DNA of 61,676 nt, filler included, from Sphacelaria rigidula (taxonomy: Eukaryota), in the NCBI GenBank assembly GCA_964200075.2. It is 10 parts of 10 records of this genome, joined end to end, with 100 filler letters (N's around TTAATTAATTAA, not from the genome) between each part and the next. Parts side by side here need not be neighbours in the genome. Positions count along the whole stretch, not along the records: positions 43,246 to 49,322 come from CAXNAA020022395.1; 9 more parts are not named here. The stretch is one strand, 5' to 3'. This document shows positions 1 to 61,676 of this stretch, one piece after another. The position numbers and the translations under genes were made by a program. Numbering within the stretch: position 1 is the first letter of the stretch; each line of letters opens with the position of its first letter. The notes under the pieces were generated by a model. It saw only the letters and a list, made by a program, of their open reading frames with translations, had not been told where the DNA came from and ran no database searches.

Positions 1-149
1 TCTTCCAATCTACCTACTTAAAAATTTCGACCACAAATCGGCCCAAAATCCCCCCCCCCCCTATTCCCCCTCCCTTGCTCGCGAAGTAGTGTGATCGACT
101 CCACGTATGCCAATGCATTGCGTCTATTATTGGCTTTGTATACGGTTAC

Positions 150-807
150 CCCGACACTGAAGAAAGCGCTTTCTTTACTCGTGTGGCCCATGCGTAAGAC
201 GGAAATTCCAATGTTATATTCGAACCGAATCTGGCGTTTGTATTCTTGAAATATATTTTCTGGATGACTCTCCCGACTTTTGCTGGTCTTCAATGGACTA
301 CCCAAGGACCTAATTCACCTCATGCGTTCGTCGCGCACCCCTAACTGAACCGCCAGCAACAGCAGTCATGACCCCCCAAGAATCGACCATTTACCAGTTT
401 ACTCGCTGTTTACCGAATTACTATACAACGACCAGACCCGGCGTGGTCTTCTCGAAATATAATTCCAAGGCTCTGTCCACAGATGACTCCCCGCACCGCG
501 ACACTCCGACGTGAGATTTGCCACACTTCCAACACTCCGAGCGAAGATTTCCCGCACACCCAAATCCAAGCGGCACCTCCGAATGTGGAAACACAACTTC
601 AGAGTTATTCCCGTTTCAGGCGCTCATGATATATTGCTGATTTCGAACCTCGATTCACTTGATACGTTGATCTTGTCGCGAGAACCAACCCACGCGAATA
701 TCACGCGTTATCAGTGGCCATCCACTCTCTGGCCGTCAAGCCTCTCCCTCTCTGTAGAGGGGAAAAGAGCGTCTCCTTTTGATCAGGGTACGGTGTTTGG
801 TGTTTGA
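150..807. repeat. Left arm of a long diverged inverted repeat (partner 2363-3070)
   Basis: ggggaaaagagcg...gatcagggtacggtgtttggtgtttga is the reverse complement of tcaaacaccaaacaccgtaccctgatc...gctcttttcccc at 2363; similarity followed by eye for about 650 bp; outer limit approximate. Confidence 0.85.
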
Positions 808-2362
808 TCATTTCTTTTGGGCCCATGCATCATAATTGGATCACGCTCTCTCTCACACAACTGTACTGCTGCGGTATACTCAAACAAGACGCTTTCCCCC
901 GCCGACGCTTTCGTAGTGTTGATGTTGTTGTGGCGGTGTTGCTATACCTCGAGGATGTTCTCATCTCGCGGTGTACTGATGCCTGTACTGCTGTACAGTT
1001 CCTGGCTGTACATTTCTGGCACTTTGTATCATTCCTTGTTACACCGCAATCATTGTTCCGCATTCTCATGTGTGGGCTACCTTTGCAATGCCCAACGTGC
1101 ACACATCACGGAGAAAATCAAGAGCATAATGTACTCGTTCTTCGCTCAAAGTTTCTTGTCCATGCGACAATCCTCGGGTGTGGTTTGCAGATCGGGGCCG
1201 TCGGTTCTTCTCCTGGGTCACTGTGTACCATGGTGAATGGCCCTGGGATACTGGTCACCATTGATGAAAAATCTCACAACCTCCATCCTCTCCCTCCGTC
1301 CCCCCCTCTCTCTCACTTCCGTTTTTTTTTGTGTGTGTGTCAGGCCTTGAACCACTTGGTCGCGTGCCTGTCCAACAGCACCTTCGGGGGTAACGAAGAG
1401 CTGTAAAGGGCAGCCAATTTTGTCTCAAATCACTTTTGTGCATTTTTCGCTTTGGGGCGTGGCACTAACCTTCGTGCTCTGTGTTGAGTACGTCAAGTGC
1501 TTGGTCCTTCTGGCGTAGAGCAGCGTAGCATTCAAGTACTGTACATGGTGTAGTCCCGAAAGGCAAAGATCGATACTGTAGTGTTGTGTGATCGTAGGGC
1601 ATGGTGCAGCAGTACGCTAGCGGCCAGTGCAGTGCTGTACCACAATGCAGACGAATTGAAGTATTTGAGTGCGGACTATGCGTGAAAAGCAGCCACGGTA
1701 TGCTTGCTTCCGTGTATCCGCTGATTTGAGGGGAAAGTACTTGTACCAGTCCGTCGTTGGTTTTGTGGACATGGAAGGAGGAAATGCCAGTTGAGGAAGC
1801 TGGCTTTTGTCGCGACTAGCGAACCATGATGTATGGATCAAGCCTGCATCAACGGGGGTGTCTACTATGTTCTGGAATAGTAAATTGAACGGTGACTTGG
1901 GGTGACGAGAATAGTGTAGAGTATTTTTCGCTGCATCTAAGCTGTATGTACCTCACTAGCACTGCAGTGACCATAGATCCCTGGATATACACTGCAATTG
2001 CGGACAGGGAAGGGGGTAGAGAGTATATCACGGGAGGCTGAGGAAACGTTTGAGCAGGTTCGGTTCACTCGGGGAAGGGTAACACATACGCCAATTTCGG
2101 CAATAGCACAAGACAGCGAAATGAACAATTTTGTTACATTGGTTTTTCTACTTATTCATGTGTTGGGGTGTAAGACATGGACGAAATATGATGAGGCAAA
2201 CAGCCGAAGCTTACCCTGATCGAGTGGCTATTGCGACGTACGCTGCATGGAAGTGCCAAGGCTGCAGAAGCATCAGCTGGTAGCGTGTTGTCCAGGGATA
2301 TCGCAGCAGCAGTGAGGAAGATAGCGCGATCCAATTGCAATGCATGAACCCAAAAGAAATTG

Positions 2363-3070
2363 TCAAACACCAAACACCGTACCCTGATCGAACGAAGAGG
2401 CTACGTGCGCTCTTTTCCCCTCTACAGAGGGAGGATTGATGGCCGGAGAGTGGATGACCACAGATCGCGTGCGGTGTTCGGGTGTGTTGGTTCTCGCGAC
2501 GAGATCAATACGATGTCATCACTACGTGAATCGAGAAGTGAGATTAGCAACATATCATCTCCGTCCAAAACGTAGATAGGTAACTCTGAAGTTGTGTATC
2601 CACATTTGGAATTGCCGCTCGGATTCCGGTGTGCGGGAAATCTTCGCTCGGAGTGTTGGGAGTACAGCAAATCCCACGTCGGAATGTCGCGGTGCGGGGA
2701 GTCGTTTGTGGACAGAGCCTTGGAATTCTAGTTCGGCCAAGAACACGCCGGGTCTGTTCGTTCTGTTTCGGTGAACGGCAAGTAAACTGGTGGGTGATCG
2801 ATTCTTCGGGGTCCGTAACTGCTGTTGCTGGTGGTTTACTTGGGGGTGCGCGACGAACGCATGAGGTGAATCAGGTCCTCGGATAGTCCATTGATGACTA
2901 GCAAATGTCCGGAGGGCGGTCTACAAGTGGTATTCTGAAAATGGAAACACCAGATCCGGTATACCGCCGGGATTTCTGTCTAGCGAGAGGGTACAGGGAG
3001 GATTTGAGGAGAATCTCCGTCTTGCGCGTGGGCCATATGAGGCGAGAGCGCGTGTTTTCCCAGTTGATGT
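2363..3070. repeat. Right arm of the long inverted repeat (partner 150-807)
   Basis: Colinear reverse-complement similarity; ORF-track peptides from both arms share GVREIFARSVGS...SECRGAGS.LWTEPWN. Confidence 0.85.
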
Positions 3071-3217
3071 GCCTGAAGAAATACGGTGGAAAACGGTGTT
3101 TGGGGCGCGTTTTTCTATTTCTGCATATCTGGGCCAAAAGAGTAAATTTTTTAATTAAAAAAACGTGAAGGGATTAGTGCTACGGCAGGGGTGGACGAAT
3201 ATATCATCAGGTTTGAG

Positions 3218-3476
3218 AGCAATGCTACGGTAGGGGTCCACTTTTTTCGCGAAATCTTGTCTGGTTCAGAGGCTTCTAACGAATCTAGACGCACAATAAT
3301 ATGGGTGAGGGTATCCCCGTTTGTAGATCAATTCGGGATATCCTCAGCAAATTGGAATAATAGTGATCCTGGCGTGCTCTCGCATATTATCATAAGTCGT
3401 GTTTTGGATGAGATAAAGGGCTCCTAACACATCTAACCTTCAGAAAATAATCATGTACCCCTACCGTAGCATCCCT
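3218..3476 (+). mobile_element. MITE with AG...CT termini (TIR consensus AGTGATGCTACGGTAGGGGT)
   Basis: TIRs agcaatgctacggtaggggtcca / tgtacccctaccgtagcatccct; flanks tttgag/cttgac (4/6); interior homologous to 5411-5634. Confidence 0.8.
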
Positions 3477-3812
3477 CTTGACATGTCAGTACCCGTTCTC
3501 TCGTTAAAATAATGGCTTGTAAAAAATGTGAGCATACCACGATTAGCCTTTCAATGCGCTTGGGATATCTCGAAAAATATCATGAAACGGGAATGGGTTC
3601 TGACCCAACTTCTTGCGCAGCTTCTCAACCAAGGAGAAATTCACTGTGAAACATCTGGGCCCTAATGAGCAAGCCCTCCCGTGACATGACTCGAGGTATA
3701 CCTTTTTAGTCCGAGCCTAGAAGTTTCAAAAGTCCAGTGGGCAACAGGAGTCGTGAAAATGGTGGGGATGAGAAAAAAGTATAATAGTGGGCTAACACTT
3801 TCTACCATGATA

Positions 3813-4114
3813 AACAAGGTTTTCGTGAGATTGAGAGTTGGGTGCGGTTGAGAGTGGCTTTGATCATTCATTCGCTTTAACTTGGCCAATTTTTCATTCC
3901 GTGTGTGCTTCTCTTCGTCTCATCACTGCCATGAGCTTACAGCTACACGTTGATGTCCTACTCAGGGGTATCGAGGGCCTCAGTGGCAAGCTACTACAGA
4001 GAGAGTATTGGGCCTGGTGGAGGTGTATTTCGGAACTGAAACGGCATATTCACTAATTGACCGCTTTTCACTCTCAATCATATCTTCAACTCTCAATTTC
4101 ACGAAAACGTTGTT
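3813..4114 (+). mobile_element. MITE with ~28-bp TIRs, possible 4-bp TSD (gata)
   Basis: aacaaggttttcgtgagattgagagttg / caactctcaatttcacgaaaacgttgtt; second copy in reverse orientation near 39137-39430. Confidence 0.8.
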
Positions 4115-4119
4115 GATAG

Positions 4120-4420
4120 CCCTGCCCCGAAACCTGCCCAAAACTGTCACGAAGAAAACGGTTTGATTTCAGGCTGCATGAAGCGCCTCATACGGGCGAC
4201 AATGATTGAAGCGAACTAACTCAATCGTAGGAATTACCAGCTATTCGTTGTACTCGGCTTTTTTCATTTTCGAATACGTGTACATTCTGTCTTCCAAGCC
4301 AGCCACTTTTGGGGGGGAAAGGTATATATTCATGACCGTGCATGGCATAGTCAAGACCATTGGCCTCGCATCCCTACAAAGCCGGGACGGAGCACACCGG
4401 GTTTTTGCCGCATCAGGCTC
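4120..4420 (+). repeat. Copy of a modular dispersed repeat family (also 4800-4900, 6179-6245, 12598-12815, 21950-22012, 23850-24125, 24400-24590, 30660-30740, 55700-55765)
   Basis: Shared blocks ctgtcacgaaga...ctgcatgaagcg, aagggatgcgtggtcaatggtc...gcaacaaatgagtacg and cctacaaagccgggacggagcac recur on several contigs; limits approximate. Confidence 0.75.
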
Positions 4421-5391
4421 GCACTCAATCACCAAGTGCGAAGCACCGTGGTGTGTTCGGCGAGTCGCATGAAGAGTGAGCTGCATCCTGCGAAGATTGT
4501 TCGGCCCGAAGTCTGCTGATTATCTTGCATTTGGATGACAGCCTACAATGAATTGCTTTATTCTGTGGTATCGCCACTTCCAGAGACAGCCACGGCTTAT
4601 ACACTGCCTCATGCATACTTCACTATGTAAACACTACGGAGTACAGCCATCCCCACTGTGCGGAGTTGAGGTTCTCTCATGGCGTACAACGTCATCTAGC
4701 TCGATTATTTCACCATCATGGTTACCGGAAAAAAAACGCAAGCGCGCAAAAAAAAACGATAACCTGAACCTGGTTGCCTTCCTTACTACGCAGTGAGAGG
4801 CGTGTTTTATAGCGCCATCGCCAACCGACGCCAACCTCATCGGGAGTCCGCCCCTACAAAGCCGGGACGGAGCACGCGGGTTTTCACCGGACCAGGCTGG
4901 GGGGGGGGGGGGGGGCGGGGTTGGGAAAAAGACTGGGGGGGATTGGGGGCCGGGCAAGAAAATTTTTCCGTCCTGTTTTTGTCTTANNNNNNNNNNCCAC
5001 AGCCGCACCCGAGGCTCACGGGGGGCCCCCCCCCGGAAGGCGGGGAGAGGGCGGGGGGGTCCCTGGGCGAACAGGGGGGGGGGGGGGGGGGGGGGCTACG
5101 TATCGTAAAAAGACTTGTGATGATCATGGTCCGTGCAAGACAATTTTTCCTCTCTGCTTTTGTCATACGCAGTAGTAGTAGTACTTGTCTCGAAGAAAAC
5201 GATTTGGAAGTGAAACAACCACCAATGTTGGTGACGGCGGTGTTGGTGACGGCGGTGTCGAGCTATAGCACATCGGTCACAGCGGAGGTTTTTGTTGGAA
5301 ATGACGAAGATGAAGCAACATTTTACGCCGAAATTATACCCTCATGTTGACGAGTCGCGGCCTCTCGCATGCCTTCGTCCTTATTACTCGT

Positions 5392-6006
5392 CATTGAGGA
5401 TGAGAACCCGAGCGATGCTACGGTAGTGATGCACTTTTTTCGCAAAATCTTGTCTGGTTCAGGGGCTCCTGACGATTCTAGAGGCACAAGAAGATGGATC
5501 GGGGCATCCCTGTTTGCAAATTCTTTCGGGATATCCGTAGCACATCGAAATGAGTCGTGCTTTGGATGAGATAAAGGGCTCCCAACAATTCCAACCTCAG
5601 AAAAATATTTGTACACCACTAGCATAGCATCACTAACCCGGAGGATTCACATGTTCGTATCCACATCAACTCTCCAAAATATGGTTCCATTCATATACCT
5701 ACTGGTAGCTGTTGACAAGTATTACACGTCATACGAATTTGGATTTCGATAACCGAGATGTTGGGGTCCTGGGAGAAAAAACAGTTTCGGGGAATTTCGG
5801 CGATCCGATCGGATCACCTGAATTCCCCAGACTTGCTTCTGCATGTTGTAGGTCCCCAATTTTTGGGTTATCGAAATCCAATTCTTTATGGCGTGTAGCA
5901 GTTGTCAATAGCTACCAGGAGGTGAGGGGGTGGAGACATACAGTATTCCGAAAATGTGGTGTGGATACGAAAATTAAATTATCCGGGTTCCCATCCTCAA
6001 TCAATG
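5392..6006. mobile_element. Foldback (near-palindromic) element, about 385 bp without the nested MITE
   Basis: Symmetry centre gatccgatcggatc (5802-5815); arms cctactggtagctgttgacaa...ggatttcgataacc vs ggttatcgaaatcc...ttgtcaatagctaccaggagg; outer ttgaggatgagaacccg vs cgggttcccatcctcaa. Confidence 0.8.
5411..5634 (+). mobile_element. AG...CT MITE with perfect 6-bp TSD, nested in the foldback arm
   Basis: Starts agcgatgcta, ends tagcatcact; aacccg at 5405-5410 and 5635-5640; the opposite foldback arm retains the single empty site. Confidence 0.88.
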
Positions 6007-6018
6007 AAAAGCTCCATG

Positions 6019-6078
6019 AGCAATGCTACGGTAGGGGTGCACTTTTTTCGCGAAATTATGTCTAGTTCAGGGGCTCCC
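6019..6078 (+). mobile_element. AG...CT MITE, truncated by contig end
   Basis: agcaatgctacggtaggggtgcacttttttcgcgaaa matches the left end of 3218-3476. Confidence 0.75.
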
Positions 6079-6178
6079 NNNNNNNNNNNNNNNNNNNNNN
6101 NNNNNNNNNNNNNNNNNNNNNNTTAATTAATTAANNNNNNNNNNNNNNNNNNNNNNNNNNNNNNNNNNNNNNNNNNNN
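6079..6178. other. Artificial contig linker (N44-TTAATTAATTAA-N44); eight more at 12257, 18435, 24613, 30791, 36969, 43146, 49323, 55500
   Basis: Identical 100-nt block with a six-frame stop 12-mer; the segments it separates are 6078 bp (x6) then 6077 bp (x4). Confidence 0.97.
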
Positions 6179-8300
6179 AAGGGATGCGTGGTCAGTGGTC
6201 ACACGACTAAGGCAAGCAACAAATGAGTACGCCCCCCCCCCCCCAACACTTTTGTTTTCGTCGTGAGTTATCGATCATCGGATTTCCCGAACAATTTTTC
6301 CGACACAAAACCCTTGATGATTCACTACAAAAATGAGTAATCAGCGGGGGAAAGTATGCTGTTCGCACATACCTCATGTACATGGCGGCAAAATTTCAGA
6401 GAAACAGCGTGAAATGGAACTGCGTAATTGCGCTTCAATATTCCTGTTGGCATCATGACTGTCCCGTCTCCACACAGGAAGCGGTTTTTGACAGAAAAAC
6501 TCGATTTCGCTGCTCAATTTTGAGATGTTTTCAACGACTTTTTGACACGGTCTACAGGACATATGTGCAAAGACCTCAGCTTTCCCCCTTCATCCATTAT
6601 TTTTTTCGTGATTTATCGGCGAAGGAGGCACTCATTCAGAGCAGTTTTCAGAACAAAATCGCGAATAAATCACAACTATATATACTTCGAAGTATATAAT
6701 ATAGAAATGGGAAAGTTGGGGGTCTTAGCACATACCTCATGTATATCGTGTCAAATTTTCGTATAAAACGAATCAAAATTGAGCAGCAAAATTGCAGTTG
6801 AATTTTCCTTTTCGCATTTTAGGCGGACCAGCTTGTACGTTCGTTGAATTGCGTTACGATTCAGACCCCTAAATAATCAAAACGAGAAAATCGTCACATG
6901 ATTTATCCGCCACTTTGGACGATCATTTGTTTTTTTTCACGCTATGGGGTCCGTAAGTGACTGACGAGAGTGCGGAAGTTTTTGAATGCAACAGGACGCG
7001 GCAAAGATGCACGAAATTGGGAAAACCGATTATGAAAATATGTTGAAAATCATATAACCTATATTTTGATGACTCTCTCTGGACTCATTATATTCCAGTT
7101 GCTGCTGTCTCTCCGTCTACAAGAATGTGGGACACACAGCGGTGGTCATGGGCACAGACCAGCAATGGCCGCAGTGGCGAATATCGTACAGAGGGAGAGT
7201 TCCTGGATTGGTCACCACTGGCAACGGTGCCCTTGTTTTTGAGTCTAATAAAGGTTGCCTTTGGACGTGCCTTGAGGAACGTGAAGTCGGACGTCCTTCT
7301 GTGGTAACCGCAACAACGCACTATAGTGACAGTGCATTAGCTGTGCTGCAGTCAATCTTCTCAGCGGGAAGGTGCCTGTGCTGCAGTAATGGTGGCAATC
7401 GCACAAGCTCCTGACTTCTGGAACAACTCACGCCGATACCAGCCTCTCGTGAGTGTGGTGGGGTACCGGCCAGAGTCGGACCTGTTGCGCTTGATCTGGG
7501 ACTTCCTTTGTGCATCGTTAAGCTGCGCAAGCACCGCATGAGAACGCAGTCGGTATCGCCTTTGTTTCGTCTGCAGGCAAGACATGAACGTTGTTCCCTT
7601 AAAGTACCCTTTGTTCCCCCGTGTATCGCATCAATGTCTGTCCCTCTCACCTCGCATTCGATACACAGCCAGAATGAGGCACGACTCCCACAGTGTGAAG
7701 GACTCTTGACCATTCTGGGATCGGAGTGGGTGAGCTGGGGATGAGGGCCTCTAGTAAATCATCATAATTTTGACCAAGAAACGACTAAAAATGATGTCGA
7801 TTTACGAATGGCCCGTGCGTGCAAACCAGGGGTTCACCCCTGGCTACCGGGAGTCCTGGTCCAAAAGGTTCAAGGTAATTCTTCTCAGGTACTCTAGCCT
7901 TGGTCAAAGGGTGGTCGTGCTTGGGCTTCCTTCAAGTTACTACCGCCGACCGACTTCTTTTCTCGGGATACGGTTTTGTTCTTTCGGGCATTCAACTCCG
8001 CCGCCGAGTAGAAACAACAGCCCACCTGCGCCCATACTTTTCGCGTTCAAAATCGATGTTCTTTCCCCGCTGATGAGCGTCTCGTAAAAATATCTGGATA
8101 ACTATTGCGTTTTTTCGCAAAAAAACGGTTCAAGAAATAAATTGCGACGTCTAATACTAAATCCCAGAAGCTACGCTCCCTTCCCTGCTTTTGTCAAGGA
8201 CACTCCGTAGCCCCTCCCTACACCTCATCCGACCCCCCGTCCCAACTGTCTCAACCGTACCTGGCTTCGCGAATGCTCCGTTTCAATATATGCCGGGCAG

Positions 8301-8459
8301 AGATTTTTGGAGATGTACTTGGCCCGGCGGGCAAATTTGAAGCTGTTGGTTCTTCTGGTTGACTCTCGAAGAGGTCCTTTGCCTGCGGACGCAGGCATCT
8401 TGGAGTACGCGGAGGATCGGAAAGATCGACCGTACAGGATCCTCGTTGTCGCGACCAAG
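8301..8459 (+). CDS. engB: EngB/YihA/YsxC-family GTP-binding protein, penultimate coding exon
   Basis: cag|RFLEMYLARRANLKLLVLLVDSRRGPLPADAGILEY...ILVVATK|gtgaga; YL..R..L...LVDSR motif typical of EngB; splices in phase 0 to complete the G4 motif TKVD. Acceptor could be shifted by 2 nt. Confidence 0.85.
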
Positions 8460-10254
8460 GTGAGACCATTTCGAGCACGGGTGGGGGTGGGATCGTAGTC
8501 GAAACGCTTTTTGTCTTCCGAATGAATGGCTGTAGCGACGTTTTCGATTTTTTTGTACCTCGAAAGAGCATCTCACGCTTCACCTACCGTTGGTATTGTT
8601 GGATGTCATCGCTGTGGACCCTCTCATGACCTCGAGAGCGATTCCCGTACACACATCGGCCTTTGAGTATCTGCGATGTCGGCACTATGTACAGCAATGA
8701 GATTCTCCATCAGCCAAGCAAAAACGCGTGCATCACAGCCTCGATTTTGCGATTTCCTCTCCATGCAGTGCTTGCGCCACTGTATCACGTGTTTCCGATA
8801 TGCAACGTGAAGAGGACTGGGAGAGTATGTTGAGGAGAAGGTAGGTTTTTCCCGACGTTCAAGGACGAAAACACGACTCGGACTGATATGAAGAAGCCGT
8901 GAGTTGTTTTTTCTTGCTTTGTCGGCTTTTTTGTTTTGCTGCCTGATGAGAAATATCCTGATCAGCCGACAATATTGCCTTGAGCAGGACTAGCTTTTCA
9001 TGATGCAAAACGACGTAATGGCCACGAGGAAACTACGTGCCACCGTTGTAATACGACCTCGTCTCTTTCAAATTGGGCGAGTATTCTCTGTGCGAGTCAA
9101 ATTGTTCGTGGATCAAAGAGCGACTCTCAAAACCCTTTTGGGACTGAAGCTCAGTAACAAGGGGTTTGCCACGTATTGATCAAATGATAATAAATAAGTC
9201 TGCGAGCGACCTGCCCAATCACGTCGAGGCGAAATTCATCGACTACATTCGAACGACCAGTGGGGGGGGGGGCTGTCGCCGGGAGTGATGTCACGCCTAA
9301 GTTGGTGTGTTTACCCTGTTCCTGGCTCACAAAAAAGCCTTCGAAGCAAACGAAGGCCGCGATGGTCGGGGCTCGCTTCCTCGATTTGTTTTTTCCATTT
9401 ACTTGCACTGTATATCGGTCCGACTTCCACTCCCCCGACTTTTTTGGGGGTCACCATCCTATCGTAAAACGTAGTCATTACACTAACACAGGGTACTCGG
9501 GGAAATTCGAGAGTAAATGTACCCTTCTGTATATCTGGTCATGTTCACGAGGCGACTGAATCTAGCAACGCAGTGGGACGAGAGACGGAGCTAGAGGCAT
9601 GAGTTCTGCGTATCCCTCTGTTGAGGCGGTACAGAATGTAGTGAGGTCGTATGTAATCGACGGGAACGAACAAGCTGGGTATAGGTAGCTGATCTCCGTC
9701 GCGAAGAACTGCCCAGAACGTGTAAGGGAGTATGCAACGGCAGCTTGCAGTCGGAGAGGCGTATTGTACTGTATGTGCGGCGCAACGCCCATGCCCTCCG
9801 AAGAGAATTTGCCGCTTGCTACAAAAACGACATCGCGACCCACCCCGACCACAAAAGGCTGTGTGGCAAGTCGATGGGGACAAAAATATCATCCAAAGCC
9901 ACATGTTGCGGGCGGCGGTTGCCAGGTCTTGTTGAAAGCTCTCTACGGCGACTATATTGCTCGATTCATGTGTACCTCTCGTGATGCGCACCCCACCCAA
10001 ACTACAGTTTGTACCTGCACCTGAAAATAGATTGGATGAAACTTTTGGTCTTCCTAATAACCTTGTGGTTACATGGGTGGATCTTCAGCAACAGAAAGCC
10101 ATCGTTTCATGCATACGCCAGACACGTCATTCCTAACCAGCCTCATTGGTCGTTCTGGAGGCTCAGTCCCAGAAGGGTTGAGCATGCTTTCACTACACCA
10201 TTTTTCTCTCTACTCGAGCATTTTATTCGTTTCCACCTGATTTTCCGCTTGCAG

Positions 10255-10416
10255 GTCGACAAACTCAATGCCATGGAGTCTGCCGTCAATATCAAGAAGC
10301 TGCAGGACGCCTACAACCTGCCACCAGGGCATCCCGTACAATTTTCCGCCGTGTCCGGAGTGGGGAGGAAGGAATTATGGTCCTACATTCGACAGGCCGC
10401 GGCAGCAAAGAGTTGA
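10255..10416 (+). CDS. engB: EngB/YihA-family GTPase, terminal exon
   Basis: ttttccgcttgcag|VDKLN...PVQFSAVSGVGRKELWSYI...stop; G4 (TKVDKL) and G5 (FSA..G.G..EL) motifs. G1-G3 exons not found on this contig. Confidence 0.87.
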   Translation, partial: VDKLNAMESAVNIKKLQDAYNLPPGHPVQFSAVSGVGRKELWSYIRQAAAAKS

Positions 10417-13329
10417 TCGTGTCGAAATATTCAGTGAGCAGTGGGAAGTGCTATCGATATTTCAAGGACCAAGTGGACGCGGTCTCTCCCTGCAGCACCT
10501 TGCACATCACGAAATGATCCCGATATCTGCTGCGAACCATTGAAACGGCTTGAGTTTGGCAAAACATATTTCGGCTGAGCATGTCAACCCAGGCAGCCTC
10601 TTACCAATGGAAACGGCAGTGATGCACTTTTTCTGCAAAAAATTCATCTGGCCCGCTGCATAATTCAAGGAAGGGAAATGTTTATGCACAGGTACAAGTA
10701 TACCCGCACACTGTTGGGACAGTGCAAGGCGCACCTCTGAACGGCATGCAACCCGCGCTGAATACCCTCACCTAATGGATCGGCATGGTCGAAACCCTGC
10801 AGGCGACTGCAAGCTCAGCGATTGTGCCTCAACTTTTCTACCTACCGCCGTAACATGTAGACGCTGTGCGGGTAGCACATGCAGTTGGGAGGGATTCTAT
10901 CTGAAAGGGGCGAGCGACCAGTGCGGGGTATTTATAACGGTGGAGAAGGGCAAAGTTCCCACGCTTCCTCAACCGCGAGTGCAAGAACCCATCTTTCTGA
11001 CTCTTGGCCATTCGTGCATCGTATCCCGCGATCGGAAAGACCCGCTTCTGTCGCCTCCTTGGCCGCTCTGTCCAGATTCCGCAAACGTAAAGGGTCGATG
11101 CTGCTACCTTTTTGGGACGCACGTTTCATACTGCTCAAATACTCCACGCATGTCAATGGCGGTCTTCGTTGCCTGTCCAATCCCACCCATGACTTCACAT
11201 GGTACCCACTCGTTGACGACCGTTGACAGTTGCGATCGTGCGGTTTGTGCCGCTCGTAGCAAACACCTCACGGGTGGCCGCTGGCACACGTTACTGCACG
11301 TTATCCGCATTTTGGGACGTCCCTAGTCGATGTACGAGTTGAAAATCATGCGTGCCGCATGAATCGATTAGTAAAACAGATATCCCAACCTACAGTACTA
11401 GGTACCTGAACTGTTCATTTCGTAATTTCTTCGTAAGTCGCGATTCTCTCAGGGTCTTTCGCTCATCACCGCTCATCATATTGGGGATCCGAAGATACTT
11501 GTATCCGTCCGCTCCACATTCCGAGAAAACAAATTCTGTACGAGTATTCAATATCAGTTGACTTACAAGCTGACCGGTCATCGGGATTCCTGACACGTTT
11601 CAGCCGAGATTCCGACTGTTCGGTATTTCCATCGATCGAGCTTGTCCCGATCGCATTTGTGAAAAAGTGTACACGTTTGTTCTCTCGAAATTCTACCTAC
11701 TCGAGTAACACCCTCCTGATACACGGGGTACCTACTCGTATCGCCCGATAGAACCAACTAGGGCAATGGCCTATAAAAAGGTGTGAACCTTCTCGTATTT
11801 TCCCTTTGAGACCCTTGAGGCTGAAAAGGGTTCTACTGAACCAAAATTCCAACAGTGTCCTGTCCTGTCCATCCTGTCCTGTCCGTCCGGGCCTCATGAT
11901 GAAGCTCCGAACCACGGACTTTTTTTCCCGAATTGATTCGGAGCCGCGCTGCGCGAAAAAACCATCCCTTCGCTCTTCTGACATCAATCGAAACGTCCTC
12001 AACAAGTTTCAGCTTCAGTGGTGCTCACGGCGCTGTGTTTCGCTTCTGTCTCTTGGCGCACACGAGTACACCCCCTTTTCAACCCCTTTTGACCAGAGCG
12101 AGTCTTGATCGAACTTCTCAGACTTGACTGTCGTAACTTCCATACGTCGGACGAGCACGAGTGTCTCTCGTGGCACTCGCACTCGTTGGGCTGCTCATTG
12201 GCCGAAAAATGAATAGGGCGAGCACTCGAGTCATCGCTCGTTGTGCAAAAAACGAANNNNNNNNNNNNNNNNNNNNNNNNNNNNNNNNNNNNNNNNNNNN
12301 TTAATTAATTAANNNNNNNNNNNNNNNNNNNNNNNNNNNNNNNNNNNNNNNNNNNNATGAAATACCCTCTAGAGGATATTTTTATCCTCCCGAGGGTCAC
12401 TTTACCCTCGAGAGGATGAAAATCACGATAGAGGATTTTAAGGGGGTAGCCGAATGGCCGCGTGTGCAAGTTTACTCTTCAGAAATGAAGAGAACTCGGC
12501 GTGAGTGTATCTGCATAAGGGGGGATCTTCAGAAGCACCTGTTCGAGACCGAACGCGACCTCTAGAGCTTACGCGTGAGTGATGCCGCAATAGATAGCCC
12601 CCCCAAAACCACCCTGAAAGCTGTCACGAAGAGAATGTTCATACAACGCATGATAACTGGTCTCAAACTGCATGAAGCGCTTCATGTAGGCAACATTGGA
12701 GAAACCGATCCCAAGCGTGGCAGGTCCCAGCTGCCCGGTGTGCTCGGCGTTTGTCATCTTGGTTCACATGTAGGTTTTGCCTCCTCAAACCAGCCACTTT
12801 TCTGTGGGCGGCTATCGCGGCATCAGTCATCACGTACATTACATGAAAAACTCGGGGGTGTTTCCAAGCGCATGTGCGAGGGGGGTGCTCTAAATTCAGG
12901 GAGGGGTGCCTTCGTGGGCCTGCTGAAGTTACTTGGCGTTCCCTTCTTGAGAGTAGACAGGGAACGCCAAGTATACACGTATGTTTTCGTCGGGACGTGT
13001 TTGATCTGTAGACAGGGAAACGCATTTTTTATTCAACAATGAGATACAAGGCTACACGATGGGGTAACAATTGACTGAGGCAATACAGTTGAGTTGCATC
13101 AGATTATTTTTACTGTGAGAAGGGGACCACGAATAACTCATGTGGTGGCGCGATCTTCATTGGTGAACAGTGTCATTGGCGTCCATGGTTCAAGCCCGAT
13201 GGTCCAACTGCTCTATCTTCTCTGTCTACTTCTCTTTTCCTTTCTTTTTGACCAGGTTCTTTTTCCAAGCTTCCCTCTCGTTATCCTCGTCTGGCCCAAA
13301 TCCAATATTGTACGCCCTCTGCAGGTGAA

Positions 13330-13520
13330 TGAAACACACCCACATCGGAATATACTTCTGTCTGACCACTTCTCGGAGTGGTGCGCACAACGCACATACC
13401 GTCGGTTGTCGACCAGCCGGTTTGGAATTTGCACTGAGCTTTTGGTAGGATTTCCTTCCACTCGCAGTATGCGGCGAGGTGAGTCACAGCTATACTGAGA
13501 ACCACCTTGCCCACCTGGGA
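13330..13520 (-). mobile_element. RTE-type LINE reverse transcriptase fragment (decayed)
   Basis: GKVVLSIAVTHLAAYCEWKEILPKAQCKFQTGWSTTDGMCVVR parallels ANRLGYFCEETDIFPEGQCGFRHQRSTTDMMFV of the LINE at 44430. Confidence 0.7.
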
Positions 13521-14796
13521 CGACTGAAACGAAGTGCTGCGGTAATTGCCACGTTTCTGAGTGATGCTACGATAACTTGGGGGTTGTCTGAATCCACAAA
13601 AAACCAGGGCCTCACAGATGTGCCAGACGACCTAACTACTCGCGGTGCATTGGGTATTTCGGTGAAAACGGTGTCAAATGGTGTGAATGAGTGCGTCACA
13701 TTGGTAACAAGCACGTTCGAGCCAACATTGCTGCTTTCAACGATGATCTGACGTTGAACTTCGAGCAAGAAATGGTCCACAATACCTCCCCCCCCTTCCC
13801 CTCTGTCGTAGCATATCATTCTTTTTGCCAGTCAGTTTTCTTGAACAGGACCTAGATGACAGCGGCTTTCCATTCCTGCGGCACTACTTCCCGACGCCAC
13901 GCGGTGAGCACGATGTTGTGAAGACATTTATTTCAGTGTAGATTGCTTTGTGTCCAGGGCGCTTCCAATTTCAATTTATTTCGGGGTTGGTGACGTTACG
14001 GTCTCGGATTTCGGCGGTGAAAACGGACTGGTCTCGGCTCGGCCCTTCTACTCTAAAATGAAGGTCTGCCGCACGCACCTGGGGAATGATGATGCGTCGT
14101 AGCACGGAAGCGAGAAGTTATATTGAAGTATAAATCGTGTTCGTGTTATCGCCGTCGCCCTACATTTGCAAAGGCCCGCAGCAAGCCGGCGCTGAGACGC
14201 GAGCCGTTTCCCGGCAAATTCCCGCCAGGTCGTCCCGCACTAGTCCCATCCACTACCATGCCTGTTATCAAGTACACGTACAGTACTCGCTTCCAGGTAT
14301 GCCATAGACTAGAAGTTGAAAACTGCTGTTTCTCGGGCAGACAGGAGACAGCGTCAAGCATCAAGCGTCAAGCAGCTGCACGCTGGGCCAAGGGGCCCAT
14401 ATCGGGAAATGACGGCACCACCACCACCACGAAGTGAAATTGGGATGGCAGAGTCATTTTTGAGGTCGAGCTTCAATAATTTCCCACACAGGTTGGCAGT
14501 CACACAGGCCTTCTTGTGGTTTGCCAACTTGTGAGTCGTGCTATGGTAGAGGTGGGTGCACAATACTTCTCCCTGCCAGCGTGCTGAAGTTAGGTACGGA
14601 CTCTGGCGCACTTGCAGTAGTGCAGTCAGGACAAAGTTGCGCTTGAACCCGACGCGTCCCTCTCACCCGCAAACATCACGATACGTGAAAAAGTAAAAAG
14701 TATCACTGATGAGTTTCACAACGTTTCAATACCTCAGTCGACTTTTTTTTGGCCAAACCAAGTCCACCCCTACCCGTAGCACCACTTATGTTGAAG

Positions 14797-14866
14797 TGTC
14801 ACGATAACCACTGAGCCACTCAGGCAGCACTGACAGTGGCTACGTGGCTCAGTGGCTATTGTGACA
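14797..14866. repeat. 70-nt hairpin, 23-bp stem
   Basis: tgtcacgataaccactgagccac pairs with gtggctcagtggctattgtgaca (21 Watson-Crick pairs, 1 G-T, 1 mismatch). Confidence 0.85.
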
Positions 14867-15729
14867 TGTGAACAAAGGTTGCTCCCGTTGAAACTTCTGC
14901 ATGCGGTCTCCATACAGCAAGGATCCCTCCGCACGACTTGAGTCAGAGCCAAAGCTCCTACTGCGACTGTAAGGACCACTAGTGCCCTCATACTCACTAG
15001 CCCAGGCCAGTCTGTTGAGGGGCCGCTCTCGGCTTCCGTGTACTGATTTGTACGAGCCCTGAATCTGCGGTACCGGAGAGGTACACCCCATCGCCGAAGA
15101 GGAGGGAACAGTTACTGCAACTCACCAGTAGAGCTCTTGGGTTGCACTAGTTAGCGCTGACGTCATTTGCGAAAAAATGGCCGCTACAACTGACCCTCAA
15201 ATAGGGAAGATCAAGCGCTGTCGAAATTTGATACTTTTGACGACTCTTGCGCCGTGCAAGCAAACAAGCATCACATAAAATTATATCACCAATAGCTCAG
15301 GCGTACTGATAATACCCGCAGGACGCAATCCCCTGTTCAGGCACAAACCACACAGCTAGCTACAAGTAAGTGATCGAAGAACGAATGAACTCATGGTAAT
15401 AAAAAATCAAAATATCGTTCGTAAGCGGGACTATGTGGTACACACATTTGATGAGTCGGAAATCCTGTTCTACTATTCTAGTGGAATTGTGGTCATTATC
15501 CACAAGAATAACTGATCCCCGAGGGACCGAGTCGTGGTCATTATCTACAACGTAGACATACCCAAGGTAAGCAAAAAGGAAACGCTCACAAGGGAAAATA
15601 TTGGAAACAAACAAGTAATCTGCAGGACTTCATTTTCTGACGTTCATGTAAATATGGGGAAGGAGGTACACGGGTCTCACGTATAACACTCAAAAATCAT
15701 TACACCTGTGGGTACTTTTCGTACGGTTA

Positions 15730-15760
15730 CCTAACCCTAACCCTAACCCTAACCCTAACC
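15730..15760. repeat. Short interstitial telomere-like (CCCTAA)n tract
   Basis: cctaa(ccctaa)4cc. Confidence 0.85.
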
Positions 15761-18700
15761 ACCTCGACAGCGGTGTGTTATCGGGCATGAGAGCATAGGT
15801 TGGGGTCGGAACAAATGGGATCAAATACATACGGGTTTCATAGTGACCACAAGAGCACCTTCTGCTGACGAAGCGAGCAAAACGAACGATCGAGGGGCAA
15901 ACACAACTGTCACTTCCTTCCCTTCTCCGCCTCCTGCTCCCCGACAGCCACGGTATCTTCGCCGCTAAAAACACAGGAATATCGTCAACACATCTCACAT
16001 CGAACCACTCGAATCTCCTCCAACCACCCGCCCCATCTCTGTTCGCCCCAGCACTATATATTCTCGAATAGAAAATTAGCCGCCATCTCAACATTCTTGT
16101 CACAAGTGATATAGGCTTCCACCACCCTCTCCCGGCCGACCCCCGGAACCATCGCCATCAGCTAAAACATGAACAACAACCACACAAGAGGGCATGGCCA
16201 CGGGGGGACAGACACAGCAAAACAGCGGGAGCGGGACAGAGAGAAGGAAGGGTAAGCGGCAGTGACCCATTTCTTGTCCGGGCAGAGCACATTCGCATTT
16301 ACAATACTTGGAAGAGAGATATGCTGATCACCTGATTGTTTAGGAGTTTCCATTCTTGAACCTGTCGACTGACAAACTACAAGGTACAACGGACAGAACC
16401 TCAAGGCCTCGCCGGAGGGCTCACAAAAGTCATTGACTTCACATCTGGGCCTGAGCCTCTCGTGATATACATTATCTTGTAAAGGGGAGGGGGAGGGAAA
16501 CCCCTTGCAGCTCATACTCGGTGAAGATATACCGAGATCACGCCGGTTATAGCTAAGTTGACACAACAAGAGTGATGGTGGAAATTTTACGTGTGTATGG
16601 ACCACGGGTTCGAGAAATCGAGCTAATATGGCGAACATGATAGCAACAATAATAATGGAGCCGGAACGAGAAGTGCCGCCTTTTTGTTGGCACCCGGTAT
16701 TCACGACATTCGCATTTTCGACTCACTGCCAACATCGACACACGTATACTGTATACAAGCTTTTAACATACGTATGCCGTACACAAGCTTTACATACGCA
16801 CCTCGTACTCAAGCATTGTATTCCGTAGACGAGCCTTCAACATACGTATATTATATCCAAGCTTGTTTCTTCGCTTTTGTTGTCACTAGTGTACAGGAAG
16901 CCCCAAGCGTACGTGGCCCATCGTTGCACTGCGTCATCTCCTGGACTCGTCGCAACAATCCTAAAATACAAAAGCAGACACAAACATCTGCGCGGGAAAT
17001 TCGAGCCCTCTGCAATTTGAGCCGTCTACGTTCGGCGCGTTCAACCCTGCAGCGTCCGCGGTCAATTGGAGATCTGACAGTCCCGCCGATCGTCGGAGGA
17101 AGGCAATAGCGTAGGCGTACATGGCCGCTAGTTGGCCGTCCGGGCGATTGACAGAACTCCTCTCGAGTATGAGGTTTGGCTGAGACATTTTCAGGCAAGA
17201 ATCGTTGAAAGGGCGGGTTGGGGTTTGGTGCAGGCCGTATCTACGAAAGGCTCAACGGCGAACTCACCCCCATAAAAGCAGGAGCTTGTGGAAAGGACGA
17301 GCTCACCACTGCGGTTCCATGTGTGTTCGTCTTGCTCAATTTGGTTGTCGGGGAAAGGTGAGAAATTTCCGCAAGTTTTCGGTCCAAAATCAAAACACCA
17401 CCCGAACCACACTCGCACGCGCCGCACGCAGGAAGTACACGCCCCACCAAAACATACGCCACGCCCTTGAGCTGTTCAGCGACAAGCAGTTATTGTCTGT
17501 ATTCACCACAGACATGTACGTTCACTGTTTCTCGCTCGATCACGGCCGCTACGAGGCACTGTTGACCCTTAGACCGCGAGGGTAGTTCATCTGGATATCA
17601 CTTTTTTCAAGTGAAGTTGATGCCGATTCAACAGATGACCTTTTCTCGTCATCTAAAGGTTGACCGTTGAGCTACAAATGTTCATGGTTGGTATTACTTG
17701 ATATGAGTGTGAACACCGAGAATCGGATCTTTAGTAGGGCTGACAGTCCCGTGTGCTCCTCGCATGCGCAAAACGCATTTTCGTTAAAACCGACGCCATA
17801 GGCGCCCATTTGGGGTCTACCAAGGCCGCATTTTGCCAAGAGAGTGCTATGTACCGCCCTTGCCCGAGGATTCTCGGTATGCTTGGGGTTGGGGTTAGGG
17901 TAAGGCATCGACACAACATGTGGACTCACAACTTACAGCACGTCGGTCTCTTGTGATCCAGTGGGTTGTGGAACACTGTTGTACTTTTGCGATCTCGGGG
18001 CTGGTGTCAGGGTCAAGCTAGGCTCTTCCGCCACCAACGGGCGATTTTCGCATCATCGATGGTTGGTTCAAGCAACGGATACAGTACTGGTCGTCACGCA
18101 AAGAGAGCTAGAGACAGAACAGTAATAGCGGAGAGACTTGAGAACCATTTCCGGGGAGAAGGGGGCGTGGTCGTTGTGCCGTCCGTGAACGGCAAATGAG
18201 CGGGAAAAGAGCCGAAGGTGTGGGCGCCATGGTTGGAGTTGGCGCGTAGACTCCCTTGCGCGCGATGTGCCGCATCAGGTACAGTTTAGAGAGTGATGGC
18301 CTAGCACAGGTACGTTCTCGGCCGATCGGTGGCCCAGATAAGGTACGATTGAAAAAGAATTCCTAGATCAGGTATACCTGGGCGAAATTTGGCCTACAAA
18401 AGGTAAGTGGTTTCTGAAGGCGAGACGTCCGTTTNNNNNNNNNNNNNNNNNNNNNNNNNNNNNNNNNNNNNNNNNNNNTTAATTAATTAANNNNNNNNNN
18501 NNNNNNNNNNNNNNNNNNNNNNNNNNNNNNNNNNAGTTGTTTATTATTATTTTACTAACACGTCGTGAACGTGGTGTTAGTGAGCTTCAGTCCCAAAAGG
18601 GTTGAACAACTCCCAATTTTTCCCGAAATTATCTAGTACAAGGCTCTTTTGGAACAAAAACTGACGTTCTTTCACCCAGTTGCACATTTTGCTCCTGTTG

Positions 18701-20229
18701 CGCATTGCTGCAATGCGCAATCCCGAATTCACTGACATGGGGTTGTTGAACTTGCTGCAGATGACATGTACCTCCCAAACTGCGCACCTCTACGGGCGAA
18801 GTGTCAGCAACTTTTGTACAGATAGATGGTCATTGTCCACAGGGAATCCCAATACAGATAGATGTTGCTTGCCACCGCAGCAGCCACCCAACTACACATG
18901 ATGCGGAAGCTATTGCACCAGCTTGTCGAGAGACGCATTCCATCACGGTGCACGAAATATGAGTGCGAGAAAGCCGTTTTGGGGGTGTATCGACGGTATT
19001 TCAAAACTCGGAAATCGCTGCGCTATTTTCGTGAGATAGCCCAAACGTGCCCCCGACTGGTGCACACGCTGCCTGTGAAATGTCAAACCAGTGCGCTCAG
19101 TTTCACGACTTGTTATGCAGTCACGGCGGAGGTTCACACAAGCTGCTGTGAAATAGTGGGGAACGGGTGTAGTCAACCATCGAAAAATACGGCAGGAACC
19201 GTTACACCGCATATCCCGCGTACGGAAGCATCGTGACGTGATATCTTCACCTCTTTGGCAGCGCAGTATGGGTCGAGACAAGGAGCGTAAAAAGGCCCCG
19301 AGCGCTTTGCGAGTTAGGCTTCCGTACGTGGCTATTTTCGTTCTTGTGGTGTCGACAGCAACGTTCATTGCATACAGAGATATCGTGCAATGCAATGTTC
19401 CGCACAAGTGTGGGTGTGCGTGAATGTCCTCATGCCGTCGCTGCAGTCGGGACCCAAGGGTTGACCTTGTGATCGGGAATCCCTTTCAAATGGGCCAATA
19501 GACCATGGCACAATTGGGATGCAAAACGGCTGTTTTCTCTCTAGAAAAAACGCCATGTTCCACGAACATCTGGATCTTGGGCATGTATTGTATATAGAAA
19601 ATAATCCCGGACAACCCCTCACCGGTTTCGAGCTGGCGGTCAAGTGCGTGCAGAGTCAGTGTGTATCTTGTAACAGGACAGTTTTCGGTGTTTGTGGATA
19701 CATGCTTTGTGGTTCGCAAGTGGCGCGCGCTGGCAGCCCCCACTGTTGCGATGCATGCAAGCAACACCAATCTTATCTCCTCCCTCGCAAACATCGGTGC
19801 GCAGCTGAAGGCAAACGTAGCACACGTGGCGACCATGAAACATCCAAACGAAGGACCGAACGAGTGTGAGTCGTGTTTGATCGAAGTGTGATGGAGTAAC
19901 AACTTACGAGAGTGGCACAAGTTGGAAGGCGTCGCCATGCAGAGTACTGCAAGCGTGCGGTGTTTGGTCAGAGCGCGAATGGGCTTTTATCCACTTTTTG
20001 ATAGCAGCCAAACTAGTATCGATACGCACAACTGGAAAAACCAAGAGCTGCCTCTGTAAAGATCACTGCTGGGGCATATGCAGTACATGTGAGGAAAATA
20101 CTGAGCATCAACGCGCGCGTGGGGGCAATACTGCTGGCATATGCTGGTGAAATTTACGCAAGAGGTATCTACAAGGGAGCAAAAATGCGTGAACGGCACA
20201 CAGGACTTGTTTTCACACGCCGAAAATTC

Positions 20230-20630
20230 CAGGGGTCTACACGGTACATGTGACACTTTAACGTGACTTCGGGTCATTGAACGCCACGTCAGGTTTAATT
20301 TTTGGATGAGACAAATGCAACGTAACGTGATGTAACGTGTAGTCCTTGGAATGATTCCTAACGTGGCGCTTTACTTACAAAATGTGACGAAGGCTCTGCT
20401 TGTTTTCGTGAATTTGTAACGTGTCACGTGTTACGTTAACAATTTACAAAAACAGCCTGTTAGACATATCGAAAATCCCGAGAGAAACTGCTTCGAGGTC
20501 CACACGTTACATCACGTTACGTTACACTTGTCTCGTCCAAAATATCAAACCTTTCGTAGCGTCAAATGACCCAAAGTTACGTTTTCCCCGTTTTTTCAAA
20601 TGTGTCACGTGTGTAACGTGCCCATCCCAG
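20230..20630. mobile_element. hAT-like MITE with extended internal inverted repeats
   Basis: Starts cagggg, ends cccatcccag; flanks gaaaattc/gaaaattg (7/8); internal IR ttttggatgagacaaatgcaacgtaacgtgatgtaacgtgt / acacgttacatcacgttacgttacacttgtctcgtccaaaa. Confidence 0.75.
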
Positions 20631-23600
20631 GAAAATTGAGAAGCAGAACAGACGGTGCAATCGAAGAGACGATAAGTTCAGGGCTACGTCATTCCTGCCC
20701 GTCTATGCCAATTTTTTCACTCGTTAGAGCCAAGTATCTAAAGGCACGTATAGAATGAGTCAATAACGAATCGTGGGCGTTTGAAGATATTTGAGGTGGG
20801 AGGTGTGGTTTGCCCTCGACCTTCTTCACTTTATGTGCTCGATAACGCCTGTGTGTAACACTGCGAAGCCAAACTGCACAAGAACGAGAGCAAAACACGT
20901 AAAAAAGTAGATACCGTGGCTCCTCCTCGTTTGTCATTCATTTTCTGATGTGACACACACACCCATACACACACCTGCCGACCCCGACAGCTGTGGTCCT
21001 ACGCCCATACGCCACTCGACTCTTCATCCCGGCGTTTATTTTATCTCTATGATACCGTCGAATATAGAGGTGTGCGACAGCAGCTTTGGCGATCTGTGTG
21101 ATATATCTCATTCGGAGGTGGAGGTTTTGAGTGTCGACAACCACCAGTATCTCTCTATCGAAGAACCTCAACGTTCAAAAATGTGTTTCGCCTCTCTTTT
21201 TGTTCGAGATACTGGAGAGCTTCGGAAACCAAACTTTTGAGCCAAAAACTCAGGGATAATTTACGTCTTCTTACTAAAATTCAATCAAGCGATAATTATT
21301 CTCAAGTTTTTCTGGCTTATTTTTTTTCTCCGAAACTCTCTACGAGTGAAAGTATGGTTGGTGAGGGTACCGAGAGAGAGAGGGAAGAGAGGAGAGCAGG
21401 GCTCGTGGTCGGGTGTGGGGGGGGGGAGGGGGGGGAGTATAGGTACCCTTGTGTACTGCTGTCGGTGTAAATGTGATTACGAAGCCTGGGGAATGAGCAA
21501 AATGACTGTTTTCACCAGGAGCTACCGTGTGTTATTTTCGGTAGGAATGTTTTTTCCTGTAGACTTTGTGTCAGTTCGGAGCCATCCTATTATATGGTTG
21601 ATGTTGGTTGATGTGAGTGTTGATACCGACCGAGTTGTGGATGAAATCACGGCACTCCGGAAGCAAGAAGCTCTCACCAGTGCTCCACGGGCATCCGCGG
21701 AAGCTTCTTCCGAGCGTGGGTCTATCCCGCAATCTTCTCTCGAGTTCGTGCTCATGCTCCCACGCCTGCGATTGAAGAGGGCAGCGAAAAGTGAACCCGG
21801 TGTTATATGGTCGATCGCTTGTAAGACGCTTACTAAGTCGGCACGGAAAGCCCAAAGCAGTGGGAGGACAGACGTACGCGACGTGAAGGATGAAACAAAT
21901 ACGAGAACCGTTGCTACAGGGACGTCCAAGGTCAATGGCAGGGAGGCGTGTTCTTTTGTTGCTTGCCTTGGTCGTTTAATCATTGACCACGCATCCCTTT
22001 CGCGACGGAGCAGTGATTAGTGGGGGCAAACAAACAAAAGAACACATTCATACACTTCTGGGTTAACCCTTTCGGGGCTTCCATTGTCAAGAACGTGTTA
22101 CGTGAATCTGTGACGACGACTCGAGTTTTTAGCAATGTTTTGCGCTGACCGACGGAACACAGGAAAAGACGGATCTAGTGTGGAGGAAATCGCACGAGAT
22201 GCAGATTTGACAACGTGGAATCAAGTACGCTCTGATCTATGCTAGCAACATAGCAACATGAGATATGTGCCATGCTAATGAAAATGTCGATTTTCATCCA
22301 GTTTTTATCGGATCCAGCCCCAAGATGGGTATTCCACTCAGTTGAGCCGGAACTACGGGCGGGTTCGTGTTCTTGCGTCGTGGGTAGCAGACCTTGCATG
22401 ACGGAGGATGGTGCCGCGTGTATCACAATCAACTCCCATCTTTTTCGGTCGCACCGTGTGTTCGCTGTAGAAGCATCGTCACGCGCACGTTCCCGTGTGT
22501 CTCTCTGTTCGCTCTTTCGGAACTCTCCGAGGGGTCTGAGACCGTGGGAAAAACGATCAAAAGTCGTGGAAGAAAAATCCGGTCCCATCGATGAAAATTC
22601 CGGTGAGGTTTGTTTTTCAGCAGTCAGAAATGCGGTGTTTCGTTGGCGTGAAGACAGGATTCATGTGTTACCCGTCTTGCATATTTTGCAACTAGTGAGC
22701 TGCACTCAGCAAACATGGGATGCGAAGTGACCGCTGATGGCACGGGAGTTTCAAAGGTCGACACGGGGGAAAGTGAAAAGAAGAAGGGGAAAGGCGAGGT
22801 ATTCATTCAAACAAGTATTTCGGTGACTACTGGCTTCGAACCGTCCGTTCCCCCCCCCCAAATATTGAGGTCCGTGCAACATTACGCAAAAAACCACTGC
22901 ATGAACGCGTAAAATCCGAACCACCAAATGTCGAGGTGGTCAGCGTCTAGTCGACTGTGTTGCGGGACATGGAGAGTTCTCGCCATTTTCTACACAATCG
23001 TGATGCATGTACAGCTTAATTTGACGATGGTGATGCGCTGGATGCGTGTAAGAAACCCTGAATTTGAACCGTCGTCCTAACATCGAGTCACGTCTGTTGT
23101 AATTGTTGGCCCTCTCTTTGGTGTTTATTGTCATTCTCGTGTTTCTTTTGCCCGCTTCGCTGCTTGCGCATACACACAACGGACAGGTCACAGTCTCCGA
23201 TGGAACCTCTGCCAGTGGGTGGTTATGTCAAACTGCAGCTTCAAATACAGGTGAGCCTTCGCTTGATTGACTGATCGTTGCACACGAACTGGTATGCCAC
23301 GATTTGAGCCGTATTTCAGTCACAAGATGGACACACTCCACCCAGGTTTAATTAATAGAGCACTCCCTGACGAAACTCGAAAAATGGCGAAATGTGGCAA
23401 ATAGAGGAGAGGAGGAACACGGTAAAATGAAAACGAGAGGGAGAGAAGGAGGTGTATTGAAGAAAGGAAAGCAAAATATGAGAAGATGGAAAGTGCCGGA
23501 TCATCATCGTGTACCCGGCCAGAGGAGAAAAAACGACGGCTGGCCTCCGCCCCCTCGGCTGAGAGCGAGGGTTCTGTACAAAAAACAGAGCGGAATGATA

Positions 23601-24935
23601 CGGAACAAGGCCGTGGAAGCAGACTGCGACTCAGCTATATTGGAACTGTACTCCTTAAGCAGAAGGTTTCACCCATGACCGATGCAGGAGTGGGACGCGA
23701 ACACTAGTATGGCATGAAGAAGACTATCATGGCGTGAAGAAAAAGCAAGAACTTAGACACAAGGAAGAGGAACCGCAACAGACAGCAAAACAAGGTGGTG
23801 AGGGAAGACACTTTCTACGATACCCTCCCCCCCCCCAAAGTAGCGGTAACGGTGCTCCGTCTCGAAAGGGATGCGTGGTCAATGGTCAAATGACTAATGC
23901 GAGCAACAAATGAGTACGCCCCCAAAGTAGCTGGTTTGGGAAGACAAGATCTACACGTGAATCGAAATAGAAAAAGCCGAGCACAATGAGCAGCTGGGAA
24001 TTCCCACGCTTGGGATCGGTTTCGCCAATGTCGCCCGTATAAGGCACTTCATGCGGCCTGAACGCAAACATCAGGCGCTGAATGGCCATTTTTTCCCGTG
24101 ACAGCTCTGAGCTGGTTTTGGGGAGGTGGTCTCATGAAAAGTCTCGGAAAAGGGAAAGGAGCAGGAGAGAAGAGACAAGATGGGCGAAAAAGTCTGTTTC
24201 CCCTACAACAACTCACTGACTAGCTTCAGGGTTCTACCAGCAGGGTTTATTATTCTATATGTATGATTGTAGTTGTTTTATCTGAGTGACAGGTGCGGGT
24301 CGAAAGCGGATGGTAAAATGAACGATAAACCCCCAAATAGCGCCCGATAAAAAGCTACAAATAATTTCACCCCCCATAGGATCTCCCCCCCCCCCGTCCG
24401 GCGGTCCCGCCTGGTCCGGCGAGAACCCGGCGTGCTCCGTCTTGGCTTTGTAGGGGCGGACCCCCGATGGGGTTGGCGTCGGTTGGCGTCGGTTGGCGAT
24501 GACGCTGTAAAACAAGCCACTTGAATGCTCCGTCTCGAAAGGGATGCGTGGTCAATGGTCAAACGACTAAGGCAAGCAACAAATGAGTAGGCGGGCCATA
24601 TATGCTCTGTTGNNNNNNNNNNNNNNNNNNNNNNNNNNNNNNNNNNNNNNNNNNNNTTAATTAATTAANNNNNNNNNNNNNNNNNNNNNNNNNNNNNNNN
24701 NNNNNNNNNNNNCTTCCCTGGACAATCAGCAGCCTGTGTCTGTCTGTTCTATTTGTGTTGGCCGCAAGCGCCTTGTTTTAAACATCAAACCATTGTCTTC
24801 TGCTCTGAAGTACTGCGGTACTTCTGCATCCAAGCTTCTAGTCTCCTGGATCCGGCTACCGTCGGTGGAGTTAAGCCTCTGATCCCGCGTGCAAGGATAC
24901 CCACACAACTATATCCCCAATAAGTGATCCTCAAC

Positions 24936-25321
24936 TAGAGCCCGGAAATGGTTCGTCTAACCATTAACCAGTTGAATGGTGACGCGTAGCGCACTCATTA
25001 ACCAATTAAACAGTACATAATGGTTTGGTCATCGAGCGGCGCCGCCGCGAGCCAAAAAGCCCCCCCGGTAGAGGGGACCCCCCCGGAGGCACCCCCAGAG
25101 GACCCCGCCGTGCGGGAGCCACGTCTTTACACGATTTGGCTTCACGAGAGCTGAAAATACATTCAATTTGGGCCAATTTCCAAGGGCTGTATGTAGTATA
25201 TGTAGCCGGTAACGGTGAATGATGGTTTGAAACCATTATCCCAAATTTTCATACAACCATTACCATTTTTACCATTATAATGATGATGGCCAGTTATAAC
25301 TGGTACCATTTCCGAGCTCTA
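24936..25321 (+). mobile_element. hAT-type MITE inserted in the Gypsy 3' LTR
   Basis: TIRs tagagcccggaaatgg / ccatttccgagctcta; 8-bp TSD tcctcaac/tcctcagc; the other LTR shows the single empty site gtgatcctcaacagatc. Confidence 0.9.
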
Positions 25322-25460
25322 TCCTCAGCAGATCACGAGCAAGGCAGCAAGGGGCCACAGAGGAAAGGGCGATCAATCCACAATCCCCTGCCCCCTACCG
25401 CTGCTCCAATCATGCATGCGATTATACTGAAACCTTACGGCTTGGTATCATTTGGCTACA
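25322..25460 (-). repeat. Gypsy 3' LTR (alignable part)
   Basis: Begins TGTAGCCAAATG after the purine-rich gagggtag; direct repeat of 29597-29739. Confidence 0.8.
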
Positions 25461-25579
25461 CTACCCTCAAGGCAAGTTCAAAACAAACGAAAGAGCCTGA
25501 CAACCAACAAAAACCAAGGCGGAATCGCATGCACCAGATCACAAAGGAATAGCATACTCCGACGCTAATTTTCTTGTCA

Positions 25580-28500
25580 GTGCCCGAGTCAACCTTAACA
25601 AATCTAGGCGCAAAAGAACGAATCTTGCGAAGAGACTCCCACGTACGTTCTTCACCACCGAACCCATCCCAGTCGATCAAAACTATGAAATCACCATTGC
25701 CACCCTCAGCGACGTGCACCAAAGCATTCATCCAACATTCACCTTGAGCACACGAATGCTGAAATACATCTTTTAGTTCCGCAGTAATGTGCAACTGCGA
25801 GTCAGCGTAGAAACACAAATGAGCGACATGGGCCGAGTGTACGGCGCCAGAAACAATGTTCTGCACCGAATACAGGTGGGTGTGATCGGCTCCGACCACT
25901 CGCCACGGACCTGTCCATGGGGACATCAACCTGGGCGTCACACCTTGCCTACGAATACGGGCACAAAAGACGAAATTTCCAACTGCAAACTTGGGCAACA
26001 CAGCCTGGCCCTGAGCAAGCTTGCGCTTGGTTTCGCGAGACATCGTGATAGCAGCTTGCACTTCGTTACGAAACCGCACTTGCTCGTCAACCGCGCCTCG
26101 AACCGTGTCACGCAACGTATCAGCATCCATGAAATCGACGTTCCACTCGCCGCCAGTGACAGGAGCCAACGCGGAAAACGCTGTACGCGGCTCTCGCCCA
26201 AAAATCACACGATATGGAGTGTTACGGTGGCGTGGATGAAAAAAAGTATTCAACGCCGACTGAGCGGCTGGCAAAACATCAACTCATTCAGACACCGGCC
26301 GTGTTTGTGTTAACAAAATGGACCGCAACGCACGAACAACCCCTTTCACCATGCCTTCTCAAGCATAATTCGACCAAGGGGTATACGCAACAGCAAATTG
26401 GTGTTGCACCTTGAGCGCGTCGCTCAGCTGCGCGATTAGTCGATTCTTGAAGAGCGTGGCGATATCACTAACCCACACACGCGACACCCCCGAAGTCTTA
26501 CACCAACGCATCAAGTGCTTAGCAGTAACCTCGGCGGTGCAAGCCTCGGTCGGCTTCAACCAAACGAAATTGGACAAATCATTCATGATGACCGAAACGT
26601 ACCGAAAACCATCCTCATCAGGCAAATCATTAGCACCTTCAGGTCCGCTACTTCCGAGGTACAGAAAATCAAAGTGAACAACTTCACCTGGCGCAGTACT
26701 GTTCACAGCATCGCCATGCGGACGAGGTACAATCGCACCAGCACGAGTGTCTGCACAATGCAAACACTGGCGAACGAACTCGCGGACGTGGGAATTCATG
26801 TGAGGCCACACATAGTATTCTTTGCAAATGAAACAGAGTCGGCGCCACACCACGGTGACCGGCCGACCGCTTGTGAGCGCACACCGTCAAGCGAGTTTGT
26901 AGAGCCTCATCATCCGACGGAATCCACCAAGCATCACTACTGCTAACACGCACGCGAAACAAACCGTCGTCAGCCAAGGCAGCTTAACCGAAAGTCGCAG
27001 GAAAAGAATGAACACCATCGCCGACTGTTTTGCGCTGCGCGGTACGAATGACATCTCACGAGGGCAGCGAATCATCGGCATCATACGGGCTGTACACGGC
27101 ACCAGAACGAACAGGCATGGTAGGAACCGTCACCCAGCGAGACAACAAATCTCCTCAACAATTGTGCCCTCCAGGAATGTGTTCAATGCCAAACCGATAT
27201 TGGCCGAGCACTCCTTTCCAATTTTCACGCCGTGGCGCCATGGCCTTCGTCACCGATGCGACACACTCTTCGGGATTGAAAATGTATTTCAGATCGTTAT
27301 GATCGGTGAAAATGCGAACACCACCCCAAAGAGAGTACTCTAGCCTTCGAAATGTATCGACTACCGCCAAACCTTCTTTGTCCACCGTCGCCCACCGCAA
27401 CTGTTAGCTCTTGAAGCTACCACTCAGAAAAGCCAACAGTTCGTGTGACATATTTTCAAGCGCAATCCCACCACTGAAGTCGGCGACAGGCACTCGGTAA
27501 AAAAAACTACCCCGGTGGAAGTCCGAAGCATCTGGAAACATCAGAACAACGCACCCTGGACGAGGATGATAGAGCGGCACCGCTTGCGCCACCAAATCTT
27601 GCGCAGCACGCCGTGCCCGCACACGATCCTCCGTCCAAGCGTTCTTCGGGATGATACGATTACGCGCCGCCCGCTTGGTCCGATGCGAAGCCCCTACCAT
27701 AAGCTGTTCCTAAAACACACGAAACGGCGCCACTACTTCCGCCATGCGCGGGAGCGAAGTTCGCAACCAATTCACCGCGTGCAGAAACTGCATCAGCTCA
27801 CTAGCGATTTGAGGACGTCGCATATTGCTCGAACCTTGGATGCGGACGGGATCATGCGAGACAGTAACCCCGGAGTACATCGAACCACACCAGACCACTT
27901 CGCGGGCAAAGAAGGTGCACTTGTGCGCAGCAGCGACGAGCAGACCAACACTCTCCAGGCGGCCAAGAATTTCGTCAAGCAAAGCTAACAATGATTCTTC
28001 GGTTTTAGCTCAATAGAAAACGTCATCCACCCACACTTGATAGTTTTGACCTCGCAAACCAGTCAGTCAGCACACCTTGGAAACATGCCGTGGCATTTAA
28101 CACGCCCTGTGGGACACGAGTAGGCGTAAACAAACCGTCAGGCGTGACGATCGTGAAGATCTCCTGAGCCTCTGGCGCCAGAGGCATCTCTCTGCCGATA
28201 CCCCTTGAGCAGGTCCAACTTGCCGAAGCATTGGACTCCCAGCAACTCCCGCATGTCTTCTTGGCTTGGCACCACCCCCGGAGACTGTTCCACTTGCGCG
28301 TTCACCGCCTGGTAGTCGCTGACCGAACGGAATGTGCCCCGCTTCGGCACCGCCATCGCCGGACTCGCCCACACAGCCTGAATGTTCCTCACCCACAAAC
28401 CGAAGGCCACCAAAGCTGCGGTGCATGAAGCAAGCCACCCAGTCTTCACCGGGTCGTGACGGCGAGGCTTGGCCTTCACAGCCTTCGCCTGTGGCTTGAG

Positions 28501-29200
28501 GGGCACCCTCATTGGCTCCACGCGCGCTGGCGGGTCACCACGCAGCGCACGACGAAATGTATTCACGCGACAAGCCAAAACATCACGCAGACAATATGCG
28601 CCATTAGCGCCCAGGCCCCTCTGCTCGGCCTGCTGCACGCTTTCGTCTAGCGCACGTTCTCGGGCACCTCTCTCCTCCGCAGGGTCCATAGACATGTCGG
28701 GCCCCCGATCGACCAAGCGCTCCACCGCTGCGTCGGCAGGAGCCTCCTCCTCATTGGCTCTCTGGGACGACGGTGTGGATACGGCGACACGCCTCGCAGC
28801 AAGATAGCTGGGATTTTCCACGCCATTTTGCACCGGCACAGCTCGCGGGCGTAACTTCTCCAACGCCAGCGGATACAAATCGATCCCGAGCTCCTTCATC
28901 GTCACCACCCCAAACAGAATCACGTTATCCCTGCCGGGCATGACAGCGGAAGTGATGGGCGGCAACTCCACAGCCCCCCACGGCGTACGCACGCTAACAG
29001 AAATCGACACCGTTTTTATGAGTAACCGTCACGGGAGTACTCGTGGCGGTCTGCGCCGTTTACGGTCCGTTTTCGAACGGGAGCTGCAGCTTGGCGCCGC
29101 CAAACTGCTAAGACATTTGTTCCAGCAACCCCACACCGATCGACGTGAGCGCGGACCCAGAATCCAGAACAACGCGTGCCATGAACGAACCTACGGAACA
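25580..29200 (-). pseudogene. Gypsy pol pseudogene (PR-RT-RH-IN-chromodomain)
   Basis: Domains split across ORFs 29108-29356, 28138-29010, 27710-27991, 27404-27700, 27155-27400, 26684-26977, 26359-26853, 25456-26274. Confidence 0.9.
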
Positions 29201-29596
29201 ACGCAAGGATAAATGTGCGCGTAAACAATCTGCGTTGCGATCGACAGGCACCACACCTGCCGAAGAACCCTGGTCGGTGCCAAGAGTCACCTGACGCCAG
29301 AGGTGCGCTCCAGTACTTGGCATCGATATATGAGAATCGGCGGTCCTCCAGCCCACGTAGTGTCCTTCCGCGATGTGCGCTTCAAGTTGGTCTCTTTCCC
29401 CCTGCGGGCCAAACTGCTTCCAGCTGCGGCCCCTTTTCCTCAGCCAAACTCCTCCAACAGAGTGCCGAGAATAATATGTGGATATTATGGCCTCTGCCAG
29501 ACGATCTGGGCAACAGGGTTTTTAACGAGGGAGTCCTCCAGTATCACTGGCCTCGTGCTCGACAAGTCCTTTCTTGTCGCTTGTTATTATCACGGA

Positions 29597-29739
29597 GTGA
29601 TCCTCAACAGATCACGAGCCAGACAGCAAGAGGCCACAGAGAAAAGGGCGATCAATCCAGGATCCCTTGTCCCCTGCCACTGCTCCAATCATGCATGCGA
29701 TTACACCGAAATCGTACGGCTTGATATCATTTGGCTACA
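29597..29739 (-). repeat. Gypsy 5' LTR (alignable part)
   Basis: Diverged direct repeat of 25322-25460 (gggcgatcaatcca...gctccaatcatgcatgcgatta...tatcatttggctaca). Confidence 0.8.
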
Positions 29740-30731
29740 TTTTACACCGATTTCACAGCCATATCGGAAGGAAGCGCAGCCTGGCAGCGCGTCTATTGAG
29801 AGTACCTCATACTACCACCTGCAGTACTTTCTGTTGCTCTGCAGTAGCCTACACAGTAGAAACGTCTCTGGTCTCGCTCATGCTGATAGCTGCTTGTCCA
29901 GGTGCCATCAGTTTATCAGAGCAAACAAGCGAACGGAAGAAAAAACATGAGCAATACCAGCTGAAAGCATTCCTCAAGTTATCGATGACTGTTACCGCGG
30001 AACAGTCTGCCCCTCACTACCACGAAAGCTCCGTGTTGCAAACCCCCGATCGCTGCTGTTTCTCATTCGACTGTTTCTTACCAGTATCTTGTATGCCAAT
30101 TTCGGCTGCATTTCTCACAAGGAATTTGTCGTCTTCTGTCGGAAAGCGACCCTCATTTTCTTCACATCATTTTTCTAAGCTGCGAGCGCCCTCTGCACCG
30201 TCCTGTCGGCATACACCGGTGGAGATGAGCTCCGTGACGAAACCCCCTCCGGAGCAGAGATTCCAAGACTGCTCGTTCCGGATTGGGACGGCTTTACCCG
30301 GAGAAATCCGCGGATTGCAAAAGTTGGAGGATATCCCGATACTCGCAGCGTGAAATGACTGACGGATTGGAATTAGAATCAAGGGAGGATATCCTCCGAC
30401 GCTCCCTGAAATATATGTGCCTGCGTTCGGTGGATGTTTCAGAGCCCTGAACCACGTCTCACTTGCATAAGCCATCACAGTACCATTGGCTCACCCAGCC
30501 ACCGGTCCTAAAGAGACGCGCAAGAGAACAAGATCGGTTTGTCCCGCGCCAAAAGGAAACCTAGCTACATCCAACTACGCAAGACGTCACTCTCAAGCCG
30601 AGACACTAGCGGTGATGCGTTCCGTCGTTAACAGCATGATGGCCTACTCTCATCTGTCCCTGCTTGCTCCGTCTCGCAAAGGATGCGTGGTCAAATGGTC
30701 AAAGGACGAAGACAAGCAACAAATGAGTACG

Positions 30732-30768
<37 letters not shown>

Positions 30769-32708
30769 AGCACCTCCGCCTCACTAGCACNNNNNNNNNN
30801 NNNNNNNNNNNNNNNNNNNNNNNNNNNNNNNNNNTTAATTAATTAANNNNNNNNNNNNNNNNNNNNNNNNNNNNNNNNNNNNNNNNNNNNCCCCAAGCGT
30901 CAAACCACCAAGGCAAGCAACAAATGGTTACGCTCCCCCCCCCCCTCCCCCCCCCTTCCAGAGGCGGTCGAGAATGAAGAAACTCGAAAAATGGTGTCCA
31001 AAACCCTTTTTCTTCCTGTTTCTTCGCCAGAATACGGGATTGAACGGTGACTTCACCACCACGATGCTGGCCTGTACCTGAGCAGCCCAAAACCGAGGAG
31101 TTTGGGCATATCAGTTGTTCTAACGGCCGCAGGGAAGAGAACTTGGTCGTTGGATGATGACTTCAGAGTCAAGGTGACCGCTGGAAAATGACTTAAGGGT
31201 AGGTGTTATAGTACTGAGGCCGCAATACTGGAGAGGGCCGTGCACTCAAGATGTGAACACGATGATGTTCTATTTGTCGATCAAGGAAAGTGTACCACGA
31301 GTTGTACGTGTTGCTGGGTGACACCGGAGGTATACACTACTATAGTATACTTTGACTTTACTGTGTAATTGCAACCGGCATAAAATTGTTCTGACAGTAC
31401 TCCAATGGTATCAACCAATTGTAGATGATCCAAGGATGATCACCTGGTGCCCGCGTAGGTAGTGCCCGTGTTCGGACAGCTGTGTCGAGGGGTAATCTCT
31501 AAATGTCGACGTACTGCACAGCGACACAGATGGAAGCGATAAATGAGAATCTCGTGAAGATGATATCGCTGAAGAAACCAGTCAACGAGTCAAAGTTCTG
31601 TACTCTTCACTAATGCTGGTAAAATCTGTTCCAACAAATGCGGGTCTTACAACAACCACGGCTACGTTTCCAGAACGTTTGACGGATTTTTGTGTCGTGC
31701 CGCGTGCTGTCGAGTCGATTATTACGAGAGGATGACGTTCCCACAAATAATAAACGAGAATTGAACGTAGCATACACAATCCTATCACCTGCCGTGCAAC
31801 CGCAGCATATACAACCTGTACGGAAGACTGGCACAAGCCGGGAAAAGCCGTTCATGCACGTACTGTACAGTACAGTACCTACTATCGTCATTACCCATCT
31901 GATCAGGGGGTACCCACCCCTCCAAAATGGGGTACCCCTCACCCCTCCCCCTCGCCCGTCGCCAAGAATGAGGTTTTCGGGAATCGGGGGCGGTGTATAA
32001 CGTATTCCACTCTGTGAGGCTTTTTTTTTCTGTCCCTTCTTTTTTTTCTCCGAGCGTTTTTCAGTTTCGTTTTTCTTGGGTACGTCTATCATGAGATCAC
32101 GGCTGGACCCCTGGGGGGTCAGTTAAAGTGCGACAATCAATCAATTAATCAAAAAAGGCCCCTTGTTACGAACGCCCTCAGCCTGCCAGTAGCGGAGTAT
32201 GGCCTATTCGTCTTTACAGCGAGGACTCCACTCCAAGTCGGTATAGTGCAAGCAAAAAACGAGTGATGGGACCCCCGCTTCGATGCTAATTGGACCATAC
32301 GTATCGGGAGAATAATGTCGCAAGTCGATTTCCACCGCCGCAATGCTGGCGGCAATTGTACCATCGTGCCACGGAGGTCTTCAATTAAACGGTACAACTG
32401 ACAACGTTAGGGTGGAAAGAATGCGAGTTCTCTTCCCGCCAGAAGTGTTTATGATTTTTTTCTCGAAAAATTATCTGATATCCGTCGTCGTTGAAAGCAT
32501 GAGGACGTGATGTACACAAAAAATACTCTTTTCTCTTACCCAACAGAGTTTGTTTGACGAGAGCCGGTGCGGTGCGGGAGTGTTGATCTACAACTCCGCG
32601 AGACCAAAATTCACGGCGTGTACTGGGGGGAGAGCGATGGGTTGATGTCTTGACACCACGGATGCGTCCCGAGGAAGGGGGGACGGTAAAAACGCAGCTC
32701 AAAAGTAT

Positions 32709-32814
32709 CACACCCTGTATATTGTCGATAGTTAGTTGCAATAGGCCTATACTGTATGCGGTACATGCTTCTTCTATTGCAACTAATTATTGACAATATA
32801 TCGTCCAAGGTGTG
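32709..32814. mobile_element. 106-bp mini copy of the CACACCCTGG TIR family
   Basis: cacaccctgtatattgtc ... gacaatatatcgtccaaggtgtg; flanks aaaagtat / aaaaaata(t), degenerate. Confidence 0.65.
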
Positions 32815-33581
32815 AAAAAATATTTAAAATGCGGAACCCATCTTGAGAAACGACTGTCTTGGAGTGCGGGAACTACCATCCTGAGGTTCCCCCCCCCGAG
32901 TACGCCCCCCCTCCCCCAAGTTTGTACTGTTGTTGTTGGTCGTAATGGTGCTTACCTCCATCCAGGTCAAGTGAAGTCTTCATGTATAGTACATGTACAT
33001 ATTTGTAATCGGGTATGATTGGTCGTCGTATCATATGTCGTACACCACGAATCCAGTCGTGGTTAGAAGGTGGAACGGGACCCTCACCGGGGAAAGTTGA
33101 GAATGATGTGCAGTTGAAAGGAAAAGGGGGAGACACAAAACACAGGAAGGTGAGATCGAGGGAAACAGCTACAACAGCAGCAATGGCAGGCCCCTGCCGC
33201 GTGGCTTCTGGTAGTGAAGAGGCCGTGCCAGAACAAAAGCAGAACGAAACGAAGCGAACAGGGTCGTGAAAGCAGGTGGTAACTCACCTATCTGGGGACC
33301 ACACGATTTGGGCAGGAGCTCTTTCCCATGAGCTTCGCGGGAGCGCGATATCAACACAAGACGGAACTATTACAGAATAGTATCTAGTATTACCGAATGA
33401 GGGAATCCAACTAAGGAACGCATCTCACGAGCGTTGGGACTGGGTGGACGAGGTAGCTGCTGCGTCAACTTTTCACTTCTATCCGCACTTGCAAGGACTC
33501 CCAGCCGTAGCTTAGTCATGGCGGACTAGGGCCGTCACACTACACATGTAATAGCAAAAAGCGATACCTCCCAGTGAAGCC

Positions 33582-36500
33582 CTATGGATGAGCTGTAGCT
33601 ACGCCCTGCTTCTCGGCCCGCTGAAGTCTTAACATTCCCGCCTATAGTTTCAATTTTGGCGGGCGGCGGTGCAGCTCGGATGTGCCCTAACGCGAATACA
33701 AGCCAACTTCTGCTCAGCAATATTGACGTCACTCCTCGTCGCGATACATGTTTCGACCTCGGAAAGAAAGCTTGTTCAGGTCTACAGACGTAAACAACAA
33801 GTGCACGGACCAAGGGCACCCACCCCCCCCCCCCCTCCCCACGCGAAAGACCGTTAATCCAAATATGACCCAATGAAGAATGTCGAAAAATGAACCCCCG
33901 GCCTCTGTTCGTCTACCCCTCATCAACGGGAATCGCGGGTGAATTTTCGGATATTTTGGGCAATCAAAACATTGACCCGCGCGATTGTATATCACGTCAC
34001 CTCTCGTGGAGTAGACCCGCTGTGGGCAGGTGGCAGCTCCCCAGATGCAAAGCTTGTCGACCGGGAGTACATTGTCGACGCTGAAAACCGTCTTTTCATC
34101 ACCCCAGCATCGCGATGTCCCGCCGGCTTGCCCTCGCTGCAAGCACCGGTGCAGTCATCGCCGTCACCATTATTGCTTTTTTCGTCGTGGCTCTTCTGCC
34201 GAAGGGCTAGCTGTGTTAAGGGTGCCACCACTATCCGCAGTGACCTCGAGGAGGCAGTGCTGCGCATCATTTTATCCTCCGTTGTTTTCACTGATGCACT
34301 CGAAGTCGTCCTTGTCATCGTCGTAGTAGTTGTTGTTTCGGTGGCGACAAGCGCGGCACGCTGGACAACAGGTGAGTGCATATCCTTGAGGTCTGTATGC
34401 GTACAGGGGATCGATCAAACCATTCAGGTGTCGGAACAAAGACAACGGGGGCGCGAGTGTCAGCTCTGGTCGGCAGTCGGCGGTTCATACAATATTTAGT
34501 GGTTTTCATAATGCCGATGCCGTTGCCACCATGCACTCCCTCGGGAACAAGCTGATGATCATCTGCACCAAAGAAACAAGGACGCCTACCTTGCATGCGA
34601 GTATTCCGACGATGTTGCAGAAGGCGCGCGGCCGAAAAGGGGTGAGGTTTCATAGCAAGCGCAGTATGTGTCTCGGCAGCGCACGTGTCTATCGCAACGC
34701 TTCATGATGCACATGTGTGAGAGGCGGGGAGAGCGGAGAGCGAGCAACGAGACAAAATGCAGATGTTGGCGCCCTTCGCGCCAGCGGTTTTATGTTGTCA
34801 TTCGGCGTCACCACGCGTAGAAAACATAGAGGAACGCCCGGAGAAAAAATATACTTTACAAAAACTGTCAGAGAGACAGGCGATGGTTCATCTTGAGGCG
34901 CACGGGGCCTGCACCGGGGGTAGTGGCTACACAGCACGAGTTCTAACAGAAACGCTCCAAGTAGAAAACGGACGGCGATGGCAGAGCGTGTGGATGGTAA
35001 GACGACTAGAGAGCAGTTTTTGTGCATGAGCATCATGCGTGGTCGTGTGTACAATCTGTCTCCTGTATACTACCATGTGTACCTGCGTGCGTGAGCCTTG
35101 GCATTCAGATCTTACCTTGCATGAGCAGTCCGTCGTCCAAGGGAGCTCGCCGCAGCAGCAGCCACCAGCTGTCGAGTGGAATCACGCAACTGTCTGCGTA
35201 GTGCAGTGCAAATCAAGCCTTGAAAGGAAGTCTGACTTTGTACACCTTTCAAGCTGAGACTGACTTTGTCAAATTGTAGCCGGAAAGTGCTGTAGAAGGG
35301 GTGGGCGTTGTGTCCTGGTCAGGGGGCCGTCATACAGTAAATTGGGAGATAACTGATGTCCGAGACAGGAACACCAGCAAATAACAGCCGTATAACGCAG
35401 ATGGTCTGCCGCTCGGTCTTTCAAGTTTTTTCCCGAAGATCGACAATCAGAACATGATTGGCATACACCCTAAAGTTGTCAAGTGACTCCACCACGAGGA
35501 TGCTACCCTGTTGACACTCACATAAGAATAATAAGACAAAACGGTACATAATTCACTCCTGGCTCTCAGTTCACTGCTGACTTGGTGTGGTTGCTGGCGT
35601 TCGAAATCGCGGTACGAAGCGACACTCACTACTGCGGAGAATGGAGTACTGTACTGTGAAGCGGCACATCATCATGCGAGTTGGCATCCAAGCGTGCGAT
35701 TTGTAGGTCAAGTTTCCACCAGAAGACGTCTACACACACGAGGTCATACGCAAGCAGCAGGGTAAATAGTTGTCCACCGTCGAAACGAGAAGAACTTGCT
35801 TCGGCGGCTGTAGACCACGAGGGACCGGATGATATGTAAACTGTCGCCAGTGGATATTCAGGGAGTGCGCGTCACCGACGGACCCGCGACATGTGATAAT
35901 TGCGCCGCACATTCGACCGTTTCTCTTCTTGCGAGCTCAAACCTGTACCGTAAATTCGACGGCACAGCCATGATCTCTGCTATGTTTTTTTCTTCAAAAT
36001 ACACCACAGCAGCAAAAGGCAACCTGCGTGCACCCTGTAGCAGCGCAGCAACGCAGGTAATGCGCATACTTGCTGCCAACAATGAAACAAGGAAACGCTT
36101 CTCAAGATGGTGGTATCCCGAATGCAGCATCTTCGGTGGGAAAGATGCAAAAAGCCCCCGTCCCGTTCGTGGATATTAATTCCTTGTCATATTTCGCACT
36201 GTCCAATTATAGGACGAGAACAAGCACAACAAGCGAGAGAGTCAAGAACCACAACTTCCACGGTAAATATCCTGCCGAAAGTTGCCTCATAAGGTGCATT
36301 GCGGCTCATCCCCTCTCTCCACCGCCCCATGCGCTGCCACAGAGCAACTGATTATTATGGCGCGAAAATCCATTTATTTGCCATGTATTTCTTTGTGATC
36401 AATTTTGCCTAATCCTTTGCAAGGACCCGCGGTCCGAAAATACCTCAGGTATTCGTACATGAGTGCAAAATTATAGCGTGGAAAATCGATACTTGACTTG

Positions 36501-36657
36501 TATATTGTATAGTAGTGCGATTTATACTCTGCAGTAGCGCAGAACGACAAAATACAGGATAGTTCATTGCAGTTGGTACTGTACGTGCTCTTTCGTACCA
36601 CATGAAATTTGAAGCCGGCCAGCTGACACCGAGGAAGTACGAGTATTTGAAGAGAGA
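33582..36657 (-). CDS. Putative multi-exon gene of unknown function, 3' part (exons 36599-36657, 35884-36023, 35630-35729, 35116-35168, 34001-34392, 33582-33641)
   Basis: Six AG/GT-bounded segments join in compatible phases into one stop-free frame (SLFKYSYFLGVSWPASNFMWLPFAAVVYFEEKN...DVFWWKLDLQIARL...YWWLLLRRAPLDDGLLMQDLKDMHSPVV...AHP*); strong donors gtaaga and gtgagt, one weak donor gtccgt; no family recognised. Confidence 0.45.
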
Positions 36658-36902
36658 CTAGCTTCCTCGGGTCAGCGACTCAATAGATCAATACAAGAGC
36701 ATCTTAGTACGATAAAGAAGTGAAGATGACCTGATCGAGAATAGAACTTTCGGTACAGCTAGCACGCGAAATAAGAGCAGTGTTTGTTCCTTCAACAACT
36801 TTGCTATTTTCGGAACGGTCAAGCCATGCCGCGACGACTCAACTCGTCTCGTTTATGTCGGCATTACTGCCATCTTCGTGAGTTGTGCTCATTTTCGTAA
36901 CG

Positions 36903-36968
36903 AGTGATGCTACGGTAGGGGTACAGAAATAATTTCTGAGATTATAATTGTTAGGAGCCCCTTATCTC
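36903..36968 (-). mobile_element. AG...CT MITE end, truncated by contig end
   Basis: agtgatgctacggtaggggtaca...ttaggagccccttatctc is the reverse complement of the right end of 3218-3476. Confidence 0.75.
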
Positions 36969-38011
36969 NNNNNNNNNNNNNNNNNNNNNNNNNNNNNNNN
37001 NNNNNNNNNNNNTTAATTAATTAANNNNNNNNNNNNNNNNNNNNNNNNNNNNNNNNNNNNNNNNNNNNGCGGCAAGCAAAACAAATTTGGACAATCTTTG
37101 AGAAACTTAGAAATTACGCATTCTGCATACTTCTGACGCTGACTACTGTATGTTCTCTTCTTTCATTGTTGTTGCACTTTTTGCTTCGAAATCTAAAGCG
37201 AATATATCTTGAAATGACTCCGAGGATGGTCTGAATAAAATGCATCACAGTGGGAGAGTCCCGTTATACTGCGGCACTCTGAAGTTCGGGATTTTACCAC
37301 AACAGTGCGGTTGGTCGTGATCGCTTGTTTCACAACTTCGATCCACCGTACTCGTACTAATTTCAAGTAGTCATACTTTCCCGGTACAGTATTCTTTCCC
37401 AGTACAGTATTATTTCCCAGTATAGTACGGAGAGCTCAAATAATGCGGTTATGCCAGGCTAGTGATCACAACGCACTACGCTAGGAGCTCCACAGTACAC
37501 CCACATGTGTGCCGGGTTCAAGTATCGCTGACGGTGTTCTCTCATTCGGATGATTGCAAAGGGTCGGACGCCTCATCGCAGGCTCGGATAACAGAATCTA
37601 CGATATCTGAGGCCTGATCGCTCCAAAGAGATAAAAATGTCAACCGCGGGTCGAACAAGTCTGCACGCAAAACTTGCGCTATGGCACGTTCCTGGGGTGC
37701 GCGTACCTGGGGTGCAACACTGAAGAACAAAGCGTAGGGATTGATTCGTACGGTACGAATCACTTACACTAATAGCACGCCATTTGCAGATGAATCATCA
37801 AGCCTTCCGACCCTTGGGATGATCGCTCATCACATTGTGTGAATGGCCTACGGTCTCCGTACATCAGCGCCGCATGTGGCGATTCGCAGGAGGTGCCCAC
37901 ATTGTTCATGTAGACTTCTCGGGTGCACATTTCACTCGTCAAGATATGGCTCCCATGACCCCCGTATACTACTCACCATGGGGAACCCATACCAAACGCT
38001 TGGAATTGGTC

Positions 38012-38178
38012 CACACCCTGGAGAAATATATATTTAGTCAACAGTTGCACTTGACGAAAAAAAAATCTACTGCGTGAAGTGCAGGCGTATTAGCAATAGT
38101 TGCAATAAGCCTATACATAAGGCAGTACAGTTTTTTTTTACCTACTGTAACTATTGACCATATATTGTCCAGGGCGTG
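38012..38178. mobile_element. 167-bp copy of the CACACCCTGG TIR family
   Basis: cacaccctggagaaatata ... tatattgtccagggcgtg; TSD aattggtc/aattggta (7/8). Confidence 0.8.
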
Positions 38179-39136
38179 AATTGGTAATATTTTCCTGTGT
38201 CGCGTGGAATCTCCGAGTGCCAAGTACCTGAGCTAGTTACTGATTCTACGATTGAGGCAGGCGAGAGAGTAAAAAGCATCCGTTGGATGTAAAACTGCCC
38301 GCCCCTCGATCATCATCCGCTGGACATGCACCCTACAGTAGGGGGCGGTCTAACTATTCGGGGGTGTTTTGGGGTTTTCCTCTCGTACTACTCTTCGATA
38401 GAACTCGAAATTTTCTAGCGTCGGTAGATTTTGGTACAATAAACAGATCATCCTCAAAACACAGTGCCCAAATCAGTGTTAGTTGGTGTTATCGGGCGAT
38501 AGGAGTAAATACCTTGTTTATCAGGAGGGTGTTATTGACCGTGAACACACAGTATTTTGGCTCTGGTGCAATCAATGAGTAGGTAAAAAATTTTTAAAAA
38601 AGCTGTACATTTCTCCACAACTATGATCGGGAGAGGCTCGGTCGAACGAAAATACCGAAGAGTAAGAATCTGGGCTGAAACGTGGCAGGACCCCGATGAC
38701 CGGTCAGCCCGTAAGTCACTCAATATTGAGTATAGATGAAAAAGAAATAGTTGGAATGTGGAGCGGAAACAAATATCTTCAGATCCCCAAAGTGATGAGC
38801 GGTGGCAAGCAAGTAGAGCCCAAGAAAATCGCCAATGACAAAAAAAGCACAAAATGCCACAAAATGAATAGCTAGACCGCCCACTACTCTACGCAAAAAA
38901 AAGGGAGAGGAACGCTGCTGCGGCCACAGTGTTTTTACACTCCTAGAAAATAGTGTAATGGTTGATCTTCGAGACTTTTCCTGTGACAACCGTCGTTCGC
39001 CCCGGTGGATCAGCTGGTAACCTCGAAACTTTCTGACGGGTGGTACGTGACGCTTCGAATATCGTGGAAGTCACATGATCTGGGATCTTATCTCACATCA
39101 TGCCCCAGCAGCAGACGAGCCCGGCTGTAAGAATGT

Positions 39137-39430
39137 TTTCACGACAGTGAGAGCAGAGAATACGCTCGAGAGTGAGAGTGAAAATCGGTCAATGAGTTCA
39201 GTGACTCGTTTCAGTTCCGACATGCCCCTCCACGAGGCCCGATACAATTTCTGTAGGACCTCGCCACTGAAGCTCTTGATGTCCCTAACAAGGATATCGA
39301 CGAGTAGCTATGAGCACACGCCGGTGATGGAGGCAAATAAAAGCGCACAAGGAGTGAAAAATCGGCCAAGTCAAGGCGAATGATCAAAGCCAATCTCAAT
39401 GAGCGATCTACTCTCAATCTCACGAAAACG
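39137..39430 (-). mobile_element. Second copy of the 3813-4114 MITE
   Basis: Colinear reverse-complement match incl. gtttcagttccga, gccactga and ctctcaatctcacgaaaacg. Confidence 0.75.
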
Positions 39431-39454
39431 TTTTCCCATGTCGTGGGTACTTCC

Positions 39455-39705
39455 TTATTCCCAACAACAACAAATCGAAGATTTTTGGGTCGATTGAAAA
39501 AATCGGGAATGCGACCAAATGTAAAACTGGCCGCACGAAAAATCGGATTAGTGCGCTAGAATCCTCTTGGAAAACATAGCAAATCTTTCCGAGGAGGCCC
39601 GATCCGTCAAGTCCCGTAATCCGTCGTATGTCCGTGATGAAATGCTCAGAAAAGGGCAGTTCTGGGAGTGTCCATTTTCTGACAGTAAGAAGTGGTCTCA
39701 ACTCA
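39455..39705. repeat. Single arm of the foldback family seen at 43555-44062
   Basis: gtaaaactgg...gcgctagaatcctc...gaggaggccc...aaaagggcagttct matches 43880-44020. Confidence 0.75.
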
Positions 39706-40165
39706 TAAGAGAACAATGATGGAAGACACACGTAACGATGGTCTTCTGGAAGCTCGATGCACTCCTCTCCCCAGAACTTCGGTTCCTGACCCTCAAACGT
39801 CGAGTGAAAAAATTCTGGACTCACGTTCTTAGCCCCAGTGGTCGGACCAGCCTGCAGTGGCCTCCATCCTTACGCTACTGTCACTTTGGTAACGATAGAG
39901 TCATTTTTCGTTGTACCTTCGCAAAAAACGTAACATAACACCATGGTCCCATCAACCCCTTCTGCCCCTACCGGACTTGTCATTTGGATAATCATGACCC
40001 TGGCTCATTTCGTTTCTCTCGTGCTCGACTATCCTGCACCTGCTGTAAAACGAGGAGAGAGTGAAAGGTAACACGAACAAAAAACAAAACAAAAAATGGA
40101 AGAACACAGCCACCACGCCTGTACAGTAAGTAGCCTGCCGCGCGTACCTCAGCAATCAAACCTAC

Positions 40166-40260
40166 CTCCCCATGAGAGTGCGGGCGACACCTTCACGCTT
40201 GGCTTTCTCTATGACGCTCTGCTGCCATCGTTTGACCTCAGGTCGATCGGCATACCACGC
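40166..40260 (-). CDS. Internal exon of a family-A DNA polymerase, organellar POP/Pol I-like
   Basis: ccttcaccag|AWYADRPEVKRWQQSVIEKAKREGVARTLMGR|gtaggt; matches the WY.DR.EV..WQ......A...G...TL.GR segment after motif B in plant/protist organellar DNA polymerases. Confidence 0.8.
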
Positions 40261-40768
40261 CTGGTGAAGGATCACGAAAGAGGTACAACGACGAAAGCAC
40301 ACGATGACAAAAATAAAGAACGTGCGTACGTTCGATGAACTACGACCAACGCATGCGTAGCATCCTATTCGCACCCATCAATCAACATACATCGGGTGAA
40401 CACACACACACAAGCACCAAAAATCCGAGTACCACTTTGAACATCACACAGTTCAGTACTACAAGTTGTACACAAACCGTTTCAAATCAATAGCGGCGCG
40501 CGTAATCTGAGTCTCGTGCGGAAGAAAGAATACAAGTAAAGAAAAAAAAATGGAAAACCCTGATCTGTAGAGGCAAAAGCTCTCTCTAGAATCACGGCAC
40601 GCCCAACACAAAAAAAAGCCGAGTGTTTTGCCAGTACCATTGAATCCCAGAGTGTCCCATTAGAGTGCGCAGGCGGTCCGTCGCACGTACTCCATCTCAC
40701 GGTACCTGTACTCATATCTCCGGCAGCAATGTCTCAGGGTCAACCGAGGATAAAGCATGCAGGCCGTG

Positions 40769-41216
40769 TAGGGTAGGGTACACATCCTGTACCCGACTAT
40801 TTAGAAAGTCCAAGGGCAGGTCGATACTCGATTGCGGGGTATTTTGGAAGTCGTACTTGAAGTACACAAAATGGGGTAGGGTGTTGGGGGTCGCTCTCCA
40901 GTTGTTGTTTGGGTACGACTCTCGACACCCTACCCCAATTCGAGTACATAGAAGTGCGACTTTCAGAAATACCCCGCAATTGAGTATGCCCTACTCGACC
41001 TGCCCTTGGAAAACTCATACTCTTGGTACCCAAAAGTTTGGGTAGGGCATTTCGATCGTACCCAATCTGCCCACATTTTGATCGTACCCCATCTACCCAA
41101 AGTTTGGATGGAGTACGTGAGGCCGTATCCACTCTTCCCAAACGTTGGGTAAAGTAAAATACCCGGGTTATCATACCCGGGTTAACATACCCGGGTGCTC
41201 AAGAGTACCTACCCTA
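40769..41216. mobile_element. hAT-like MITE with many TACCC/GGGTA subterminal motifs
   Basis: Ends tagggtagggtac / gtacctacccta; three tandem atacccgggt units near the right end; TSD not preserved. Confidence 0.6.
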
Positions 41217-41766
41217 GCCAATATGCTCTTGAAAGCTTGAGAAAATAGAGTAACGAAGGCGTGAATCCAGATACGACGCTCATGAGCGGATACAAGGATA
41301 AGCAACCCTTTAGAGCTTTCGTCGCCGGAAAAACATCATTTCGAGTGCGGTGCACGAATCTGGCACACTAGTGTACTTGAACTTAGAGTGAAGCACTGTT
41401 TTGGTTGGCTGCATCAACACTTGCAAAAAAACAACCATATCTTGCGAAAAAAAACGATAATTGTAAATCGTCATTTTTTTCACCGACGGTTCCAAAAGGG
41501 TTAACAACCCCTTCATGCACACAAGTGACATGCTGAACGCGCTGCCGTTGTTAGCACAAGCGTTATTAATATAGAGAAGGGCACACCTTTTGGTTCGTGA
41601 GTAACCAACTCGGAGCATCGACGCAGAAGAGTACCACCAGGAAAAAACTAGCGGTCCATCTGTTTGCCTACAGGGTTACTGCAGAAGGAGATCTCAGGTA
41701 TGAGGTCCGTAGCTAGTCTATCAACGTTTGGAGTGGGAATGCTCACGGCAACGCCATAGTGAAAGT

Positions 41767-41801
<35 letters not shown>

Positions 41802-41887
41802 GGCAACGCTCGCAAGCGAAAAAAAAAGAGCAAGGGGGGGGGGGGGGGGGAGGGAAAAAAAAACAAAAAAAAAAGGAAAAACCAAGA

Positions 41888-41919
<32 letters not shown>

Positions 41920-43554
41920 AAAAGAAAAAAATAGANNNNNAAAAAAAAACCAAAGACACAAAACACAGCACACAAGCAACCCCTGGAAAGGGAAAAAAAA
42001 AGAGCAGGGGGGGGGGGGGAGTGGGAGGGAGAAAAAAACGAAGAGAAGAGGGACATCCAAGCCATAGAAATAAAGTACGAAGCAAAACACAGAACACAGG
42101 AGAGAAATTGTAAGTACGTCCAAGGAAGAGACTAATAAAAAATAAAAATTATAGTCACCGTGAGTAGTCCCTCCGCTTCCTCAAGGGTGACCCCCCAATC
42201 CTTCGAAAGACCATGAGCCGTCTATAGAACAGCGTTCACAAAAAAAAAAAAAAACGGATTAAAGAGGGGACAGGACGACAACAGACGACAAGTCAGGTGG
42301 AAGGCGTGGACGACTGTGGGCATTGTAGATGCAAGATGAAAAAATAAAACAGAAGTACACAAGACTAAATAACGACGAATTGTTTTTTTGTTAGATGCGG
42401 AAGGGCGAAGACAACTGACGCACATGAAGGCGTTGACAACGCTCGGTCGACGCCCCGCCGACAACTGCCATGGTGGCTAGCTCAAGAAAAAAAAAAAAGA
42501 GAAAAAAACGTACTGAGTGCGAACAGTCCGTACGAGGTGAGTCATTTTCCAGTATCGAGGGCTTCTGCGGGCGGGACTGTCAACACCAAGCATTCCACAC
42601 TGGATTAGTTTCGAAGCTCGGGACGTAGCCATTGTCCAGAATCGACGACCAAGCAGGCCGGACAGTCAGCACGAAGCATTCCATACTTGGATACGTTGAA
42701 GGCTCGCAATGGAGTCAGTGTCCAGCATCGAGGGTTGTGCACGCTGGACAGAAAACATGCAAGCATTTCGTACTTCACGATAATTGAACGCTCGCGATGG
42801 GGCACTTCTCCAACACCGTGAGCTGTTTAGACGGAGCTGTGAGGATCTGAAGACTCCGTACTTGATAAGTATAGAGGCTTGACAGCTTCATCACTCAGGC
42901 GCCAGACTTCCTCTCGGAACAATATTACCGCCCGGCCTTCGACGTCGGGTATCCCGACGATCAGGCTGATCAGCTCCTCTTTGTGAGATAATCCCCCCCC
43001 CCCCTCCCCGCAGCCCCCGAAGAAGACAAATATTGTGAGTAAGATGAACCGCAACGGCTGACGAAGGCATGATGTTCAAATGACACCAGTTATTTCTTCG
43101 ACAGCTCATGTCGGAGGGGGGGGGGGGGGGGGGGGGTCGTGTGTTNNNNNNNNNNNNNNNNNNNNNNNNNNNNNNNNNNNNNNNNNNNNTTAATTAATTA
43201 ANNNNNNNNNNNNNNNNNNNNNNNNNNNNNNNNNNNNNNNNNNNNGTGCATCCACGATGAAGTGACAATAATGGTGTCTGGGTTGAAGTCGAGGTTTATG
43301 AGATCCGGGAGACGGGTGTGGTGCGACCATCAGTTGGTGACAGCATCGCGAATCGATGTTGTCTTGAGATTTTCCCGCCCACCCCTCCCTTTGGCGTTTT
43401 ATCGCATTGGATTGGGTTTGAGGATTATCGGATTGAGTTTGCGGCGCATGGCCCACAAGCCGGGTTGGGGGCGGGAGTGCATAATGTGACAAAATTCGAA
43501 AGCAACTGCACAAAAGGCAGTCTTGAACAGGAATTTTGAACGGCTCCCATTACA

Positions 43555-44062
43555 GTCGTTCTGAGGCCGCTACTTTTAGACTGAAAAAAATTCTCTCTGA
43601 GAACTGCCCTTTCGAACCTTTCAATACGGATTATTGGCGGAATACGGGCCTTGGCGGATTTTGCCTGCTCGGGAAGATTTGTTTTACTTTTCACGAGGAT
43701 TCTAGCGCACTTTTCCGCCCAGTTTTACTTTTGACCGGATTCTAATTTTTTTTCAGTCGCTCCCAAAATCATCCAGTTGTCGGGATAAAATTCAGAATCC
43801 GGTCAGAAGTAACGCGTACTTTTTCCCGACAACTGGATGATTTTGGGGGCGACTGAATAAATTCAGAATTCGGTCAAAAGTAAAACTGGGCGTACGAAAG
43901 ATCGGACAAGCGCGCTGGAATCCTCGTGAAGAACATGGCATTTTTTTTCGAGGAGGCCCAATCCGCCAAGGCCCGTATTTCGCCAATAATCCGTGATGAC
44001 AGGTTTAAAAGGGCAGTTCTCAGAGAGAATTTCTTTCAGTCTATAAGAAGCGGCTGAGACCG
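43555..44062. mobile_element. Foldback element, two ~235-bp inverted arms with ~30-bp loop
   Basis: attctctctgagaactgccc...cagttttacttttgaccg...ccaaaatcatccagttgtcggga vs tcccgacaactggatgattttgg...cggtcaaaagtaaaactg...gggcagttctcagagagaat. Confidence 0.85.
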
Positions 44063-44429
44063 TCAAATCCGTCGTTTCTCAAAATATTGTAGCACGTTAC
44101 ATTCTTGCGATCCACAGCAGCATCCGAAGCAGGGGCAAACAGAGCTCTCGCGCGGCAATCACCGGGTGAAGACCTGCGTCTGTCATTTTCGTTGACGTTC
44201 TTTTTGGGCACCTTGCCATTAGCGCTGCCAGCAACAGACATATTAATCCGAAGAATCGAAGGTCTTTACCCGGTCATTGCCGCGCGAGAGCTCTGTTTGC
44301 CCCTGCTTCGGGTACTGTTGTGGAGTGCAAGAATGTAATGTGCTATTTTTGAAAAATGACTGATTTGACAGTCTCGTGATGACGTCACTTGAACGAATAA
44401 AAAATACGCGAAGAAAAGTTGGAACTGCA

Positions 44430-46030
44430 AGAGGTTTTGCACTGCATGTCCACATCCTGCTCGTGTTGTGGGCCAGACTGGTAGCCAACAGGCTAGGTTA
44501 TTTCTGTGAGGAAACAGATATCTTCCCAGAAGGGCAGTGCGGATTCCGGCACCAGCGATCGACTACGGACATGATGTTTGTACCGTAGTACGCCGACTAC
44601 AGGAATAAGGACTGGCGAGCAGTGTCCCACCAGACATGTGCCTCATCGACCTGCAGAAAGCCCACGATTCCGTAGACCGCACGCTCTTGTGGAAAGTGCT
44701 TGCCCGGTCCGGAGTCCCGTCGCGATTGATCACGATCATCCGTATTTTTCACGACGGCATGCGAGCTCGGGTAGAGCTGGACGGTGGCAAACTATCAGCG
44801 TGGTTCAACGTCTGCCAGGGGACAGAGACGAGATGGCCTTTCGTCCCCATTATTGTTCAACATATTCAGCACAGCCTTGGTCGACGTGATTGGACAGCGG
44901 TTCGCAACGGACCCCGTCATCGTCTCGAACGTGATTTCTCTAGATGATTCACCAAGAGGTGACGGCGGTAGACTTCTGAAAGAGACGCAGCTGGAGGAGA
45001 TACGGCGCGCGGTGTGGGCGGTGCTTTATGCGGACGACGCCGGCGTAGTCTCGAGGACCCCAGACGGCCTTGCCAGAATGATGGCCGTGGTATAGTGTTG
45101 ACCTGCCAGGGTTTCGGATTGACGGTATCGGAGATCAACACGAATTTCATGGACCTGTGGTCAGTATCCAGCTCCACAGAGACCGCCCCGCACATCAGCG
45201 CGGCCGGTCAGTGGTATCAGCAGACAGCCAAGCTTGTCTACCTTCGTGGTACCGTCAGCACGGATGCGATAATGTCCATCGAAATCAATCGCCGCATCAG
45301 CACGGATGCGAGAGTATAGTTCCCAACTAAACGATCAACCCAACGCCCAGCTATCCCCGACAGTCTGGCTGCTTGAAGCGGAGGTGTGAAAGCTCTGTCG
45401 TACGGATGTGCCACATGGACGTGACATTCTGAGGACTTGGGCAGTATGGGCACTGGCTATAACAAGATTTTGATACAAGTGGCTGGATTCCGCACGGGCG
45501 ATCAAACGGGCCACATTACTCTTTCGTACAGAGCTGCGCTCGAGATGATTAACTGCGAACGTATCGGAACGACAATCCGCAAGCGTCAACACTGGTTCGC
45601 GGGAGCCCTTGTCCGGCAGGACGAAAAAGGCCCCCCTAAAAGGTCCCCTTAAACGCATCATGCACGGACTATAGGCCGCAAAAGAGCTCAAGGAGGCTAG
45701 CCGTCCCCCGAACACTGGGGGGACAACCTCAAGGAGGACTAACGTGCGCTAGGGGCTCTTCCACGCAAAGGAGCGCGTCGGAAATGGTGCGTCTACGGTG
45801 TAGAGGGTAACGCGTCCACGAAAGGGTCACTGCGGCGAAGAACATTGAGATATAACGTCTTGGAGTCGAGAAAGGGGCGGAAGTGTTTCGAGGGCCCATG
45901 GCGATGCGAAGGAAAAACGAGAATCGGACCGCCGGCACAAACGAGAGGCTGCTGCATCGAGAGGCGTCAATCGGACAATTGCCCGCGCTAGCACAACAAT
46001 AGCAACAGGTCGCGAGGGAATTAAGATGGA
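44430..46030 (+). mobile_element. 5'-truncated, decayed RTE-clade LINE (reverse transcriptase and C-terminal region)
   Basis: QCGFR..RSTTDMMF, IDLQKAHDSVDR..LWKVL, QG...SPLLFNIF, LYADD, VYL.G, W.AG.LVR motifs in order, broken by frameshifts and stops. Confidence 0.92.
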
Positions 46031-47212
46031 AATAACCGAGAAATTGCCCCGCTTTGCACGCGACTATGGATAAATGCAAGAAACTGGGTTAACGCAGAAA
46101 CAGATGCACCCCTTTCTCTTTCTATCGGTTGTTGATTTTGTCCCTGATTATGTCCTTGGTCGGTGCTTCTGCGGTGCTCCCTGGCGTATGGTTGTACCTG
46201 CGCTACTGTACTGCGTCCTTTGAGTTCCATCACTTCTGTAGTCTCCTTCTTCTCTGTTCTCTCTTCCTTTCCCCATCTCTCTCTCCATGTGTGTTCTTTT
46301 CTCTCGGTGTTTGCAAGTAGCAGTTTGGTGCCTCACTACCGCGAGGTTTATGGATGAGAGCTTCATACCCGAAGTAGTGAGGTCGAAATAGAACTACAGG
46401 CTGGTTCACGTTCATCACCCAAAAAACACTCATCGGCAAAACCTCACGCCATTTTGAGGAGTTGGACCCTGAATTTTTGCACGAATGTTGTATGGGTAAT
46501 TACGCAACTTTCGAAGAACGAGGTTTTTCTACTTTTTTACTTTTTTCACCGTTTCGCGGGGGTCCCAGTTTTGGGGAGGAGATTTCGACCCAATCGGACG
46601 CACGTAAAACGGCAACAAAAAATAAAATAAAAAGCCTCGTCCATTCAATGTTGCGTAATGTCCCAAAGCACAGTTGTGCAAAATTTCAGAGTCTAACTCC
46701 TTGAAACGGCGTGAGGTTTTTGGCCTTTGTGCGATGAAGTTTGCCGTACCGCGGTNNNNNNNNNNAACGGCGTTTTTGGGCCTTCTTTGACGTGAACATG
46801 GAAATTCAAGCATCAGTTGAGCGAGTTTTACAACGAAAATTTGTGGAGCCCATCCTTGGGTTATGCGGGGAGGCAGATAGTTCGCGAAAAAATGAAAAAG
46901 CATATCGTAGTGCCGTTATTCTGGGGTCCCAGAATGGAGACTACTTCGAAAAACGCCTTCAATCCGTCAGACCCTCGAAAAACGGTGAAAAATCAAGAAG
47001 TACAAAACAACTCATCCGTAGAAAGTTGCGTGATGATATATAGTATATGTTTGCGAAGTTTCAGGATCTAACTCTTGATGACAGCGTGAAAGTTTGCGCG
47101 TTTGTGGAAGACGTGGGCTCAAAACGTGCAACTCCTAACTACTTGGTTTTAGTATAGAAACGTCTTTTGAGGTGAATTTGACGTCAAGGCAAGAAAAACT
47201 GTGTGAGGGTTT

Positions 47213-48890
47213 CACACCCTGGACAATACCATATGTAAAATATATTGCCAGCTCAATATATCGACGCGTCGGGTGGTCAAAATATATTGGGCGAGCAATA
47301 TGATGGCACGAGAGAGGGTCAACATATATTGTACCATCAGTATGTCGAGGCTCGCGACATGCAATATATATCGACCGAACAATATATTATCACGACACGC
47401 GCCACCTCAATATATTGGCCGAGTAATATGTTGGTGCGAGAAGGCACCAATATATGTTTGTCGTGTAATATGTTGGCTGCCACCCAAGGTCAATATATAT
47501 TGACGATTCAATATACTCGACACCCGAAGCGCCAATATATATTGCCGCCCCAATATGTCGTGCGCCAATGGGTCCAATGTATATTGGGCAGACAATATAC
47601 GAGGGAACCGACGGTCACAATTCATGTTGGTGTAGCAAAATATATTGATTATCGACATGTAGATTGGAAAGTGTATTGAAATTAGTATCGTGGGCAGTTC
47701 TTTGTTCGCGAGCGCCATTCAGAGATGTATTTTACATGCCGAAAACGCTCAATGTATTCCTCCGCAAGCGTGTTTAATGTATATTGGCCGCACAATAGCT
47801 ATCCGATGAGCGTGCGCAATATGTATTGGAAAAACAATTCCTCTGCATGGTTTGCGTTCAATATATATTATGGTAACAATATGCTACGCATCTCTTCGTC
47901 TCAATATATATTGTCAATATATATTGACACTTCAATAGATACACTGCCGGCATGCACAATATATAGTGAATATTTTCTTCCCGGAGCAAATGCATGTCCA
48001 ATATATAGTGTCATATATTACTTCATGATCATGACACGAGCAATATATGTTGTTGCTTCAATGTCTCCGAGGACTTCTCACTACAATATATATTGACAGG
48101 ACAATCTTCCAGCTGGCTCCAATACAAAGTATTGGTATCATATTGGAACATATTGTATTGTCCAGGGTATAAGCAACATAGCCCCGGTGACCACAGGGGT
48201 ACCAAAAGGCGCATACCGACCCGTGTTTTCTGTCATCGTGATGTTTGGCCAAGATATAGTATGAACTACATACTGGGAAGGGGATGCGCGGCACCGCAAC
48301 GGTGGCCAGATAGGTATCAGGAGGCATACATATATATATCGGGTCGCCTCTTCTGTCACCATATTTTCTGACCAGTATATATATATATATATACATATAT
48401 ATGTCAAACGCATTCGACAACTCTCCGTAGTAATGCACGCGAACTTCTGCGGCTCCCTTTGAAGCTTTCCCAATCTGCACGGGCTCCGGCATCCATCGCG
48501 TATGGATCTTTCTTAAAGCGTACACCATACTTATAATATCCAATATATATTGACCGGCCAATACATTGACACCCACGCAGACCCTATATATATTGACCGG
48601 TCAATATGTTCTCATCAATGCGAGCCTAATATATATTGGTCGTGCAATATGCTGTCGCCCACGCTGCCCCAATATATATTGATGGGACAATATGTGTTCG
48701 ACCCCACAGTACCAACATATATCGGGCGGGCAATCAATGTGTATGCAGTCCCGCGACATCAATATATATTGGGCGCGCAATACGTGAGCAGTCCAAGGGT
48801 ACCAATATATATTACGCCGGCAATATATTGCAAAATTCCAATATGATCGACTAATATATATTGAGAATATATTGTATTGTCCAGGGTGTG
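47213..48890. mobile_element. 1678-bp non-autonomous DNA transposon, perfect 17-bp TIR and 8-bp TSD
   Basis: cacaccctggacaatac (47213-47229) / gtattgtccagggtgtg (48874-48890); gagggttt at 47205-47212 and 48891-48898; no transposase ORF. Confidence 0.93.
47236..48863 (+). repeat. 42-43-bp periodic dual-repeat array with variable spacers (about 26 units in three blocks)
   Basis: Consensus CAATATATATTG-N6-CAATATRYYG-N14/15; unit starts 47236, 47278, 47320, 47362, 47406, 47448, 47491, 47533, 47575, 47618; 47775-48084; 48541-48803. Confidence 0.9.
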
Positions 48891-49422
48891 GAGGGTTTCG
48901 ATTTTCTCCACCAAACTTTGTACATGTGTTCCTTGGACTCTCCCAGGACGCACCATTTAATTTTTTTTCTTTCGGGATATGCTGTACCGCCTTCCGGGGA
49001 TGTTCATGCTGGGACCCCTGGAAGCCGGTAGAGAACGGAGAAACCACGATGCATTGTCAAGAATACAATTTTTCCATTTTGAGCATCAATACCTACGGAT
49101 TTGCCAGGTTTGAGGGCGATCTGAGCTTTTTTACGACATATATATATATAGGGGACACCGTCACGAGACTCCCTGGGTCTTTCGTGCGTATCATCAGTGG
49201 AAATTAGACGACGCCAACACCCGACATCACCGAAACATCACGGTTTCGGGAATAATTCGACCCCCGTAGTAACCGTTAAAAAGATATGATTTACTCGTTA
49301 GATTCCCGTGTCGATGACGGTTNNNNNNNNNNNNNNNNNNNNNNNNNNNNNNNNNNNNNNNNNNNNTTAATTAATTAANNNNNNNNNNNNNNNNNNNNNN
49401 NNNNNNNNNNNNNNNNNNNNNN

Positions 49423-49773
49423 CGTTTTGTAGCCGATGGTTACGAACTCGTACCCACCAAACAATGGGACGAAAAACTTCGCGCAAAGCAACAACCGCTC
49501 CCAAAAGGTGCTTACTTGTGGTATAAGGGCAGCGATTACCTCTGGTGGCCAGGTCAGATCCATTCCGTCGATGCCCTCGCAGTCGACACGTACATCGTGC
49601 GTTTCCTCGACGACCCTGGCCCATTTCAGACCAAGCTTCGCTCCGATTTTTACACGACCAGCCCTTCCGCACCCCGCGGTCCTTGGTGTCTACAACGCTT
49701 CAAGTCACACGGATTACGTCGAGGTCTTCAGCGCAGTATCGATCGTACACACGACATCAATGCACGATCTTGA
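49423..49773 (+). CDS. C-terminus of a probable LTR-retrotransposon polyprotein with a PWWP/Tudor-like domain (open from contig start)
   Basis: Stop-free frame ...KGAYLWYKGSDYLWWPGQI...TYIVRFLDD... resembles the PWWP consensus VWAK..GYPWWPA.I...Y.V.FF; followed by 3' UTR, PPT and LTR. Confidence 0.65.
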   Translation, partial: RFVADGYELVPTKQWDEKLRAKQQPLPKGAYLWYKGSDYLWWPGQIHSVDALAVDTYIVRFLDDPGPFQTKLRSDFYTTSPSAPRGPWCLQRFKSHGLRRGLQRSIDRTHDINARS

Positions 49774-50363
49774 GTTCTATCTCTTCGCACTCCCTTTTAA
49801 CGCGATCTGTGTCTCCCCTCCAACTTTTGTTCTGGTCCTTCCTTCGTCCCCCTCAGGTACGCTCTACTCTTCACTGCTTCACCTACGCTGGCTCTCCTAT
49901 CGCGGCTCATCTATGTCCTCATCAACTCCTTCGGCGCCTTCTTCTGGAGCCCTTCGCCCCCTTCCATTGGCCCCTACGCTGCCGCCGCTTTGTCTGTCTG
50001 ACACTCGACCCTGTTTGGATCTTTGAGTTTTGTGTCTTGCGTAAATTGCCACTGTGTCCTTTGCGGGGTTTTGCTTTGCTTTCTATTTAGCTAGCGCGTC
50101 CAAGCATTGTGTGCTTTTCCCAGCAGCATTGTGTGCTCCTGCGCAGTCAATCGCAATTGCGTAATTGCGCTTCTTGAGGCACCTTTGGGTTTCTCTGCTT
50201 CGAGGTGTGGGAGGATCGGGTACCAGGCTGGTCATTGCCCTCTTGTTTTTGTTTTTGTTTTTCGCGTTGTCTCCTCATGACTTAATGGGTGAGACAAGCC
50301 TCAATTTTAGTTGCTCCTGAGATTTCATCGCAACTCAAATAGAGGTTCGTCTGGGTGGGTGAG

Positions 50364-51040
50364 TGTCATGAGGAAGGAAGATAGAGAGGCGCTATTTGTT
50401 CCTTCAGACAGTTTTGGGGCAGGTTGGCTCACAGATCACTTGATCCAGCCATGGGAATGCTTCCGAAGTTCTGGGAAAAGTTGATGTACAGGCTGCGTTC
50501 TAGGGAAGATTAGTGTGCAGGCTGAGATACCCTGGCCCCGAGGAGGCAAACGCCTTCTCGGGTCGAATTCAGATAGGTTGCGTCGCATGTACCCATGCAT
50601 CCTTGCTCACTCTTGAGCTATCCTTCGAGCCGGACCATCTGCTCTTACTGCTTACCACTGGTGAGAAAAGTGTGCTGGGCGATCACGGGGATAATCAGTG
50701 AGAGTTAAAAAGATATCAAGTCTTTGAGCTCCTTTTGTTGTTGCTACTGTGACCAACAGTTACGGGAACCTGCACGTGTGCATTTGCAGCTAGCTTTACT
50801 CGGACACCTGGTGCGTTTGTGCACCTACTCAAGCCTGCAGCACACTGATCATAGTTAGGAAGGCGTTGGACTTTGTGTCTCGCTCCATCTATATCACAGC
50901 AGGTCAATACATATACCCTGTACGCGAGTCAACATATACACGATATGATACGAATCAAGTGCGTACGGTACATTAATCGCGCTGGACAGTTTGTAAATAA
51001 AGCAAGCTAGATTCTGTATACAGACCAAGTCATGCTACGA
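50364..51040 (+). repeat. Probable 3' LTR
   Basis: Purine-rich gggtgggtgag (50353-50363) directly before TGTCATGA; AATAAA near 50996; right end approximate. Confidence 0.55.
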
Positions 51041-52133
51041 TGGAGCGGGGGTATTTTGGGCCATTTTCTCCCACGAAACTCCACTTCATTCGCCGTTAAA
51101 AGCAGCCAACAATTGCTCGAACGCGCTTGCTTCCGATAATTAACGCTCATTCATACCGCTTTGCACCATTTTTCCCGATATACAAGCGCACCGCGGGTGT
51201 TTTAGGTCGTTTGACGCATCTATGGGCACATTTTTTCGTGGAATTGAACACCCCCCCTCTATCGTAGCATGGCCCGGCCCATGTGTTGAAAACAGTAACG
51301 GAACCTCATACCAATTTCGACATACTTGCAAACCATGCGCTATGGTGTATTATACAGAAAATATCTCCTTGAATAACGTTTTCAGAACATTACTCGTACT
51401 TGCTTACAGTCAACAAAAGGATATACGTACCATGTTTCATCGCCATGCTACCGGTCAACCATTTCTTTGCTAACATTGTGCCATGTTGTAGTGGCGTTCG
51501 TTGGTCTCGTTTCGTCCGTTCTCAGTATTGATGTTGTAGCTGTAGTAGCGTTCGTTGATCTCGTTCGGTCCGATCTCGGCGGTGTTGTAGTATAGCTGCT
51601 CCCCTCATTCCGCGCTCCCACTCGGTCGTAGTTGCTGCAGCAAGTAGTAGTGATGTAAAACCCTGAAAGGTGAAGTAGTGCGACCTCATCGCACGAAGTG
51701 TTCCGTTTCAAATGAAACGCGGAAAGATATTTTGATGTGGCGATGCTGTGTTACGTCCTGTGCTTCGAAATGAGTGATGTTTCTGGCGATGCTGAAGTGT
51801 GCTAAAGACGTGTCTCTGGATACGGGCTTCTTGATAGTGGATGCTGTCCTCAGGCTTGATGGGTTCGCTTGGAATGGTTGCTTCTTGAAACAGCAGGTGA
51901 TCTTCATTTGTAGTCGTGGTGATCGTGTTGGCTGGTGGAGAGTTTCTGCACCGCGCACTTCGCGTTCGATGTTCCTTGGGGATTGAATTGCCCCGCTTTT
52001 CCCGTGAGCAGGTGGGGTATTTAGAACTTGCTGCATTACTGATGAATTTGCTTTCTTGATGCCAAGTACTTCTTTATATACCCTGTTGCTGTATTTATTT
52101 ACTATGCCGGAACTGCCCTGGTGTGGTACCTTG

Positions 52134-52134
<1 letters not shown>

Positions 52135-52210
<76 letters not shown>

Positions 52211-52248
52211 ATGATGATGATGATGATGATGATGATAATGATGATGAT
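52135..52248. repeat. Compound microsatellite (GCT)n(GAT)n
   Basis: Directly visible. Confidence 0.95.
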
Positions 52249-52479
52249 CTTCTTGTACTGTAATTTTTACCCCTTCTTATTTTCCCCCGTGAACCGCACG
52301 GTATTGTCACGGTTCTGCCGGAAGGTGTCGAAGGTGGTTCGGCTGTCTTGACTGCTTCTGTCGATTTGGTGTCCGGGGGAGGTCAAGCTGCTGATACTGC
52401 TGTGCCCATCCCCATATTCCCCGGACACCACCTTTCTCGTAAATGCTGACCTGGTGTTTGTGTTGAAGTTTCCTGAGTC

Positions 52480-53700
52480 CCGATTAATTTTCATGTTGAT
52501 GAAGTGGAGCGTGCCGTTGCTGTTTCCGGTGTCCATTGGAATTTTGAATTTTCCAAGATCGGCCTGAGCGTCGACGAAGAACACGGTTCAGACCCCCTTT
52601 GTCAGTGCTTCAACTGGCGAGAAACGATATTTCCCCAAGCCCGAAACAATCATGGCTGGAAGGCGGACAGAGTGCTGATTGCCCTGCTGGTCACAGGCAA
52701 TAGAACGGAGGACCAATTTTTCTGTTCCGCTAAGTAGATGCCATCCTGCTGCAAGGATTCTCATGGGAGGACCGAGTTTCACATAGCCAAATATCTCCTC
52801 TTCAATATTGGGCACTAGCTGATCGTCCAAGTAATAGTGGCTGGCCCCGGAATCACATACCATCTGGAATGGTATAGAAACCGGTGTCCGAGAGTTGTCC
52901 TTGTTCACAAGATCATAAAAAATACTGAAGCCTATGCCGCTTTGTAGCGAGCATGTGTCAGTCACTGTTGATGCTGAATGTCCGCTAGTATCTGGAACTT
53001 CGATGCTGCATGGTACAGTTGTAGTTGCAGGATCCACGGTAACAGTGTTTGCCTCGGCGTTGTTGTCTGTCGAAGTTGTCTATCGAAGTTGTTGCCGCTA
53101 ATATTATTGTCGTTGCTATCGTTGATGTTGTTGTCATCGTTATTGTTGCTCTTGTTGTAATAGTTGTCGCTCCTGCCGTTGTTCTTGTAAGCACAACCGG
53201 TGGTGATTTGACTCTTGCATATGGAGTTGTCGTGATTATCGGTACGATGAAGACTGCACCACTTCACAGGTCTGTTCCTGCCGTTTGAGTGTCTTCTAGA
53301 ACGACAGTCACGCATATCGTGATCGGGTTTCGCACAGGAATAACATTTTCCCGCAAATCTTGTAGGCGTTGCAGATAAATCAAGCAGCGATGCCGCTATC
53401 ATGTCGGGATCACGACCACGTACCCCTATTGACATAACACCGCGTGCAACGCGATTGGAGTACATGTTCCTCACGGTGACTTCAATGTCGGAGATGCTGA
53501 AGTCAGGATTGCGCTCGGCATCATACTTTATGCTGTCGTACTCTTTGGTCAAACCCTTCACCACGATGTCCGTCAGTCTTTCATCTGAGATGGGCTCACC
53601 CATGTACACTAGCTGCTCACGAAGTTTATTGACCTTGGCCAGAAACATGTTGTTGGAAATATTTGTGGCTCGTGGTGTTAGGTACTGTTCTCCAAACAGA
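52480..53700 (-). mobile_element. Ty1/Copia gag-protease remnant
   Basis: Gag FLAKVNKLREQL..MGEPISDERLTDIVVKGLTKEYDSI, zinc knuckle CYSCAKPDHDMRDC, WCSLH...H....C, protease MVCDSGASHYY; frameshift near 53000; no integrase core or RT seen. Confidence 0.85.
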
Positions 53701-56127
53701 CCGACTACCGTCGCAGAGACAGCAGTATAGCAGAGGTTGCACAGTAGTAGTCAAACCACCTACTTCTGCAGCAGACAGAAAGTCCAAAGACAAAAATGGT
53801 CTTTGGGGCTCTTCACTTCGGTCGAACAAAATCAAGGCAGCCTCTTTTGCAAGCAGAGTGCTAAGGAAATGAAGAAAAGCTGGGTAAGCTTGGTAAGCTT
53901 GGGAGAGTGATTGCAAGGGCGATAGAAACCACCGATTACAAACATGCTCACTCCTGAAAGAAGAATCAAACACTCTACACGTACGTAGGGTCTAATCGTA
54001 TCATTCAATTCAACTCCGCTACTGGTGACGCGATAGCCTCGTCAGATCTTCAGCTTGGATCAACTGCAAACTTGCACACAAGATATGTTTCAGCGTACGT
54101 GGCGTGAATGAATACTCTGCTCGAGTATCTTTCATTGACAAATCATGGCAGCACGCCTACTCCAGCATTATTATACTCGAAGCGTCATTAAAACAGGTAA
54201 GCTATAAATAAACACAACAGAGGTACTCTCCGTGAAACGGATGCTAATGAAAGGGTCTTCCGTGGTTCGTTGTTTCGTTGAAGCGTAATAGACTGTACCG
54301 CTATCTTGTGTTGCAACGACTTCATTCAAACACAATGAATATAGACTGCATCGTCTAGATTTTTGCAATATCTTCCCATGAATGAGACATGTTGCCACCA
54401 AAGGTAGTAGTGAACTCAGCACACTAAGTGTAGTAGTAAGAAATGCAGCAGACGAGAATAAACAACGTGTATCAACTGTTGTTTCATCCTCATTTCATAC
54501 TGTACTGTCAATCGTTTCGACAAACGTCAGTCCAAACTAATTATACCTGAAAACGTTCACCCGCATGCACACGTATGTGTGTGCACCTTTCGCATAGGCA
54601 TCAAATTTCATGAGCCCTGTAAAAACAAATTCCTTGACTCTTGAAGAAAGAACGAAAAATAATAATGTGCACCGCAGTTCTCCCGAACGTTCTGTGAACC
54701 GTACAGTTACATTTGACATCAGATGCCCTATACTCTGCCTTCCTGTGTGACTGTGTCCTAACCCTGTGTTTGACCTCGGCTGGTGCGCCCATGTATATAT
54801 ATATAAAAAGATTATATGATAATATATAGTATATATGTATATATGTACACATACCGAAAGGTGTAGACCGGCGTCAAGAATAGATGGGACGACAACACGT
54901 ACCCAGTGAAATTGCCGAAAAAAACATCGTTCCCACAAAATATCAACTCGCAAGTTGCTACTTGACACTAGAGTTGAACCACAGGGGTCACTGCATGCAC
55001 TTCTGTTGTATGCAGCACATATCCCCTGAAAATTGTATAGCGTATCATACATATGCCCTCAATAAAATCAAGGCGAAAAGAAATCATGCACAGTACATGT
55101 TATACGCAACACATGCGGTTTACTGTACTGTCCTATAATGCACGACAATCCTGTTGTATGCACAGGCATTTTTCACCTGTGCACCGATAATCAATCATGC
55201 TTAGCAGCATCTACGTAAAATAGCAAGCATAACAAAAGTAATATGCACACTTTACTGGTGTGTCTTCGCTGTGTTGCTTTTTCTGCCCCAACGCTTATGA
55301 GCGGGACTGTGGCAGCTGGTTTATACTCGACCTCAAAACATATGGGCGTAGTGCGCAATCAAAACTTCTGTACAAAGATTGATAAACGAACTCATGTAAG
55401 GAAGGCGTATCGCTAGAGTAGTCAGAGACCTCCGGGGGGAGACTGCCGTCCTGATTCCGAAGGAACTCCGAGCTGGCGATGACTTCCTCTTGTATATGTN
55501 NNNNNNNNNNNNNNNNNNNNNNNNNNNNNNNNNNNNNNNNNNNTTAATTAATTAANNNNNNNNNNNNNNNNNNNNNNNNNNNNNNNNNNNNNNNNNNNNG
55601 TGGGTGTGTGGGTGGGGGGGGGGGGGGGGGGTGGGGTGTGGGGGGGGGGGGGGGGGGGGGGGGGGATACTCATGGTCTTGCATGTCGTAGCCATAAGGCC
55701 AATGACCTCACATCCTTACAAAGCCGGGGCGGAGCACAAAGGGTTTTCGTCGGACCAGCCTCGGGGGGAAGGAGGGGGGGTGAGTTGTACAAGCGAAGCG
55801 CAATTTGATAGTTTGCCTTTGACTGATCCGGTACAGATCATTTGCTCGGGCCACAATCAACGAAACGCGGCACGGAAGGAGGCTAGGCTTCTGGTACTCT
55901 GCTGCGTGTGACTCCGGCGAGAAAGGCGATGCTGGCACCACGGGAAACTTTGGGTAATGTTGAGAACAGGTGAAACGGAAGAGAGCACGTGCTGTGCACC
56001 CGTTCTCACCCGAAATACATTCTATAAATAATACGGCACACTGATCCGCGGAAGAGCACAGCTGGGTGGAAGACGGGATGACACCCGCTCACAAGCGTTT
56101 TTTTGGTCGAAATGAAATATCCTTCAC

Positions 56128-56244
56128 CTGCTCAATATCTGCAGACGGTGGGGGCAAGCTCTCGTCGATTGCCTGAGAGAACATCTTGACGTAGCGCCCG
56201 GCGTTGCCGACAATGTTTTCCGTGAATTCCGAGTCATTGCGAAA
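56128..56244 (-). CDS. MCM7: DNA replication licensing factor MCM7, exon 3
   Basis: gtgcag|FRNDSEFTENIVGNAGRYVKMFSQAIDESLPPPSADIEQ|gtgaag; matches the N..RY..LF..A...LP segment of the MCM7 N-terminus; phase 0. Confidence 0.85.
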
Positions 56245-56921
56245 CTGCACACAGAAGCAATAACGGCGGTACGGAGGGTACACAAACAGCAACGCGGGGG
56301 AAGAGGCGAAAATACATCAACGCGGGCGAAAAGATATCGGCGAAACGGGAGGATACTACGAAGCGCGGGCAAGCTATGCATGAGCCTCGAATACAACGAG
56401 AGGGGCAGCACGGTGTTGATCAAGAAGGAGTTGAAGCCTTTCCGACTCGCGTCGCCGATGGCGCAAGGGACAAGCGGGAAGGAGGGGGTACAGACGGCAA
56501 CGATAACCCTATTGATAGCATGCCTCAACAGGCAGTGTGCACAGCTATGCTCGGTGTTGAACGACGTGTTAAACGACGCGTTACACACGAGTGCAAACAA
56601 CCACCAGAATGTCGAAACCATTCCAGTGTTGCGTTTAGCTCGTTTCTGACAAAAAAAATGCAGAAGCAAATACTCGAGAAATCACAAAACCCCGCTCGCA
56701 TTTCTTCATTTTCCATTCAAAATCCTCCCTTGCTGCGTACGACCTATATGTCATCGGTTTTCTTCCCCAAAGTGGTATTGTTGGGATCACCCCGAGGGGG
56801 GGTATAACGCCCCCTTCTGTAGTGCACGACAGCAGACCAAACAGTAGTCGTTCATGAAAACGATCACTAGTTGTTGGTCGATTACTCCAGGAATATCTAG
56901 TGACTGCGGAATAATGCTCAC

Positions 56922-57020
56922 CGCGAGTACATCATCAACCTCGATTTCGACGACCGTTCCCTCCCGGTTGACCACTTTCTGCATGATGTCCATGTACTTG
57001 CGACTGTCTTCTCCGAGTTC
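56922..57020 (-). CDS. MCM7: MCM7, exon 2
   Basis: ctgactaacaag|ELGEDSRKYMDIMQKVVNREGTVVEIEVDDVLA|gtgagc; KY...L..VA.RE.....I.LDD pattern; phase 0. Confidence 0.85.
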
Positions 57021-57405
57021 CTTGTTAGTCAGCCCAAATGTCCACAAAAAAAAAAGTCAAACATAGGAAAATGCAAACGGGGTAGACGAAAAAAATGATG
57101 GGAGCATGCAAAAATAAAAAAAGCGGCGTTGGCGACTCAACAGAGCTCCAGTCAGATATGTGAAAAATAACGCAAAATCTCAGAACAGTTCTCGTAAGCA
57201 CAGCGTTTTTTTCCTTCTTCTTCTCTCTCGTCATACTTCTGCGCTATCATATCTTCCTCGGGACGACTCCGTAATCTCAATGGAGTGACCCATCTCTCCT
57301 TCCAGTACATGCCTGGTACGTTGTCTCTCGCCGGTTGAATAAGCATTCTGGCACCGCGTCGACTCGCGCGTCAGACTGTCACGGCGCACATCATAACGTT
57401 CTTAA

Positions 57406-57764
57406 TAGAGCTCGGAAATGGTATGTCTAACAATTAACCAGTTAAATGGTTACGCGTAGCACACTTATTAACCAGTGAAACAGTACATAACTATTTGGTC
57501 ATCGAGCGGCGCAGCCGCGGGCCAAAAAGCTCTCCCCGACAGAGGGGCCCTGCGCCGGAGGCACGCTTTTACGCGATTTGGCTTCACTGGAGCTAAAGAA
57601 TACGTGAAATTCGGGCCAATTTTCAAAGGCTGTATGTAGCCTACGTAGCCGATGACGGAAAATAATGGTTCGAAACCATTATCGAAAATTTTCATATTAT
57701 CATTACCATTATCACCAATATAATGACAATGTCCAGTTATAACTGGTACCATTTCCGAGCTCTA
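57406..57764 (+). mobile_element. hAT-type MITE (same family as 24936-25321) in MCM7 intron 1
   Basis: TIRs tagagctcggaaatggt / accatttccgagctcta; flanks gttcttaa/gcttttaa (6/8); interior colinear with the other copy. Confidence 0.88.
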
Positions 57765-58766
57765 GCTTTTAATGACGGAAATGAGATACACCCTGCAAAA
57801 AACAAGTGTTGAGTATCGAGTACTCAACTCCGCCGTACCCAGCTCGAAGGTGTACCAGTTACGGACCAAGGGGGCACGGGCGTGACTAGCCGTCCATGGT
57901 GATTGCTTTTTGTCCATGGCTGCCGTACATTGACTCATCTCCGAGGAATCCATGTGTGGTCATTATCCAAAAAATGGACGGAACGTGCACAAGGCGAACG
58001 AAACGGAAACAGTCGCAAAGAGGAAACTCGACAGAGAAAAATAATGATGAAAAAAAGAAGAAGGATAAAAACAAATGGAGTAGCTTAAGCAGAAAAAACG
58101 AGAGCATGAACAGAACACTGGAATAAAAAAGAAGGAAAAAAAATATATATATAAATAAATATATATTCTTCTCATTTGTTTTCTTGTTTTATTTTCTTGT
58201 ACGGCCTCCTTAGCTAAAGACACACTGCAAAGGCCGTTCATCTCTCTCTCTCTTTCTCTCTCTTTCACTCGAGACGGGTATACTATGGATCTATTTCGTC
58301 GTTTTTTTCTGTTTTTTCTTCTTCCGGCTCATTTCTTTTCATCACCTTTTTTGTTATTTCTTTCGCTGTCTCTCGTTGTTTTAGTTTACTCCTCCCTACC
58401 TTTCTTTTTTCAATCTTTCCGCCCTGTCGAGTTTTTTTCGGCCAGCGTTTTCGTTTTATTCCCATCAAAAGTACGCCGACCCCGTACCTCTGGCTAGATT
58501 TCTCAACGATCACATAATTATGTGAAATCAACCTGTCAGCCCGATCAATCAAACGCCACCGGGAGACTTTGGTGGTGGCCTGAGAAATGCTGTTTTGTCA
58601 TCAGAAAACGCATGAAAGGCATTACAAACACATGCCCACAATGCACACAAGCGACGAGGTTCTTGTAAGAGCAGAAGCTGCCTCGTACGTACAATGTACA
58701 CAGCTTGATGATCAGCGAAGTAGCACGCAAGCTACGTACTTTTCGAGAAGACATGCTAGGACACAC

Positions 58767-58850
58767 CTGAAAGCCTGTCAGGAACTCTTTGCATTTTTGC
58801 AGCTCTTCTCCGAAGTTTGGGTAGCCACTGTTGTCGGCGCCCCCATCCAT
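58767..58850 (-). CDS. MCM7: MCM7, exon 1
   Basis: MDGGADNSGYPNFGEELQKCKEFLTGFQ|gtgtgt; E..K.K.FL..F pattern of MCM7; phase 0 join to exon 2. Confidence 0.82.
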
Positions 58851-61170
58851 CTTTCGGAGGCGTGTATTCTATAGATTGTGATGCTTCGCGGGGGGTTTCT
58901 TCCACTGGGTTGTTCCCACTCGGTCCGTCCGTTCGTCCTGCTATCCTTCACCGGACGGTGTCGACGACCAGCTCCTCTTGACCTTTTTTGACGGTGTTTC
59001 AAATGCGTAAACACAGGGCGACTTTCAGGTGGTTCATAGTTGCGCTTCACTATAATAGTGAAAACTGTGGTGACTCTGGTATTTCTTTTTTGAGAGAACT
59101 TAGATTTCAGCACAACCATAGAGTTATGTGTGCACGTGTGAGTACCGCCCGACTTTTCCTCCAGTGAAACCTCACTTGATGAAATATTACGTACATGTTC
59201 ATGCTTAAGCCATGAACGTCCTTGTGTATTTAACGTGAAGAACTGGTGGCTTCATCTGACGGAGGACCACACGTCCATGATACGCAACAGTTTGGCACAG
59301 AGTGCAGACAAGTTTCAAGACCCACGAGGTGAACAACTGGATATTCAAAGATCGCTTTCCGACCAAGGTGGTCTTCAGAGCTGTTCTCGCTTACCGTATA
59401 CAGAGTGCACTGCACCGCACGGTACTTTATTTGGCGGTATTACTGCAGTACAGTACACGGTGTGCAGTCCCTGTAAAGTGCGGTGCACCGCGGGGTGGTG
59501 TTTGGATATCTCGGTTTTGCTTGGTAATATGGTATTTGGTGTTCCGTAACTGTGGGGGGTGGGGATGGGTGTTCCGCAACTGTGGGAGTTTTCGTGTATC
59601 GTGCTTTTTAATTCTATTTTTTTCTATTTTGGGGAACCGATGGTCAGATTCAGCGTTTGCTTTATTTTCTGGCTGTTGCTCTCTTGGCTGCTCTGACGTT
59701 TCCTCTGGGGTGCGAGATTTGTTGTAGCTTTTTTGTACACCGTATGTCGAAAGGATGTGTGCTCAAGTGCTCGTACAGTGCGGTGCGGTGTCGAACGACT
59801 ACTACGGTGGGTAAGCTATGACGACTGCAGCTACCTCGGTGGTCGGAAACCTTGGTACCCTCCCGCGGTGTTTGCACTCTCCCGTATGTCATACAAATGA
59901 TCTCCTGCTCTGCATGGACGTCACGTACACGCTTGTAGATGAATTAAGACATTGATACCCCCATAATTATCGCGTAGATACAAGAAGAAATTTCACGGGT
60001 ACGGCATTGGCGAAAAGCAGACACCGGCAAAATCTGGACCACAAAATATGGCACAGACGCGGACCCCATCGCATACAATTTAGTTGCTTCATGTTCACCA
60101 TCATGAAGTCACACATCATCCAGAACTTTATGTGGTATTGTGTGCCATAATCAAGTGAAACTTGAGGTATTTTGAGGGTAGGTAATAATGACTTACGGTG
60201 CGGAAAGGCGCGGAACAGGTGACCAACGGCGCTGGACGGTGCCAAGGATTTGGGGTACGGTGTTGGCAGTAAGCGGGAAATACAAGCTTGCGATACCGCA
60301 GCCCGATACGGTTACGGATTATGCCAACTACGCGGTAGCGCGGGTAGTGTAAAAAAATTAACACTCACGATACACCGCGGTAAAGTGACGGCGTTAAACG
60401 TACCGAGCACAGCCCTAGTTTTCTTGTATCTCTAACAGCCTGCCGTCACAAGAAATGGTAACATATATTTGTTCGTGATTTGCTCAGAAAAAAAAAGCGA
60501 TTTCAAGTCATTTTGCGAGTTGTACTCCCAAGCTCTATTGCAGTCCACATATTTCACCATATCGTCATCTCCTAAGGGAGGTTTCCTACAACGCAGTGCG
60601 TCGACCGCAACGAAGACATTTAGCTCTCTGATGAAGTGGACGTTGCATCAATCGTGGCGGGTACCCACCACCAATGCTACCTTCTACAGTTACTCAACCA
60701 GTTGACTGTATCCACTCACCCAGCATGTAGAAAGAATACACGTACCGTGACCTACATCTGGTCTACTGATACAGGGTACCCGTGATGGAGATTACAAACT
60801 AGAGGGAAACGTGTTAGTAGCCTAGGACAAAGATGGGCAGAAGATGAAATACGAAGTACATTTTCCCAGCAGGCAACCCCGCCGTTATTCGCTCGCTGTA
60901 CCTAACCAAACTGGCTTTTTACCCTGCTGGCCACGACTCGCTGCACGCCAGTGTTCTAGCGCCGGCCTCTTGTATGTTGGTTTGCACGTCACGTTGTTCA
61001 CGCAGCCAAGCTGCTACCTTCTGGTTCACACACGGCACAAAAAGAACACCTAGTATCGCCGCTGTGGTTTGGTTCAATATCGCACATATCGGAGTTATCG
61101 CGCAGGGGTTTGCGCTGAATAGCAGAGTCAAATGATTTTATTTAATTTCCGGGGAAGTGTTGGGGTTGTT

Positions 61171-61346
61171 GCACATATCGGAGTCATCGTAAATGTCGGA
61201 GTCATCGTATATATCGGAGTCGCCGTATATATCGGAGTCATCATATATATCGGAGTCATTCATCAGAGTCACCGTATATATCGGAGTCACCGTATATATC
61301 GGTGTCACCGTACATATCGGAGTCACTGTACATATCGGAGTCATCA
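61171..61346. repeat. 18-bp minisatellite (gtatatatcggagtcacc), about 10 copies
   Basis: Directly visible; one isolated extra unit near 61082. Confidence 0.92.
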
Positions 61347-61676
61347 CACAGGGGTGCGAGAAAGTGAACAACGAACCGTACGGCTGTACTGACTGTCCTT
61401 GGGCTTTTGTTATTTATGCGTTTTTTTTTCATGAGTTTCAATTCATTTTTTTTTATTCTCAAATGTGAAAATTATCCGCCGATTTATAAGTATTTTGGCG
61501 AAATACGCGCGATTTATGCGCATTTTTCGTGTCCTTGAGGCGGTCCCTGGCGGCACCCCTCATGGAACGTACATTCCAGCATGCAAAAAAAAAAAAAAGC
61601 GCATGTAAAGCGAAGGCCCACCAACAAACAAAAACCAAACCGCCACAAAGATTAAAAAAAACAACATAAACACAAA

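Follow-up and report, generated by a model that had tools for sequence, protein, structure and literature searches.

The window, by which we mean the whole 61.7-kb stretch of DNA that was analysed, contains at positions 47213-48890 a 1,678-bp element bounded by perfect 17-bp terminal inverted repeats (TIRs). The TIR CACACCCTGGACAATAC stands at 47213-47229 on the plus strand and at 48874-48890 on the minus strand, with 0 mismatches in either, and the inverted repeat of the element reaches 22 nt at 95% before it ends. A perfect 8-bp target-site duplication (TSD), GAGGGTTT, lies on each side (47205-47212 and 48891-48898). Most of the interior is occupied by three blocks of tandem units, laid out along the window as follows.

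47205-47212, no strand: left copy of the TSD GAGGGTTT, read from the sequence and from contigs joining 47204 to 48891
47213-47229, plus strand: left 17-bp TIR CACACCCTGGACAATAC, the inner part of which, GACAATA, carries the box half-site
47236-47659, plus strand: array A, 10 units of 42-44 bp, each a 12-bp palindrome, N6, a CAATAT half-site and a 14-16-nt spacer, in phase from the TIR
47660-47774, plus strand: degenerate stretch between arrays A and B, in which boxes are not recognisable
47775-48126, plus strand: array B, 8 full units and a 13-bp partial unit at 47902-47914
48127-48171, minus strand: internal copy of the right end, with the TIR-like TATACCCTGGACAATAC (reverse complement) at 48155-48171, 2 mismatches to the TIR
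48172-48540, no strand: 369 bp of non-array filler, with a (TA)n run at 48376-48402
48541-48845, plus strand: array C, 7 units of 43-47 bp, of the same polarity as in A and B
48846-48873, plus strand: terminal box-rich stretch adjoining the right TIR, with TAATATATATTG at 48852-48863
48874-48890, minus strand: right 17-bp TIR, 0 mismatches
48891-48898, no strand: right copy of the TSD GAGGGTTT, read from the sequence and from contig joints

In array B, the short box is gone from the units at 47957 and 47999. The filler at 48172-48540 gave no protein family match. Contigs of X1, X3 and X10 cross into it from the internal copy of the right end, so that this internal end is part of the family structure.

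The initial annotation had described the perfect TIRs and TSD and taken them as the ends of a cut-and-paste DNA transposon, and public contigs bear this out. Those that join 47204 directly to 48891 number 11 in X1, 15 in X3 and 3 in X6, a total of 29 in three runs; the joint skips 1686 bases, which is the 1678 of the element plus 8, and 9 letters at it fit either side. They represent paralogous copies of the host repeat that are without exactly the element and one copy of the TSD. The element is inserted in a different repeat, itself of high copy number, in an alga-type eukaryotic genome. It has moved to many other places as well: 107 contigs in X1 and 110 in X3 leave the element at 48890 into other flanks, which agree with one another at only about 0.40-0.41. 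Copy number is high, and the 2.56-kb stretch that includes the flanks attracted 18,075 and 17,950 contigs; depth figures are not taken as copy numbers. Contigs of X6, one of the runs X6-X9 that may be of RNA, also lie on the element itself, an observation with no bearing on expression.

Twenty-five full units and one 13-bp partial unit make up the three blocks, where about 26 units of 42-43 bp had been proposed; the unit length stands for 23 of the 25 full units (12 of 42 bp and 11 of 43 bp, the others being 44 and 47 bp long). The mean unit length is approximately 42.7 bp, and autocorrelation peaks at lags of 43, 42, 86 and 84. With at most one mismatch allowed, the 12-mer CAATATATATTG occurs 22 times in the 61.7-kb window (8 of the 22 perfect), always within 47278-48863; shuffled sequence leads one to expect 0.13 occurrences, and 22 were reached in 0 of 100 shuffles. 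The grammar of 12-mer, N6 and Y-A-R-T was scored 21 times in the forward direction and 0 times reversed, in agreement with the single polarity first reported for all three blocks. The same count speaks against the last unit at the right end being a mirror image of the first, a possibility that was discarded. The CAATAT half-site begins exactly 18 bp downstream of the start of the palindrome, and this N6 offset is retained in 21 of the 25 units. Both boxes, the palindrome of CAATAT and ATATTG as well as the CAATAT half-site, reproduce the TIR's inner half (GACAATAT).

Conservation within the unit is sharply partitioned. Mean pairwise identity between units is 0.84 in the 12-mer and 0.72 in columns 19-24, versus 0.285 in the 6-nt spacer and 0.274 in the 14-nt spacer, with nulls of about 0.26. 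Head-to-tail units of 10-100 bp, as in a minisatellite, are present, yet divergence across the unit is very uneven, and the initial claim that this is no evenly diverging minisatellite was sound. The second box had been given as the 10-mer CAATATRYYG; of this only CAATAT is conserved, together with a weaker T at column 26. G+C lies at about 0.45-0.75 in most spacer columns. As the N6 offset has been kept although the spacers are saturated with substitutions, indels have been purged.

The copies of the family differ in the number of their units, with joints that skip 42, 47, 132 and 253 bp. The order and sequence of the spacers are nevertheless fixed, both across the family copies and in a second organism (organism B, X10), in which five contigs, about 89-93% identical, tile 47212-48874 apart from 48235-48266 and 48569-48668. 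Forty places at which the family disagrees with the window copy were listed (557 further rows exist), and 28 of the 40 lie in the element. At these 28 listed places nearly all family contigs carry a letter differing from that of the window copy; eight of the 28 fall in box columns, and the family restores the box consensus in 8/8.

Two shorter elements in the window end as this one does and carry no array.

38012-38178, no strand: 167-bp MITE with the terminus of the element and no array, ends CACACCCTGGAG... and CACGCCCTGGACAATATAT (reverse complement), flanks AATTGGTC and AATTGGTA
32709-32814, no strand: decayed MITE of 106 bp, belonging to one family with the MITE at 38012, right end CACACCTTGGACGATAT (reverse complement), no array

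The 8-bp flanks of the MITE at 38012 match in 7 of 8 positions. A scan of metagenomes with the 16-nt terminus returned 111 loci, nearly all of them chance matches, as expected for a 16-mer; L036 and L001 were the only relatives, and the loci L092 and L017 proved to be unrelated. The same two were the only loci with period-42 arrays among the 199 retrieved. Both have the 16-nt terminus in common with the element, and their arrays run in phase from it; when their termini are aligned with those of the window element and the two MITEs, the alignment reads YAYRCCCTGGAYAATA. The 42-bp architecture is conserved in two other families, in which the boxes are different: CAATTG-N6-CAATTC in L036, and GATAGGYATCGATAG and CTATTGG in L001. 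The units of the main array of L036 are 86% alike over their whole length, and it shows higher-order periods of 85 and 170. The pattern 12-mer-N6-CAATAT had 6 loci in viral contigs and 82 in prokaryote genomes, all of them single chance matches and none an array.

The element is most likely a non-autonomous member of the hAT superfamily, judging from its ends and from a coding relic in a sister family. Elements of the hAT superfamily have 8-bp TSDs, short TIRs (about 10-25 bp) and subterminal repeats of a short TIR-related motif; the element has an 8-bp TSD, 17-bp TIRs and subterminal repeats of a TIR-related motif. The hAT terminal pentanucleotide consensus is YARNG, which is not absolute, and the terminus here, CACAC (TATAC in inner copies), departs from it. 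A hAT transposase consists of a BED finger, an RNase-H-like DDE core and a C-terminal hAT dimerisation domain. Between its arrays, L001 holds a relic exon, a profile of which matched 40 proteins at E<=0.001 and reached the 946-aa protein P0040 with a library-wide E of 9e-5; in BLASTP the exon and P0040 are 42% identical over 59 aa (E 8e-11). P0040 carries Dimer_Tnp_hAT (29.5 bits against a cut-off of 21.4) and matches the Hermes transposase in the PDB with an E of 2e-5, and its zf-BED match, with an E of 0.4, is far below threshold. The coding link of the element to hAT is an indirect one, by way of a relative and a similarity of 59 aa. Pfam gave no match on the L001 exon itself. A homologue search from P0040 recovered only P0040, and a search for longer proteins from P0014 recovered none; the BED and ZBED1-like clusters listed for P0014 in the Protein Atlas are leads only. 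Within the window, none of the 149 ORFs of at least 100 aa matched a transposase in Pfam, the sole match being a retrotransposon integrase relic, and tblastn with 42 proteins of the exon family found no hAT relic (best E 0.002).

Taken together, we think it rather probable that the locus is one decayed member of an abundant family of non-autonomous cut-and-paste transposons, most likely hAT-type, in which putative transposase sites have grown into a lattice. The body of the element would descend from a tandem duplication, old and with a 42-bp unit, of the sequence next to the TIR, and the boxes would be sites at which the cognate transposase binds with its sequence-specific N-terminal DNA-binding domain, in hAT elements a BED-type finger. 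The palindrome could take two such domains and the half-site a third. At a spacing of 42-43 bp, successive sites would lie on roughly the same helical face, which might favour cooperative loading of a multimeric transposase, and an element of about 25 units may capture the transposase of its autonomous relatives very efficiently, a proposal that fits its abundance. A phased protein-binding lattice had been put forward in the initial annotation, and it accords, circumstantially, with boxes that copy the inner TIR, with relatives that keep the 42-bp period and with a family that restores the box consensus at the listed places. The accompanying equation of 42 bp with four helical turns holds approximately; as the mean unit measures about 42.7 bp, the helical register drifts by about 20 degrees per unit. 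If the same enzyme moves the two MITEs, which have the same terminus and no array, the lattice is dispensable for mobilisation. Protein binding, cooperativity and any competitive advantage of the lattice are suggested by sequence patterns.

Among the subterminal repeats of hAT elements, such a lattice would be unusual in its length and regularity. The hAT element Hermes, whose TIRs are 17 bp and whose TSD is 8 bp long, is described in PMC10368747: short subterminal repeats that bind the BED domain number 17 in one end and 14 in the other, in an asymmetrical arrangement; one of them is located in the TIR, two BED domains bind cooperatively to a quasi-palindromic pair, and the end requirements extend far beyond the TIR. 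Subterminal repeats are also present in the hAT elements Ac/Ds, Tol2 and Tag1 (cited in PMC10368747). The window element has in common with Hermes the 17-bp TIRs, the 8-bp TSD, many short repeats at the ends and one site in the TIR. Whereas the Hermes sites are 4-5 bp long and irregularly spaced within about 450 bp (PMC10368747), those of the window element pair a 12-bp palindrome with a half-site of 6 bp, follow a strict register of 42-43 bp in a single polarity and fill about 1.1 kb of the 1.68 kb; the register is kept in three families. No TIR element with a subterminal array phased at 42 bp was described in the open-access text that was searched.

Multiple sites for a transposase, in this case of the THAP type, are also found in tandem repeats near the ends of Galileo, for which higher-order multimers and specificity arising from multiplicity have been proposed (PMC3688188). 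[quoted passage not shown] With its 8-bp TSD and the hAT-related relic in L001, it probably belongs to a different superfamily from Galileo.

The foremost alternative is that the array is a plain internal minisatellite without a role, in which slippage within the same transposon produced the 42-bp repeat and the boxes were conserved non-selectively, either because AT-rich boxes mutate more slowly than GC/CpG-rich spacers or through biased conversion. Tandem repeats are commonly present inside DNA transposons. Tetris, for example, is likewise non-autonomous, occurs in modular, rearranged forms and has tandem repeats in its interior, and the tips of its TIRs are common to a MITE family probably moved by the same enzyme (PMC4079207), a situation comparable to that of the MITEs at 38012 and 32709; its units of about 220 bp were investigated as an origin of satellite DNA, and the abstract of PMC4079207 describes neither box-versus-spacer constraint nor a helical register. 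The variable unit number and the homogeneity of the L036 array, as in any minisatellite and in an ordinary young one respectively, were both counted against the transposase-binding explanation, and the array-less MITEs with the same terminus point the same way. A faint residual similarity among the spacers (z 2-5; 15 of 24 non-box columns alike in the best unit pair, against a 95th-percentile null of 14) implies that the units are of common descent. Nevertheless, we regard this alternative as unlikely. An identity of 0.84 versus 0.27 demands a rate difference of at least ten-fold, yet the spacers are still GC-rich; unit length and N6 offset have survived saturation; all 8 of the listed box-column differences restore the consensus in the family; and three families with unrelated unit sequences have the same 42-bp period and the same palindrome-plus-half-site grammar adjoining the same terminus. 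Were the array a mere minisatellite, the finding would amount to ordinary repeat annotation.

Less probable still is a lattice for a host DNA-binding protein, which the initial annotation had also allowed, or for nucleosome positioning, for example as a means of escaping or inviting silencing or of founding satellite DNA. Four units span 168-172 bp, close to one nucleosome repeat, L036 has its higher-order periods of 85 and 170, and AT-rich boxes alternate periodically with GC-rich spacers. The boxes, however, copy the inner TIR and yet differ between families with a common TIR tip, the pattern expected of element-specific recognition rather than of one host factor.

Finally, the array had been framed as CRISPR/TIGR-like, with a guide or small-RNA array as an alternative whereby the units would be transcribed and cut to RNAs of about 42 nt, the two spacers of which would guide a protein. 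The likeness to the TIGR-Tas systems of prokaryotes and phages, in which two short repeats alternate with two spacers in units of near-fixed length (PMC12045711), is superficial. TIGR units are 36 nt long, with two repeats of 8-12 nt that have UG...CCA ends and equal spacer halves, beside a Tas protein with a Nop domain; the units here are of 42-43 nt, the geometry is loosely similar, with repeats of 12 and 6 nt that are CAATATATATTG and CAATAT, without such ends, and the spacers are unequal (6 and 14-15 nt). CRISPR repeats of about 25-36 nt with spacers of similar size (PMC12045711), and adjacent cas genes, are equally unlike what is seen. As the initial annotation had noted, there is no associated protein gene: the 149 ORFs of the window gave no Nop- or Cas-type domain in Pfam. 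None of the 25 spacers matches elsewhere in the window, the extent of this target search, and the spacers are fixed in the family copies and organism B, unlike those of CRISPR, which are acquired, differ between lineages or copies and match foreign DNA. Rfam returned no family at threshold, the best being a miRNA family at 24 bits against a gathering score of 60. Transcripts would be self-complementary (folding z -3.8 and -5.6), but these scores were given no weight, since palindromes that recur along a transcript are bound to pair with one another. The array forms the body of a eukaryotic TIR element present at more than 100 sites, and its spacers are identical in order across the family copies and organism B; there is therefore no acquisition and no copy-specific target, a guide function is extremely improbable, and by the spacer-order part of the test that the initial annotation had set, identical order in all copies, only its binding-site reading would be left.

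If the boxes are indeed transposase sites, the array-less MITEs, the 25-unit element, copies with lost units and sister families with the same period and other boxes would form a natural series for studying how multimeric hAT transposases read long ends, with a bearing on the role of spacing and on how non-autonomous elements come out ahead in competing for the enzyme. There may also exist, although we would sooner doubt than expect it, an algal hAT-type clade whose ends are kilobase-long, 42-bp-phased bipartite lattices, the register being kept while the boxes co-evolve with the DNA-binding domain of each family. This would imply a filament-like or highly cooperative assembly of transposase along DNA, a mode of end recognition undescribed for eukaryotic cut-and-paste elements, and 'sponge' elements, themselves non-autonomous, that win transposase in competition with their autonomous source. 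For array-finding pipelines, the locus is a caution that a geometry of paired repeats and paired spacers can come about in a transposon of a eukaryote with no connection to RNA guides. Tandem Repeats Finder (TRF) alone detects 3.6 units here, because the spacers are so diverged.

The element, a transposon copy of 1,678 bp at 47213-48890, lies in a window of 48% G+C that is gene-poor and eukaryotic-looking. As the initial annotation had described, it is bounded by perfect inverted copies of a 17-nt terminus and by the same 8 bases on both flanks; the inverted repeat extends to 22 nt at 95%. Parsing divides its interior into three blocks, which together hold 25 full units besides a partial one of 13 bp; a typical full unit comprises a 12-mer, six variable bases, a CAATAT half-site and a longer spacer. 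The parts of the element, and two MITEs in the window, are as follows.

Both element ends: 17-nt TIRs CACACCCTGGACAATAC, inverted, perfect copies
Both flanks of the element: 8-base TSD GAGGGTTT
47236-47659, 47775-48126 and 48541-48845: unit blocks of the element
48155-48171: degenerate second right terminus inside the element, preceded by a homologous right-end stretch
48172-48540: unit-free filler of 369 bp, holding a (TA)n run
38012-38178: MITE of 167 bp with the element's terminus, flanks AATTGGTC / AATTGGTA
32709-32814: MITE of 106 bp with the element's terminus

All 22 matches to the 12-mer CAATATATATTG in the 61.7-kb window, allowing at most one mismatch, lie within the element; 0.13 would be expected per shuffled window. 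The period of 42-43 bp and the single polarity of the units, both read from the sequence at the outset, were confirmed: 23 of the 25 units measure 42 bp (12 units) or 43 bp (11), the other two 44 and 47 bp, the autocorrelation maxima fall at 43, 42, 86 and 84, and the unit grammar (12-mer, six bases, CAAT-like) was found 21 times forward and 0 times reversed. The inner terminus and the filler are new to this description. A (TA)13.5 microsatellite occupies 48376-48402 of the filler, where public contigs apparently break off.

The proposal that conserved boxes alternate with near-random spacers also held when mean pairwise identity over the 25 units was set against a composition-preserving null. 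Identity was 0.84 for the 12-mer (null 0.34) and 0.72 for columns 19-24, CAATAT (null 0.35), versus 0.285 for the 6-nt spacer (null 0.255) and 0.274 for the 14-nt spacer (null 0.259). The slight spacer excess (z 2-5) is a weak remnant of shared ancestry, and the same holds for a few unit pairs that agree at 14-15 of 24 non-box columns, where the null has its 95th percentile at 14; TRF recognized just 3.6 units of the element, at 72%. With box identity high and spacers near the null, we conclude that the array arose by tandem duplication long ago: its spacers have since diverged almost to saturation, while both boxes have persisted, and with them unit length and the N6 offset. As unit length outlasted that saturation, indels were presumably removed, a purging that general indel-to-substitution ratios suggest. 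The TIR reads CACACCCTGGA-CAATA-C, and in the two MITEs the same terminus continues as ...GGACAATATAT; the palindromic box is the inner-TIR half-site plus its mirror image.

The public runs that contain the stretch bear the labels organism A, 'algae metagenome' and organism B; contigs from four public runs were placed on 46766-49322 at a likeness of at least 80%, starting at 46766 because of the adjoining N run. This 2.56-kb stretch of element and flanks drew 18,075 contigs from run X1 and 17,950 from run X3; the element and its surrounding DNA are both very repetitive. A direct joint of 47204 to 48891 appears in 11 (X1), 15 (X3) and 3 (X6) contigs; it omits 1686 bases, that is 1678 + 8, with nine letters that fit either side, and its shorter arm covers 62-67 letters. 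We read these contigs as further host-repeat copies that lack the insertion, and the exactness of the omission fixes the element boundaries and TSD independently of the initial annotation. Another 107 (X1) and 110 (X3) contigs leave the element at 48890 into differing flanks, where consensus agreement is only about 0.40-0.41, and this disagreement reflects many insertion sites. The insertion-site DNA (46766-47212 and 48891-49322) is itself a very high-copy repeat, of which many public contigs carry an empty version and the rest of the window no second copy; the one exception is a weak inverted similarity (70%) of 46436-46564 to 46970-47097.

Within the arrays, the contigs covering a position almost all share one letter that differs from the window copy (at 47323, for example, C>T in 63,890 of 68,838 depth, 86 contigs), and contigs of 200-390 nt are colinear with the element over several units. 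Five contigs of organism B (run X10) tile 47212-48874 at ~89-93% identity, with gaps at 48235-48266 and 48569-48668, which would be impossible with unrelated spacers because the boxes make up only ~43% of the unit. The spacers are part of a fixed family sequence common to two organisms. Copies vary in unit number, through joints omitting 42, 47, 132 or 253 bases, and X1, X3 and X10 contigs continue past the inner terminus into the unit-free filler; the composite form is hence a family trait and not a local accident. Among the 40 copy-versus-family differences listed (557 further ones exist), 28 fall within the element, 19 of them in arrays and 8 of those in box columns, and at all eight the family letter is the box consensus from which the window copy departs. 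The boxes of the source element were therefore cleaner than those of the window copy, as selection at the level of transposition predicts.

The two MITEs have a common internal segment and no 42-bp array, and are probably moved by the same transposase as the element. Scanning metagenome contigs for the 16-nt terminus gave 111 loci, mostly chance matches, with two genuine relatives. In the first (L036) the terminus is followed by 42-bp arrays with boxes CAATTG, N6, CAATTC, one of 10.1 copies at 86% and a second (1505-1980) with periods of 42, 85 and 170 bp; at 1298-1351, one or two units run opposite to the first array, unlike in the window element. In the other (L001) the terminus leads to an array of 42-bp period whose boxes are GATAGGYATCGATAG and CTATTGG, and the inner terminus, TATACCCTGGATAATAC, is the same variant as the window element's inner copy. 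Both give a 42-bp autocorrelation peak, L036 also the 18/24 CAAT sub-spacing, and they alone carry period-42 arrays among 199 loci (111 terminus, 6 viral and 82 prokaryotic motif matches). The three families thus have a common terminus, period and long-palindrome plus short-box grammar, on unrelated unit sequences. Five further loci (L002, L008, L017, L054 and L099), three of them from one metagenome, hold the 16-nt terminus within unrelated tandem repeats of 38/44 bp (with units such as GGTGGCAGCAACACACCCTG...) and no CAAT-box architecture, and were so treated as chance or a different repeat.

That the array is a function-less minisatellite seems unlikely: boxes, N6 offset and unit length were kept while spacers neared saturation, all eight listed box-column differences are restored to consensus in the family, and families with unrelated units keep terminus, period and grammar. 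A lattice for a host factor or nucleosomes is less probable still, as it leaves unexplained why the boxes should be TIR copies that differ from one family to the next. The CRISPR/TIGR-like framing of the initial annotation is not supported, and a guide-RNA array is scarcely credible, since the same spacers recur in the family and in organism B, which by the comparison between copies that the initial annotation itself proposed removes the model, and since 0 of 25 spacers match elsewhere in the window, Pfam found no Nop or Cas ORF among 149 window ORFs, the unit geometry differs from TIGR and an Rfam search assigned no family.

The 17-bp TIR and 8-bp TSD fit hAT; Hermes, a hAT transposon, has 17-bp TIRs and 8-bp TSDs (PMC10368747). 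Between the arrays of L001 lies an exon-like ORF with three close relatives at 71-82% identity, and a profile of the four sequences, run against 1.84 billion representatives, matched 40 proteins at E<=0.001, most of them roughly 100-aa fragments, as expected for transposon relics. Among the nine scanned with Pfam, P0040 (946 aa), a Mesostigma viride gene model according to one source, carries a hAT C-terminal dimerisation domain (29.5 bits, cut-off 21.4); scans of the other eight were without relevant matches. In the PDB, P0040 matches the Hermes transposase (E 2e-5), and it also aligns with the exon of L001 at 42% across 59 residues (E 8e-11, pairwise); its zf-BED match is not significant, and the window holds no relic of a P0040-type protein. 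Eight-base TSDs can also be produced by other superfamilies and the terminal CACAC is at odds with the hAT terminal consensus, but the element probably belongs to hAT, by a link that runs via L001. A second terminus variant, TATACCCTGGA(C/T)AATAC, is internal at 48155-48171 of the window and at ~190-209 (minus strand) of L001, there directly after the relic exon; one homolog (P0004) ends in a translation of this variant, which means that other contigs have the junction too.

Our data lend circumstantial support to a transposon carrying a protein-binding lattice, the reading originally preferred, in which the binding itself is what we infer. In the Hermes octamer, several protomers contact short subterminal repeats through their BED domains; the two ends hold 17 and 14 of these repeats, one lying inside the TIR. 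Two BED domains bind a quasi-palindromic pair cooperatively, and the arrangement is unequal between ends, an asymmetry that matters for activity (PMC10368747). For Galileo, multiple THAP sites are described in tandem repeats, from which the authors propose higher-order multimers and attribute specificity to site multiplicity (PMC3688188). The element looks like this multi-site principle made regular. The palindrome of each 42-43-bp unit would take two DNA-binding domains and the half-site a third, at sites recurring roughly every four helical turns, although with a mean unit of ~42.7 bp the helical register drifts. Built almost wholly of box units, the element would load transposase very well, which would fit its abundance; cooperative binding and a competitive advantage are likewise predicted. 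As the array-less MITEs show, the lattice can be dispensed with.

Subterminal binding sites and internal tandem repeats are each already known from transposons, and searches of open-access text turned up no account of conserved boxes and free spacers in a strictly phased 42-bp lattice kept across families. Elsewhere in the window, the sole Pfam match among the 149 ORFs is a decayed LTR-retrotransposon integrase, a 175-aa ORF at 26362-26886 (minus strand) with Integrase_H2C2 at 26.6 bits, above the cut-off, and rve at 30.1 bits, just below it. Short N runs occur at 4987, 41936 and 46756, and paired blocks of 44 N recur at intervals of about 6,178 bases (6079-6178, 12257-12356 and 55500-55599 among them); these regularly spaced blocks look like withheld or masked stretches rather than biology.
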